In this document: positions 1 through 29,878 of the stretch, piece by piece
How positions within the stretch are numbered: the stretch's first letter is position 1
Layout: each line of letters starts with the position of its first letter
Origin: Candidatus Thorarchaeota archaeon
GTDB taxonomy: Archaea; Asgardarchaeota; Thorarchaeia; Thorarchaeales; Thorarchaeaceae
Length of the DNA stretch: 29,878 nt
NCBI GenBank assembly: GCA_011364905.1
Contig: RDNZ01000034.1
Span: 1 to 29,878, forward strand
Direction: 5' to 3'
The notes under the pieces: generated by a model
What the model was told of the DNA's origin: nothing
What the model saw: only the letters and a program-made list of their open reading frames with translations
Databases searched by the model: none
Translations under genes and position numbers: made by a program

Positions 1-522
1 CTTATACATAATTTCACGGGAGGTTGTCCAACCATGGGTCCGATTGAAAAAATAAATTGCGTAGAAGAAGTCGTTGGCATCCCCTATCTTTGTTTTGTTC
101 CAGATACTTCCACCGTTTTCCGTATGAAATACTCCTCCAATTGCAGTGACCCAGAGAGTTTCACTGTCGATCGCCGCTATTTGTGCGAATCTCTGGGACT
201 CATTATAGTATTGTTGATACCATGAGTCGCCACTATCATTGGTATGTAGAATTATTCCATGAAGTATACCTGACTCTCTTTGACTCAGAACCCATCCATG
301 TGTTGCATTAACGAACTTAATATCACGTGGTTCTATGTCATTAGAAACGTAGTCCTGATTCAGTGTTTCCCAAGTGGTTTCACTCTGGGTTGGGTTGAAG
401 AAGAAATCATTGAACATAGTCCCTAACATGACTATTCCCGAGGCTGTTGGAGTCAGGATAAGGAAGAAAGCAAAACAGACCATTAGTCCTGGAAATGACC
501 ATCTGATGTACCTTTTCTCCAT
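1..522 (-). CDS. Exported BNR/Asp-box (YCF48-like) beta-propeller protein, 3' end truncated by the window edge; not in the ORF track
   Basis: Manual translation from ATG at 522 is open to base 1: MEKRYIRWSFPGLMVCFAFFLILTPTASG (signal/TM) ... DIKFVNATHGWV ... ILHTNDSGDSW ... VFHTENGGSIW ... IYFFNRTHGW, i.e. repeated F-x-N-x-x-x-GW and T-x-D/N-G/S-G-x-x-W motifs. Confidence 0.85.
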   Translation of the reverse strand, partial: MEKRYIRWSFPGLMVCFAFFLILTPTASGIVMLGTMFNDFFFNPTQSETTWETLNQDYVSNDIEPRDIKFVNATHGWVLSQRESGILHGIILHTNDSGDSWYQQYYNESQRFAQIAAIDSETLWVTAIGGVFHTENGGSIWNKTKIGDANDFFYAIYFFNRTHGWTTSREIMYK

Positions 523-777
523 CACTCCATCACATTCTACTTCATTTAATCTGGCGATGGATGTCCACCGCCACTTGGAAATACGACATATTGTTTGTCA
601 CAACAAGGTAACGATTGTCCCCTGGCGACCACGAATCTCTATATTGTTCTTTTGAGAGGAAGGCTCTGATTAATTTTCTGTGCGAACTTCATTTTGAAGG
701 GTTTAGCTAACCAGTCCTGTTGAACTCGAAAAGCAGCTAGAAAGAGGAAAGTGACAACTCACTATTTTAGGAAGAAG

Positions 778-915
778 TGGTGCGTCCGCCGGGATTCGAA
801 CCCGGGCCGGATCCGTTCTACGGCTCCGAGGGATAAACCCCCGCACTGTGGCAGGGATCCATCATAGCCCCTTAGTCAGGACCTCAGAAATTGAAGCCCT
901 ATAGACAACGGACGC
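778..915 (-). tRNA. tRNA-Gly(GCC) with two introns (D-arm 14/15 at 872..901; canonical 37/38 at 816..848)
   Basis: Reverse complement: acceptor GCGTCCG/CGGACGC-A-CCA, T arm CCGGG-TTCGAAT-CCCGG, anticodon arm GATCC-CT GCC A^C-GGATC. Removing the 30-nt and 33-nt inserts gives a 75-nt cloverleaf. Confidence 0.92.
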
Positions 916-1033
916 ATTTCTTTGAAGCACTGACAACGAGCGCTTCGAAACACACCGCGATAGTGAGCGTTAAAAAGCTTACCAAGGGTATGAGGTAAAA
1001 CTCATTTCATACAAGATAAGATGGAGTTGTGTT

Positions 1034-2116
1034 GTGCTGTCAGAACCGGTTGTTAGCAATAGACTGGAATGGATAGACAACGCAAGAGGCATTGGGATAC
1101 TTACCGTAGTCTTGGTTCATTCGATGATTCCGATGCGCGACAATGCATACCTCTGGGGGGCTGTTTCACTTCTAGGTGGCTTTGCCATTGCTCTGTTTTT
1201 CATCATGGCAGGACTGACATATAATGGTGATAAGTATCGGAACAATCTCAAAGACTATGCCATCTCTCGCGGTCGGCAACTCTTGATTCCATATGTCGCC
1301 TTATACATCATCATGATGATCCTATTTGTCCCTCTCGCTCCTTTTGTTCAGACCAATCTGGCACCTAGTGAGGTCTTCTTCTGGTTCCTTTACGGAGCCG
1401 GGCCGCCCGGTGAAGCCACCTACCTTTGGTTCCTTCCCGTTCTCTATTTTGGCTTGCTTTTCTTCGTTGTAATAGAGAGAGTGACACATTCAATGAATTC
1501 AGTTGTACGATGGCCACTCGTGATCTTACTTCCAGTTCTAGCATTCTGGATTACAGATGCCTTCTCTCCGATGCTTGTCCCTTGGCGTGTGAACAGTGTC
1601 CTCATTGCAACTGCATTTTGTATCATAGGCTATGAGATACGAAACTACAGACATCTACGACCTTGGCGAACGAAATCGAAAGTGTTTGATTTCGTCGTCT
1701 TCATAGCTCTCTCGGCAGTCCTCTTCGTCGCCTCTCAGTACAATGGTTTCTTCGATTTTGTCGAAGACAGTTTTGGTAAGAATGCTTGGCTCTATCTCAT
1801 AACTGGCACCTCTGGCACGATAATGGTATTCATGTTGTCAAGTCTGTTCAAGAATAAAGGGATCCAGTTTCTTGGCGTGAACTCCCAAGTGATCTATGAG
1901 ATACATCCAGTTTTCTTCTATCTTGCGCCAGCATTGATGCTTCTGCTTGGATGGTCGCTTGCGGCCTATGATGCCTCTATCACTCTGTTCTGGCCGCTAA
2001 AGTTTCTACTTGGAATTGGACTTTCAATACCTTTTGCCATGCTCGTCCTGAGAAACAGAGTTCTATCACTGATCTTCACGGGAAAGCCCATTGCACAAGA
2101 TCATGCTCTATTATAG
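1034..2116 (+). CDS. Acyltransferase family 3 (OafA/YrhL-like) multi-pass membrane O-acyltransferase
   Basis: N-terminal R-x-x-W-I-D-x-A-R-G-I-G-I...V-H motif; ALFFIMAG, LLIPY and LWFLPVL motifs; about 10 hydrophobic segments. Confidence 0.85.
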   Translation: MLSEPVVSNRLEWIDNARGIGILTVVLVHSMIPMRDNAYLWGAVSLLGGFAIALFFIMAGLTYNGDKYRNNLKDYAISRGRQLLIPYVALYIIMMILFVPLAPFVQTNLAPSEVFFWFLYGAGPPGEATYLWFLPVLYFGLLFFVVIERVTHSMNSVVRWPLVILLPVLAFWITDAFSPMLVPWRVNSVLIATAFCIIGYEIRNYRHLRPWRTKSKVFDFVVFIALSAVLFVASQYNGFFDFVEDSFGKNAWLYLITGTSGTIMVFMLSSLFKNKGIQFLGVNSQVIYEIHPVFFYLAPALMLLLGWSLAAYDASITLFWPLKFLLGIGLSIPFAMLVLRNRVLSLIFTGKPIAQDHALL

Positions 2117-3178
2117 ACCAGTTCGCTTTCTTATGGAGAGGACCCGAAAGGTTGACTCGACCTCAATTGCATTTGTTCTACCTTGTCGAGCATCAAAGGC
2201 CATGTACTCCCCTCCAACCCAATACCCTTTCCCGCTTTCAGGTAACCACTTCTCAGGAAAAGAGTAAGTGCCCATCTCGGTTCTGAACTCCTCAAGTTGT
2301 TTCATTGAATTCTGGAACCACTGGCTCTCCTTAATTATCCTGAAGGGGGCCAGAGCCTCAAGCAGAAGCAGCATCTCTCCAAACTCCCTGCCCTGAGGTG
2401 CTTGAGAATAGCCAGGGAGGTGAGCTGCGGGTCCCAACACATAGTAGCTTGTTCCATACCTAGCAAGACCATAGCTCCACGGAAGGTTCTGGTATTCGGG
2501 TGTGAGAACCATCTTCAGAATTTCCTCTACTTGATTCCGTTGTTGATCATTCTCCAGCACAGGTTCAAGATGACTGAATGCATAGACATCATGAATCCAT
2601 GGAAGTGCAAACTGCTGGTTCGGATAGAGCTGTGGGTTGACAAGTTCGTGTTTCTCGAGTCCCTTGGGAATGCCGGTGTGCTCCGTTCTGTCAACATAGA
2701 CTTGCGAGAAATCTGGATCCTTTGCAAACTGATAGACCGTGTTTAAACGCGAGAGCACCTGCTTATTTACAGCCTCTACCATGTGATATCCTGCACGTGC
2801 TAGAACTGATGCTACCAGTGTTCTCTTGAACACTTCATGAGCCTCAAGGGGCACTTTATCAACATTCTCTGACAACCAGACTCTGGAGAACAGGGTCATG
2901 TTATCGAAAGGCTGAAGTCCAGCACGCCAACCTAGTTGGACCAGTTTTGAAATAACGTTCTCAAACGCGTTTGGTTTTCCCGAATGCACATCATTGAGTG
3001 CCAAACCGTGATGAATGAGACTGAGCCACTTCACTACCTCTGGGCTCTCGATCATTTCATTGAGTGATTTCAATACAACGCCAACATCTTGTTCCTTGAT
3101 GATATCAACAAGGGTCCTGAATCTGATGATTGGTCCTCCGTTGTCTAGGAGCCAATACGCCAAGTCTTTTTCATCCAT
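2111..3178 (-). CDS. Hypothetical protein, possibly prenyltransferase/squalene-cyclase-like alpha barrel
   Basis: 355-aa ORF; the N-terminal WLL-x-x-G-G-P-x-I-R-F-R-T-L-x-D motif resembles that family from memory; fold call is weak. Confidence 0.55.
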   Translation of the reverse strand: MDEKDLAYWLLDNGGPIIRFRTLVDIIKEQDVGVVLKSLNEMIESPEVVKWLSLIHHGLALNDVHSGKPNAFENVISKLVQLGWRAGLQPFDNMTLFSRVWLSENVDKVPLEAHEVFKRTLVASVLARAGYHMVEAVNKQVLSRLNTVYQFAKDPDFSQVYVDRTEHTGIPKGLEKHELVNPQLYPNQQFALPWIHDVYAFSHLEPVLENDQQRNQVEEILKMVLTPEYQNLPWSYGLARYGTSYYVLGPAAHLPGYSQAPQGREFGEMLLLLEALAPFRIIKESQWFQNSMKQLEEFRTEMGTYSFPEKWLPESGKGYWVGGEYMAFDARQGRTNAIEVESTFRVLSIRKRTGL

Positions 3179-3269
3179 GCTTTAGCAATTGGTATTCTCC
3201 CCATAAGTAATCTATGCAAATAGGACAGAGTTAAGAACATCTGCTCCAACTGGCATCTTGGTGCTTAGG

Positions 3270-3971
3270 ATGGTTGATGCAGACCTGAAGAAACGCATCA
3301 TGCAGGATATCTATGAGAATAGGATGCTTCTGACAGCTGTTCGCGACCGGCCTGAGGGCTGGACCCTGCATTCCGGACAGTGGAGTCCCTTTTACATCCA
3401 ACTCCGGATACTGTCTTCCTTTCCGCAGACATTGAAAATGATTGGATCCGCCATGGGCACTTTGGTGAAAGAAGAAGCAGCACACATCAATAGGCTTGTT
3501 GGTATCGCATTTGCTGGGATACCAATCACAACAGCGATGTCCCTTTCAACAGGAATCCCTGCTTGCCACACGCGGAAAGTTGAGGGCGTCAGAACCGAGG
3601 ATGAGCTTAGAGATGCCATAGGCAAATATGGTCAACATAGTCTGCTTGAGGGAGAGGTCTGCGATGGTGATGCAATTTGTCTTGTTGATGACCTTGTCAC
3701 CGGGATGGAGAGCAAGCTAGTGGCTCGGAAACAGGTTGTTACAGAACTCGAGAGACGAGGTATAGGAAACTACACCATTGATGATATCGCAGTGGTTATT
3801 GACCGTCAACAAGGCGCGCGAGCCCGCGCAAACGAGTTCAAGATCAAACTCCATTCGCTCATTGATTTGGTCGATGATGGACTCTCTCTGATTAAGGACA
3901 AAATGTCTGCTGAGGAGTTCAACATGGTTTCAGGCTATCTGTTAAATCCAGCTGACTTCAGGAAGCCCTGA
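3270..3971 (+). CDS. pyrE: Orotate phosphoribosyltransferase (type I PRTase)
   Basis: TLHSGQWSPFYIQLR hood motif, GIAFAGIP, TRK, and PRPP-binding LVDDLVTG; ATG at 3270 preferred over TTG at 3258. Confidence 0.8.
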   Translation: MVDADLKKRIMQDIYENRMLLTAVRDRPEGWTLHSGQWSPFYIQLRILSSFPQTLKMIGSAMGTLVKEEAAHINRLVGIAFAGIPITTAMSLSTGIPACHTRKVEGVRTEDELRDAIGKYGQHSLLEGEVCDGDAICLVDDLVTGMESKLVARKQVVTELERRGIGNYTIDDIAVVIDRQQGARARANEFKIKLHSLIDLVDDGLSLIKDKMSAEEFNMVSGYLLNPADFRKP

Positions 3972-4021
3972 ATGCACCACAGAAACTCATTTCTTGGCTA
4001 TTGCTCAATCTCTTCACTCCG

Positions 4022-4471
4022 ATGAGTCATAAGAACCCACTAGATCCCCTGTTGAACATAGCAATGGCCATGTCCACACGTCACTATGAATACTACATTG
4101 AAACAGCAGAACAGGTCCAGACGCCAAAAGTGAAGGCTCTGCTCAATGTCTTGGCTGATACTGAGCGAGACCTGATCGCACACATACGTCACATGATGGT
4201 CACAGGTATCCTTGATGAGATTGAGGTCTTAGAACGAGTCCCGACAGACGGGGCACCAGATGACTCACCAATCGCACCCGAGCGGATTGACACAGACCCG
4301 AGAATCTTCGTGTGCAACAAGGCACTGGAACAAGAGATTAAGGGCTATACTTTCTATCTATCTCTTGCAGCTCGTGCGAAGACTGAGGTTGCCAGTCGTC
4401 TTTTTGAGTATCTGGCCTTTGTGAAATCCCAACAGATCGAGCAAATTAGAAAGGTTTGCATGACATTTTAG
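4022..4471 (+). CDS. Ferritin/rubrerythrin-like four-helix protein, paralog 1 (degenerate di-iron ligands)
   Basis: Pattern A-M...YEYY...A...VKALL..LA.TE and ALEQE..GY.FY..LA...RLFEYLA typical of rubrerythrin-like helices. Confidence 0.7.
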   Translation: MSHKNPLDPLLNIAMAMSTRHYEYYIETAEQVQTPKVKALLNVLADTERDLIAHIRHMMVTGILDEIEVLERVPTDGAPDDSPIAPERIDTDPRIFVCNKALEQEIKGYTFYLSLAARAKTEVASRLFEYLAFVKSQQIEQIRKVCMTF

Positions 4472-4540
4472 CGCGAAAAGCCAATCAATTGGGTTCAGAA
4501 TAGAAAGTGATTTCTTCTTTTGCTACATATTTGCACTACA

Positions 4541-5014
4541 ATGAGCGAAGCGACCCCCCATCAACATCTGCTAAAGCTTGCCTTGACGACCACAGCTAAT
4601 CAGTATGATTTCTATCTGAAGGCCGCCAACGCTGCTGAAACACCACAGGTCAAAGCCCTTCTCATGGTCCTTGCTGATACAGAGGGTGAACTCATCGAGA
4701 GAATTAGGCTTATGATGACAACTGGAATCCTAGATGTTGTTGAAGAAGTGGCCAAGGAAAACTTCACCTACGAAGATCCTGACGCTACGCCTTTCGGACT
4801 GGACAGGACGCCATTCTCCGAGTCGAACATCGATACTGACCCAAGGTTGTATGTCTGTAACCGCGCGCTTGAGATGGAGTTTGAAGGATTTACATTTTAC
4901 AAGTCAATAAGCTCTCGTGCAAAGTCCGAGCTGATTAGACGAGTCTTTGACTATCTCGCATACATCAAGTCCCGACAGATTGAGAGGATCCGCCGGGTCT
5001 GTGTCACTTTTTGA
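4541..5014 (+). CDS. Ferritin/rubrerythrin-like four-helix protein, paralog 2
   Basis: Clear similarity to the upstream ORF: TPxVKALLxVLADTE, MMxTGILD, IDTDPRxxVCNxALE, IRxVCxTF. Confidence 0.7.
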   Translation: MSEATPHQHLLKLALTTTANQYDFYLKAANAAETPQVKALLMVLADTEGELIERIRLMMTTGILDVVEEVAKENFTYEDPDATPFGLDRTPFSESNIDTDPRLYVCNRALEMEFEGFTFYKSISSRAKSELIRRVFDYLAYIKSRQIERIRRVCVTF

Positions 5015-5176
5015 AAGGATACTCAGTCGTGCATTTCGGCCTATATGCGACCAGTTAGTAGCATCCACAGTACAGTGCAGACGATTTCTGCTTTAGTTCT
5101 CCAGAATCATGTATAGCAGTGAGCTGGTTGAGGTTGTTCGATGTGGCAAGTAAAGCTTAGAGAATGATAGAAGTAG

Positions 5177-5212
5177 TTAGAACACGTGTTCTAATGATTT
5201 GTTTAGACAAAT
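5177..5212. promoter_or_regulatory. Two adjacent palindromes (candidate operators) upstream of a TATA box
   Basis: Perfect 18-bp TTAGAACACGTGTTCTAA (5177-5194) and near-perfect 16-bp ATTTGTTTAGACAAAT (5197-5212); TTTATATATAA at 5240-5250. Confidence 0.6.
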
Positions 5213-5361
5213 AACGTAAAAAATAGATAATTAGAAATATTTATATATAATTGAGTATATTATATAGACAGTGGCCGGGAGGCCGCAAACAAGAGGACAC
5301 TCCGACTCGAAAATAGGCTCCAATCTCCATCGGAAATGAAGGGGATATGTCCTAGGTCTGA

Positions 5362-5727
5362 TTGTCCAACGGCGAGATGGAAATTATGACCACCGAACAG
5401 AACGTATTCATTCCCCCTGTGCAGCTAACCAAACTGTCCGACTTTCAGGATGCTGCAAATGAGGCTGCACTGATTGTCTATAGCCCAGAGTACTTTCAGA
5501 GTCCCTTCTTGGATGATCACAAGAGGCTCAGAAGGCTCACTCTGACTGCAGTTGGTGTAGAGCGGAAAGGCATACCACTCACTTTTCGTTACATTCTTGA
5601 TGATGTTCGAGATATTGACAAGATAGCATCAGAGATACTTGATGACCTTGAACTACGTGGTAATGTTGTACTGGGATCTGTAGAACGCAGCAATCCCCTC
5701 GGCGAAATGCTAGCCGCATGGCCTTGA
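5362..5727 (+). CDS. Hypothetical protein
   Basis: 121-aa ORF behind a strong AT-rich promoter; true start may be ATG 5377 or 5386. Confidence 0.65.
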   Translation: MSNGEMEIMTTEQNVFIPPVQLTKLSDFQDAANEAALIVYSPEYFQSPFLDDHKRLRRLTLTAVGVERKGIPLTFRYILDDVRDIDKIASEILDDLELRGNVVLGSVERSNPLGEMLAAWP

Positions 5728-5824
5728 AGAGCATCTAGACTTGCATTCGTAATTGCTAGATGAAACCATCTCGCATCTACCGATACTCCTTTTTGCGAAT
5801 TTGCATGAATAAGAATGAATAGAA

Positions 5825-6346
5825 TTGACCAAGCCAGAACCAGTCGAAAAGATAGTACCGCGCATTATGCGGCAATACTCAGAGCGCCCTCGGGGTTGGC
5901 GTATCATGAGCACTCCTCGAGGGGAGATGCTGGTTCTCAGTTCTGACTCGGCTTTTCAGCTGAAGCTCATACCTCTCAATCCCTACGAATTTACTGGAGC
6001 AGGAGTTGAGCTTCCAGAATCAAGTGATGCGGTAGACTCAATCCGGTCTTCTCCTGAGTTTGGACTTCGCCCTCTCAGTGAGTCTGACCTGCGAGGAATA
6101 ATGAATTCCATCACAGGTGAGGAGGGTCCAAAGCTTAGTCTTGATGACATCCTGAAGCGAACACCTCGCGCTCCTGAGGACCTATCCACTGAGTTGCCCT
6201 CTCCAGTTCTCCAGGGGCCAGTCCTCATGAGGCCCGACTTAGGATCATTGAGTCCAGAGATTCTGAAGAGACAGTTGAGTCTGGACAGGTCTGCAGAGAA
6301 GACATTCAGGAAGAAGTATCCTGAACGTGCTAGTATGTACCTCTAG
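5825..6346 (+). CDS. Hypothetical protein
   Basis: 173-aa ORF, co-oriented with the previous gene; no recognisable motif. Confidence 0.65.
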   Translation: MTKPEPVEKIVPRIMRQYSERPRGWRIMSTPRGEMLVLSSDSAFQLKLIPLNPYEFTGAGVELPESSDAVDSIRSSPEFGLRPLSESDLRGIMNSITGEEGPKLSLDDILKRTPRAPEDLSTELPSPVLQGPVLMRPDLGSLSPEILKRQLSLDRSAEKTFRKKYPERASMYL

Positions 6347-6404
6347 ATCGTGCCCACCATATAGCTCACTCTGAATGATTCTGATTAAGATTTCACGAGT
6401 TTAC

Positions 6405-6641
6405 CTACTTAGTGAAGAATTCTTCTTGATGCTGTTTTTCTTGTCTTTTCTTGAAGTCTCTTCGAATCTTATCGATATCCGATTGTATACAAAAGTGCTC
6501 GACATGTCCACAGACAAGGCAAACATAAGCCTCACACGCTACGTGGGCAAACACTCCATACCAAACAATCTCCCTTGTTCCATATGGCCCGGCTAGATGT
6601 TCACTTCCACAGGATGTACAGATCTTCTTCAATTCATCCAA
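6405..6641 (-). CDS. Small zinc-ribbon protein
   Basis: CTSCGS...CLVCGHVEHF (two CxxC pairs); GGGGTGA Shine-Dalgarno upstream of TTG at 6641. The longer annotated start runs into a tRNA repeat. Confidence 0.7.
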   Translation of the reverse strand: MDELKKICTSCGSEHLAGPYGTREIVWYGVFAHVACEAYVCLVCGHVEHFCIQSDIDKIRRDFKKRQEKQHQEEFFTK

Positions 6642-6714
6642 CCGAAAATCACCCCTTCGGTTAGTAATTACGCATGAAAGAGTATAAACTATCACTCTGA
6701 CTACTGAGAAGAAG

Positions 6715-6756
6715 TGGTGAGCTGGACGTGATTTGAACACGTGACCACCGCACTGT
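6715..6756 (-). repeat. Duplicated 3' half of tRNA-Val(GAC), from the anticodon loop to CCA (att-like)
   Basis: tggtgagctggacgtgatttgaacacgtgaccaccgcactgt is 40/42 identical to 8652-8693. Confidence 0.95.
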
Positions 6757-6848
6757 TAACTAGTTTTCATCTTGCATATCTTTGAGATTCAGACGAATTC
6801 ATATATTTTTTATATCCGATTTTCCATCAAATTTCTGAGGGTCTAGTT

Positions 6849-7610
6849 ATGTCACGTGCTGGAGCAAGTTTGTGTGTCGAGGGTTTTGGTAAAATAGTGA
6901 ACATACTAGTAGCATTCGTTGCTGTCTTTTGGTTGCTATTGAAAGCAATCATACAGATGGATGCTTGGCTTCTCGCTCCCTATGATGTTCCTGTTTCAGT
7001 TCTATTTACAGGATTTCTAATACTAGCCTCTGCAAAAGTCATGGAAAAAAAATCTACCCTTTTTTCTATTGTTATGATCGCTATAGGGATTATTATGCAA
7101 GGAGTTGTAATATTCTATGGTCTTTCTTCTACAAGTTTCATTAATGCTGCAGTTCTGGAACCATTCTTTGTAGCGATCTATATCTATTGGTCAGTCATTC
7201 TTGGTCACAACATAGCGAAATCTAGTGGAATTAGTGAATCATCAACTCCAATGGAGCGACTTCCACCATTTGTGTTAGCAGTAATAGGCGCAGTGGGCTT
7301 GTACATCAATCTTCCCTACCTTGTATCAGCATACTTCGTTCCTAGTTATCCTCCATATACTATTCCTGTTGCAAGTCTGCTGACATCACTTATTCTCATT
7401 GGCGCTAGTATGATGTCGCTTCGTTCTCATTCGATTTACTGGATTCTATTCTTCATGGGACTTGGAATCTCTATTGCACCGTATTTTCTGCCTGCAGTTC
7501 TCTCAATGCCATACTACGGCCTGATTTGGTTCGTCGGAGATATCATGTACAAGTTCTTTGGAGTAGCTGCAGTTGCCTATGTTACTCCACCACCAAAATA
7601 CTCGGGGTAG
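6849..7610 (+). CDS. Multi-pass membrane protein (cassette gene between tRNA-Val repeats)
   Basis: 253 aa, about 8 hydrophobic segments; visibly AT-richer than the core genes. Confidence 0.75.
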   Translation: MSRAGASLCVEGFGKIVNILVAFVAVFWLLLKAIIQMDAWLLAPYDVPVSVLFTGFLILASAKVMEKKSTLFSIVMIAIGIIMQGVVIFYGLSSTSFINAAVLEPFFVAIYIYWSVILGHNIAKSSGISESSTPMERLPPFVLAVIGAVGLYINLPYLVSAYFVPSYPPYTIPVASLLTSLILIGASMMSLRSHSIYWILFFMGLGISIAPYFLPAVLSMPYYGLIWFVGDIMYKFFGVAAVAYVTPPPKYSG

Positions 7611-7658
7611 GATGAAACGATGGTTCGTGGAAAGGATATCTCCGGACGTTGAAGTAAG

Positions 7659-7679
7659 TGGTGAGCCGGACGTGATTTG
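7659..7679 (-). repeat. Duplicated 3' end of tRNA-Val(GAC), from the T-loop to CCA
   Basis: tggtgagccggacgtgatttg is 20/21 identical to 8652-8672. Confidence 0.9.
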
Positions 7680-7746
7680 CTGGTTGTATGCTGCGATGTA
7701 GTCCAAGAATCAGTATGTAATGAATGCCACATGGATGACTTTTGCC

Positions 7747-8544
7747 TCACTTCACACCCAAGGCGAACAGAACAGATTTCCTAAATGTCACTCCCTTCTC
7801 CTCTGTCAAGTGTTTTCCCAATGTGTCTAAAGCGGTTTGATATAGTTCATCTAAGCCGGGGCGCTCATCAATGGGTATAGATTCAATGGTATATTGCCAA
7901 CCATAATTCATCATTTGGTGCCACCAATCATGAACCGAAGGATAAACGTAATCGAGATCAAATGTAATGATATCACAGCTGCTAAACTCTGCGTTGGACA
8001 TAATCACATCCCATCCTGCTCTTGTTTCCTTTGAATATCCCACAGGCGCTGAGGGAAGATATGGTTGAACAAGTTTCATAATCCATTCTGAGTCTTCCTG
8101 GAATAACCACGTACTGATTCCCACTTTTCCCCCAGCCCTAAGAACGCGCAGGATTTCGCTCATCACAAGATCTTGATATTTGTATTCATTCTTCTCAAAA
8201 TCGTAACGACGTCCCCAACCTATGAATCCACTCACTATATAATCGAAACTTGCATCGTTAAAGGACATCTCTTCGGCACTCATGACTTGAACTGAAGCAT
8301 TGGAAATACCACACCGTTTAAGCTCAGCAGTAATGTTTTCAACACTCTTCTCCCTTTTGTCTATTCCAGTCACTTGGCCTGTTTTTCCTACTTTCTCCAG
8401 TGCAGGAAACAGCGTGGAGCCTCCCCCAGTTCCAACATCCAATACGTGAGAACCTTTCCTGATCTCGAGCATGTCTACAAGACGATTGCCTAAGACATCC
8501 CAGTAATAGCCCCATGTTGTGGGCTTGTTTCTCAATGGCATCAT
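7747..8544 (-). CDS. Class I SAM-dependent methyltransferase (UbiE/Methyltransf_11-like), cassette gene
   Basis: VLDVGTGGG motif I, VTGID, SFNDASFDYIV, EILRVLRAGG. Confidence 0.88.
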   Translation of the reverse strand: MMPLRNKPTTWGYYWDVLGNRLVDMLEIRKGSHVLDVGTGGGSTLFPALEKVGKTGQVTGIDKREKSVENITAELKRCGISNASVQVMSAEEMSFNDASFDYIVSGFIGWGRRYDFEKNEYKYQDLVMSEILRVLRAGGKVGISTWLFQEDSEWIMKLVQPYLPSAPVGYSKETRAGWDVIMSNAEFSSCDIITFDLDYVYPSVHDWWHQMMNYGWQYTIESIPIDERPGLDELYQTALDTLGKHLTEEKGVTFRKSVLFALGVK

Positions 8545-8651
8545 AGATAACCATCAAAAAGAGCGGCTAGGAGTTCGATAATAGCATTATGAACAAAGCA
8601 GAATATATTCACACCTGCTTTGATTGAATTACTTGCATCCAAATGAGAAAG

Positions 8652-8729
8652 TGGTGGGCCGGACGTGATTTGAACACGTGACCACCGCACTGTCAATGCG
8701 GTATCATAGCCGGGCTAGACCACCGGCCC
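8652..8729 (-). tRNA. tRNA-Val(GAC)
   Basis: Reverse complement GGGCCGG-TG-GTCTAGCCCGGCTATGAT-A-CCGCA TT GAC AG TGCGG-TGGTC-ACGTG TTCAAAT CACGT-CCGGCCC-A-CCA. Confidence 0.97.
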
Positions 8730-8842
8730 AGTGAGGTCTTTGTCCTCTGCTGCCGATTAAAAACATTGCGACAACACCGACATGAATCCAGAGAATCCTG
8801 AAAAAAATCTAATGTGAGTGTTTCACTTACCGATTGTACTCA

Positions 8843-9064
8843 TTAACTTGTTTCTGAACCAGCTATCCAACCACTGGTTTTTACCCCGTGCTTCTCAAGC
8901 CAATAAATGACAAGCCAGACCGTGGATGCAAGTACGATGAACATTGCAAAGATTGAGTTGATGTACAACGCAGCACCATAATCCATCCCCGGTGGATATC
9001 CAAAAATAAGCACAGAGAAAGTTAGAAATTCAATGAGCACAGCTGCTACTAGTATCAAGAACAT
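8843..9064 (-). CDS. Small two-TM membrane protein
   Basis: 73-aa ORF with two hydrophobic helices; start uncertain. Confidence 0.5.
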   Translation of the reverse strand: MFLILVAAVLIEFLTFSVLIFGYPPGMDYGAALYINSIFAMFIVLASTVWLVIYWLEKHGVKTSGWIAGSETS

Positions 9065-9297
9065 TAGTTTGGAAGTATTCTTCGTGTTCTATCGCCTCTA
9101 ATTACCAATCTGGCATCTGCAAAGATTGGGTCCGGTCAAGCCATTGAAATAGCATACCAAGACCACTATCCAATCTATACACATAATGTCGCCAATTTGC
9201 ATAAACATTGCGACGAGATTCACTCGCTTCATTATCCATCCTGTCAATGTCACGTATTTAATACAAAGCTCAGAAGTAAACTTCTGGAGGACACGTC

Positions 9298-10446
9298 ATG
9301 ACGAAGCGCACAAGGTTACTAGTTCCAATTATTGTTGTTCTATTCATAGCACTGGGCTGTTTTTCATTAGTCAGAGCCGATACACAAGTGCAGGAGGAAA
9401 TCAAAGTCTTCGTGGACACGGATGCAGCTCCTGATGACTTCAGTGCTCTCATGTACCTTCTAAGACATCCATCGGTCACAGTCATTGGGATTGGTATATC
9501 ATGTGGTGTATCCTACGTTGACCGCGGTGTTAGCAACACACTCCGAGTCCTGGAATATTTGGGAATCAGCAATATCCCGGTCGCTGCAGGAAAATACACC
9601 CCTCTAGTAGTTGACCACGCCTTTCCAAAGTCGTGGAGAGAATCAAGTAACAACTCCTATGGACTCGATCTTCCGACAACTAGTCAGACACCCTCAGAAA
9701 TGAATGCTTCTGAGCTCATGATATCGTTGATTAGTGGTGCTCAAGAAAATGTGACCATTGTGTGTCTTGGTCCACTCACTAACATAGCTATCGCACTTGA
9801 AGCTCAACCATCAATCAAATCCAAGATTGACAAGATCCATCTCATGGGTGGAGCAGTTGAGGTTGCAGGCAACGTTGGTCCTGAATCGGGTGGAGCAATC
9901 CCGAACTACGTTGCAGAGTGGAATATGTGGGTTGACCCTCAGGCTGCTGACATTGTTTTCAAGTCTGGAGTTCCTATCACAATGGTCTCACTTGACGCCA
10001 CAAATCATGTCCCAGTGACAGAGGATTTCAAGATTCGACTAGAGGGTGTCATGGTCACTCCGGAGGCACGGTTTGTTTACAACGCTACCACGGTTGGTCT
10101 TTATTTCTGGGACCCGCTTACAGCTGTTTCTCTAACAAATCCCGAGGTCGTGACCTTTGAAGAACACCATATTGCGATTGTAGTTGACTTACTGAATCAT
10201 GAAGGACAGACAAACTCAACTGGAGCTGGTAGTGTGAATGCGATAGTTGCTGTGAATGCAGACGCAGATACCTTTGAAGACCTTTTCATCGGATATATCA
10301 ATGGTCATTTACCTACTACACCTATCACAAGTACTCCAACTACTCCAACAAGTGGCGGTCCAATGGAGCCATTATTGATTTTCGCTGTCATAAGCGGGGT
10401 TGCAGTGGTGGCAATAGGCGCAGTTGTATGTATGCGGAGAAAATAG
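9298..10446 (+). CDS. Nucleoside hydrolase (IU-NH family) with signal peptide and C-terminal membrane anchor
   Basis: DTDAAPDD (DxDxxxDD), LGPLTNIA, MGG...GN, AEWNMWVDPQAA and WDPLTA; N-terminal KR plus hydrophobic stretch; Thr/Pro linker, TM and RRK tail. Confidence 0.9.
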   Translation: MTKRTRLLVPIIVVLFIALGCFSLVRADTQVQEEIKVFVDTDAAPDDFSALMYLLRHPSVTVIGIGISCGVSYVDRGVSNTLRVLEYLGISNIPVAAGKYTPLVVDHAFPKSWRESSNNSYGLDLPTTSQTPSEMNASELMISLISGAQENVTIVCLGPLTNIAIALEAQPSIKSKIDKIHLMGGAVEVAGNVGPESGGAIPNYVAEWNMWVDPQAADIVFKSGVPITMVSLDATNHVPVTEDFKIRLEGVMVTPEARFVYNATTVGLYFWDPLTAVSLTNPEVVTFEEHHIAIVVDLLNHEGQTNSTGAGSVNAIVAVNADADTFEDLFIGYINGHLPTTPITSTPTTPTSGGPMEPLLIFAVISGVAVVAIGAVVCMRRK

Positions 10447-10457
10447 CTGAATTCACT

Positions 10458-10523
10458 TTTTCCGGTACTACCAAATCCACTCTCTCCCCGTTCTGTGTCC
10501 GAGAGTTCATCCACCTCAATGAA
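10458..10523 (-). repeat. Duplicated 3' end (22 codons) of the dUTPase gene
   Basis: Encodes FIEVDELSDTERGESGFGSTGK versus dut FIEVDELSDTERGEGGFGSTGR (10859-10924); 54/66 nt identical. Confidence 0.93.
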
Positions 10524-10542
10524 CCTGCGACCGTGTCTATGT

Positions 10543-10830
10543 TTATTCAAGTGTTGACCTGGTTAGACGACGATAGAGTAGGTAAATTGCTATAGATACA
10601 ATTGCCAAAGAAACTAGAAACAAAGATCCATCTGGAATGTGCATTTCAATCTCAGTAACAGGTGTATGCTCCACTGGACCACTGATTTGTGAAAGAAACT
10701 TCATATTTATGATAATAGAAAACAGAACTACAATTACAGCCACAGTTACAACAATCCCAATAAGTGTAGTATTATAATCAACATACTCGCGCTCACGGGA
10801 TACATTGTTGAGTGCCATGTATGAAGACAC
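10543..10830 (-). CDS. Small two-TM membrane protein lying between dut and its duplicated 3' end
   Basis: 95 aa, two hydrophobic helices, basic C-terminus. Confidence 0.65.
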   Translation of the reverse strand: MSSYMALNNVSREREYVDYNTTLIGIVVTVAVIVVLFSIIINMKFLSQISGPVEHTPVTEIEMHIPDGSLFLVSLAIVSIAIYLLYRRLTRSTLE

Positions 10831-10855
10831 TCATGAAACCAATTAAAGGATAGGA

Positions 10856-11290
10856 CTATCTTCCTGTACTCCCGAAACCACCCTCTCCCCTCTCAGTGTC
10901 TGAGAGTTCATCCACTTCGATGAACTCAACCTCCGGCACAGGTCGGATTGCCAACTGACTGATACGCATCCCCTTGGTGATTTTGAAGGGCTCTCCATTG
11001 TGGTTTATCATGATGGTCTTGACCTCACCACGATAACCACTATCAATAGTCCCTGGAGTGTTTAGGACAGTGACACCCTCCTTGAGTGCCAAGCCGCTCC
11101 TTGGCCGCACCTCTCCCTCATATCCTGATGGGATCTCCAATGCGATCCCAGTGGGGACAGCAAACCTCTCTCCTGGTCTTAGCTCGTAGTCTATCGTAGA
11201 AAACAGATCGAATGCAACATCCCCTCTTTTGGCTGCTTTAGGCATCTTGGCTTCAGGTGAGAGTAGTTTGACACGCACTTTTACAGTCAT
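10856..11290 (-). CDS. dut: Trimeric dUTP diphosphatase
   Basis: All five motifs present: AFDL, RPRSGLA, GTIDSGYRGE, RISQL, RGEGGFGSTG; ATG at 11290 (MTVKVRVK) preferred. Confidence 0.96.
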   Translation of the reverse strand: MTVKVRVKLLSPEAKMPKAAKRGDVAFDLFSTIDYELRPGERFAVPTGIALEIPSGYEGEVRPRSGLALKEGVTVLNTPGTIDSGYRGEVKTIMINHNGEPFKITKGMRISQLAIRPVPEVEFIEVDELSDTERGEGGFGSTGR

Positions 11291-11404
11291 TTGGATGCCT
11301 CTGAAAAGCACCAAGCTTTTTGTCAGATATACCTGTGGGTGATAGTATAGCCTAGTTGGTAACATTTATATACAAATTATGCATAGTGCTATATATCGTA
11401 CAGT

Positions 11405-11423
11405 ATATTGTTACACACAATAT
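11405..11423. promoter_or_regulatory. Inverted repeat, candidate PadR autoregulatory operator
   Basis: ATATTGT-TACAC-ACAATAT in the divergent dut/padR intergenic region, about 35 bp before the PadR start. Confidence 0.45.
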
Positions 11424-11455
11424 CTGCGAACACAATGATAACAGAGGTAAACTAA

Positions 11456-11818
11456 GTGTCAATGTCTAAAAAGACGCAAGAGGAACTGGACCGATGGTCC
11501 AAGGAAGTAAAGCGAGGAGCTGTGACTCTTGCTATCCTTGCCCTCCTCAGCAAGAGAAGGGCATACGGGTACGAGGCTGTCAAGATTCTCGATGAGAAGA
11601 TGTCTTTCTTGGCTCTTGAGCAGGGCACAGTCTATCCTTTGCTGAGACGACTAGAGAAGCGTGAGCTCCTGAAGTCTGAGTGGGACTATGATGATCCCAC
11701 CAAGCCCAAGAAGTACTATGCAGTGACTGAGGAGGGTCTGATGGCTCTTGGAGCAATGGAGCAGACCTGGTCTGTTCTCTCGCGCGAGATGCGCGGTGTC
11801 ATAACGGAGGTTGAATAA
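11456..11818 (+). CDS. PadR-family transcriptional regulator
   Basis: KRG...LAILALL...AYGYE, GTVYPLLRRLE, KKYYAVTEEG. Confidence 0.93.
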   Translation: MSMSKKTQEELDRWSKEVKRGAVTLAILALLSKRRAYGYEAVKILDEKMSFLALEQGTVYPLLRRLEKRELLKSEWDYDDPTKPKKYYAVTEEGLMALGAMEQTWSVLSREMRGVITEVE

Positions 11819-11820
11819 TA

Positions 11821-12939
11821 ATGAGTAGTAATGATCCATTGGAACTTATCGATCAGTATCTTGATCGTGTTAGAGTATACCTTCCTCTTGACAGTGAGGA
11901 TGCCATAGTCGAACTTCAAACTCACTTGATTGAGGAGGCTGAAAGAATCGGCGAGGGCAAAATGACTGCTGGCTCTGCGATGATGGCCATTGAAAGAATG
12001 GGTGACCCGAAGAGTGTCGCCAATGAATATGCAGGCTCTGGAAAGAAGGTTGGACCTGTTCCAGCTGAATATACCGGGCCCCTGAGCAGAATGCTCGTTG
12101 TGATTGCTGGAGTAGCACTAGCCCTCATCGTGGGCGCGATAATGATTGGAGCATCGCTCACACAACTGTTTGGAGCGAATATTCAGAACTGGCCATTCAG
12201 TATCCCAGTGATGATAGTGATCAATCTCACCATTCTCTTCGTGATAATTGGTGGAATCTCTATGCTCGACCGCAACAGGCCCTTGACAGAGAAGACAACT
12301 CTGGAGAGTTTCTTCGGAATCGGTGTGGAAGGCTTCAAGCCTAAGAGTCGAGTGGATGCTGCCTTTGACTTTGGAGGAGGCCTCTTCTGGGGCTTTGTCT
12401 TGCTTCTGCCAGCTGTAGTGAATCTCTATTCTGAGGCTTTCATGCAGTACTATCCGGTTGTTGCCATATTCCTGTTTCTAGGAGCGCTCAGAGGAGCACT
12501 CTTCTACATCGGTGGTGAGAACAACTTCAATCTGGCTGTAGAAGCAGTCCTGAGCGTAGTGTGGATTGGACTAGCTGTTATTCTCATTGGCGTAGGTTGG
12601 CCTATCCAATACGTCTATGGTAACACCAACGGAATCTGGTACAGATTTGATCTTCTTCAGTTCTTCCAGACTAACAACATCCCCTTTGTGCCGTTCCCCT
12701 ACATATGGACCTTCATCATGTTCATCACGGTGGCTTTCTCTGTCTGGAGAATCATCGTTTCTAGCATGAAAATCACCATGTATGTCCGTGCTGGGAAAGG
12801 GCTCTGGTGGCAAGGCAACTGGGGTAAGAGGCGTCGCTTGAAGACACCTCTCTGGAAGCGAGTTCTCGGAGACCAGCGATCATACCAGGGTGGTACAACC
12901 TACCACGATGGCTATCGCGAAGATGATGAGTCACAATAG
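11821..12939 (+). CDS. Membrane protein with N-terminal HAAS-like domain (PadR partner)
   Basis: IDQYLDRVRVYLP...ELQTHLIE...AIERMGDPKSVANEY followed by about 7 TM helices; starts 2 bp after padR. Confidence 0.8.
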   Translation: MSSNDPLELIDQYLDRVRVYLPLDSEDAIVELQTHLIEEAERIGEGKMTAGSAMMAIERMGDPKSVANEYAGSGKKVGPVPAEYTGPLSRMLVVIAGVALALIVGAIMIGASLTQLFGANIQNWPFSIPVMIVINLTILFVIIGGISMLDRNRPLTEKTTLESFFGIGVEGFKPKSRVDAAFDFGGGLFWGFVLLLPAVVNLYSEAFMQYYPVVAIFLFLGALRGALFYIGGENNFNLAVEAVLSVVWIGLAVILIGVGWPIQYVYGNTNGIWYRFDLLQFFQTNNIPFVPFPYIWTFIMFITVAFSVWRIIVSSMKITMYVRAGKGLWWQGNWGKRRRLKTPLWKRVLGDQRSYQGGTTYHDGYREDDESQ

Positions 12940-12950
12940 ATAATGAATCT

Positions 12951-12985
12951 GTGGGGGTGCAAGTCCCCCATGTCCTTTTTTTTCT
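12951..12985 (+). terminator. Hairpin plus T-tract terminator
   Basis: GTGGGGG-TGCAAGT-CCCCCAT followed by an 8-T run, 12 bp after the stop codon. Confidence 0.7.
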
Positions 12986-13073
12986 TCAGTCTTCTGTAAT
13001 ACTTGGCAAAAGTCATGCGCAAATAGAAACTCCTATTGTTATGTCAGAACTCTATTGTCGAGGCTGACTAATC

Positions 13074-13366
13074 ATGAGAGAGATTGAACTTGAGATATTC
13101 GAGAGTGGATGTGCACGACACAAGGTGGGTGAGAAGTACAAGTATCCAGAAGAAATTGGGAAGATGTGCACTTGGTTGGTCGAAAGCGCAATTCCTATGA
13201 TCAAAGTTCTGCGGCACGATGGTACTCTTGGGTGTACAAAGACACTCCCTATGAAAAGGTAATCAACAAGAATGGAGTTACAACAGAGTTCGTCCGTTGT
13301 CCTGACCCGACCTCAGCTGGCGTGGTTCTTAAAATCACTGCAACCCAGTCAAAGCAAGTCAAGTGA
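13074..13366 (+). pseudogene. Frameshifted TIGR04076-like small Cys protein
   Basis: 5' frame GCARHKVGEKY...MCTWLV...DGTL joins 3' frame WVYKDTPYEK...FVRCPDP...VVLKIT by a one-base shift near 13228; may be a sequencing error. Confidence 0.7.
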
Positions 13367-13428
13367 TTGACATTCAGCAGGTAACCCGGTGCATGAAGAA
13401 CAGGTCAATGTTGTCGCACCGACATATT

Positions 13429-13444
13429 ATTAACAATTGTTAAT
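13429..13444. promoter_or_regulatory. Perfect 16-bp palindrome, candidate metal-responsive operator
   Basis: ATTAACAATTGTTAAT, 18 bp upstream of the FTR1 start codon. Confidence 0.6.
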
Positions 13445-13462
13445 GAATTAACATGAGTAGAC

Positions 13463-14350
13463 ATGATAATCTCGCCAACAATTATTTCGTTAAGAGAAGG
13501 CCTAGAGGCAGTTCTGATAATTGCAATAATGTTGTCTTACCTCCGGAAGACAAAACAGAACGACCTCAGGAAATACGTGGTTTCAGGAACGGTAATGGCA
13601 ATAGTTGCGAGCCTTGGTGTTTCGATTGTGGTCGGACTATTATGGGGTGTCTTTGAAGGGCCCTCGTTGGATGTGTTTGAAGGTTCAGTGGTCCTTATAG
13701 CAGCTCTTCTTCTCACGACTATGATCATTTGGATGTGGAACGCTGGTGCCAGAGTTACTCAGGAAATCGAAACATCGATGAAAATGTCGGTTACTCAACA
13801 AAGTGGCATAGGACTAGCACTTCTGAGTTTTTCACTCGTCCTAAGAGAGGGAGTCGAACTATCACTTTTCAGCTTTGCATTGGTCTTTCAAGAGGGGATT
13901 CTGAGCTACATTGGCATCACACTCGGACTAGTCCTGGCTGCAGGTCTAGGTATAGGAATCTACGCAGGTACGCTCAGAATAAGCCTAAAGGCGTTGTTCA
14001 AATGGACCTCGATTTTTCTCATCCTGTTTGCAGCAGGTATGGTTGCCTATGGTATCCACGAGCTCCAAGATGGAGGGTTGCTCCTTATTGGACCGGTTGA
14101 GGTCTGGAACATCAATCCACCGCTTCTGCCCAATGGAAGTTACCCACTGCTCCATGAAGACGGTCTGATTGGCGGAATAGCCAAAGCATTGTTCGGATAC
14201 AATGGAAATCCTTCAGCACTTGAGGTGGTTGCCTATCTTGCTTACTTGGGTATTGCATTTTCATATCTATGGATGAAACAAAAAAGAGCATCCTCTCAGT
14301 CTATCGTGAAATCAGACAAAGCTGTAATTAGTACAGCGCCCTCGCAGTAG
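13463..14350 (+). CDS. FTR1/EfeU-family iron permease
   Basis: Two REGxE motifs (LREGLEA, LREGVEL), HELQD, FGYNGNPS; multiple TM helices. Confidence 0.93.
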   Translation: MIISPTIISLREGLEAVLIIAIMLSYLRKTKQNDLRKYVVSGTVMAIVASLGVSIVVGLLWGVFEGPSLDVFEGSVVLIAALLLTTMIIWMWNAGARVTQEIETSMKMSVTQQSGIGLALLSFSLVLREGVELSLFSFALVFQEGILSYIGITLGLVLAAGLGIGIYAGTLRISLKALFKWTSIFLILFAAGMVAYGIHELQDGGLLLIGPVEVWNINPPLLPNGSYPLLHEDGLIGGIAKALFGYNGNPSALEVVAYLAYLGIAFSYLWMKQKRASSQSIVKSDKAVISTAPSQ

Positions 14351-14382
14351 ATTTGTCCGACTAAGAAGGAACCACGACTCGA

Positions 14383-14667
14383 TCAGTGTATTGGTCTGGC
14401 TTTCCTCTGTTCTGTGTCCCTAATATGGACTTTTCCAGAATGTACTGCGCAGCTCACACAATAGTATGAGGTGACTCGTCGAGATTGAATATACGTGCCC
14501 TGTTGTCGGAGTTCTCGTGCAATCTGTGGCTCGACTGAGGATACATTCTTCGTGTACTTCTTCGCCTTATCTGCTGGGACAAGACGACCGCATCTTGAGC
14601 ATTGGACTGAACCCTTACGACCAGCCCCTCCTTTTGCTCGACCTGATGATTTTCTTTTCTTTGCCAA
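14383..14667 (-). CDS. rps26e: 30S ribosomal protein S26e (eS26)
   Basis: KKRKSSGRAKGG.GR...VQCSRCGRLVPADKAKK...YCVSCAVH. Confidence 0.96.
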   Translation of the reverse strand: MAKKRKSSGRAKGGAGRKGSVQCSRCGRLVPADKAKKYTKNVSSVEPQIARELRQQGTYIQSRRVTSYYCVSCAVHSGKVHIRDTEQRKARPIH

Positions 14668-14826
14668 ATCCTAAAATATACCACCTGGGCTTATACTTGG
14701 CCCAAGTGCTTTACACTCGAGCTTATAGCCTTGTAGTTGTGTTTAATCCTACAATCTTGTTGACTCCAAAGCCCTCTTGTCAATCTCATTGAAAAATGCT
14801 TAATCATCAGAAAAACGGAATAGATA

Positions 14827-14933
14827 TGGTGCCGCGGCGCGGATTTTTCGGCCACAGACTCGAAATGAGTCCATGTGAACCGCGGACAACACGGTCTTCA
14901 GCCGTGCGATCTCCCGGGCTAATCTACCGCGGC
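14827..14933 (-). tRNA. tRNA-Phe(GAA) with a 30-nt T-loop intron (56/57, at 14847..14876)
   Basis: Acceptor GCCGCGG/CCGCGGC-A-CCA, anticodon arm CACGG CT GAA GA CCGTG; removing the intron restores the T loop TTC^AAAT and gives 77 nt. Confidence 0.93.
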
Positions 14934-14991
14934 AGTGTCTGCAGTCTGTTTTCGACTGATTATGTGATATAAAGATAACGCCAAGGAGCGA

Positions 14992-15465
14992 CTATGCTAA
15001 TTTTTCTACTGCCATCTTTACCTCGTCAAAGGGCGGAAGTTTGCCGGGGTCTTCACTCACCCATGCATAGACAATGGTCTGGTCCACATCGATTACAAAG
15101 ACAGACCTCTTTGCGACATTCTTCATACCTGCGAGATTATCATAAACAATATCGTAGGCTTTGATGACATTCTTCTCCCAATCAGAGAGAAGGGGAAACT
15201 GGATGTCGTTCGCCTCCTTGAATGCTTTATGACTGAAAATCCCATCGACAGAAACCCCGAGCACGTTGGCTCCTATGTCGTTGTACTCAGCTAAAGCGTC
15301 TCTGAACGTGCAGAGTTCTTCCTGACATACTGATGTAAAATCTGCCGGATAAAAGACCAGCACTACAGGTCCCTTCTTGAGTTCTTCACTCAGAGTGACC
15401 TTCTTTCCTGGAGCCTCCAACAATGTAAAATCTGGAGCCTCACTTCCAATTTCTAAGCCAGCCAA
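14992..15465 (-). CDS. Peroxiredoxin (AhpC/TSA family, BCP/AhpE-like)
   Basis: APDFTL, FYPADFTSVCQEELC (PxxxTxxC), GVSVD, FPLLSD, RSVFVID. Confidence 0.93.
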   Translation of the reverse strand: MAGLEIGSEAPDFTLLEAPGKKVTLSEELKKGPVVLVFYPADFTSVCQEELCTFRDALAEYNDIGANVLGVSVDGIFSHKAFKEANDIQFPLLSDWEKNVIKAYDIVYDNLAGMKNVAKRSVFVIDVDQTIVYAWVSEDPGKLPPFDEVKMAVEKLA

Positions 15466-15531
15466 AATGTATGCCTCACCATGATTGGCTTTTTGGATGT
15501 ATTAAGACTTGAGATACTGCCAACCTATCCA

Positions 15532-16065
15532 CTACTTGATTTTGTAGTTCACATAACTTGCAACAAAAGCAGTGGCAATGGCCGCAGCGTTCACTCCAAG
15601 AATGTAGACAAAAAGTGGATCGAGGAACGCTAAAGTTGCAATCCAAGATGGTAGACTTCCTGCATCCGCAAATCCGAATGGAGCAAAGTAGAACAGAAAG
15701 AATAGACAGGTCATGAGACCTACGCCAACAAATGCAGGCATGTCTGTGGTGGAACGCGCAAAAGATGACAACCTACCAATCCAACCTATCTTTCTTTTCT
15801 CTCTCTGGCGTCTGCGTGTCCTTCTCTTTGACACGATGTTGGCCCAGCGATACATAGCCTCAGCCATGAGAGTGTATGCGCCGCAGAGAACAACCATGAC
15901 ACCAATGGAAACAAGGATCTGAAGTTCTGAACTCAGGACACTTATGTAGGCTTGTGCATGCCAGATAATTGGTATCTGAGCAAAACCCGCGAGTCCCAAG
16001 AATATCAAGATGAGTCCGGGTTTACTACCTCGTCTCCACCAAACTACAAGGCTCATTCTTCTCAC
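15532..16065 (-). CDS. Four-TM membrane protein with a basic loop
   Basis: Hydrophobic helices flanking KRRTRRRQREKRK. Confidence 0.65.
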   Translation of the reverse strand: MRRMSLVVWWRRGSKPGLILIFLGLAGFAQIPIIWHAQAYISVLSSELQILVSIGVMVVLCGAYTLMAEAMYRWANIVSKRRTRRRQREKRKIGWIGRLSSFARSTTDMPAFVGVGLMTCLFFLFYFAPFGFADAGSLPSWIATLAFLDPLFVYILGVNAAAIATAFVASYVNYKIK

Positions 16066-16123
16066 CTAGCTTGTGATTGTCCGCTCAGGTTTGAGTCTGC
16101 ACTTTAAGCTTTTGGAACAGAAA

Positions 16124-16696
16124 TTACAGTTTGTGCGACAGTATTCTGAACCATTGACCGTGATCCTCTGACTGGTGCTGAGCAAACCCAACTCCAGTAA
16201 CCAGGTCCAATACTTTGGGAAGCGTCTGATTTTGACCGCCCTTCATACCATATCCGGTCTTACAAAGTGTACCATCTGGAAGAGTGAAAGTGGCCCAGAG
16301 GACGATATTTGGTCCAGTTTCAGGAATCCGATTCACTAACATCGATAGTTGACCATTTCTCTTGAGCACCCGATATGCTTCCTGTAGGACGTCTTGCTTG
16401 ATGGCCCAGTCACTCATATAACCCAGAGAGAACCATAATGTGACAACATCGAAGCTCCCATCCATAAAACAAAGGTCTCTTCCATCGGCCACAAACCAAT
16501 TGGACGAGTGCTCATATATCTGAGCTTCTCTGATTTCACTTAACCTGATATCAAGTGCACAGACCCTGTCACCCTCTATCCGAGAAACGAGGCCCTCACC
16601 GCCGCCACCAATATCTAATACCAGACCGCCACTCTTCAATCGTTCAAGTCTAATCTTCTGTTCGGTGGTTTCTATATGTGAATCTGTCTCTCCCAA
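16124..16696 (-). CDS. Class I SAM-dependent methyltransferase
   Basis: VLDIGGGGEG, FDVVT, EAYRVLKRNG. Confidence 0.88.
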   Translation of the reverse strand: MGETDSHIETTEQKIRLERLKSGGLVLDIGGGGEGLVSRIEGDRVCALDIRLSEIREAQIYEHSSNWFVADGRDLCFMDGSFDVVTLWFSLGYMSDWAIKQDVLQEAYRVLKRNGQLSMLVNRIPETGPNIVLWATFTLPDGTLCKTGYGMKGGQNQTLPKVLDLVTGVGFAQHQSEDHGQWFRILSHKL

Positions 16697-16699
16697 GAC

Positions 16700-17335
16700 C
16701 TATTCCTCCTCGACTTCATCCACGAAATCAGATAGATCCTCAAGAATATCATCAAACCGAGAAACATGTTCAAGGGCCTGTTTATGAGCTTCATTAGCCT
16801 CTTTTGACCTTCCCTCTCCTTCATAGTAACTTATCAGGTTCAGCCATCCAACAAAATGGTCTGGGCGAATCTCTATAGCCCTCCTCAGAGCTCTCTCAGC
16901 CTCTTCAGACTTGTCAAGGTTTGAGAGCACCACGCCAAGATTACACCAGGTATCAGGGTCCTTTGGATTCAGCTGTGATGCCTTTCGGAATGCAATCTCT
17001 GCATCTTTGAGGTGCTCCATAGCATTGTAGACGCAACCAAGATTGTACCAGACTTCAGATTCTTCCTCACTATGCTCAAGAGCTCCTTTCAGTGCCTGTT
17101 CTGCCTCATCTAATCGGTTTTGGACAAATAGGACTGCTCCGAGGTCTCTCCAAGCTTCTACAAAACCTGGATCGATATCCAGAGCTGTCGAGAATGCAAC
17201 CTCAGCTCTTTCCATGTCGCCTTCGTCATATAGTCTATTACCAAGTTCGTACCAACTCTCCGGGCTTTTTACATCGGATCCCATTTCTTCGAGGTTTCTA
17301 AGCAGCCTGTCTCGGATTGATTCATCCATCTTCAT
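16700..17335 (-). CDS. Tetratricopeptide-repeat protein
   Basis: About 5 TPR units (WYELG, WRDLG, WYNLG, WCNLG, WLNL) at roughly 34-aa spacing. Confidence 0.92.
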   Translation of the reverse strand: MKMDESIRDRLLRNLEEMGSDVKSPESWYELGNRLYDEGDMERAEVAFSTALDIDPGFVEAWRDLGAVLFVQNRLDEAEQALKGALEHSEEESEVWYNLGCVYNAMEHLKDAEIAFRKASQLNPKDPDTWCNLGVVLSNLDKSEEAERALRRAIEIRPDHFVGWLNLISYYEGEGRSKEANEAHKQALEHVSRFDDILEDLSDFVDEVEEE

Positions 17336-17447
17336 TCCTCCACTGATTCTTCAATGATGTTTTGGAAAGGTTTCACTCTTATGAAGAGATTGGGAAAGTG
17401 ATAGAAAACAAGGAATATTACGTCGTTTCACAGTGTAAATCGTAAGT

Positions 17448-18092
17448 ATGGAGCAAAAGTCAATGGACCTCACAAAAGTCACAAACATGATAATCGATCT
17501 TGACATCGACAACGTAGCCAACATGGTGCAACAACAGATTGATGCAGGGGCTGATGCGCAGGATCTATTGAAAGCGCTTACAGATGGTATGGAAGAAGTG
17601 GGCCGGAGGTATGAGAACGATGAGTACTTTCTTGCTGAGCTTGTCTTGGCTGGAGATACGATGAAGACCGCCTTTGAAGTCCTCAAACCTCACCTGAAGT
17701 CTAGTGAAACAGGCAATGAAACGACCATCGTGGCTGCAACCGTAAAGGGTGACAATCATGATATTGGGAAGAACATCCTCCTCTCAATGCTGGTGTCTGC
17801 TGGGTTCGAGGTTGTAGACCTGGGCACTGACTGTCCCGCTGAAAAGATCGTCGAAGCAGTGAGGACAACTGGAGCCAAGATTGTAGCACTAAGCGCCTTG
17901 CTCACCACAACGATGAAGGAGATAGCGACTGTCAATGAAGCACTCAAAGAAGCTGGTCTCCGCGATAGTGTGAAACTAATTGTCGGAGGTGCTCCTTTGA
18001 CGATGAATGTGGCAAAGGAGCTTGGTGCCGATGATTATGGCCCGGATGCCATCGATGGGGTAAAACGCATCAAGGCTCTCCTGGAGAGCTGA
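17448..18092 (+). CDS. Corrinoid (B12-binding) protein, MtaC/MttC-like
   Basis: Cap domain GMEEVGRRYE...YFLAEL; DxHxxG motif GDNHDIGKN; SALLTTT; VGGAP. Confidence 0.93.
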   Translation: MEQKSMDLTKVTNMIIDLDIDNVANMVQQQIDAGADAQDLLKALTDGMEEVGRRYENDEYFLAELVLAGDTMKTAFEVLKPHLKSSETGNETTIVAATVKGDNHDIGKNILLSMLVSAGFEVVDLGTDCPAEKIVEAVRTTGAKIVALSALLTTTMKEIATVNEALKEAGLRDSVKLIVGGAPLTMNVAKELGADDYGPDAIDGVKRIKALLES

Positions 18093-18293
18093 ACTCATTC
18101 AACTAGCTATGCTATTGAACCAGTGTGCCATGTTTTACTGGTGTCAAAGAGAGTTGCTTCCTTGTCGATGATGATTCATCCGTTCCCCCTATTCCTTTCT
18201 ACTTTCATGAGTCCAAATACACAATCTCTAAGTTCTTCTGATACTCAGTAATGATCACTGAGCGTAGCCAATCGTCCAATGAGGTGAGCACCT

Positions 18294-18530
18294 ATGGAAA
18301 AGGATGAGTCTGACCTTGAAACTGCCTTCAAGGTTGTGGCAATTATGCAAGCAATCACAGAAGACCTTGACGAGAAAGGACGGAGGATGTGGCGAAAGAT
18401 GCTTGGTCAAGAGAAGACTGACCTGGGAGAATTGAGGACAGACAAGAAGCGGGCTGTCGCCTCCAAATCTGAACAGAGCAAGAAACCAGACCCTGCCCCC
18501 GCTCAGGAATTGGAACGAACAGGTATTTGA
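18294..18530 (+). CDS. Small hypothetical protein
   Basis: 78-aa ORF preceded by a GAGGTGA Shine-Dalgarno sequence. Confidence 0.55.
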   Translation: MEKDESDLETAFKVVAIMQAITEDLDEKGRRMWRKMLGQEKTDLGELRTDKKRAVASKSEQSKKPDPAPAQELERTGI

Positions 18531-18555
18531 GTCAGTTTTGTTTTGGTACCACATT

Positions 18556-19212
18556 ATGCATAAGAAGGGCGCCATGCTTGTACTAATAGTCCTCGTCATC
18601 GCTGCGTTTGGCCTTTATCTCCACTTCAGGAATGACTCCAATGAGCCGAACGGGGAAGATGGCTTATTCGATAACGGTGGCAGGTATGACTCGTCGAAGC
18701 TGGACTACATGGGCGTGATATACACAAACCGGTCTGACATTCTCAATTGGAATGGAGGGTATAGTGAGAGTGACGCCTGTCCCTGGGGCAGAGTGCATAA
18801 TGGATTGGACTTCGCCTTCAGGAATGGTTCACTAGTGATATTCGCTGCACCGGGGCATGTGGAGGAGATCTCCGTTTTCGACACCGGACCAGCAGACAAT
18901 ATCTACAGTATCCACGTGTCAGTCCGGTTCAATGAGACCATTCAGATCAACTATGTTTTTGAGCCTTGGACTACAAACTCATCCGATGTGGGCCGTCAGA
19001 TATCTATGCTGGAAATAGAACTGGGCGATTGGGTGGCCAAGGGGGATACACTGGGCCAGTTCTTGGTCGTGGGTAGCGCCGCCCACATCCACTTTGCTGT
19101 GTACAATGGGGATGCAACCTGTCCCCGACCCTTCTTCTCTGATGATGCATATACCGAGATGATGACACTTGTTCACACGTACCAACCAGGTTGGGAGCTG
19201 TGCTACCCTTAG
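18556..19212 (+). CDS. Membrane-anchored M23-family metallopeptidase-like protein
   Basis: N-terminal TM; HNGLDF (HxxxD), AAPGHV, GDWVAKGDTLG, HIHF (HxH). Confidence 0.8.
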   Translation: MHKKGAMLVLIVLVIAAFGLYLHFRNDSNEPNGEDGLFDNGGRYDSSKLDYMGVIYTNRSDILNWNGGYSESDACPWGRVHNGLDFAFRNGSLVIFAAPGHVEEISVFDTGPADNIYSIHVSVRFNETIQINYVFEPWTTNSSDVGRQISMLEIELGDWVAKGDTLGQFLVVGSAAHIHFAVYNGDATCPRPFFSDDAYTEMMTLVHTYQPGWELCYP

Positions 19213-19266
19213 ACGGTATCAGCTGCGTGGCGTGTAGCAGGTCAGAATCCATGTAGGACTTCTCAA

Positions 19267-19734
19267 TCATCTGTTGTATTGACCAATCCAAAACTCGATT
19301 ACATGACCCAGCGAATCATCATAGAGGACTTTCGAACGGTCTGTGGTAAATGCTATTGGTCCAATTGTTCTGTTGAGCCCTGAACAGAAGTATTCTATTG
19401 TCCAGTTCTCGGGATATGTGAAATTCCAACTCGTGCGAACATATGTTAAATTGGACATTGGATAAGGCGCGATAGGTGTTAGATTTTCTTGATAGCCACT
19501 TTCGTTGAAAACGATAAGCCACCCTGAATGCCATAAGGGGTCTTCACTCTTAAACGCAAAAGTTGCGGTGTAGATTGGTCCCCGAATACTGAGCCAAGAA
19601 TAAGTCACTGGGGCCATCAGAAGTAGTGTGACAATAGACAGAATCAAAACAACATTTCTCTCTCTTTTCTTTGCTGCTATGCTCTCCGAACTACCTTTCT
19701 GAGCAGCACTCCCATTTCTTTGTTCACGAAACAC
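19267..19734 (-). CDS. Single-TM exported hypothetical protein
   Basis: One TM followed by a domain rich in N-x-S/T sequons. Confidence 0.6.
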   Translation of the reverse strand: MFREQRNGSAAQKGSSESIAAKKRERNVVLILSIVTLLLMAPVTYSWLSIRGPIYTATFAFKSEDPLWHSGWLIVFNESGYQENLTPIAPYPMSNLTYVRTSWNFTYPENWTIEYFCSGLNRTIGPIAFTTDRSKVLYDDSLGHVIEFWIGQYNR

Positions 19735-19866
19735 TCGATTCCCTCGACGACGTAACTCAATAGCAGAATATAGGACTTTACATCCGGATAGAATTGTACT
19801 ACTGCTGTTTCAGTTGATATTGAGGGCCTAGCAGTACGTTGAGTTCGACTCGATTCGTTTATTTTA

Positions 19867-20580
19867 TTGAAAAGAGAACAAGCATTGACTCTTCTGAGGA
19901 GCTTTGATGCGATGCAAACATACATAGTCCTGCCATATGAGAAGCACCGTCAGATTCCTGACGAGTTTCACGATGATGACAATAGAACCCCAGAATCACT
20001 TGTGGAGTTCTTCATCAGTCAGTTCACGCAACCCGGTGACATAGTCTTTGATCCCTTCGCTGGGTTGGGGACTACGCTCCTCGTTGCTGAGGAGATGAGT
20101 CGGGTTCCATTTGGAATCGAGGCTGATGAACAACGGTATGAGTACGTCCGCTCCCAGCTCACTATGAAGGACAACATTATCCTGGGAGACTCCAGAAACC
20201 TAGACAAGTTCAATCTCCCCCGCATAGACTTTGTCTTCACATCGCCCATCTTCATGAGGTGCGATGAGACTGAGAATCCTCTCTCGGGATTCAGAGAGCC
20301 TGGGACATATCAGGACTATCTTGACCAGCTTCAGGATATATTTCGAAAGCTTCGAGGATCTCTGAAGCCTGGAGCCAAAGTGATTGTTGAGGCTTTCAAT
20401 TTGGGGGCCACTAGTAAAAGACCCATGACTCTTCTGGCTTGGGACGTTGCCCGTGCACTGTCTGGTGCTCTCAAATTTGAGAAAGAGATTATCGCATGTT
20501 GGGAAGGGACTGGCCGTACCGACACTCAACATATCTATGGCTACAATCACAGCTACTGCCTGATGTTTGATTCGAAGTGA
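19867..20580 (+). CDS. Amino (N4/N6) methyltransferase-like protein (DNA methylase/TRM11-like), orphan
   Basis: VFDPFAGLGTTL motif I, GDSR, FVFTSPIF at the motif IV position; start may be ATG 19912. Confidence 0.8.
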   Translation: MKREQALTLLRSFDAMQTYIVLPYEKHRQIPDEFHDDDNRTPESLVEFFISQFTQPGDIVFDPFAGLGTTLLVAEEMSRVPFGIEADEQRYEYVRSQLTMKDNIILGDSRNLDKFNLPRIDFVFTSPIFMRCDETENPLSGFREPGTYQDYLDQLQDIFRKLRGSLKPGAKVIVEAFNLGATSKRPMTLLAWDVARALSGALKFEKEIIACWEGTGRTDTQHIYGYNHSYCLMFDSK

Positions 20581-20703
20581 TGATAGGATCTAGGCTCTAT
20601 TTTATAGATGGAATCGAGTAGATTTGACTGACCAACGAGCACCTAAATAGACTCTATTCTAGCGAAGGTTTTTCTCTCTAGACGATATACTTGACATGAG
20701 AAA

Positions 20704-21069
20704 TTGTTGGAGGTGTTCAGTTTAGGAACACATTCCGAGGAGAATGACACGCGACTTCATTGCCGGTGGTGCGGACGACCCTTTACACCACACATTTGGG
20801 TTCCAATAGACCCGCTCTTATACTGCTCCTCTCGATGTGCCTTTGCAGGCTCCTTTTACACATTGACTTCCACTGCAATCCTCCTGACAGGAGCACCCCT
20901 CTACATCATCGTTTACAGGCCCGGACTGATTCCGTCTCCCAATGGCGGTCTTGTATTACTTCTTTGTTGGGGAGTTGCTTTTGTCACATGGTATCTGGCC
21001 TTTCTTGGATACAGAGAAAGGACCTCAAATGAAAGACGGCAAGCGGCCATTCACAATGATGAACCATGA
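20704..21069 (+). CDS. Small membrane protein with N-terminal Cys4 zinc finger
   Basis: CRWCGRPF...YCSSRC followed by two TM helices. Confidence 0.6.
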   Translation: MLEVFSLGTHSEENDTRLHCRWCGRPFTPHIWVPIDPLLYCSSRCAFAGSFYTLTSTAILLTGAPLYIIVYRPGLIPSPNGGLVLLLCWGVAFVTWYLAFLGYRERTSNERRQAAIHNDEP

Positions 21070-21174
21070 TATATCTGCATGGCAGAGGGGGAGTTGGGAT
21101 CTAGTATCTTTCACTAGTTGCGTAGTGTGAATGTTTTATATAGGACGTCCTATATATTGGATGCCCAATAGGTC

Positions 21175-21750
21175 TTGGTTTATGTGAAGGAAAAACAACT
21201 TGAGAACTTCTTCGATGTTGTCACGAAACGAAGGAGTATCAGGAAGTACAAAGACATAGAGATTCCAGACGAACATATTCAGACTATGCTTGAGGCGGCG
21301 CAACTTGCACCATCGACCAACAATTCGCAGCCATGGCGTTATGTTGTGGTGAAGGAGCCTGAAACAATAAAGTTGCTCTCACTTGTCGCAGGTAGACAGA
21401 AGTTTATTGCAAATGCAAAAGCTATCATCATTGCCGTAGCTAATCGAGCTGCCTCTTGCTGCCCTGGTAATCCGTCAATGTGGTATGTACAGGACACAAT
21501 GATTGCGACCGAGCATCTCGTCCTAGCAGCAACAGCACTGGGTTATGGCTCATGCTGGGTGGCGATGTTGGACTCGAGAAACAGTCAGAACATCGTTGCA
21601 GTAAAAGAGGCTCTTCGAATACCAGAAGGTGCTGATATTGTTGCGCTAGTGACACTCGGTGTTCCCGATGAAGTTCCATCTCCTAGGTCCACATTGGAAC
21701 TCAACGAGATCGGATTCTCTGAGGCATATGGTTTCAGCTGGAGCGCATAG
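21175..21750 (+). CDS. Nitroreductase family protein
   Basis: RRSIRKY, APSTNNSQPWRYVVV, LAATALGYGSCW. Confidence 0.93.
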   Translation: MVYVKEKQLENFFDVVTKRRSIRKYKDIEIPDEHIQTMLEAAQLAPSTNNSQPWRYVVVKEPETIKLLSLVAGRQKFIANAKAIIIAVANRAASCCPGNPSMWYVQDTMIATEHLVLAATALGYGSCWVAMLDSRNSQNIVAVKEALRIPEGADIVALVTLGVPDEVPSPRSTLELNEIGFSEAYGFSWSA

Positions 21751-21756
21751 ATACTC

Positions 21757-22311
21757 ATGTCGAGCGTACAGAGGCACTGGGTGATGAAGGAAGAAGTACG
21801 AGGGAACATTCTCAATCCCTTACCGGTCGCGTTAGTAGGCGCGCTTGTTGATGGTAAGCCCAACTACCTTGTGATTGGTTACATCTCACCATTTAATTTT
21901 GGTAAACATGTCTTCTTCAGTCTGTTCAAAAAGCGTTACACAAGAACCGGTATCCTCGAGAACACGACTTTCAGTGTAAATATCCCTTCAATTTCCCTCC
22001 TTGAGGAAACACAGCTTTGCGGAAGTAAGTCTGGTCGCGACTATGACAAGTCATCTCTCTTTGAAACATTCTTTGGAGAACTGAAAACAGCTCCGATGAT
22101 CAGAGAATGCCCTTTGAATATGGAATGCCAGGTTGAACAGATTCTCGACTACGACCTCAATGAAGGAATCATAGGAAAGGTAGTCCAATCCTATGCTGAT
22201 TCAAACATCTTGGTCGATGGCGACCTAGATATCAGAGAAGTCCATCCCATTATATGGGCTACTTGCGGCGATTTCAACTATTACAGTATTGGAACCAGAA
22301 TTGATGCCTAA
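21757..22311 (+). CDS. Flavin reductase-like (flavoredoxin) protein
   Basis: PLPVALVGA.VDGKPN, FSVNIP, CGSKSGR, APMIRECPLNMEC. Confidence 0.9.
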   Translation: MSSVQRHWVMKEEVRGNILNPLPVALVGALVDGKPNYLVIGYISPFNFGKHVFFSLFKKRYTRTGILENTTFSVNIPSISLLEETQLCGSKSGRDYDKSSLFETFFGELKTAPMIRECPLNMECQVEQILDYDLNEGIIGKVVQSYADSNILVDGDLDIREVHPIIWATCGDFNYYSIGTRIDA

Positions 22312-22327
22312 ATCCTACAAAGACTGG

Positions 22328-22774
22328 TCACAGATTGGCCGTCGCCACTGACTCTTTAAGTGCTGACAAAAGTCTTAGAGAAAGCAAGAGGCCTACTAGT
22401 GAGAATATCAGTCCTAGTGATGCAGCAATATATCGAAGGGGCGAGTCAATCAGTCCAATTACAACTGCATAGATAGATGGTGCAGTGGCTATCAAAAACA
22501 TGAGCACAGCTGGTCCGATGATATCGAACGATACAGATCTCCTTCTAAAGGCCAAATAGGTGACATAGACGATTAAAAGTTCAATGGGCATCATAAGAAC
22601 CAAGACCCTTGAAATCATGGTCGTGCCTGCACTGGGCGGGTACTCTGACCCTGGCAATATTAGACTGACAAATGACAGGGTTATGGCATAGACAACGAAC
22701 AGTGCTAGAAGACGCTTGGCGTTTCCAAAACTTGAATCAATATATGATTCTGTAGACTCCATCCTCATCATCAT
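22328..22774 (-). CDS. Four-TM membrane protein
   Basis: 148 aa, four hydrophobic segments. Confidence 0.65.
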   Translation of the reverse strand: MMMRMESTESYIDSSFGNAKRLLALFVVYAITLSFVSLILPGSEYPPSAGTTMISRVLVLMMPIELLIVYVTYLAFRRRSVSFDIIGPAVLMFLIATAPSIYAVVIGLIDSPLRYIAASLGLIFSLVGLLLSLRLLSALKESVATANL

Positions 22775-22845
22775 ATCGAGTTTTGTTTCTCTTGGTTTAA
22801 GGGTTTGCTTAATTTGGGCTGGCCAGATTGTTCTTAGTGTGAAGT

Positions 22846-22869
22846 TGGAGGGTTGGCCTGGGCTCGAAC
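22846..22869 (-). repeat. Possible heavily eroded tRNA 3'-end repeat
   Basis: tggagggttggcctgggctcgaac: 15/24 ungapped match to the tRNA-Ala 3' end with exact TGG...TCGAAC spacing; intergenic. Confidence 0.4.
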
Positions 22870-22934
22870 TCTGAACTCAAGATCAGAACTCAATCTCTTG
22901 ACACGATGCGTTGCATCGCACATCGAAACGCTTA

Positions 22935-23099
22935 CTACTTCTTTAGTTTCAGGTCTTTGCCACAGCAGCTGAACGAACAGCTACAGCTACCTTCGTCACT
23001 GCAACACTGTGTGCACTCAGATAAAATCTGGATTTCAAGTCCACAATCTTCACAGTAGTAGACTTCGTCTTTTTTCATATCATGACAATGTAGTCCCAC
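22935..23099 (-). CDS. 54-aa Cys-rich desulforedoxin/metallothionein-like protein; not in the ORF track
   Basis: GGAG SD then GTG: MGLHCHDMKKDEVYYCEDCGLEIQILSECTQCCSDEGSCSCSFSCCGKDLKLKK, 10 Cys. Confidence 0.85.
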   Translation of the reverse strand: MGLHCHDMKKDEVYYCEDCGLEIQILSECTQCCSDEGSCSCSFSCCGKDLKLKK

Positions 23100-23197
23100 G
23101 TTGGTAATCTCCTTCTATTAAACGGCTCAGTGAAATATATCAACTCATCGGCCTCTACATTGTTATCTACTTAGGAGTTTAGAGTTTCTCTCAAGAC

Positions 23198-23917
23198 TCA
23201 TTCAAAATCAGTGTCGAATGATTGGTCACCAGACCCATACGTAGCTATTTCCTGAGCAAGGGCGTTAACAATTCGATTCAATTGTTCAGGTGTGTATTTC
23301 TTACTGACTGTAACTATCTTTGTTTCCTCCAAAAGAAGAAAATAGAGGACTCCTCTTCCTGTGTAGTATGTATCCTTATCAACTGGAATTGTGAATTCAT
23401 CTTCTCTTCTTGCAACCTTAATGTCGCCAACAGGATGTGTGTATTCCCATCTCCATATCGCTCTGGGGAGTTGGACTTTTTTGTCAAAAGATCTCTCAGA
23501 TTGGAAAAACGCAACAAAAAGGAGTGCATTGGATCCCCATTGAATGATGATGTACACCGGATCCTTGTTCAGAACCGCTAGTTTCCCCTCAACAAATGGC
23601 TCTGGGGGAGCGATTTGATTTAGGACATCCATTCCACGAAACAGCATAGAGCTTCCTATTTTGTAGTACGTAACAATTACGAAACCGACAATTCCAATTC
23701 CGCTAAGTGCAATGAACAAGGTCGTGATAGCACTCACAGGTAGAGAATACTGTAAGAAGAACGTTGAGATTGGTAGAAGTGGAAGTGCAACACACATTAA
23801 GATGCCAATGATCAGTTTCCCTCTTATGGATGCTCGAACCTCCTCTTTCGCATCCGACTCCGAATTGCTTTGAAAATCTTCCACAGTAAATCCCAACTGA
23901 TATGGAAAACTAGTCAT
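23198..23917 (-). CDS. Hypothetical membrane protein (2 TM plus soluble domain)
   Basis: 239-aa ORF. Confidence 0.65.
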   Translation of the reverse strand: MTSFPYQLGFTVEDFQSNSESDAKEEVRASIRGKLIIGILMCVALPLLPISTFFLQYSLPVSAITTLFIALSGIGIVGFVIVTYYKIGSSMLFRGMDVLNQIAPPEPFVEGKLAVLNKDPVYIIIQWGSNALLFVAFFQSERSFDKKVQLPRAIWRWEYTHPVGDIKVARREDEFTIPVDKDTYYTGRGVLYFLLLEETKIVTVSKKYTPEQLNRIVNALAQEIATYGSGDQSFDTDFE

Positions 23918-24001
23918 GAGATGAGATAAGGTTTGGTGGAAAATCGTAAGCTAAGTGCTACTTGAGTTAAGCTATCACCATGCCTAACTGATGTCAACTA
24001 C

Positions 24002-25027
24002 TTAGACTGAAGTCAACAGGTCTGCCACATCAAATGAAAGAATCCACATCTTTCTATGAACCTTGAATCCCATTCGCTGATTGATTGAAAGCATAGGTGC
24101 ATTTGCATTAGCATTTCCAGCTTCTATTACCCGGGCTCTCGGATACTTCATCATTGCATAGGTCAACATCTCCGCCTTTAGCCACTTGCCCAATCCACGT
24201 CCTCTGTATTGGTCTCTGACCCCTGTCAGACCCTGTTCAATTAGATGCCACGCCTCTGGCTGATACCAAATCTCGGTCAATCCACTAATTACACCATCAG
24301 GTTCCTTGCTGATCATAGTACTCCAGACTTCCCCCTGTGATTGGAAGTATTTTTCCATCTTTCTTCGGCTTTCAGGTGTGACAATCATTTCTGGTGCTAC
24401 GTCCTCAAGAGGAGCTTGATTCCACATCTCTGTATACAACTTACAGTATTCCTCAAGTTCTTGATCGGGAACTGAACTGAAAATCTCAATCCTCACTCCA
24501 GAGGCCTTTTTCTGGCCCTCCTCTCGCCAACGAGCAACCATCTGCAAGTCTACCTCAGAGAGCACAAGTCGATTTATCACCCGACTACTGACAATTCCAC
24601 ATCCTAAGGACGCAAAGAATGAGTATTGATGTTCAGCTCTCGTTTCGACAACCAGCTTCTGCTTTCCAATCTGCTCTGCTTTTCTCGCCAAGTATCCCAG
24701 AAACTCAGTTTGGGTTTCTTTAGTAGTGAACTCCTCTTCCAGAATCAAGTCCGCATAAGCTGTTTCCTTTTCACCCTCATAATTCGGTGCGCTTTCCCTT
24801 GCCCACCATACCCCTCCCATTCCAACCACTTCCCCTGAGTCAGAATCTGCTCGCCACCATGATAATTCATAATCAGGGTGTGGGGATAACATATAGGACC
24901 GTCGTCGCTTGTGCGAAGGTGATGGATCATCTGGAGCGAGTTGAGAGTAAACTCTGTCCCGCGAGTCGAAGTATTTCTTCCAGTCTTCCTCGGTCAGTTC
25001 TGAAGGTTTGAACTCTACGAATTGCAT
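24002..25027 (-). CDS. Tandem-domain GNAT N-acetyltransferase
   Basis: TGVRDQYRGRGLGKWLK (acetyl-CoA motif A), NANANAPMLSINQRMGF; ATG at 25027 preferred. Confidence 0.9.
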   Translation of the reverse strand: MQFVEFKPSELTEEDWKKYFDSRDRVYSQLAPDDPSPSHKRRRSYMLSPHPDYELSWWRADSDSGEVVGMGGVWWARESAPNYEGEKETAYADLILEEEFTTKETQTEFLGYLARKAEQIGKQKLVVETRAEHQYSFFASLGCGIVSSRVINRLVLSEVDLQMVARWREEGQKKASGVRIEIFSSVPDQELEEYCKLYTEMWNQAPLEDVAPEMIVTPESRRKMEKYFQSQGEVWSTMISKEPDGVISGLTEIWYQPEAWHLIEQGLTGVRDQYRGRGLGKWLKAEMLTYAMMKYPRARVIEAGNANANAPMLSINQRMGFKVHRKMWILSFDVADLLTSV

Positions 25028-25133
25028 TCTGGGGAAGAATGGTCTAATGTCAATGGAAAAAAATACCGCTTTCAGCAAGATCTGTATCTATTGGCTCTCC
25101 TTTGGGTCCACTTTTCATGTCGCACGAGTTGAA

Positions 25134-25157
25134 TGGTGGACCGGGTGAAATTCAGAC
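25134..25157 (-). repeat. tRNA-Ala 3'-end repeat R6
   Basis: tggtggaccgggtgaaattcagac, 19/24 identical to 29663-29686. Confidence 0.85.
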
Positions 25158-25259
25158 TCGCAATGATTTCTAGCAGAGTGGCCCAAGAAACGTTTGAACG
25201 GATGATTATTAACCAACTTCTGAGATTGAACTCCGGTTGGTTAGGTACAAGGGGCTGTC

Positions 25260-26750
25260 TTGATGAAACGAAACGGACTGCTTGTAGTTACATCTGTTGT
25301 AATCTTGGGTTTGCTGGCTTCTATCTTGTATCTTGCTTCACAAGGATTCTGGAATGGGACAACCGATTCTTCACCTGATATTATCATTCACAATGGGGAA
25401 ATCATCACTATGGAGCAGTCGCCTGCACAAGTCGAAGCGCTAGCAATCAAAGGTGAGTATATTGTCGCTGTAGGCAATGAGAATGATGTCCTCGCATTGG
25501 CGGGACCAAATACTCAACTCATCAATCTTGAAGGAGGGGCACTTCTACCCGGTTTTATTGATGCTCATGCTCATCATATAGGTGACCGAAGTTATGTGAA
25601 CCAATCATCGTCAGAGGAAGTGATTGAATCAGTACTAAGCTCTGGGTGGACCAGTATTTCTGAACTTTTTGTGAATCCAGAACGCTTGGATGGGCTCATG
25701 TCTTTAGATCAACAGGACAAGCTTCGCGTTCGTGTAAACGCTTACCTCACATTGAGCTGGCAGTTTGATAGGTTCGGCGATTGGTATAAGGAATATCAAC
25801 CCAGGCATGAGTACAGTTCGAAGTTAAGGATTGGAGGAGTGAAGATCTTCATGGATAGCTGGTATACCGACTGGACTCACTACTTCAACCAAACCGAGCT
25901 GGATTCATTGGTGCAACAAGCTCATGAAGAGGGATTTCAGATAGCCATTCATAGTGTGACCGATAACGCAACAGATATTGTTCTAAACGCTCTGGAATCT
26001 GCATTGGACGGGCAATCGAACCAGCTTTATCGTCATCGAATCGAGCATCTTGTCCTCCTCAGAAACGACCAGATACAGAGGATTGCTGACCTAGGAATCA
26101 TAGCTTCTTTTCAACTGACATGGATTAACTCAGACTGGGAACAAGCAGTGTCATGGCCAGTCTTGCAGAACTACCCAGATCTCACAGGAAGATGGAGAGA
26201 TATTCTTGAAGCTGGCATACCCTCACAAGGAAGTACCGATTTTCCATGGCTTCTTGGAACAATAGAGAGATCAGCAATGTATGCAGTTTCTAGTGCTGTC
26301 ACAAGAGTAGGAGGAATGGGGCTTCCACCCACAGATTGGATGTTGAATCAGACTCTCAGTGTCGAACAGGCTTTGCGTCTGATTACAATTGACGCAGCCT
26401 ATGGCACTTTTCAAGAGGATGTAAAGGGGAGCATTAAGGTAGGAAAACTCGCTGACCTAGTCGTTCTTTCAGACAATCCACTCACAGTTCCAGAAAACAC
26501 TCTTGCAAACATAGAGGTACTGATGACGATGGTTGGAGGGGTTGTAGAGTACACAACTCCCGGCCAGCAGTTTTTATCTGCAGAGTTGTTGCTGGCTACT
26601 AATCAAAGAGTTGAATGCTTGAGTCAAATGCCCAAGATGGAAATGATAGATCCATCTAATCAAAAGAAAGGAGTGGTGGACCGGGCGAGATTAGATTCCT
26701 TAGACCATTTAGAAATGAAGTGCAATGAGCCCAACTTCAGTAACAGATAA
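25260..26750 (+). CDS. Amidohydrolase family 3 (YtcJ-like) with N-terminal membrane anchor; cassette gene
   Basis: PGFIDAHAH, GVKIFMD, QIAIHS, RHRIEH, GSTDFP, GSIKVGKLADLVVL; the C-terminal tail reads through repeat R5. Confidence 0.9.
   Translation: MMKRNGLLVVTSVVILGLLASILYLASQGFWNGTTDSSPDIIIHNGEIITMEQSPAQVEALAIKGEYIVAVGNENDVLALAGPNTQLINLEGGALLPGFIDAHAHHIGDRSYVNQSSSEEVIESVLSSGWTSISELFVNPERLDGLMSLDQQDKLRVRVNAYLTLSWQFDRFGDWYKEYQPRHEYSSKLRIGGVKIFMDSWYTDWTHYFNQTELDSLVQQAHEEGFQIAIHSVTDNATDIVLNALESALDGQSNQLYRHRIEHLVLLRNDQIQRIADLGIIASFQLTWINSDWEQAVSWPVLQNYPDLTGRWRDILEAGIPSQGSTDFPWLLGTIERSAMYAVSSAVTRVGGMGLPPTDWMLNQTLSVEQALRLITIDAAYGTFQEDVKGSIKVGKLADLVVLSDNPLTVPENTLANIEVLMTMVGGVVEYTTPGQQFLSAELLLATNQRVECLSQMPKMEMIDPSNQKKGVVDRARLDSLDHLEMKCNEPNFSNR
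26674..26697 (-). repeat. tRNA-Ala 3'-end repeat R5
   Basis: tggtggaccgggcgagattagatt, 20/24. Confidence 0.9.
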
Positions 26751-27104
26751 TCCAATCACAAAACTGACGTGGATTGATAGGACTAAGTTCTCGACCAGCC
26801 TTGGAGGTGATACGAGCGCCAATTCAAGTAGAATGGCCATAATCATTACTATGAGAGGTCTAAACAAAGGATCTACTTTTCCTTCATAAAGTCGCACAGC
26901 ATAATAGAATTCCAGAACTGCAACCGAGATTCCAAAACCAATTGCTCCAAACGGTCCTGCCATGGTAATATCAGGACCATGATCAACTACCCAACTAGTA
27001 TGCAAGTATTTGAAATGCATCACTAATGGAATTGGAGTTATCAATATGCCTCTGGCACAGTGGATAAGTGGCAGCAATCTGGACTCAGCGTCGGTTTGAG
27101 TCAC
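26709..27104 (-). CDS. Small four-TM membrane protein, H-x-A-R family paralog A; cassette gene
   Basis: IHCAR, AGPFG, IHVSFVIGLS.TE; similar to 27830..28225. Confidence 0.75.
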   Translation of the reverse strand: MTQTDAESRLLPLIHCARGILITPIPLVMHFKYLHTSWVVDHGPDITMAGPFGAIGFGISVAVLEFYYAVRLYEGKVDPLFRPLIVMIMAILLELALVSPPRLVENLVLSIHVSFVIGLSVTEVGLIALHF

Positions 27105-27170
27105 TACTGAACCTCATAAATTCGATAATGAAATTCATAGGGGCCAATCAATCTATATCTTTTGGAAAAA

Positions 27171-27193
27171 TGCTGGCCGGACGAAATCCGAAC
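27171..27193 (-). repeat. tRNA 3'-end repeat R4 (degenerate)
   Basis: tgctgg-ccggacgaaatccgaac, 18/24 with one gap; preceded by an A-run like the other repeats. Confidence 0.7.
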
Positions 27194-27267
27194 TCCCGTC
27201 TTCGAAGAGATTTTATTGGTATCTATGAACTCCTTTGATAACAACGCACTCAGGTTGATGAATATCG

Positions 27268-27768
27268 GTGCAACTAGATCCTCAGACCTTCTCAATTGTT
27301 ATCGCAGCCTCAAGCGTCATTATTGGTGTCATTTTCAGCGTTGCTTCTATCCTCATGTCGACTAGAAATGCAGCCAAGTCAAGACAAGCTTCAATCTTTC
27401 TGGAATTCCTCAGTGTCGTTTCAGAGAAGGAATTCTTTGGTGATTTTCAGCAGATTCTTGGAAAATGGGAGTGGGAGGACGCAAAAGATTTCGCCTCCAA
27501 ATATGGACCAGTAACAAATCCAACGGATTACAACACATTTGTCAGAATCGTGACACAATTCGATAGCATGGGGACTCTGGTCCGAAACAAGTTGACTGAC
27601 ATTTTGTTCATGCCCAGAGGAATCGCTATTATGGTCACAAGTTTCTGGGAACGATTCAAACCAATCGCCTCTGACCTGGAGGTGATATGGGGAAATGCTG
27701 ATGTCTTTGGTGAGATCGAATATCTCTACAATGAGATAAAGAAGGCTCGTGTGTCTGTGGTAAAGTAG
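27268..27768 (+). CDS. N-terminal TM protein, DUF4760-like; cassette gene
   Basis: QTFSIVIAASSVIIGV TM, then RQASIF, FDSMGTLV, FWERFKP, IEYLYNE; family call is from memory. Confidence 0.7.
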   Translation: MQLDPQTFSIVIAASSVIIGVIFSVASILMSTRNAAKSRQASIFLEFLSVVSEKEFFGDFQQILGKWEWEDAKDFASKYGPVTNPTDYNTFVRIVTQFDSMGTLVRNKLTDILFMPRGIAIMVTSFWERFKPIASDLEVIWGNADVFGEIEYLYNEIKKARVSVVK

Positions 27769-27789
27769 TGGACCAGGCTTGATTTGAGC
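27766..27789 (-). repeat. tRNA-Ala 3'-end repeat R3
   Basis: tagtggaccaggcttgatttgagc, 19/24; its first 3 nt are the stop codon of the adjacent gene. Confidence 0.85.
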
Positions 27790-27829
27790 TCACTGAAGAC
27801 GATATAGCTGACAACCAATAATCATTAGT

Positions 27830-28225
27830 TTAAGGACTATCTTGTGTATATTCGATTGCTAGCAATACAGCTTCCACAGCAGAGAGTCCAATTACAAAGC
27901 TTACATGAATTCCGAGAATCAATCCATCAATAGATCTCAAAGAGCCTGCAAAAGTAAGTTCAATCAGAACGGCTAAAACCATCAAACAAAAGGGAATACG
28001 CAGATCATCCATCTTTTCTTCGACTAGTTGTTTGCCGAAGATGCCCTCTAGAAGTGCGACTAAAACTATCAGACCGTATGGGCCAGCCCGAATTACTACA
28101 ACCATGTCCCACGGGAATTGAGATAATATGTAGGACTGCCTAACCTCCAAGGCAATTATTAGTGAGAGGACCAACACGGTCCTTGCCGCGTGAATGACTC
28201 CCAGATTCCTCTGTATCTTAGTCAA
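27830..28225 (-). CDS. Small four-TM membrane protein, H-x-A-R family paralog B; cassette gene
   Basis: IHAAR, AGPYG, IHVSFVIGLS.VE; GAGGGA SD before TTG. Confidence 0.75.
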   Translation of the reverse strand: MTKIQRNLGVIHAARTVLVLSLIIALEVRQSYILSQFPWDMVVVIRAGPYGLIVLVALLEGIFGKQLVEEKMDDLRIPFCLMVLAVLIELTFAGSLRSIDGLILGIHVSFVIGLSAVEAVLLAIEYTQDSP

Positions 28226-28304
28226 ATCAATCCCTCACAAACCAACCTGATACTAGTAGACTGGATGCCTATTAATCAAACTCAACAAGCAATCAGAAAA
28301 GAAA

Positions 28305-28326
28305 TGGTGGATCGGGCGTGATTTGA
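28305..28326 (-). repeat. tRNA-Ala 3'-end repeat R2
   Basis: tggtggatcgggcgtgatttga, 20/22. Confidence 0.92.
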
Positions 28327-28818
28327 CTATGAAAAATCGGAGATAGCCTGATTTCTCCCCAGTCCTTTGGCCAATAGCCCCATTTCTAATGTCCCAAGTA
28401 GAGATACTCCCAGTATCAAAAGGACCTTTGCTAAAACAGGCACGGTAGCTGGAATATCTAATCCATACACAAACAGAATATTATCTGTGATAAGCAGAAG
28501 GATAACTTGAGATACTAATTGACCTAGCGTCGGAAGTACATATCCGCCTAGTGTTTTCCAGTGTTTTTGGAGTACATACACATCAAGTCCAATCAACACA
28601 ACTGCAGGGACAATAAAGACGAACGGATATGAGACTAGTGACGGATATGGTCCCCCAGGACTGTTAAAGACATCAAAACGGTACTTTTCGTAGTTGACAT
28701 GTAGTATGAGTGGAAAGGAAGTGAAAACTGTCACTCTTGCCAGATGTAATAGTCTAACCAATATTGGTCTGTTCGAGTGTTCACCTACTTTCTCTTGATA
28801 TAAGCCATTTGACAGCAC
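28327..28818 (-). CDS. Four-TM membrane protein, distant H-x-A-R family paralog C; cassette gene
   Basis: LHLAR...PLILHVNY, GGPYP, LEMGLLA align with paralog A (IHCAR...PLVMHFKY, AGPFG, TEVGLIA); start may be GTG about 27 nt downstream. Confidence 0.7.
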   Translation of the reverse strand: MLSNGLYQEKVGEHSNRPILVRLLHLARVTVFTSFPLILHVNYEKYRFDVFNSPGGPYPSLVSYPFVFIVPAVVLIGLDVYVLQKHWKTLGGYVLPTLGQLVSQVILLLITDNILFVYGLDIPATVPVLAKVLLILGVSLLGTLEMGLLAKGLGRNQAISDFS

Positions 28819-28881
28819 CTGAGTTACCCTCTTAGAGATATTCTAAATGAGCTTAGAAAATGTTTCTTACGCAAGAAGAAG

Positions 28882-28905
28882 TGGTGGACCGGGCGTGATT
28901 CGAAC
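28882..28905 (-). repeat. tRNA-Ala 3'-end repeat R1
   Basis: tggtggaccgggcgtgattcgaac, 24/24 identical to the tRNA. Confidence 0.97.
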
Positions 28906-28953
28906 TATGACATTGATAGAATATGTTAATATGCCCTCATTCGAAAGTATCAC

Positions 28954-29652
28954 TTGGAGTTTCGGGAATTGGTGTTCAATCAATCCACAAAGAGAATCGT
29001 GGGAATTGCTACTGCACTTGTTTTGGTAGGAATTATTATTGTTGGGTTCTCCATTGCATTGAACCCTCCTACCAGCAACATACCAGATCCACCCTTTCTT
29101 TATTCCAGCTTGAATGACCTATTCAGATACCGCAATGACACTCTAGGTGGTGCTGTGACTAACTACCTAGAATTCGAACTTTCATTTAGTAATTTTCAAG
29201 ATGGGAGTGCCTTCCTGAGATTGGCCCGTGCCATAATCACAGTATGGGTGGCCGATGTAACAACTCATCAACCCGACGCCACTTTGATGCAATATGATCC
29301 ATCTAGTTCATTGATTTCCTGTAATCCACCAAGACCCCGGTATCAGTTATTCTTCAGTGACAACAATGCTACTGATGGAGAATGGTCCGCTACTGGAACC
29401 TGTACAGTGATTCTGGGAACAACTGAGTTGCTCGAGAGTAACTCAATTGTTGTTTACTATGGTTTTATGATGAGTAATAATCTAGCAAGAGAATTGGATG
29501 GACATCAGTTCCTTGTCAAGATTCAGGCTGACATCACATACAATGCATTCTACTTGGGAGGAATATTAAATTTTCATTATCAGGATGCGACCTACAATTG
29601 GACATTGGGTGAAGATGTGCCTATCTACATGCTGCCTGCTGATTCAACATGA
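28954..29652 (+). CDS. Single-TM exported hypothetical protein; tRNA-proximal cassette gene
   Basis: N-terminal TM, beta-rich domain with N-x-S/T sequons; stop lies 10 bp from the tRNA CCA end. Confidence 0.7.
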   Translation: MEFRELVFNQSTKRIVGIATALVLVGIIIVGFSIALNPPTSNIPDPPFLYSSLNDLFRYRNDTLGGAVTNYLEFELSFSNFQDGSAFLRLARAIITVWVADVTTHQPDATLMQYDPSSSLISCNPPRPRYQLFFSDNNATDGEWSATGTCTVILGTTELLESNSIVVYYGFMMSNNLARELDGHQFLVKIQADITYNAFYLGGILNFHYQDATYNWTLGEDVPIYMLPADST

Positions 29653-29662
29653 ACCAAAAAAG

Positions 29663-29739
29663 TGGTGGACCGGGCGTGATTCGAACACGCGACCTCTTCC
29701 ATGCCAAGGAAGCGATCTACCGGGCTGATCTACCGGCCC
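29663..29739 (-). tRNA. tRNA-Ala(GGC)
   Basis: Reverse complement GGGCCGG-TA-GATCAGCCCGGTAGATC-G-CTTCC TT GGC AT GGAAG-AGGTC-GCGTG TTCGAAT CACGC-CCGGTCC-A-CCA, with the G3:U70 alanine identity pair. Confidence 0.98.
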
Positions 29740-29878
29740 ATGCTTGTGGTTCGCAGTCTTTGCTGGAACGGTTAAAAGAATTGTGGAGTAGAATCTTCTA
29801 TGTCCTCTCGATATCTCCAGTGTTTGTCTTGATGTTCCTGCCTTACGTATAAGTTAGCTCTTCTCCTAGAGCTTGCCC

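Follow-up and report, generated by a model that had tools for sequence, protein, structure and literature searches.

A thorarchaeal tRNA-Val locus that gathers one-gene modules much as an integron does

Results

Three genes and three partial tRNA copies behind tRNA-Val(GAC)

The 29,878-nt stretch of DNA analysed here (the window) is nearly the whole of contig C31 of a 3.08-Mb archaeal metagenome-assembled genome (MAG) that is 81% complete. It contains a tRNA-Val(GAC) gene and, in the ~2.3 kb between this gene and the backbone gene c2, three genes and three partial copies of the tRNA 3' end. From the tRNA outward, the features are:

8652..8729, minus strand: tRNA-Val(GAC), the array anchor; intron-less, CCA encoded (ARAGORN; Rfam RF00005, 57 bits)
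8545..8651, minus strand: leader of the methyltransferase cassette, beginning directly behind the CCA, with a conserved AT-rich block (alignment A1)
7747..8544, minus strand: cassette 1 gene, class I SAM-dependent methyltransferase, 265 aa (Pfam Methyltransf_31, 3e-18)
7659..7679, minus strand: Fragment 1, tRNA positions 58-78, 21 nt with 1 mismatch; T-loop class; distal end of cassette 1
6849..7610, plus strand: cassette 2 gene, 8-TM membrane protein, 253 aa, 8 hydrophobic segments
6715..6759, minus strand: Fragment 2, anticodon-loop class; distal end of cassette 2 and proximal site of cassette 3 (alignment A4)
6405..6641, minus strand: cassette 3 gene, Zn-ribbon protein (CxxC...CxxC), 78 aa, TTG start behind GGGGTGA
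~6347..6362, minus strand: Fragment 3, remnant of about tRNA positions 41-54, ~14 nt left, fused to the c2 stop codon
5825..6346, plus strand: backbone gene c2, 173 aa, no Pfam match; distal array border, adjoining the island in 10 loci

The tRNA gene is 78 nt long and has 100% identical copies in four other genomes of the genus. Fragment 2 matches tRNA positions 37-78 over 42 nt with 2 mismatches (6715-6756); one more mismatch extends it to 45 nt (6715-6759) and to tRNA position 34, in the anticodon loop. Copies of the 21-nt class hold one T-stem strand only. In total, six matches were observed, versus none in shuffled sequence. Read directly, Fragments 1 and 2 both have an A on the plus strand where the tRNA has a G (C73 to T in the tRNA sense), a change that is also present in the single distal fragment of G010.

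An earlier note on this DNA had described the tRNA gene, the 21-nt and 42-nt copies, the methyltransferase and 8-TM genes and the A shared by both copies. ARAGORN and Rfam confirm the tRNA gene, and the two copies, both genes and the shared A are confirmed as well. The note had also counted two one-gene intervals. Both are present, but a third unit was overlooked: the ORF overlapping the 42-nt copy is better read as the 78-aa Zn-ribbon gene (6405-6641, minus strand), and beyond it lies the ~14-nt remnant copy.

Recurrence of the units in related arrays

Both genes of the earlier note were found in relatives between tRNA-Val fragments, in keeping with its view of the locus as a cassette array. 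For the methyltransferase, this holds for all homologs with 72-85% identity (L087, L088, L089, and L090). In L087, an NCBI MAG carrying the same island with c11-c2-c3, the gene is flanked by an esterase unit and a 494-aa unit and lies at rank 3 or deeper, versus rank 1 in the window; in L089 and L090 the unit lies behind fragments with different neighbours. Alignment A1 shows homology that spans the tRNA copy, the conserved leader, and the ORF up to the distal copy: between the window, L089, and L090 it starts within the tRNA copy and extends through the CTTTCTyAT leader, and a block ~40 nt upstream of the ATG is kept in 4/4 sequences. The AT-rich leader block is probably cassette 1's own promoter. 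The window and L090 share a distal boundary of the 21-nt type, decayed in L090, while the units of L087 and L089 end in a 26-nt copy 20 nt past the stop codon. More distant methyltransferase homologs in the genus (36-46% identity) were rejected as cassettes; they are located elsewhere, with no convincing fragments nearby, and are probably chromosomal paralogs. A metagenome scan for the tRNA tail with the methyltransferase leader returned a single, unrelated tRNA-Val(CAC) locus.

The 8-TM protein is far rarer. It has no Pfam or PHROG match, no homolog in the 27 other genomes of the genus, and only two homologs among 5.8 billion proteins. A homolog with 51% identity, in L091, lies in the same island between two tRNA-Val-type fragments.

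Homologs of the Zn-ribbon protein (53-75% identity) are found in the tRNA-Val arrays of G019, G002, G008, G013, and G006. In alignment A4, the homology of this unit starts inside the tRNA copy, and the ORF always starts 72-74 nt past a CCA. The unit ends in a copy beginning at tRNA position 34 (34-78) in G002, G008, and G013; since Fragment 3 is short, its assignment rests on alignment A4 with these distal copies. The Zn-ribbon unit occurs in five arrays with four different neighbours, at rank 1 (G019, G002, and G008), rank 3 (the window), and rank 6 or deeper (G013), and its DNA identity is 82-93% versus 75-81% for the backbone gene c2.

Two end-point classes

Fragment starts across the loci fall mainly at tRNA positions 32-37 (~13 cases; anticodon loop, 34-40) and 53-59 (~18 cases; T stem and loop), with a few cases each in minor classes at 45-46 and 49-51. 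The two repeat lengths in the window are these two genus-wide end-point classes, for which two recombinase specificities, one of the earlier note's readings, might be responsible. The end point mostly travels with the cassette, differing within two families (58 vs 53 for the methyltransferase, 37 vs 56 for the 8-TM protein). Likewise, the DNA directly past the proximal CCA and the 5' limit of the distal copy are cassette-specific and conserved between genomes. It is at these two main places that tRNA-integrating tyrosine recombinases classically cross over; sublocation classes of tRNA integration are reportedly treated by Williams (2002).

A variable island in a fixed backbone

We compared 20 tRNA-Val(GAC) loci of the same genus, drawn throughout from MAGs and short contigs, and clustered their ORFs. 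The backbone is fixed: c9-c1-c4-c5-c10 lie 5' of the tRNA, and c2-c3-c0-c0-c6-c12 on its 3' side. The content between the tRNA and c2, from 1 to ~10 genes, differs in every species (20/20 loci). Val 3' fragments interrupt most of it, and ~24 of ~33 intervals have a single ORF; one unit in G013 has five genes. The same architecture appears in independent assemblies from NCBI, JGI, ENA, and Logan.

In three genomes of sister genera in the same family (G083, G055, and G103) the site is empty, the tRNA directly adjoining c2. The CCA is 15 nt from the c2 stop codon in G083, and in sister genera overall 15-70 nt lie between the tRNA-Val 3' end and c2. The earlier note had proposed looking among relatives for empty or variable sites, and both kinds exist: variable in all 20 loci of the genus, empty in sister genera. 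Because the units recur in other contexts, the content is variable, and empty sites exist, we regard the locus as a genuine array of small cassettes that are mobile. Neither excised circles nor variants within a population were seen.

Within the island, the genes near the backbone (c8, c16, c11, and c23) are common to 5-8 species and have mostly lost their fragments, and those near the tRNA are species-specific. Widely common genes at one end and unique genes at the other fit growth at the tRNA end, which is the direction we infer. The fragments themselves bear on the same point. In L044, L045, and L046, some displaced fragments have a 30-nt insert (position 48/49), and the current tRNA of the same genome is without it; in G006 the current tRNA does carry it. 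The insert kept in displaced fragments indicates that a fragment is a former tRNA 3' part and that the current 3' part came with the newest unit. This is what the earlier note had deduced from the shared A, and the G/C version found at the proximal copy of methyltransferase units elsewhere points the same way.

Arrays at other anchors

The earlier note's suggestion that the system is not restricted to one tRNA is borne out in the same genome, which has fragment arrays at tRNA-Ala, tRNA-Cys, and tRNA-Leu, at least 6 copies of the 16S trailer, and, 0.7 kb downstream of the actin gene, a 76-nt repeat of that gene's 3' end. Anchors as unrelated as actin and the 16S trailer argue against a single sequence-specific enzyme. 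The exchange of cassettes with the tRNA-Ala array that the note had envisaged was not found: none of 6 Ala-array genes has a homolog in 25 Val loci. A single fragment that looks like an Ala/Val hybrid was seen, in L091. Counterparts in this genome of the relatives' Val cassettes are distant paralogs only, including a few TPR genes in the vicinity of other tRNA arrays.

Search for an engine

As the earlier note had stated, no integrase was found; PF00589 has no match in the window or in the entire MAG. The genome, at 81% completeness, likewise has no match to PF00239, PF00078, or PF01844, and no tyrosine recombinase, serine recombinase, or reverse transcriptase was found in it. ORF clustering and Pfam revealed no integrase or integrase remnant in 25 related Val loci. 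Across the genus, PF00589 occurs in 9/28 genomes, on short contigs, and in no case is there a tRNA or fragment less than 1.5 kb away.

The three cassette genes have no mobility match in Pfam or PHROG. Recurrent island genes were considered as hidden recombinases and rejected: c16 is an amidohydrolase, c23 a solute-binding protein, and c7 a TPR protein, and c8 resembles PKD/CARDB surface proteins in the Atlas (a weak match, score 0.79). For c17, c22, and c11 there was no Pfam or PHROG match. An RNA-mediated (retro) origin of the 5'-truncated copies was also rejected, given that no reverse transcriptase was found and that some fragments keep an insert that mature tRNA would lack; the CCA is uninformative on this point because it is encoded in 21/21 tRNA genes.

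One family is a candidate nuclease. Its proteins combine 3-5 HTH repeats with a twice-repeated CxxC..HRKDG..CxxCH..H motif that is invariant in 18 sequences, and in the large forms the N-terminal half is acidic and of low complexity (A5). Against PF01844 the family scores 18.8 bits (E 0.0018), below the cut-off of 21.4. An AF2 model of the C-terminal part has a pLDDT of 86; its Foldseek matches have E ~0.5, and its structural neighbours are nearly all HNH nucleases at low scores (VIA best: SciA, Z 4.7, rmsd 4.8 over 73 residues; Cap5, Z 4.6, rmsd 4.0 over 72 residues). The HTH-HNH family is a putative tandem-HNH nuclease.

Members of the family adjoin tRNA-Val in G013, G014, G003, and G011. 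More broadly, the tRNAs on which these genes are docked are Val-GAC, Val-CAC, Val-UAC, Ala-GGC, Leu-CAG, and Thr, and in the majority of 30 loci the stop codon overlaps the tRNA 3' end or is 3-45 nt away from it. All of the adjoining tRNAs have introns, whereas the nuclease-free tRNA-Val(GAC) of the window is intron-less. In L093 and L117, HTH-HNH units split old tRNAs at ~51-56 or 23/24, leaving 5' and 3' stumps. An 81-genome sample of the phylum contained the family in this genus and one sister genus only. Within the genus it is found in 16/28 genomes and absent from 12/28 in which arrays are present, so the family remains a candidate only. The genome studied here has one intact copy (C49), which encodes a 508-aa protein (L105:559-2085), and one remnant (C93), and none in the tRNA-Val array.

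Discussion

A proposed route of entry

The locus collects genes much as an integron does: three one-gene modules stand behind tRNA-Val, they take other positions in relatives, the site is empty in sister genera, and no inserting enzyme was found. We consider it likely that the interval from the tRNA to c2 grew by accretion and is an array of three one-gene cassettes, each mobile by itself and entering at the 3' part of the tRNA gene, so that the newest lies next to the tRNA. Each cassette would own the DNA that follows the CCA of its tRNA-near copy and would end, on its far side, in a partial copy of the tRNA 3' part. An incoming unit would recombine with the tRNA gene within its 3' part, either at the anticodon loop or at the T arm. 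The unit would bring a new 3' part, which would keep the tRNA intact, and the old 3' part would be displaced outward together with all older cassettes, leaving the newest unit adjoining the tRNA. The cassettes have promoter-like leaders of their own and occur in both orientations; the enzyme would be encoded outside them.

Two candidate engines rank highest. The engine may be a recombinase that acts in trans and is either not recognised or not assembled, a reading to which we give somewhat less than even credence. Tentatively, it may instead be copying guided by homology where the DNA is broken, and the tRNA-docking HTH-HNH nucleases might make such breaks.

Other explanations

The patterns described could also have come from units that spread only by homologous exchange between related arrays.

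A more specific version of copying at breaks, which we find possible but on the doubtful side, holds that HTH-HNH nucleases cut intron-less tRNA genes, that repair copies in a cassette lying between two tail copies, with no recombinase needed, and that introns and inserts protect. The distribution of the family gives this some appeal, as it is confined in the 81-genome sample to this genus and one sister genus, is present in 16/28 genomes of the genus, and docks on tRNA 3' ends. The adjoining tRNAs are intron-bearing and the nuclease-free tRNA here is not, and the stumps left by nuclease units at ~51-56 match the T-arm end-point class. The tandem motif and the modelled fold, with its mostly HNH neighbours, speak for a nuclease, and breaks with repair would account for anchors as unrelated as actin and the 16S trailer. 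However, 12/28 array-bearing genomes of the genus lack the family, as does this array, and the HNH assignment is itself weak, with a Pfam score below cut-off and a best Z of 4.7. In addition, 21-nt copies are short for homology-guided repair, and the model offers no account of the way in which a new gene would come by a distal copy in the first place.

Elements with tyrosine integrases classically leave behind partial tRNA copies that begin at the anticodon loop or T loop. The fragments might therefore be scars of larger integrase-bearing elements, viruses or plasmids, that integrated one after another and later decayed to one gene each. Support for this footprint comes from a preprint (bioRxiv 10.1101/2022.07.05.498093) and, on remnants, from the tycheposon paper (bioRxiv 10.1101/2020.12.28.424599); the five-gene unit in G013 would also suit the scar reading. 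Against it, units of 0.3-1 kb reappear with unchanged boundaries, but at different ranks, in 4-5 genomes; roughly three quarters of the intervals have one gene; and neither 25 loci nor the genome yielded an integrase remnant. We judge this origin improbable.

Chance can produce short repeats, and chimeric contigs do occur in MAGs, but with no match in shuffled sequence and the same architecture in NCBI, JGI, ENA, and Logan assemblies, chance or assembly artefact is scarcely credible here, and functional split-tRNA halves, the remaining variant of that idea, are rejected since a complete tRNA-Val(GAC) is present and no matching 5' halves were seen.

Significance

The accessory gene pools of Asgard archaea are large, and the ways in which these organisms acquire genes matter for models of eukaryote origin. 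At this locus, the empty sites and the recurrence of the units in other positions show single genes being gained and lost one by one at a tRNA gene, with no recognisable integrase. Should the engine turn out to be new, as a hidden recombinase or as copying triggered by a nuclease, it would open a new route for gene flow and could also explain in a new way the unusual tRNA intron load of these archaea. More speculatively, Thorarchaeota might possess an integrase-free counterpart of the integron, in which spare copies of the 3' ends of highly conserved genes (tRNA, the 16S trailer, and actin) act as joining sites that can be carried about, cassettes are copied in where DNA is broken, perhaps by the lineage-specific HTH-HNH nucleases acting as the cutters, and tRNA introns protect against these nucleases. 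The searchable literature yielded no account of such arrays.

Comparison with known systems

A tycheposon, by definition, encodes its own site-specific integrase, carries hallmark replication genes, and measures several kb (bioRxiv 10.1101/2020.12.28.424599). Like the tycheposon islands of Prochlorococcus, the array is anchored at a tRNA, consists of stacked units flanked by partial tRNAs in which newcomers displace older ones, carries accessory cargo, and varies between relatives. Unlike them, it has no integrase by Pfam or PHROG in the genome or the loci, and no hallmark genes of the primase, helicase, or excisionase type. Its units are mostly of one gene and 0.3-1 kb, and the architecture is also found at anchors that are not tRNAs.

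For the HTH-HNH candidate only, a second comparison suggests itself. Free-standing homing endonucleases lie next to tRNA genes and have intron-protected targets, as in T4 SegB and the 'collaborative homing' of the mobE type. The candidate resembles these in that the gene is docked on a tRNA gene and the adjoining tRNA copy has inserts. It differs in that the tRNA-Val array has no nuclease, that such homing does not normally build cassette arrays, and that the HTH-HNH protein is only a predicted nuclease.

Archaeal elements with tyrosine integrases of the SSV and pNOB8 types leave tRNA 3' fragments. The array shares with them a repeat that has the tRNA 3' end at one side and the anticodon loop (~45 nt) or the T loop (~21-26 nt) at the other, and a tRNA restored by sequence borne on the element. 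In contrast to these elements, it has neither an intact nor a split integrase gene, and its units are tiny and stacked in large number.

Integrons differ from the array in three respects: no IntI-type tyrosine recombinase was found (in the 81% complete MAG and 25 Val loci); there are no attC hairpin sites, the repeat being a direct copy of the tRNA-Val 3' part; and the cassettes come with promoter-like leaders of their own and are found in both orientations. Yet it is sedentary chromosomal integrons and CALINs that the array recalls in its mostly single-gene cassettes, each with a copy of the site at its end and reordered in relatives, and in its apparent growth at the anchor-near end.

Variation at the tRNA-Val(GAC) locus

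Variation at this locus is not confined to the 3' side of the tRNA. Two genes lie between tRNA-Val and the conserved backbone gene c9 in the window:

8843-10446 (within this interval), membrane ORF of 73 aa
9298-10446, inosine-uridine nucleoside hydrolase

Both are present at only 3 of 21 loci (the source genome, G008 and G019), and the 5' side of tRNA-Val is therefore variable too. No tRNA fragments were detected in this flank (8843-10446).

The tRNA gene itself differs between relatives. Across the tRNA-Val(GAC) loci of the genus (L039-L058), inserts or introns are polymorphic inside a single genus: the gene is free of them in the source genome, G002, G010, G018, G019 and G021, while in other genomes they lie at 23/24, 26/27, 39/40 or 48/49, with two in the same gene in some cases.

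Arrays and partial copies at other tRNAs

The source genome holds an additional array of the same kind on its contig C25 (58653-62037), where tRNA-Cys(GCA) is followed by 3'-part copies of 25 nt (60691-60715) and 72 nt (58653-58724); a TPR-like gene occupies the first interval. Exchange between arrays may have left a hybrid site in a relative: distal to the 8-TM homolog, a fragment (L091:3773-3795) resembles tRNA-Ala(GGC) in its T arm and tRNA-Val in its acceptor end, a single case.

Two further features lie close to the ends of the window, one of them outside it:

775-919 (-), tRNA-like gene of ~145 nt, CCA encoded
C31:29886-29936, just past the window end, 100% identical copy of tRNA-Ala(GGC) positions 1-51

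The former has the acceptor stem GCGTCCG/CGGACGC and the T arm GGTTCGAATCC, and probably contains two introns; neither ARAGORN nor Rfam called it at default settings. The latter is a 5' stump, with the intact gene 147 nt downstream, and therefore suggests that an entire new tRNA copy was introduced at the site.

A multi-HTH family at tRNA 3' ends

One multi-HTH protein family, which is lineage-specific and probably carries a tandem HNH domain, has these representatives in the source genome:

C49:6766-8292 (L105:559-2085), family member
C93:106-372, remnant

Larger forms of the family have an additional acidic low-complexity N-terminus. At most of the genus loci (L092-L120), the stop codon overlaps or adjoins a tRNA gene at its 3' end. 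These tRNA genes (Val, Ala, Leu, Thr and others) contain introns, and stumps of an older tRNA copy often stand on both sides.

Follow-up and report, generated by a model that had tools for sequence, protein, structure and literature searches.

Why does a housekeeping gene of a Thorarchaeota archaeon end twice? In the window (the whole stretch of 29,878 nucleotides analysed here), the last codons of dut, the gene for dUTPase, recur further downstream behind an unrelated small gene, and a preliminary description of this DNA had read the duplicate as the end of a resident gene, displaced when incoming DNA supplied a foreign 3' end together with one gene. The genome under study (labelled G000; the other G and L labels denote the relatives compared) is a metagenome-assembled genome of 3.08 Mb, 81% complete and with 4.6% contamination.

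The dut gene and its two 3' ends

The following features define the gene and its duplicated end.

11290..10856, minus strand: dut (dUTPase), 144 aa, intact (Pfam PF00692, full model, E = 4e-30)
10904..10927, minus strand: perfect 9-6-9 palindrome, GAGTTCATC GAAGTG GATGAACTC, dut codons 122-129
10859..10924, minus strand: active dut tail, last 22 codons, allele A
10856-10858, minus strand: dut stop codon TAG
10458..10523, minus strand: displaced tail (allele B), a pseudogene remnant of dut codons 123-144 (nhmmer E = 1.7e-12)

The dut proteins of 21 of the 27 other congeners searched are 80-92% identical to that of G000. The duplication was recovered as first described, with the displaced tail 401 bp downstream of the active one and the same count of differences: 12 of 66 nucleotides, of which 10 are synonymous and two non-synonymous (Gly138>Ser, Arg144>Lys). 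Over 14.8 synonymous and 51.2 non-synonymous sites (Nei-Gojobori), this corresponds to a pS of 0.67 and a pN of 0.04, a signature of purifying selection, and the binomial probability of at least 10 synonymous changes among 12 under neutrality is 1.4e-5. Both tails encode the conserved dUTPase motif V, and both non-synonymous positions vary also among the intact dut genes of congeners. Given this synonymous bias, the two tails stem from two diverged, functional dut alleles. The displaced tail is now a dead, decaying remnant; it has no stop codon, owing to a 1-nt deletion of the T of TAG (~10457) relative to G013a and G004.

When the whole 3.08-Mb genome was compared with itself by BLASTN, the tail pair was found as 65 nt of 83% identity (E = 3e-10), and it is the sole repeat of such kind at the locus. 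The longest identical run between the tails is 14 nt, and their differences are evenly distributed, without clustering at any putative site.

Spacer haplotypes between dut and tRNA-Val

The spacer that follows dut, with its two conserved flanks, is composed as follows.

11456..12939, plus strand: PadR regulator and HAAS-domain membrane protein (Pfam), conserved left flank
10526..10877, minus strand: block A, comprising the last ~7 dut codons, the intergenic sequence, F2 and the promoter-left remnant
10543..10830, minus strand: F2, a small gene for a 95-aa protein with two predicted membrane helices, part of the allele-A block
10526..10540, minus strand: left remnant of a tRNA-Val promoter region, 15 nt, ATAGACACGGTCGCA
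9247..10524, minus strand: block B, comprising the displaced tail and the nucleoside hydrolase gene
9298..10446, plus strand: inosine-uridine-preferring nucleoside hydrolase, 382 aa (PF01156, E = 3e-61)
9203..9214, minus strand: second promoter remnant, GTCGCAATGTTT, an exact 12-nt match lying between the 73-aa ORF and the start of the hydrolase gene
8843..9064, minus strand: 73-aa membrane ORF, last gene of the spacer
8754..8778, minus strand: functional tRNA-Val promoter region, GTCGCAATG and TTTTTAATCG, predicted BRE/TATA
8652..8729, minus strand: tRNA-Val(GAC), right anchor of the variable spacer (ARAGORN)

The PadR and HAAS-domain flank is syntenic in all relatives, and tRNA-Val lies downstream of dut, on the same strand, in all those whose contig reaches that far; in ~45 related loci its promoter region is conserved and keeps a constant spacing to the 5' end of the tRNA. 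About 20 related loci show an 'empty' state, in which the dut stop codon is followed by ~12 nt and the tRNA-Val promoter, and this layout is probably ancestral, since it is found also in the most distant of the related loci.

In G000 the active tail runs through its stop codon and the intergenic 'TTTAAyTGGTTTC' into F2, as it does in G022 and G016, and the same arrangement is matched in G010, with which block A is colinear (decayed dut end, F2 and promoter; 73% over 352 nt, E = 2e-52). In these three relatives F2 is followed by the promoter-left element and then by 'AyGTTTTTAATCG' and the tRNA. The G000 remnant of this element ends just before the TATA box and stands directly upstream of the displaced tail, with GG at 10524-10525 between them; the final 12 nt of this remnant, 'GACACGGTCGCA', recur unchanged behind the dut stop of G015 and L064. 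F2 is the one ORF between both tails and is indeed the 95-aa membrane-protein gene noted at the outset, but the proposal that it was captured as foreign cargo does not hold, as its family lives only in this spacer: homologues are confined to the dut-tRNA-Val spacer of congeners (G010 61%, G022 40%, G016 32%), and F2 thus belongs to a fast-evolving family restricted to this place. An exact-protein look-up of F2 in public assemblies returned no record, and Pfam gave it no toxin or immunity annotation.

Block B aligns with a different relative. Against G013a, from dut codon 123 to the stop and on through the hydrolase, it forms one continuous alignment (78.8% over 1280 nt); the hydrolase gene, convergent with dut, lies directly behind the intact dut of G013a, and a hydrolase remnant does likewise in G004, so that the displaced tail plus hydrolase matches both. 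Each tail of G000 is therefore joined to a different spacer haplotype, and each of these haplotypes is found behind an intact dut in another species. This two-haplotype structure, together with the probability given above, bears out the view that both tails evolved as functional dut ends in different lineages and that the locus is an insertion scar rather than a duplication that decayed in situ. Beyond the hydrolase, the 73-aa ORF had no Pfam match. The stretch 9190-9225 and the G010 junction were also considered as full-length decayed promoters; their scores fell within the shuffle range, and the 12-nt exact core at 9203..9214 was retained.

A local tandem duplication that decayed within one lineage, or the remnant of a second full dut gene, would place two tails at one locus as well, and the longer partial copy of 67 codons in L065/L066 could suggest a deletion series. 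However, neutral decay of a duplicate made on the spot could not yield a pS of 0.67 with a pN of 0.04, other species carry the two haplotypes with which the copies are separately colinear, and a full tandem dut, which the preliminary description had named as the finding that would speak against it, was present at this locus in none of the relatives. We consider this explanation already close to refuted. An assembly chimera of two strain haplotypes is conceivable in a metagenome-assembled genome with this level of contamination, and in G013 strain-level branching falls exactly in dut. Nevertheless, the junction holds no k-mer-length sequence common to both haplotypes, and the same architecture is seen in the independent assemblies G003, G010, G042, L056 and L065 plus L066 (two samples), which makes a chimera scarcely credible.

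At least five lineages of the genus carry displaced dut tails (G000, G003, G010, G042/L056 and L065/L066), and in the last four the tail is still attached to a neighbour that elsewhere stands behind an intact dut; among 44 unrelated dut loci there was none. The boundaries lie at codon 123 in G000, ~124 in G003 and ~78 in L066. The tails of G010, G042/L056 and G003 are more decayed than that of G000, and in a direct alignment of those of L056 and G042 only ~30 nt are firmly alignable. A recurrent boundary suggested by nhmmer coordinates (L056, G042, L061) was not upheld by direct alignment, and where contigs of G013 and G009 begin at dut codons 75-77, considered as a second boundary class, the cause proved to be k-mer overlap at a strain branch point. 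G013 has two spacer haplotypes, in which dut is identical up to codon ~102 and then ~10% divergent, which marks a homologous crossover inside dut.

We also compared the 5' part, the middle and both tails of the G000 gene with 50 related dut sequences, by nearest-neighbour and sliding comparisons. No relative was closer than ~88% at the nucleotide level, and in the 63-nt tail segment, where synonymous divergence is near saturation, many species lie within 2-3 differences; at this divergence the comparison speaks neither for nor against the expectation that the displaced tail would group with the 5' part. The suggestion that the pattern extends to protein genes was supported, as displaced ends are found in G000 also behind the genes for actin, TBP and a carboxyltransferase. 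Within the same window, arrays of one-gene units lie behind tRNA-Val and tRNA-Ala.

Origin of the junction

The junction in G000 reads GTCGCA (promoter-left remnant), GG, TTCATT (dut codon 123). At most 1-2 nt are shared between the two sides, and the junction is therefore non-homologous. Since it joins a promoter remnant to codon 123, dut represents the left flank of a tRNA-Val hotspot and not an independent target beyond tRNAs, as had been proposed: the gene lies right beside the tRNA-Val promoter, and the junction consists on one side of sequence from the promoter region. The other side coincides with the 24-bp palindrome, which marks the 5' edge of the duplicated segment and contains the boundaries of both G000 and G003. 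This palindrome is the best-paired among the 50 related dut sequences and is largely a by-product of coding for EFIEVDEL. The duplicated segment was also considered as a hairpin or RNA element, a reading rejected because it folds no better than shuffles (z = -1.2, -0.4), and an Rfam search of the segment gave no match.

We tentatively explain the duplicate, with a little less than even confidence, as a scar of 3'-end (C-terminal) displacement, in which two spacer haplotypes were joined once through homology and once illegitimately. The dut-tRNA-Val spacer would be a hotspot at which whole spacer haplotypes are swapped between species of the genus, with homologous arms provided by the 3' half of dut on one side and by the tRNA-Val gene and its promoter on the other, and in G000 one such exchange would have been left incomplete. 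DNA from a donor lineage in which dut was followed by a small membrane gene and the tRNA-Val promoter would have recombined homologously, and in frame, within dut; its other end would have broken in the promoter region, just before the TATA box, and, by an illegitimate event, been attached to codon 123 of the resident dut, at the palindrome. The outcome would be a dut gene with a foreign functional tail and one added gene, the resident tail being shifted downstream, still linked to its former neighbour, the nucleoside hydrolase. No dedicated recombinase would be necessary. We infer the order and direction of these steps, the role of the palindrome and the means by which the DNA entered. A caveat to homologous exchange is that the two tails have only 83% identity and share no run longer than 14 nt, which by bacterial standards of homologous recombination would make a poor substrate.

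A comparable process is homology-facilitated illegitimate recombination, in which a homologous junction and an adjacent non-homologous one trap foreign DNA (de Vries & Wackernagel 2002, PMC122324; Prudhomme et al. 2002, PMC122325; both as cited in PMC5361080); the experiments were made in naturally transformable bacteria and usually led to deletion of recipient DNA. The junction of promoter remnant and codon 123 in G000 likewise lacks homology, but the dut case, unlike the experimental ones, is deduced from its product alone. To our knowledge, this process has had no demonstration in archaea.

The part of the original description according to which a foreign tail displaced the resident one is sustained as regards alleles of two lineages; its direction is not, since a mirror scenario yields an identical structure. 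There, dut, F2, promoter and tRNA-Val would be resident, and hydrolase-type DNA, starting by chance from dut codon 123 and extending past the hydrolase as far as the tRNA-Val gene, would have come in; the incoming block would have undergone a homologous crossover within the tRNA or its promoter, while the left end, still free, would have joined the resident promoter at the homology border. The displaced tail would then be passenger DNA, and the dut 3' end would never have been targeted or replaced. In favour of this orientation, the promoter-left remnant recurs as one partner in at least four types of junction, ending 0-6 nt into the conserved GTCGCAAYG, and the other partner varies: a dut tail in G000, unrelated sequence in G003/G023, in L067/G009 and at 9203-9214 of G000. 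Such a pattern would suit ends being joined at the border of an anchor made up of promoter and tRNA, both highly conserved, and the mirror orientation also accounts for the variable length of the dut fragments. On the other hand, G042/L056 and L065/L066 would need the import of a useless 'empty-type' fragment behind pre-existing cargo, and homologous crossovers inside dut are documented (G013), whereas tRNA crossovers are without example here; neither point is decisive, and we regard the mirror orientation as rather unlikely.

A further difficulty for the incomplete spacer exchange concerns the position of the ends. Several independent promoter remnants end within ~6 nt of one another and two dut boundaries lie within 8 nt, which hints at a site preference that the exchange accounts for only ad hoc, by breakage at the palindrome or by a protein-bound promoter. 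One rival explanation is a homing endonuclease that would cut a sensitive dut near codons 122-129, with repair copying in a resistant tail plus cargo; the old downstream tail would provide the second homology arm, and the nuclease gene would since have been lost, or would act in trans. This is how the WHO elements of Torulaspora and Lachancea yeasts repeatedly replace the 3' end of the housekeeping gene FBA1 (Coughlan et al. 2020, PMC7282813). The earlier 3' ends move downstream and decay, the duplicated fragment can act as a second homology arm, and each unit carries its own LAGLIDADG-type endonuclease gene, the new tail being resistant (PMC7282813). The dut locus shares this architecture of new 3' end, cargo and old 3' end, with a functional tail at the gene body and an older one decaying downstream, and the palindrome holding the G000 and G003 boundaries is a plausible nuclease site.

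The genus moreover has a multi-copy, patchily distributed LAGLIDADG-like family of 520-900 aa, whose conserved domain is predicted to have a fold resembling PI-SceI, I-Tsp061I and I-DmoI (model pLDDT 84.7; two invariant Asp), and a copy of this candidate nuclease family adjoins the tRNA-Val 3' end, just downstream of dut, in L066 and G015. The family was identified by fold search only, a sequence-profile search against PDB sequences giving nothing. Most of its copies are not beside tRNAs or gene tails; ARAGORN, which also misses the intron-containing tRNA-Val, found no tRNA gene beside the other copies. In contrast to WHO, the five dut inserts examined contain no nuclease gene; their content is F2, F6, GNAT, or a set of HD, PRTase-like, radical-SAM and NDK genes. 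In G000 itself the family is absent and Pfam gave no significant LAGLIDADG match (one weak, sub-threshold match, E = 0.03, in an 862-aa ORF on another contig, C15), and the G000 insert, with the 95-aa membrane ORF as sole content, holds neither a recombinase nor a LAGLIDADG gene. As the tail differences are also evenly spread and the L066 boundary lies elsewhere, at codon 78, we consider homing improbable.

A tyrosine or serine integrase could also restore a gene end, by inserting at an attB in the dut 3' end an element with a dut tail in its attP, since reduced to one gene. The E. coli icd gene offers a precedent: prophage e14 and phage 21 reportedly integrate into its 3' end, in work attributed to Hill et al. 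in 1989 and Wang et al. in 1997, and icd is said to stay functional by means of an alternative, mostly synonymously differing 3' end, the original end being left as a pseudogene fragment; these events are said to be integrase-catalysed, with a fixed core and a prophage of 15-40 kb. At dut, too, function is kept by a mostly synonymous replacement end with the original end as a remnant, in a classical attL/attR-like layout, the 9-6-9 layout of the palindrome resembles a recombinase core site, and tRNA fragments in the window start in the T-loop or anticodon loop, which are classical integrase crossover positions. However, the 401-bp insert is chromosomal spacer, including a tRNA-Val promoter remnant, and not element DNA; no identical core longer than 14 nt exists; and the boundaries differ between lineages. 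This variation (codon ~123 against ~78) argues against one fixed attachment site and for homology-anchored recombination between lineages. Tyrosine (PF00589) and serine (PF00239) recombinases gave no match in G000, which is 81% complete, so that an enzyme gene could be missing, and of 28 congeners only 8 have PF00589, for the most part on short contigs. An integrase origin thus seems very improbable.

Known systems and the significance of the scar

The dut duplicate is best read as a recombination scar in a gene-swapping hotspot before tRNA-Val, of a kind known from bacteria and yeasts, but here with no enzyme found that would cut or join the DNA. In the rhs, CDI and T6SS effector loci, a constant gene body gains a new 3' end with a linked small gene (Jackson et al. 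2009, BMC Genomics 10:584, as cited in PMC5361080), and the old 3' end and its neighbours move downstream as orphans (Kirchberger et al. 2017, PMC5361080). The mechanism proposed is a homologous anchor combined with an illegitimate junction, with no integrase (PMC5361080). The dut locus similarly has orphan 3' tips with linked genes downstream of a constant body. The tips of those loci, in contrast, are variable toxin domains with immunity genes under diversifying selection, whereas the dut tip is the conserved end of a housekeeping enzyme with near-only synonymous differences, its cargo is a small predicted membrane protein and its host is an archaeon.

Tycheposon-type tRNA islands and integrons depend on tyrosine recombinases together with defined sites, att or attC. 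The dut locus shares with tRNA accretion arrays and integrons the stacking of one-gene units at a conserved site with spare copies of the site between them; it differs in that no tyrosine recombinase was found in G000 and the dut boundary is not fixed, and, as regards integrons, which have an IntI integrase and folded attC-type sites separating their cassettes, in that the dut tail folds no better than shuffles.

The two flanks of the dut insert can be told apart by their remnants, one being a dut tail and the other a piece of promoter, and the locus may serve as a test case for the wider tail-copy arrays, in that the coding frame reveals the origin of each copy. It is possible, though doubtful, that integrase-free tail displacement at the 3' ends of conserved, highly expressed genes is the main route by which Thorarchaeota, and perhaps Asgard archaea as a whole, acquire accessory genes. 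The sites might then include tRNAs, 16S rRNA, actin, TBP, the carboxyltransferase and dut, with the dut scar as one product, an extension that we offer tentatively. Just as tentatively, the process could consist of recombination between co-resident chromosomes of different lineages, or be set off by the multi-copy LAGLIDADG-fold proteins of the genus, acting in trans. The locus indicates that an Asgard archaeon can add a gene beside an essential housekeeping gene, which remains unbroken, apparently without an integrase. If general, this would bear on the growth of Asgard genomes and on gene exchange among them, and hence on models of gene flow near the origin of eukaryotes.

The duplicated 3′ end of dut

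The dut gene of the Thorarchaeota genome under study (GCA_011364905.1) encodes a 144-aa dUTPase that covers the full PF00692 model of Pfam, and its 3′ end is repeated downstream, on the other side of one small gene:

11290..10856, minus strand: dut
10859-10924, minus strand: active dut tail, last 22 codons, repeated at 10458-10523
10543-10830, minus strand: F2, a 95-aa ORF with two predicted membrane helices, between the two tail copies

The two tails (E = 3e-10 in a self-comparison of the entire 3.08-Mb genome) differ at 12 nucleotides, 10 of them synonymous and 2 non-synonymous (Gly138>Ser and Arg144>Lys), and a recount gave the same figures as the preliminary description. The segment counts 14.8 synonymous and 51.2 non-synonymous sites, which gives a pS of 0.67 and a pN of 0.04, and the probability of at least 10 synonymous differences among 12 under neutral decay is 1.4e-5. 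Both non-synonymous positions are variable too in the intact dut genes of congeners. Given this variability and the synonymous bias, the tails therefore diverged while both were functional dut ends, which bears out what had been proposed from the sequence alone. The displaced tail lacks the T of the TAG stop codon present in the intact genes of two congeners, G013a and G004, and its reading frame runs into the antisense of the adjacent gene; it is dead by now.

A variable spacer between dut and tRNA-Val

The genome is a metagenome-assembled one (81% complete), and its genus comprises 28 genomes. Wherever a relative's contig is long enough, dut has a tRNA-Val(GAC) gene downstream of it in the same orientation. 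A conserved element (GTCGCAAYG, then TTTTTAATCG), probably a BRE plus TATA box, stands ~25 nt upstream of the tRNA 5′ end. The left flank, consisting of PadR, a HAAS protein and dut, is also kept in all relatives, so that dut forms the left border and the tRNA-Val promoter the right border of a variable spacer. In ~20 related loci this spacer is "empty", the promoter following the dut stop codon within ~12 nt, and this state is probably ancestral, because it is present in the most distant relatives too (dut 69-79% identical). The remaining related loci hold one to five genes, drawn from the small membrane-protein families F2/F14, F6 and F13, a nucleoside hydrolase, a GNAT acetyltransferase and, in loci L065 and L066, an HD, PRTase-like, radical-SAM and NDK set.

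This last insert (3.9 kb; 6616-10165 in L066, also in L065) lies behind dut with all genes on the opposite strand, and encodes HD-domain and PRTase-like proteins, a radical-SAM enzyme, a 96-aa protein and a nucleoside diphosphate kinase; as a nucleotide-metabolism set adjoining a dUTPase gene, it may be a nucleotide-modifying or defence module. In G004 (L035, C109) a hydrolase remnant ~55-185 nt downstream of dut comprises the first ~43 codons and the 3′ end, the product of an internal deletion, and F13 and F2 genes come next. An N-terminal YGCSxIG motif is common to F2 and F14, which continue with a pair of membrane helices and a basic tail; their divergence is very fast, with identities of 30-60% from species to species. 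The tRNA-Val gene has one intron in L066 (10624-10827), two in G015 (L037, C86, 637-807) and none in the genome under study; ARAGORN misses the intron-containing copies.

In the genome under study the following features lie between the end of dut and tRNA-Val:

10877-10526, minus strand: block A, with the dut end, the intergenic TTTAAyTGGTTTC, F2 and then ATAGACACGGTCGCA
10524-9247, minus strand: block B, with the displaced dut tail (codons 123-144) and a nucleoside hydrolase
9203-9214, after block B: second promoter remnant, 12 nt exact
between this remnant and the functional promoter: 73-aa ORF
8754-8778: functional tRNA-Val promoter
8652-8729: tRNA-Val

Block A matches G010 colinearly along 352 nt (E = 2e-52), as it does the dut-F2 junction in G022 and in G016. 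In these three genomes GTCGCA runs on into the TATA box and the tRNA; here block A ends after GTCGCA, and two bases (GG) are followed by dut codon 123. Block B forms one unbroken alignment with G013a (78.8% over 1280 nt), where this nucleoside hydrolase comes after an intact dut; that dut-hydrolase junction also occurs in G004. Since the two blocks are colinear with different genomes, two alternative spacer haplotypes therefore stand head to tail, with a non-homologous junction. F2 is not foreign cargo; homologues were found in the dut-tRNA-Val spacer only.

Recurrence, direction and mechanism

Further displaced tails were found with a profile of the dut 3′ end. In G003 a tail of ~21 codons (E = 2e-8) forms an in-frame fusion with the end of an F2 paralogue. 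Two tails lie immediately upstream of the promoter: 67 codons in L065/L066, behind the five-gene insert (72% identity to the active copy, codon differences 31 synonymous and 15 non-synonymous), and a decayed ~30 nt in G042/L056, behind a GNAT gene. G010 carries a decayed tail upstream of F2, behind F6. Each of these displaced tails has kept a neighbour that is found behind the intact dut of a different genome: the G003 tail plus F2b matches dut plus F2 of G009, and the L056 tail plus promoter matches G014. A control set of 44 unrelated metagenomic dut loci contained no displaced tail downstream.

In the genome under study the active dut is uninterrupted and keeps its frame, so one junction was probably homology-guided; the junction of promoter remnant and codon 123 was not. 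Such a product is expected if spacer haplotypes were exchanged and one of the homology arms failed, whether by homology-facilitated illegitimate recombination or by single-crossover integration of a circularised fragment. Two orientations would give this structure. In that of the preliminary description, block A came in, anchored in dut, and two observations mildly favour it. Crossovers inside dut are known in G013, where two contigs with different spacers each overlap one dut 5′ contig by 77 identical nt and the haplotypes differ by ~10% from dut codon ~102 onward, a homologous crossover between spacer haplotypes; and L056 and L066 simply read as empty loci with gained cargo. In the mirror orientation, which leads to the same final structure, block B may have been incoming, anchored in the promoter or tRNA, with the dut fragment as passenger DNA, and in its favour several junction types share the promoter remnant as their constant partner, its end always within ~6 nt. 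The tree test proposed earlier does not separate the two, because close relatives are missing.

The G013 contigs (C68, C91 and C49; L019, L042 and L043) carry the haplotypes dut-hydrolase-F6-promoter and dut-F6-promoter, with dut identical as far as codon ~102, and the assembly breaks at the dut branch, a recombination breakpoint within one sampled population.

In the three cases in which the tail boundary could be determined, it falls at codon 123 (genome under study), 6-8 nt further (G003) and at ~codon 78 (L066). The first two lie inside a 24-bp palindrome (perfect 9-6-9 in the genome under study) that is largely forced by coding for EFIEVDEL. These boundaries and the clustered promoter remnants suggest some site preference, for which breakage at the palindrome, a protein-bound promoter or an enzyme may be candidates.

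In the genome under study (81% complete), tyrosine and serine recombinase families gave no match and LAGLIDADG no significant one; Phage_integrase (Pfam) had no match anywhere in it, so a XerA-type recombinase likewise went undetected. Among 28 congeners only 8 have a tyrosine recombinase, for the most part on short contigs. L066 carries a 523-aa ORF (10806-12377, minus strand) adjoining the tRNA-Val 3′ end, from a multi-copy, patchy family (520-900 aa; no copies in the genome under study, as many as 11 in G015). The family's conserved domain (alignment A1) has two invariant Asp and is predicted to fold like the LAGLIDADG endonucleases PI-SceI, I-Tsp061I and I-DmoI (pLDDT 84.7). In G015 (C86:20300-21382) a pseudogene copy comes immediately after tRNA-Val, with a 21-nt spare tRNA tail behind it, so the family adjoins this tRNA in two lineages; elsewhere it forms a three-gene module with 180-aa and ~195-aa partners. 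A homing model like that of the yeast WHO elements is kept alive for the genus by these predicted LAGLIDADG-like copies next to tRNA-Val in L066 and G015, but such a gene is in none of the dut inserts and most copies lie away from tRNAs.

Orphan tails at other genes

A scan of the genome for orphan gene tails gave three cases beyond dut, listed here with the tRNA tails of the window:

C35, 4422-5564: actin homologue; repeat units 5510-5624 and 6166-6278
C9, 16829-17437: TBP (TATA-binding protein); orphan tail 17529-17588
C10, 8287-9834, minus strand: carboxyltransferase, 516 aa; orphan tail 7776-7853
window, 6690-6820, 7630-7760 and 25128-29739: spare tRNA tails

A second copy of the last 9 actin codons and the ~80-nt terminator region, with its 10-bp terminator-like hairpin, lies 656 bp downstream, beyond one membrane-rich ORF; in more than 10 congeners (relatives L168-L177) this ~100-nt unit stands two to four times behind actin, its 5′ boundary mostly within ~5 nt. 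The TBP tail (~19 codons, internal stop) lies 92 nt downstream with no intervening gene. That of the carboxyltransferase (last ~37 codons, frameshifted) lies 434 nt downstream, after a 64-aa single-helix membrane ORF, a layout as at dut. The cargo behind actin and carboxyltransferase is, as at dut, small membrane proteins. The spare tRNA tails of the window begin either in the T-loop (five Ala, one Val) or in the anticodon loop (one Val), the tRNA-Val tail at 6712-6770 exactly at the first base of the latter. Integrases that target tRNAs classically cross over at these two positions, but the genome has no integrase match. The general process at conserved gene 3′ ends that had been put forward is thus supported as a pattern (actin, TBP, carboxyltransferase and tRNA tails), but not as a defined mechanism.

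The dut structure is a real, well-defined recombination scar. Its architecture matches that of e14 and phage 21, which integrate into icd. It also matches C-terminal displacement in rhs and T6SS loci (PMC5361080) and WHO elements at FBA1 in yeast (PMC7282813). Unlike the known systems compared, it comes without toxin logic, endonuclease gene or integrase, and its host is an archaeon; a paper on Asgard mobile elements (PMC8813620) contains no description of dut-type displacement. The main value of the dut scar is as a readable test case for a wider Asgard phenomenon.

Follow-up and report, generated by a model that had tools for sequence, protein, structure and literature searches.

An array of mostly single-gene units bounded by copies of a tRNA-Ala(GGC) 3' end in a Thorarchaeota genome

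The window, as we call the whole stretch of 29,878 nt analysed here, comes from a metagenome-assembled genome (MAG) of an uncultured member of the Thorarchaeota (Asgard archaea), which is 81% complete. An array of genes extends downstream of the 3' end of its tRNA-Ala(GGC) gene and is partitioned by copies of that end, all co-oriented with the tRNA (Table 1). A first-pass annotation, made from the sequence alone, had described six such copies with spacings from the tRNA of 781, 577, 539, 595, 497 and 1540 bp. Both the positions and the spacings were confirmed, with repeat finding yielding a single family that consists of the copies at 25134, 26674, 27766, 28305 and 28882 and the tRNA itself; these five copies are ungapped, and a sixth, gapped one is located at 27171. 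The five differ from the terminal 24-mer of the tRNA by 5, 4, 5, 4 and 0 mismatches, respectively, and the match counts given earlier hold for all copies except that at 28305, for which 20/22 had been reported. No match with three or fewer mismatches was obtained in 100 shuffles, and the chance expectation is close to zero. The decayed copy 4 is validated by the orthologous junction in a related strain (L067), where the copy is perfect. Copy 6 is old and vertically inherited, since a related population (L093:1767) has it in the same decayed state, with changes in common.

Table 1. The anchor tRNA, the copies of its 3' end, the units and the flanking gene (positions in the window)
Feature	Coordinates	Strand	Description
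GNAT acetyltransferase, array flank	24002..25078	-	Pfam; colinear with related population
Copy 6, most distal	25134..25157	-	19/24
Unit 1	25260..26750	+	Membrane-anchored amidohydrolase; Pfam Amidohydro_3, E 3e-49
Copy 5	26674..26697	-	20/24
Unit 2	26709..27104	-	131-aa membrane protein
Copy 4	27171..27194	-	Strongly decayed, ~18/24 with one gap; read from the sequence
Unit 3	27268..27768	+	DUF4760 protein, N-terminal membrane segment; Pfam PF15956, E 6e-8
Copy 3	27766..27789	-	19/24
Unit 4	27830..28225	-	131-aa membrane protein
Copy 2	28305..28328	-	20/24; overlaps stop codon of unit 5
Unit 5	28327..28818	-	163-aa multi-pass membrane protein; cluster 12
Copy 1 of tRNA 3' end	28882..28905	-	24/24
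Unit 6, adjoining tRNA	28954..29652	+	232 aa, N-terminal membrane anchor; without Pfam family
tRNA-Ala(GGC)	29663..29739	-	Intact, intronless, CCA encoded; array anchor; ARAGORN and Rfam RF00005, 63.4 bits

As previously noted, each interval holds one ORF, with orientations of +, -, -, +, -, + counted from the tRNA, and all six products are predicted membrane or exported proteins, judging from N-terminal or multiple hydrophobic segments in their translations. Homologues of unit 6 occupy other positions in the arrays of two other species (L030:2362-3060, with 71.6% amino acid identity, and L046:6810-7496, a member of the same cluster 8), and in another species (L027), the unit closest to tRNA-Ala is a homologue of unit 5. 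Unit 4 is a paralogue of unit 2 (36% amino acid identity); in the related population, a version of unit 4 with 79% nucleotide identity adjoins ORF1 instead. Unit 2 is not covered in runs X5 and X9 (bin 26734-26996), nor is it matched by any contig of that population. By contrast to its counterpart in the window, unit 3 of the related population, 98% identical at the amino acid level, is flanked by two perfect copies and has two different neighbours; of its 166 codons, 21 differ, 17 synonymously and 4 nonsynonymously. In the window, the stop codon of this gene is provided by a TGG-to-TAG change within copy 3. The ORF of unit 1 reads through copy 5, which is why its conservation stops near residue 470; the pairing of the amidohydrolase with a copy is maintained in at least six other Thorarchaeota genomes, and its codon differences include 75 synonymous and 43 nonsynonymous ones. 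Differences in the cargo are mostly synonymous; the cargo is under purifying selection and functional. The adjacent GNAT acetyltransferase gene might represent an older, seventh unit, with a candidate boundary near position 23944 where the joints are weak (sides of 20-27 nt).

Similar tRNA-Ala arrays are found throughout the genus and the family, and the architecture is the same in chromosome-level MAGs. The 29 loci comprise 90 intervals with a median length of 967 bp, 62 of which contain a single ORF of at least 60 aa and little spare DNA; the units mostly consist of one gene, sometimes two or three, with inserts of 0.3-4.7 kb. The earlier description of discrete minimal units, mostly one gene each, bounded by copies of the tRNA 3' end is thus upheld. 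Genomes of the family carry a median of 7 Ala-type ends, compared to 0-3 in other Asgard families. The 132 cassette ORFs fall into 83 clusters, including 60 singletons, and are oriented either like the tRNA (75) or opposite to it (57); a Pfam scan of approximately 37 of them revealed diverse accessory functions. A genome-wide search with tRNA 3' ends, a check proposed by the first-pass annotation, recovered 22 orphan matches in the genome under study, as opposed to 6-7 with shuffled queries, and every orphan located near its own tRNA lies downstream of it on the same strand. Other array anchors in this genome are tRNA-Val, tRNA-Cys, tRNA-Leu and the 16S trailer, in addition to a tRNA-like end on contig C8. 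How much of the tRNA is duplicated also differs: some pieces measure 22 nt, others reach 40 nt or more, and some comprise almost the entire gene. Besides the tRNA-Ala array, members of the DUF4760 cargo family occur in the 16S-trailer array (C24:7906-8241) and beside a tRNA-Ser-like end on contig C55. Upstream of tRNA-Ala, tRNA 5' fragments with a promoter are present as well.

The conserved block spans approximately 31 bp, from the tRNA T-loop to the CCA (22 nt) plus about nine pyrimidine-rich trailer bases, which in copy 1 lie on the lower-coordinate side. The information profile of 94 short copies shows only background signal upstream; a rise at position 0 leads into a high plateau that lasts through the CCA, followed by nine bases of moderate signal and a return to background. 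This 5' edge in the T-loop is uniform across the 94 copies, including those with species-specific T-stem variants. The profile contains no inverted-repeat signal at the unit ends, the block has no arm motif or inverted ends, and reading of the 22-nt core revealed no two-arm dyad. When the copies were folded together with their surroundings as 84-nt sequences (six on the strand of the tRNA, and four of these on the other strand as well), the folds were no better than those of shuffled sequences (z from -1.5 to +1.4).

The blocks coincide with the ends of the units. The approximately 555-bp unit of cluster 0 is present in seven species between its two flanking copies, next to unrelated neighbours; in full-length pairs, nucleotide homology starts 1-6 nt before the proximal block, with no pair extending beyond, and stops within 11 nt of the end of the distal block. 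In the related population (~92% identity), the order is ORF1, ORF4', ORF3, three other units and the tRNA, as seen in Logan contigs of two studies and in sequence from ENA and Logan assemblies. The window and this population are colinear from position 23368 at 93.9% identity up to 26690, inside copy 5, and the order of ORF3 and ORF4 is reversed between the two. The junctions of ORF3 appear to have formed independently, because the blocks flanking it are both perfect in L067 and both decayed in the window even though the gene differs in only 21 codons. Between strains with 96-99% identity, entire units differ, and the breakpoints lie within a copy. For instance, the sequences of L067 and L073 match at 98.6% as far as a block, in which 4 of 22 positions differ, and are unrelated past it, whereas L093 carries units of 287 and 801 bp at the place of the single 292-bp unit of L067. 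Sequencing runs were compared as contigs, so that rare forms lie beyond what these comparisons display; neither a circle junction nor an excision product was seen. Content and order of the units thus vary between strains and species. The first-pass annotation had predicted gain, loss and reordering of units with breakpoints at the copies, which is what the relatives display; neither a fixed gene order nor off-repeat breakpoints, eroded islands or mis-assembly, which it had named as contrary outcomes, was found.

The units had further been proposed to be added one at a time at the tRNA, newest first, by a trans-acting recombinase or by homology-assisted recombination, and a solitary tyrosine recombinase whose presence tracks the arrays had been suggested as something to look for. 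The proposed order does not hold strictly: the decay of the copies rises only weakly with rank from the tRNA (rho 0.30), several arrays have perfect copies in the interior and a degenerate first copy, and the order of ORF3 and ORF4 is opposite in two related populations. Tyrosine recombinases (PF00589) are absent from the genome under study and from 19 of the 28 genomes of the genus, being found in 9; within up to 10 kb of ten such genes, there is no tRNA or tRNA-like end. Serine recombinases (PF00239) are encoded in 9 of the 28 genomes and Cas1 in one, and the genome under study (G000, 81% complete) lacks detectable tyrosine, SSV-type and serine recombinases as well as Cas1. One of the two chromosome-level MAGs is devoid of any known integrase. 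No recombinase was identified by Pfam among the approximately 37 cassette ORFs, and tblastn searches with the ORFs of the recombinase loci of the genus uncovered no integrase remnants in the arrays, matching only via cargo-type neighbours. In agreement with the first reading, the integrase is therefore missing from both the array and the genome, and none of the integrase families tracks the arrays. SSV-type integration was considered and rejected, given that PF16795 is found in 0 of the 28 genomes and no split integrase ORFs abut the copies.

We interpret the locus as a gene-cassette array built on the 3' end of tRNA-Ala(GGC), in which the units move by block-block recombination through a trans-acting activity outside the present family models, a reading to which we assign a probability of about one half. 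Each cassette would consist of one or more genes and a block of approximately 31 bp, and would enter, leave or relocate via recombination between two blocks, the partner being that of the tRNA gene itself or any displaced copy. Insertion would be of the Campbell type, involving a small, presumably circular intermediate, and excision would be the reverse reaction; the tRNA would stay whole throughout, a displaced copy being left behind each unit, and the older copies would decay afterwards. The reaction would be catalysed in trans by an activity not recognizable with present family models, possibly a host enzyme or one from an unbinned element that acts on the short block. A known integrase could also act in trans, because the MAG is 81% complete and bins often miss mobile elements. 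The weak age gradient counts against this interpretation.

The same modular exchange might proceed without dedicated machinery if RadA and its partners recombine DNA taken up from relatives, which we regard as possible but rather less probable. The ends of stable-RNA genes, being the best-conserved short sequences, would provide portable homology, both for inserting circularized fragments through a single crossover and for swapping array segments between lineages. Such homology-driven exchange is a better fit than one site-specific enzyme to several observations: the unrelated anchors in one genome (four tRNAs, the tRNA-like end on C8 and the 16S trailer), the variable length of the duplicated pieces, the exchange point, which is at opposite edges of the block in the two informative junction comparisons, and the mosaic divergence of two variants that are 96% identical in the array but 83% upstream of the tRNA. 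The sharing of DUF4760 cargo among three kinds of anchors, the promoter-bearing 5' fragments and the lack of an integrase family that follows the arrays point in the same direction. However, judging from the organisms in which homologous recombination has been measured, which do not include Thorarchaeota, a shared block of 22-31 bp is very short for the process to be efficient. This short length, the identical 5' edge in the 94 copies, T-stem variants included, and the turnover visible between strains that are 96-99% identical lead us to favour a dedicated activity. Moreover, homologous recombination leaves the first attachment of a block to a new gene unexplained, and copies are in excess in only one Asgard family, although RadA and conserved tRNAs are present in all.

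Alternatively, the units could be eroded remnants of larger, integrase-bearing viruses, plasmids or islands that inserted into the tRNA gene, akin to tandem genomic islands and tycheposon remnants. The sublocation from the T-loop to the 3' end, together with the displaced fragment, is the classic signature of tyrosine integrases, some genomes of the genus do carry tyrosine or serine recombinases, and successive integrations leaving partial tRNAs have been described for Prochlorococcus islands. This explanation is improbable and largely refuted by the predominance of compact single-ORF intervals, the recurrence of the ~555-bp unit with the same two ends in seven species, the lack of integrase fragments in the arrays, the purifying selection on the cargo, the location of the recombinase genes of the genus away from any tRNA and the failure to find the block in IMG/VR viral contigs. 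We consider it very unlikely that the array arose from one or a few ancestral units by local tandem duplication and unequal crossing-over, without horizontal input: units 2 and 4 are indeed paralogues and the N-terminus of unit 5 looks distantly similar to them, but the remaining units are unrelated to each other, the cassette ORFs form numerous clusters and singletons, and homologous units occupy other positions in other species. Least probable of all is an assembly or scaffolding artefact that fused sequences from several strains at a short repeat. The contig of the window is a scaffold, with 7 Ns directly after base 29878 and, beyond them, a second copy of the tRNA-Ala 5' part with a similar promoter, and the contigs of many relatives end at the tRNA. 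Nevertheless, only one of the six copies forms an exact repeat, which at 27 nt is shorter than the k-mers usual in assembly; the other five are diverged. A Logan contig from another run is 100% identical to positions 26465-28667 of the window (2203 nt), bridging four copies, and contigs of two further runs bridge those at 27171, 27766, 28305 and 28882, so that the remaining junctions are covered as well; the chromosome-level MAGs display the same architecture.

No published description of such a tRNA-anchored array of one-gene cassettes was found in the literature, but several known systems are similar in part. Integrative elements of archaea reside at tRNA genes (PMC9897764; PMC8371274), and integration from the T-loop to the 3' end with a displaced 3' fragment is attributed to tyrosine integrases (Williams, 2002, as cited in PMC9897764). 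In Prochlorococcus islands, successive integrations push older elements outward and leave partial tRNAs (bioRxiv 10.1101/2020.12.28.424599). Like tandem tRNA islands and tycheposons, the thorarchaeal arrays have an intact tRNA at one end and co-oriented 3' copies starting in the T-loop as direct repeats, an island of accessory genes accumulates through repeated use of the same tRNA, and variation is concentrated beside the tRNA. However, the known islands measure from several kb to more than 100 kb, encode a tyrosine or serine recombinase and often replication genes, and their element-less partial tRNAs are read as remnants. The thorarchaeal units, by contrast, are about 1 kb in size and mostly contain one intact gene, with ends conserved across species and no integrase or remnant thereof, and no integrase is detectable in the majority of the genomes of the genus.

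The arrays also resemble CRISPR adaptation and casposons, some of which target tRNA 3' ends, in the polarized growth beside a 'leader' and the duplication of a ~30-bp repeat per insertion, but Cas1 is nearly absent from the genus, the units lack terminal inverted repeats, and the inserts are genes rather than spacers. Xer modules, namely IMEX at dif and the pdif modules of Acinetobacter plasmids, are small, integrase-less, often one-gene modules bounded by short-site copies and moved in trans by the host recombinase, with successive integrations stacking at one chromosomal site. The thorarchaeal units are likewise small, integrase-less and stacked at one site; yet, their block lacks the two inverted arms around a 6-8 bp spacer typical of dif, the blocks are direct repeats instead of alternating inverted sites, and an XerA-type recombinase is undetectable in the genome under study and in 19 of the 28 genomes of the genus.

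Integrons are defined by IntI and attI, hairpin-folding attC sites and mostly promoterless, co-oriented cassettes under a common promoter. The analogy drawn in the first-pass annotation does not extend to these components: there is no IntI, PF00589 being absent from the genome under study and in the genus never found near a tRNA, a 22-31 bp copy of a tRNA end, without hairpin or dyad, serves as the site between cassettes, the genes face both ways, and the platform is an essential RNA gene rebuilt at each event. Where the analogy stands is in behaviour, with breakpoints at the sites between cassettes. As in sedentary chromosomal arrays and integrase-less CALINs, the cassettes are small, mostly single-gene and very diverse in their accessory cargo, each array has one fixed platform, and gains, losses and reshuffling affect whole cassettes. 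Somewhat more tentatively than for the locus itself, we suggest that Thorarchaeota may possess a general system of gene capture and shuffling. In such a system, an undescribed recombination activity unrelated to IntI, Xer, serine recombinases or Cas1 would insert small circular cassettes, each bearing a short copy of a stable-RNA gene end (from a tRNA or the 16S trailer), into the gene concerned and its displaced copies, and would excise them again. If so, this system would be a functional counterpart of integrons that evolved independently in an archaeal lineage related to eukaryotes.

The genome to which the window belongs is a 3.08-Mb assembly of 95 contigs with 45% G+C. The last 24 nt of its tRNA-Ala(GGC) gene recur downstream at six positions in the window, all in the orientation of the tRNA (see Table), and each interval delimited by these copies contains a single ORF, the orientations being, from the tRNA outward, +, -, -, +, - and +. 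The coordinates, spacings and counts of copies in the first-pass annotation proved right, except that the copy at 28305 matches at 20/24 rather than 20/22 positions, and its description of exactly one ORF per interval, in mixed orientation, was borne out by the ORF listing. With up to three mismatches allowed, the 24-mer had no match in 100 shuffles. The decayed copy at 27171 is genuine, because a perfect copy occupies the orthologous junction of a related strain.

Coordinates of the tRNA genes, tRNA-end copies and cassette units (positions in the window unless a compared locus, L, is named; unit 6 adjoins tRNA-Ala and unit 1 is the farthest from it)
Feature	Position	Strand	Description
tRNA-Ala(GGC)	29663-29739	minus	intron absent; CCA encoded
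Copy	28882		0 mismatches to the 24-mer
Copy	28305		4 mismatches to the 24-mer
Copy	27766		5 mismatches to the 24-mer
Copy	27171		~6 mismatches, one gap; read from the sequence
Copy	26674		4 mismatches to the 24-mer
Copy	25134		5 mismatches to the 24-mer
Unit 1	25260-26750		membrane-anchored amidohydrolase (Amidohydro_3, E 3e-49)
Units 2, 4, 5			small multi-pass membrane proteins; no family
Unit 3			DUF4760 protein
Unit 6			232-aa anchored protein; no family
tRNA-Val(GAC)	8652-8729	minus	anchors a second, smaller array, 6715-8729
tRNA-Val array cargo	7747-8544		SAM-dependent methyltransferase
tRNA-Val array cargo			253-aa ORF; no family
tRNA-Ala(GGC)	L030:6674-6841		three introns
tRNA-Ala(GGC)	L031:2139-2306		three introns
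tRNA-Ala(GGC)	L048:11388-11553		three introns
tRNA-Ala(GGC)	L026:52-187		two introns
tRNA-Ala(GGC)	L038:5424-5563		two introns
tRNA-Ala(GGC)	L067:3981-4122		two introns

Mis-assembly was rejected as the source of the order of units in the window: a Logan contig from another sequencing run is 100% identical to positions 26465-28667 and spans four copies, and the remaining copies are bridged by contigs of further runs; stretches without cover in sequencing runs were not, on their own, taken as evidence. The contig (C31) is a scaffold with seven Ns directly after position 29878. The stretch just beyond the window (29879-30203) comprises these Ns and, behind them, a repeat of the first 51 nt of tRNA-Ala(GGC) with a promoter region that is similar but not identical. 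The related population, which is ~92% identical to the window, carries a promoter and a 21-nt 5' fragment 4.4 kb upstream of its working tRNA (L067:8576-8647). These upstream 5'-fragment copies with their promoters indicate that the 5' side of the tRNA gene is a recombination point too.

The recombination block was delimited by aligning 94 short copies on their core. The information content does not exceed background between -40 and -2, climbs at the first retained T-loop base, is high through the CCA (22 nt) and moderate over ~9 pyrimidine-rich bases, beyond which it falls back to background. Neither an arm-type motif nor inverted ends were found in the 94-copy alignment, and there is no attC-like hairpin (fold z -1.5 to +1.4). 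An archaeal tRNA gene needs a pyrimidine-rich tail as terminator, and each unit that once stood beside the working tRNA would have had to bring such a tail with it.

The units are modular, integrase-less cassettes that are exchanged at the copies of the tRNA end. For instance, a unit of ~555 bp encoding a protein of ~145 aa (cluster 0) is present in seven species, at differing ranks and with differing neighbours. When 400 nt of flanking sequence were included on either side, the nucleotide homology of full-length pairs set in 1-6 nt ahead of the proximal block, in no pair farther out, and stopped at most 11 nt from the end of the distal block (in one pair, 87.5% identity over 586 nt, -2 to 0). 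Homologues of units 1, 5 and 6 occupy other positions in the arrays of other species, and the pairing of the amidohydrolase with a copy is kept in at least six other genomes. The related population is colinear with the window over 23368-26690 (93.9% identity), including the same decayed copy at the position of 25134. The colinearity breaks off inside the copy at 26674, past which this population carries, in this order, a gene designated ORF4' (79% nucleotide identity), ORF3 (92%), three other units and the tRNA. The same joint, leading from 28323 back to 27198, is present in Logan contigs from two independent studies. The two blocks flanking ORF3 are perfect in the related population but strongly decayed in the window, even though only 21 of the 166 codons of the gene differ, indicating that the junctions formed independently. 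Two strains with 98.6% identity keep their colinearity as far as a block in which 4 of the 22 positions differ; past this block they are unrelated. Beside the tRNA, strain variants carry either a 287-bp and an 801-bp unit or a single 292-bp unit. Gain, loss and reordering of units among relatives, with breakpoints in the repeats, were predicted by the first-pass annotation and are all found; identical gene order across diverged relatives and indel breakpoints away from the repeats are not.

The same annotation envisaged newest-first addition of units at the tRNA, and its interpretation is supported in part. The mismatch to the resident tRNA rises only weakly with rank (rho 0.30 in 12 arrays, which are not independent), and several arrays have perfect copies at interior ranks and a degenerate first copy. 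A strict newest-first order is therefore not supported, and units must also have been inserted at internal blocks, reshuffled or converted. Judging from one junction pair, the exchange point would lie at the T-loop side of the block; judging from the two most similar strains, it would lie at the trailer side.

Among the encoded proteins, those of units 2 and 4 are paralogues (36% amino acid identity), and an exact match to the unit 6 protein is not on record in public assemblies. Compared to the ~92% identical population, ORF3 displays 17 synonymous and 4 nonsynonymous codon differences and ORF1 displays 75 and 43, respectively; this synonymous excess indicates that the cassette cargo is functional. 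The amidohydrolase frame crosses a tRNA-end copy and enters the next unit, so that its last ~25 codons come from the block and whichever neighbour is present, and its similarity to homologues stops near residue 470. Unit 3 owes its stop codon to a mutated base of copy 3, and the stop codon of unit 5 abuts copy 2. Every one of the ~37 cassette ORFs in a Pfam scan is cargo, the families including flavin oxidoreductases, a DNA methylase, a SAM methyltransferase, beta-helix and LVIVD surface proteins, a beta-lactamase-fold hydrolase, a solute-binding protein, a STAND NTPase, an aldehyde:ferredoxin oxidoreductase, an acyl-CoA synthetase, a GH4 glycosidase and an MFS transporter. In one strain variant, an extra 228-aa unit beside the tRNA (L093:5748-6434) shows 69% nucleotide identity over 314 nt to window positions 23198-23917, in the flank beyond a GNAT gene, a kinship implying that this flank gene family is cassette cargo too. 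The GNAT gene is a candidate seventh unit with a putative boundary near 23944, where two joints have 20-27 nt on the short side and a 7-nt TGGTGGA lies at 23935; however, the related population is colinear across this boundary at 93.9% identity, and an apparent deletion there in another compared contig (L066) is a scaffold gap.

Extra Ala-type 3' ends are present in all 28 genomes of the genus, many of them in arrays with a spacing of 0.3-3 kb and a maximum of nine copies in 8.9 kb. Across 29 loci, the 90 copy-to-copy intervals have a median length of 967 bp, and 62 of them contain one ORF (counting ORFs of at least 60 aa). In a comparison sampling 151 Asgard genomes, the median number of Ala-type ends is 7 in the 27 genomes (14 genera) of this family and 0-3 ends are found in most genomes of other families.

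Other RNA genes also serve as anchors. The two 3'-end copies of tRNA-Val in the window are co-oriented with the tRNA, the one at 7659 beginning in the T-loop and the one at 6715 sharing at least 40 nt with it. Throughout the genome, orphan tRNA ends after tRNA-Val, tRNA-Cys and tRNA-Leu are all downstream and co-oriented. On contig C24 (5753-10966; L076), the sequence just past the 16S rRNA 3' end recurs downstream and bounds small units, one of which (7906-8241) contains a DUF4760 paralogue of window unit 3; a third DUF4760 paralogue adjoins a tRNA-Ser-like end (C55, 14253-14760). Contig C8 carries seven co-oriented tRNA-like 3' ends at 22680-27090 (L078:2680-7090), spaced 224-1277 bp apart, with a consensus ending CCTGGCCCGCCA plus a T-rich tail; an intact tRNA was not called nearby. 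On contig C25 (58653-62037), tRNA-Cys(GCA) was called twice, at a distance of 3.3 kb and on either side of a 3' fragment; the distal call is a displaced near-full-length copy rather than a second gene, given that its 5' acceptor strand is unpaired with the 3' strand.

The tRNA-Ala(GGC) genes of many Thorarchaeota contain up to three introns, located in the D-loop after 20/21, in the anticodon loop and at the T-stem/T-loop border 53/54, the last site matching the 5' edge of the cassette block to within one base. ARAGORN overlooks or mislabels these intron-bearing genes and, when introns are permitted, predicts tRNAs whose introns span 400-1300 nt, such as a tRNA-Thr at 778-1276 of the window. 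At least the long-intron calls in two compared loci (L027, 6629-7968; L040, 838-2209) terminate in copies of the tRNA-Ala 3' end, and so probably link a 5'-like stretch with a 3' fragment that has been displaced. Long-intron calls are a trap in automatic annotation: many 'partial tRNAs' and spurious long-intron tRNAs in these MAGs are cassette boundaries.

The search for integrases covered tyrosine recombinases (PF00589), SSV-type integrases (PF16795), serine recombinases (PF00239) and Cas1 (PF01867) in the window's genome (an estimated 81% complete), all 28 genomes of the genus and another three Thorarchaeota MAGs, of which two are chromosome-level. All four families are missing from the window's genome, and they are present in 9, 0, 9 and 1 of the 28 genus genomes, respectively. 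Across these genomes, none of the four families, the tyrosine recombinases included, tracks the arrays, and known integrases were rejected as their motor. One chromosome-level MAG lacks a PF00589 match and the other has one, far from its array. No tRNA or tRNA-like end was found in up to 10 kb on either side of ten tyrosine-recombinase loci. A virus bearing the block as its attP was considered as well, but the block has no exact match among the viral contigs of one collection, IMG/VR. Integrase remnants inside the arrays were also considered and rejected, as tblastn with the ORFs of the recombinase loci matched only methyltransferase, LRR and similar cargo. The remaining caveat is a known integrase in the missing part of the MAG or on an unbinned element. 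A Phage_integrase-family protein, and hence a XerA-type dimer resolvase, was not detectable in 19 of the 28 genus genomes, nor in one chromosome-level MAG, G045 (CP070761.1). Absence of this resolvase is unusual among archaea and raises the question of chromosome-dimer resolution.

The anatomy of the arrays and the strain comparisons point to a Campbell-type scheme, in which recombination between the block of a small circle, the putative intermediate, and the block of the tRNA gene (or any displaced block) would insert a unit, and excision between two blocks would regenerate the circle. We put at about one half the probability that this activity belongs to a putative dedicated or host recombinase of an unrecognised type, a reading favoured by the short block and fast turnover, by the 5' edge that is uniform even with species-specific T-stem variants, and by the confinement to one family of the surplus of copies. 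A possible, more tentative explanation is general homologous recombination acting on short conserved anchors, which is favoured by the presence of several unrelated anchors within one genome, the varying length of the duplicated pieces, the copies of the promoter and 5' fragment upstream of the tRNA, the DUF4760 paralogues in arrays on different anchors and the mosaic divergence across the tRNA (96% versus 83%).

Three further explanations are unlikely. Units that are remnants of integrase-bearing islands, as would be left by the decay of large islands, were not found; local duplication is improbable as well; and an artefact is hardly to be expected, with mis-assembly at the repeats, a concern of the first-pass annotation, not found and independent contigs spanning the copies. 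There is a substantial chance that the putative recombination system behind the arrays is new.

Asgard accessory genomes are large and fluid, and, to our knowledge, gene acquisition by these archaea is poorly understood. The locus in the window, its counterparts in the family and the other anchors show one-gene modules swapped at short copies of the ends of RNA genes, where an integrase cannot be recognised. Should there be a dedicated enzyme, it would stand for a site-specific recombination system of a new class, and the cassette-array principle would have been invented a second time, independently; should general recombination be at work, 22-31 bp of conserved sequence would suffice to organise a pan-genome. 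Under either reading, there is a concrete, testable route by which genes could move in relatives of the ancestor of eukaryotes.

The searched literature on Asgard and Thorarchaeota tRNA genes, integrases, cassettes and tRNA gene fragments does not describe such arrays. What papers on Asgard mobile elements report at tRNA genes are aloposons and elements with an integrase rather than arrays of cassettes, and insertions of 9-23 kb are given in a survey of archaeal tRNA gene fragments. The array behaves like an integron array or Xer-dependent modules but fails their defining features. With tandem tRNA islands and tycheposons it has in common tRNA anchoring and outward stacking, whereas their integrase, replication genes and size are absent in the Thorarchaeota arrays. 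Overall, the array combines tRNA-anchored accretion with the organization of cassette arrays.

Follow-up and report, generated by a model that had tools for sequence, protein, structure and literature searches.

Small predicted membrane proteins as probable optional cargo of a tRNA-Ala array in Thorarchaeota

The array and the relationship of its three genes

In the genome of an uncultured Asgard archaeon (Candidatus Thorarchaeota), three small genes (here A, B and C) lie among copies of the end of a tRNA-Ala gene, which raises the question of whether related membrane proteins were captured there repeatedly, were duplicated on the spot or serve the array itself. The window, i.e., the whole stretch of 29,878 nt analyzed, contains an intact tRNA-Ala(GGC) at 29663..29739 on the minus strand (ARAGORN), the anchor of the array, and besides it six 3'-end copies. 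The array fragments repeat the final 24 nt of the tRNA-Ala in direct orientation, and every inserted unit has partial tRNAs on either side. The array in the window comprises six cassettes, three of which hold A, B and C.

The three open reading frames proposed in the original prediction were all recovered from the ORF list on the minus strand. Gene A (26709..27104, 131 aa, GTG start) encodes a predicted four-helix membrane protein of the H-x-A-R type and is preceded by a Shine-Dalgarno-like GAGGT 8 nt before the GTG. Gene B (27830..28225, 131 aa), with GAGGG 7 nt upstream of its TTG start, encodes an H-x-A-R protein of a clade other than that of A, while gene C (28327..28818, 163 aa), with GAGGGT 8 nt upstream of its GTG start, encodes a probable distant superfamily member with H-L-A-R. 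Their stop codons are indeed close to a repeat: the copy at 26674..26697 (+) lies 11 nt past the stop of A, that at 27766..27789 (+) lies 40 nt past the stop of B, and that at 28305..28328 (+) overlaps the stop of C by 2 nt. An exact copy at 28882..28905 (+) forms the upstream boundary of the C cassette. A degenerate copy at 27170..27193 (+; 15/24 matches) marks the boundary between the A cassette and a DUF4760 cassette, and the matching site carries better-preserved tRNA copies in genomes G360 and G357 and in a metagenome locus. The DUF4760 cassette extends from this degenerate repeat to the repeat at 27766..27789, and its gene (27268..27768, +, 166 aa; Pfam PF15956, E 6e-8) is the unrelated one expected between A and B. 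The copies of A in other genomes are 66-73% identical to it, with dN/dS of 0.18-0.36 among the copies and 0.19-0.31 between the A of the window and the others. Given the dN/dS among copies and a confident AlphaFold model, A is considered a real gene.

In alignment A1, the H-x-A-R family is defined by an N-terminal L-I-H-x-(A/T/S)-R, a Glu in TM2 and, in TM4, IH-x-(S/G/N)-x-V-(I/V)-(G/S)-(L/V)-S-x-x-E. All of these are found in A and B, which also share the motifs first noticed in them (IHxAR, AGP(F/Y)G, a motif opening with LE, another ending in L.EL, and IHVSFVIGLS..E) and are 36% identical over 128 aa (BLASTP, E 1e-21). Judging by sequence, A and B certainly belong to one superfamily of small integral membrane proteins, and C probably belongs to it as well. 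From the family signature C carries only H-L-A-R and E-M-G-L, and it is therefore placed in the wider superfamily, outside the H-x-A-R family.

It may be argued that C is unrelated to A and B, and that H-x-A-R and E-x-G-L reflect a chance or compositional likeness of hydrophobic proteins. B and C gave no BLAST alignment, A and C aligned over 43 N-terminal residues only (BLASTP, E 1e-4), the A/B-family profile against the single C sequence was not significant (hhalign, probability 1.9%), and the AlphaFold model of C is of low confidence. Profile similarity of C had, however, been set beforehand as a test of common ancestry, and the A/B profile matched the C-family profile with E 3.6e-5 and a score of 35.7, the probability being just 71% and the alignments shallow (5 sequences for the C family; 5 and 11 sequences in the two alignments). 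This score far exceeds those of an unrelated small membrane family of the same arrays (14.4), of reversed alignments (10-11) and of 30 column shuffles (at most 14.8), and the 112 aligned columns are collinear and run end-to-end. Furthermore, the C-family HMM matches an A-type gene in G357 (E 7.8e-4), and the number and order of helices are equal in the models of A and C. We thus believe that an unrelated C is unlikely. Since C is seen by profile-profile comparison with controls scoring far lower, it is better viewed as a distant superfamily member; the proposal of one family of three holds for A and B as clear homologues and, more remotely, for C, but not in the sense of C being a close paralogue. 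A small membrane family encoded at 22328-22774 of the window was also considered, with its homologues, as a fourth superfamily branch and was rejected (hhalign probability 0.3-0.4%).

Separate acquisition and the A module

A, B and C were acquired separately. In the tree, A clusters with its counterparts in G360, in G357 and in a metagenome, B is sister to P0008 (support 100/100), its nearest relative with 69% identity, and C clusters with its homologues from G338 (35% identity) and G355. Each gene is thus closer to relatives elsewhere than to the other two, indicating three captures and no local duplication. Tandem duplication and divergence within the array might be suggested by genes that are adjacent, co-oriented and similar in size, but the identity of A and B is well below that of either to its relatives elsewhere, the tree puts each gene in a separate supported clade, and an unrelated cassette intervenes between A and B; we find such an origin hardly credible. 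The repeated independent capture that was originally suspected is borne out by these separate clades and by the occurrence of the A module among differing neighbours.

The A module, of ~520 bp, was found in four genomes, with flanking genes that are different in all four. When the four copies are aligned as DNA, they resemble each other from the upstream tRNA fragment as far as the downstream fragment and not beyond. A TATA-like box (27145..27163, -), nearly invariant across the four genomes, closely follows the upstream tRNA fragment and reads AAAAGATATAGATTGATTG in the direction of A; this AAAAGATATAG box may function as a promoter. Between one tRNA fragment and the other the elements are, in order, the TATA-like box, the Shine-Dalgarno-like site and the gene, and the module seems to come with a promoter of its own; a scan for bacterial promoters and terminators says nothing useful about an archaeon. 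The H-x-A-R genes move as self-contained single-gene units of ~0.5 kb, each enclosed by tRNA-Ala 3' ends. The A module provides evidence, at base-pair resolution, of single genes with what appear to be their own expression signals moving between Thorarchaeota genomes, which directly attests to a cassette-wise flow of genes in the archaeal lineage most closely related to eukaryotes. The main value of the family lies in its use as a tracer of cassette movement.

The A/B family is present in 4/28 genomes of one Thorarchaeota genus and in 0/372 other genomes of the phylum. It amounts to ~12 clusters at 90% identity among 5.8 billion, and at 50% identity to only six representatives in 1.8 billion clusters (~15 billion proteins). 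The superfamily is restricted to Thorarchaeota. As for the fraction of members beside tRNA 3' fragments, all H-x-A-R genes with readable DNA (6/6) lie between tRNA-Ala 3'-end copies within arrays, a count that derives from 5 contigs, represents homologous modules and not independent samples, and leaves out P0003, P0008 and P0022. The metagenome scan yielded one locus, with a pattern that misses P0003 and P0008. More distant relatives, with an N-x-S-R motif, are found outside arrays, in loci without tRNA fragments. Within the taxonomic family, 86/86 genomes contain tRNA-Ala 3' fragments, in most cases in greater number than the tRNA-Ala genes expected, and several of these genomes were confirmed to have the fragments clustered in arrays.

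These distributions bear on whether the cassette system itself needs the proteins, e.g., for capture, excision or maintenance of tRNA-end arrays. Such a role would agree with the location of every readable H-x-A-R gene in a tRNA-Ala array and with three copies within one array of six cassettes. However, the fragments occur in every genome of the taxonomic family and the A/B family in a few genomes of one genus, the array of G338, of at least 8 cassettes and with a layout of tRNA and partial copies like that of the window, holds a C-type copy only, distant relatives live outside arrays, and the proteins are membrane bundles without a nucleic-acid-binding feature. The functional tie to the cassette system envisaged earlier is therefore not upheld and seems very improbable to us: with fragments widespread, proteins rare and distant relatives outside arrays, the genes are better regarded as optional cargo than as machinery. 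On the whole, a Thorarchaeota superfamily of four-helix membrane proteins, captured separately as modules and carried as optional cargo of a tRNA-Ala accretion array, is the explanation that we consider reasonably probable.

Predicted structure and putative role

A, B and C are predicted to be up-down four-helix bundles with both ends in the cytoplasm (N-in/C-in), a prediction based on hydropathy and AlphaFold models. The latter, which had been called for at the outset, show four helices for A (pLDDT 83.6) and four long helices for C (pLDDT 67). In 10/10 full-length members, Lys and Arg number 4-7 on the N-tail, loop 2 and C-tail versus 0-2 on loops 1 and 3. Conservation peaks in TM1 and TM4, in the half of each that lies towards the cytoplasm, and H15, R18, E65 and E123 (A numbering) are invariant or almost so in alignment A1; these four residues may form a buried polar cluster in the cytoplasmic leaflet. 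A pair of Glu94 and His112 would lie in the outer leaflet. In P0005 and P0006 the two are replaced together (E94 to M, H112 to W), which is one evolutionary event. In the wider superfamily Asn takes the place of the His, two of the Glu are likewise not conserved, and the Arg is the sole invariant residue. Variability is greatest in the outward-facing loops and the conserved polar cluster is predicted on the cytoplasmic side, so that receptor masking is not obviously favoured.

Database searches place the family among orphans, without known relatives. A, B, C and an N-type relative were scanned against Pfam, PHROGs, NCBIfam and PADLOC, where no match was informative, the family profile found nothing among PDB sequences at E up to 1, and Foldseek found nothing better than E 0.3 among PDB and viral models, with E of at least 0.37 in the PDB search. 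The best VIA-align hits (Z 11.7) were soluble four-helix bundles, a score too low to be informative for folds of this kind, and membrane proteins followed at Z 8-9, no higher than unrelated rows (MAPEG, MARVEL, MS4A and others were considered). Two ESM Atlas searches returned unnamed clusters at best (0.89 and 0.88, under the level that counts), the family alignment detected no relative among IMG/VR viral contigs, and B detected none in the genome contig collection. Two known families were specifically rejected: SMR transporters (PF00893), with no Pfam or NCBIfam match at E up to 1 and a conserved Glu in TM1 where the present family has His and Arg, and CPBP/Abi intramembrane protease-type immunity proteins (PF02517), with no Pfam match and with EExxxR, FxxxH and HxxxN missing from alignment A1.

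Small polytopic proteins for immunity or exclusion occur in bacteriocin and phage systems, the four-TM colicin A-type immunity proteins being an example. The family resembles them in size, in four predicted helices, in single-gene self-sufficiency and in the presence of diverged variants side by side on mobile DNA. However, it has no sequence or specific fold similarity to them, its conserved face is predicted on the cytoplasmic side, no cognate toxin gene lies nearby, and in the contexts read no toxin or partner gene consistently adjoins the family genes. The likeness thus concerns a possible mode of working and not family membership. We tentatively suggest, as the likeliest role, that the proteins could act in single-gene, self-sufficient membrane protection, e.g., by conferring immunity to an agent that acts on membranes or by excluding it, though this is far from assured. 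If they are immunity or exclusion factors, they would point to a virus or toxin that antagonizes Asgard archaea by targeting the membrane.

Next, at a somewhat lower likelihood, comes a small bundle that handles ions or protons. Along these lines, the proteins could be small transporters or channels for ions, protons or metals that work like SMR, Fluc and other four-helix oligomers, conferring niche-specific resistance. Their size and topology, the invariant membrane-embedded Glu together with His and Arg, and a self-sufficiency that fits resistance cargo would agree with this. On the other hand, neither SMR, CrcB nor any other transporter was matched in Pfam/NCBIfam, no such fold ranked above generic bundles, and the His and two Glu are not kept in the wider superfamily, and we therefore regard transport as unlikely.

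Movement of the modules and comparison with known systems

In the tycheposon islands of Prochlorococcus, insertions take place at the 3' end of tRNA genes with partial tRNAs on both sides, each new arrival displaces the earlier ones inward, older events are recognizable by degenerate partial tRNAs, and the accessory cargo varies between strains (10.1101/2020.12.28.424599). The Thorarchaeota array is similar in its intact tRNA with partial copies flanking the units downstream, and in showing successive insertion, degenerate older fragments and strain-variable accessory cargo. It differs in that its host is an Asgard archaeon and its units, of ~0.5-1.5 kb, carry one gene each and no integrase, replication or regulatory genes. 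In addition, no tyrosine recombinase (PF00589) was found among the window ORFs near the array or in the genome, which is 81% complete, so that this absence is no proof. Presumably the modules move when the tRNA-end sequences that they share recombine, and presumably this is catalyzed in trans; the A module offers a defined 0.5-kb substrate for finding the mechanism.

Integron cassettes are compact and mostly single-gene, with tight boundaries, and their cargo often consists of small uncharacterized proteins. The array resembles them in all of these respects, and also in that the same module occurs in different positions and genomes. It is rather doubtful, yet conceivable, that the H-x-A-R set represents diversified membrane immunity or exclusion determinants exchanged as self-promoted, integrase-less mini-cassettes through recombination targeting the tRNA-Ala 3' end. 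If true, Thorarchaeota would possess an archaeal equivalent of the integron cassette pool that is based on tRNA, with the family as one of its signature cargoes. Archaeal integrons themselves were reportedly described by Ghaly and colleagues in 2022. Unlike integrons, the Thorarchaeota array has no adjoining IntI, its boundaries are direct 24-nt tRNA-Ala 3'-end copies and not attC hairpins or imperfect inverted repeats, an apparent promoter of its own accompanies the A module, and its cassette genes occur in both orientations.

Relationships among the three membrane proteins

The tRNA-Ala(GGC) gene at 29663-29739 (minus strand) is followed by copies of its last 24 nt at 28882, 28305, 27766, 26674 and 25134, on the same strand as the tRNA, and by a degenerate copy of its 3' end at 27170 (15 of 24 matches). 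Together, the tRNA gene and these copies delimit six short intervals, three of which are occupied by genes A (26709-27104), B (27830-28225) and C (28327-28818), all on the minus strand, while the remaining three encode an amidohydrolase, a DUF4760 protein and a 232-aa protein whose N-terminus has a hydrophobic segment. A GAGG(G/T) motif lies 6-9 nt upstream of the GTG or TTG start in all three genes, and dN/dS was 0.18-0.36 among A copies and 0.38 between C and its copy in the related genome G338.

The original prediction assigned A, B and C to one family. For A and B this holds, as they are clear homologues (36% identity, E 1e-21) and every motif listed for them is present, while C could be attached only as a distant relative, through profile-profile comparison. 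Pairwise, A and C align over 43 N-terminal residues alone (E 1e-4), B and C do not align, and the A/B-family profile (A1, 11 sequences) against C alone was not significant. A six-frame search of the taxonomic family revealed C homologues in G338 (35% identity) and G355 (29%), plus weaker ones, and these were combined with C in a second alignment (A2, five sequences). When A1 and A2, both shallow alignments, were compared by hhalign, E was 3.6e-5 (probability 71%, 112 collinear columns, score 35.7), with H-x-A-R matched to H-L-(A/S)-R, and a Glu of C matched to the one in TM4. Control scores were 14.4 for an unrelated small membrane family of the same arrays, 10-11 for reversed alignments and at most 14.8 for 30 column shuffles. 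The A2 profile also matches the A-type gene of G357 (E 7.8e-4). It appears quite probable from these comparisons that C belongs, as a distant relative, to a wider superfamily that includes A and B.

Genomic context and history of the family

In the maximum-likelihood tree, A groups with copies from G360, G357, a metagenome and the relative protein P0003. B has P0008 as its sister (100/100), and these two share a separate clade with P0009-P0011; the companions of C are the copies from G338 and G355. A, B and C are separate arrivals in the array, each lying in its own clade with copies from elsewhere, in agreement with the repeated independent capture proposed originally. All six A/B-family genes with readable DNA, namely A, B and those on G360:C227, G357:C255, G339:C182 and metagenome contig JABAHP010027088, were found between tRNA-Ala 3' fragments, in a sample of five contigs carrying homologous modules; by calculation, ~0.02 such 24-mers with no more than 7 mismatches would be expected by chance in 3 kb. 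The G339 copy (locus L019, 4607-4846) is a remnant without TM1, retaining TM2-TM4 but no H-x-A-R helix and carrying Gln at the His112 position, and a tRNA fragment still lies 10 nt past its stop codon. With respect to C-type genes, that of G338 occupies the cassette next to tRNA-Ala(GGC), in an array of eight cassettes or more, and that of G355 (268 aa) lies in an eroded array, several of whose genes also occur at the left of the window. No tRNA fragment was detected within 1.4-1.5 kb of the G353 copy or of the relatives in one superfamily clade (N-type), in which Asn replaces His (L-V-N-L-S-R) and two conserved Cys and an E-I-R-T-Y tail occur. The C-type gene on G353:C35, outside tRNA arrays, has a 19-nt direct repeat on either side (L033 1455-1473 and 1988-2006; 79% identical, first 10 nt exact), and the copy at 1455-1473 overlaps the stop codon of an upstream aldo-keto reductase gene. 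This repeat may represent the same insertion signature at a protein-coding gene end, or chance.

A family tied to the cassette system had also been considered, and the distribution speaks against it. Every one of the taxonomic family's 86 genomes contains tRNA-Ala 3' fragments, usually 4-17 of them, whereas the A/B profile matched 4 of 400 phylum genomes, all from the window's genus (4 of 28). The C-type profile matched 11 genomes, from four genera of one family. Given the ubiquity of the fragments, the rarity of the proteins and their nature as membrane bundles, we conclude that they are optional cargo of the arrays. The fragments are densely packed in places, e.g., with seven copies in 5 kb of G327:C172. 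Phage_integrase (PF00589) had no match at E <=0.001 in the 3.08 Mb, 81%-complete assembly containing the window, while 14 of 14 control genomes matched.

In the four A loci, aligned in gene direction, similarity runs from the upstream to the downstream tRNA fragment and the sequence beyond is unrelated. The neighbours differ in all four: amidohydrolase and DUF4760 in the window, DNA methyltransferase and a 116-aa ORF in G360, 229-aa and 75-aa ORFs in G357, and 430-aa and 481-aa ORFs in the metagenome. The upstream CCA is immediately followed by a nearly invariant AAAAGATATAG(A/G)TTGA, a putative promoter similar to an archaeal BRE/TATA element, with a Shine-Dalgarno-like site and GTG start ~40 nt further on. 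Bounded by tRNA fragments and with these candidate signals of its own, the A module forms a discrete unit of ~520 bp that is apparently self-expressing.

Predicted structure and possible function

The AlphaFold model of A (18-sequence alignment; pLDDT 83.6, pTM 0.74) consists of four helices (5-39, kinked at prolines; 46-73; 81-97; 103-130), and that of C of four long helices (pLDDT 67). In 10 of 10 full-length A/B-family members, 4-7 Lys/Arg lie on the N-tail, loop 2 and C-tail and 0-2 on loops 1 and 3, so both termini are predicted to be cytoplasmic. The best-conserved stretches are the cytoplasmic halves of TM1 (L-I-H-x-A-R) and TM4 (G-L-S-x-x-E-x-G-L), together with L-E-F-Y in TM2; loop 3 and the outward-facing halves of TM1 and TM2 are the least conserved. 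Within A1, His15, Arg18, Glu65 and Glu123 show little or no variation, Arg18 being the only invariant residue of the wider superfamily. Glu94 and His112 are jointly replaced by Met and Trp in P0005 and P0006; being one evolutionary event, this only hints at a contact between them.

When 1.84 billion representative proteins were searched in full with HMMER, six clusters were obtained for B. Word-indexed searches brought up six relatives for A, a single one for C and, with the profile of the whole superfamily, 13; none of the relatives found carried a Pfam domain or informative name. Pfam, PHROGs, PADLOC, NCBIfam, PDB sequences, PDB folds, viral folds and the ESM Atlas provided no functional lead. 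Judging from anatomy alone, we tentatively rank first, though at well below even odds, a self-sufficient protective membrane factor, e.g., for immunity or exclusion; a small ion- or proton-handling bundle, ranked second on the same grounds, seems somewhat less likely still. The conserved cluster, at a cytoplasmic position in the predicted topology, argues against simple receptor masking.

Among known systems, tRNA-linked accretion islands come closest to this context. Successive insertions in tycheposon islands are bordered by partial tRNAs, degenerate ones marking older events (bioRxiv 10.1101/2020.12.28.424599). As single genes without integrase, the Thorarchaeota units also resemble integron cassettes in organisation, but attC and IntI are absent from them.

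Other features of the arrays

In five genomes, tRNA-Ala arrays contain a DNA methyltransferase of ~220 aa (PADLOC MTase_II, E 4e-19) as a recurring one-gene cassette (L017 1656-2327, L018 1633-2268, L019 1132-1809, L041 12279-12947 and L042 10913-11587), with no restriction partner in view at these loci. In the window, the amidohydrolase ORF (25260-26750, plus strand) continues across the tRNA fragment at 26674-26697, so that the repeat and the adjoining cassette provide its last ~25 codons, and it shares 42 nt with the 3' end of gene A. The intact tRNA (29663-29686) and the three proximal repeats read GTGATT, and the distal repeats (25134, 26674, 27170) GAGATT, as do nearly all repeats of related genomes; the tRNA-end allele of the distal cassettes is thus the one usual elsewhere in the genus.

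A 148-aa membrane protein (22328-22774, minus strand) shares 40-43% identity with genes lying between tRNA-Ala fragments in G360 (L017 575-1012) and G357 (L018 2294-2746), and aligns over its full length with a G338 gene (L041 8207-8659). Owing to this resemblance to cassette genes of other arrays, the array probably once reached at least 2.4 kb further left than its last recognisable repeat at 25134. On G355:C56 (L042 8150-13124), compared with window 21175-26750, the amidohydrolases are homologous, nitroreductase-like and flavin-reductase-like genes are, by length and position, possible counterparts of the window's, and the 268-aa C-type protein stands at the place of the 148-aa protein; the tRNA fragments there are badly eroded, with 7-8 mismatches.
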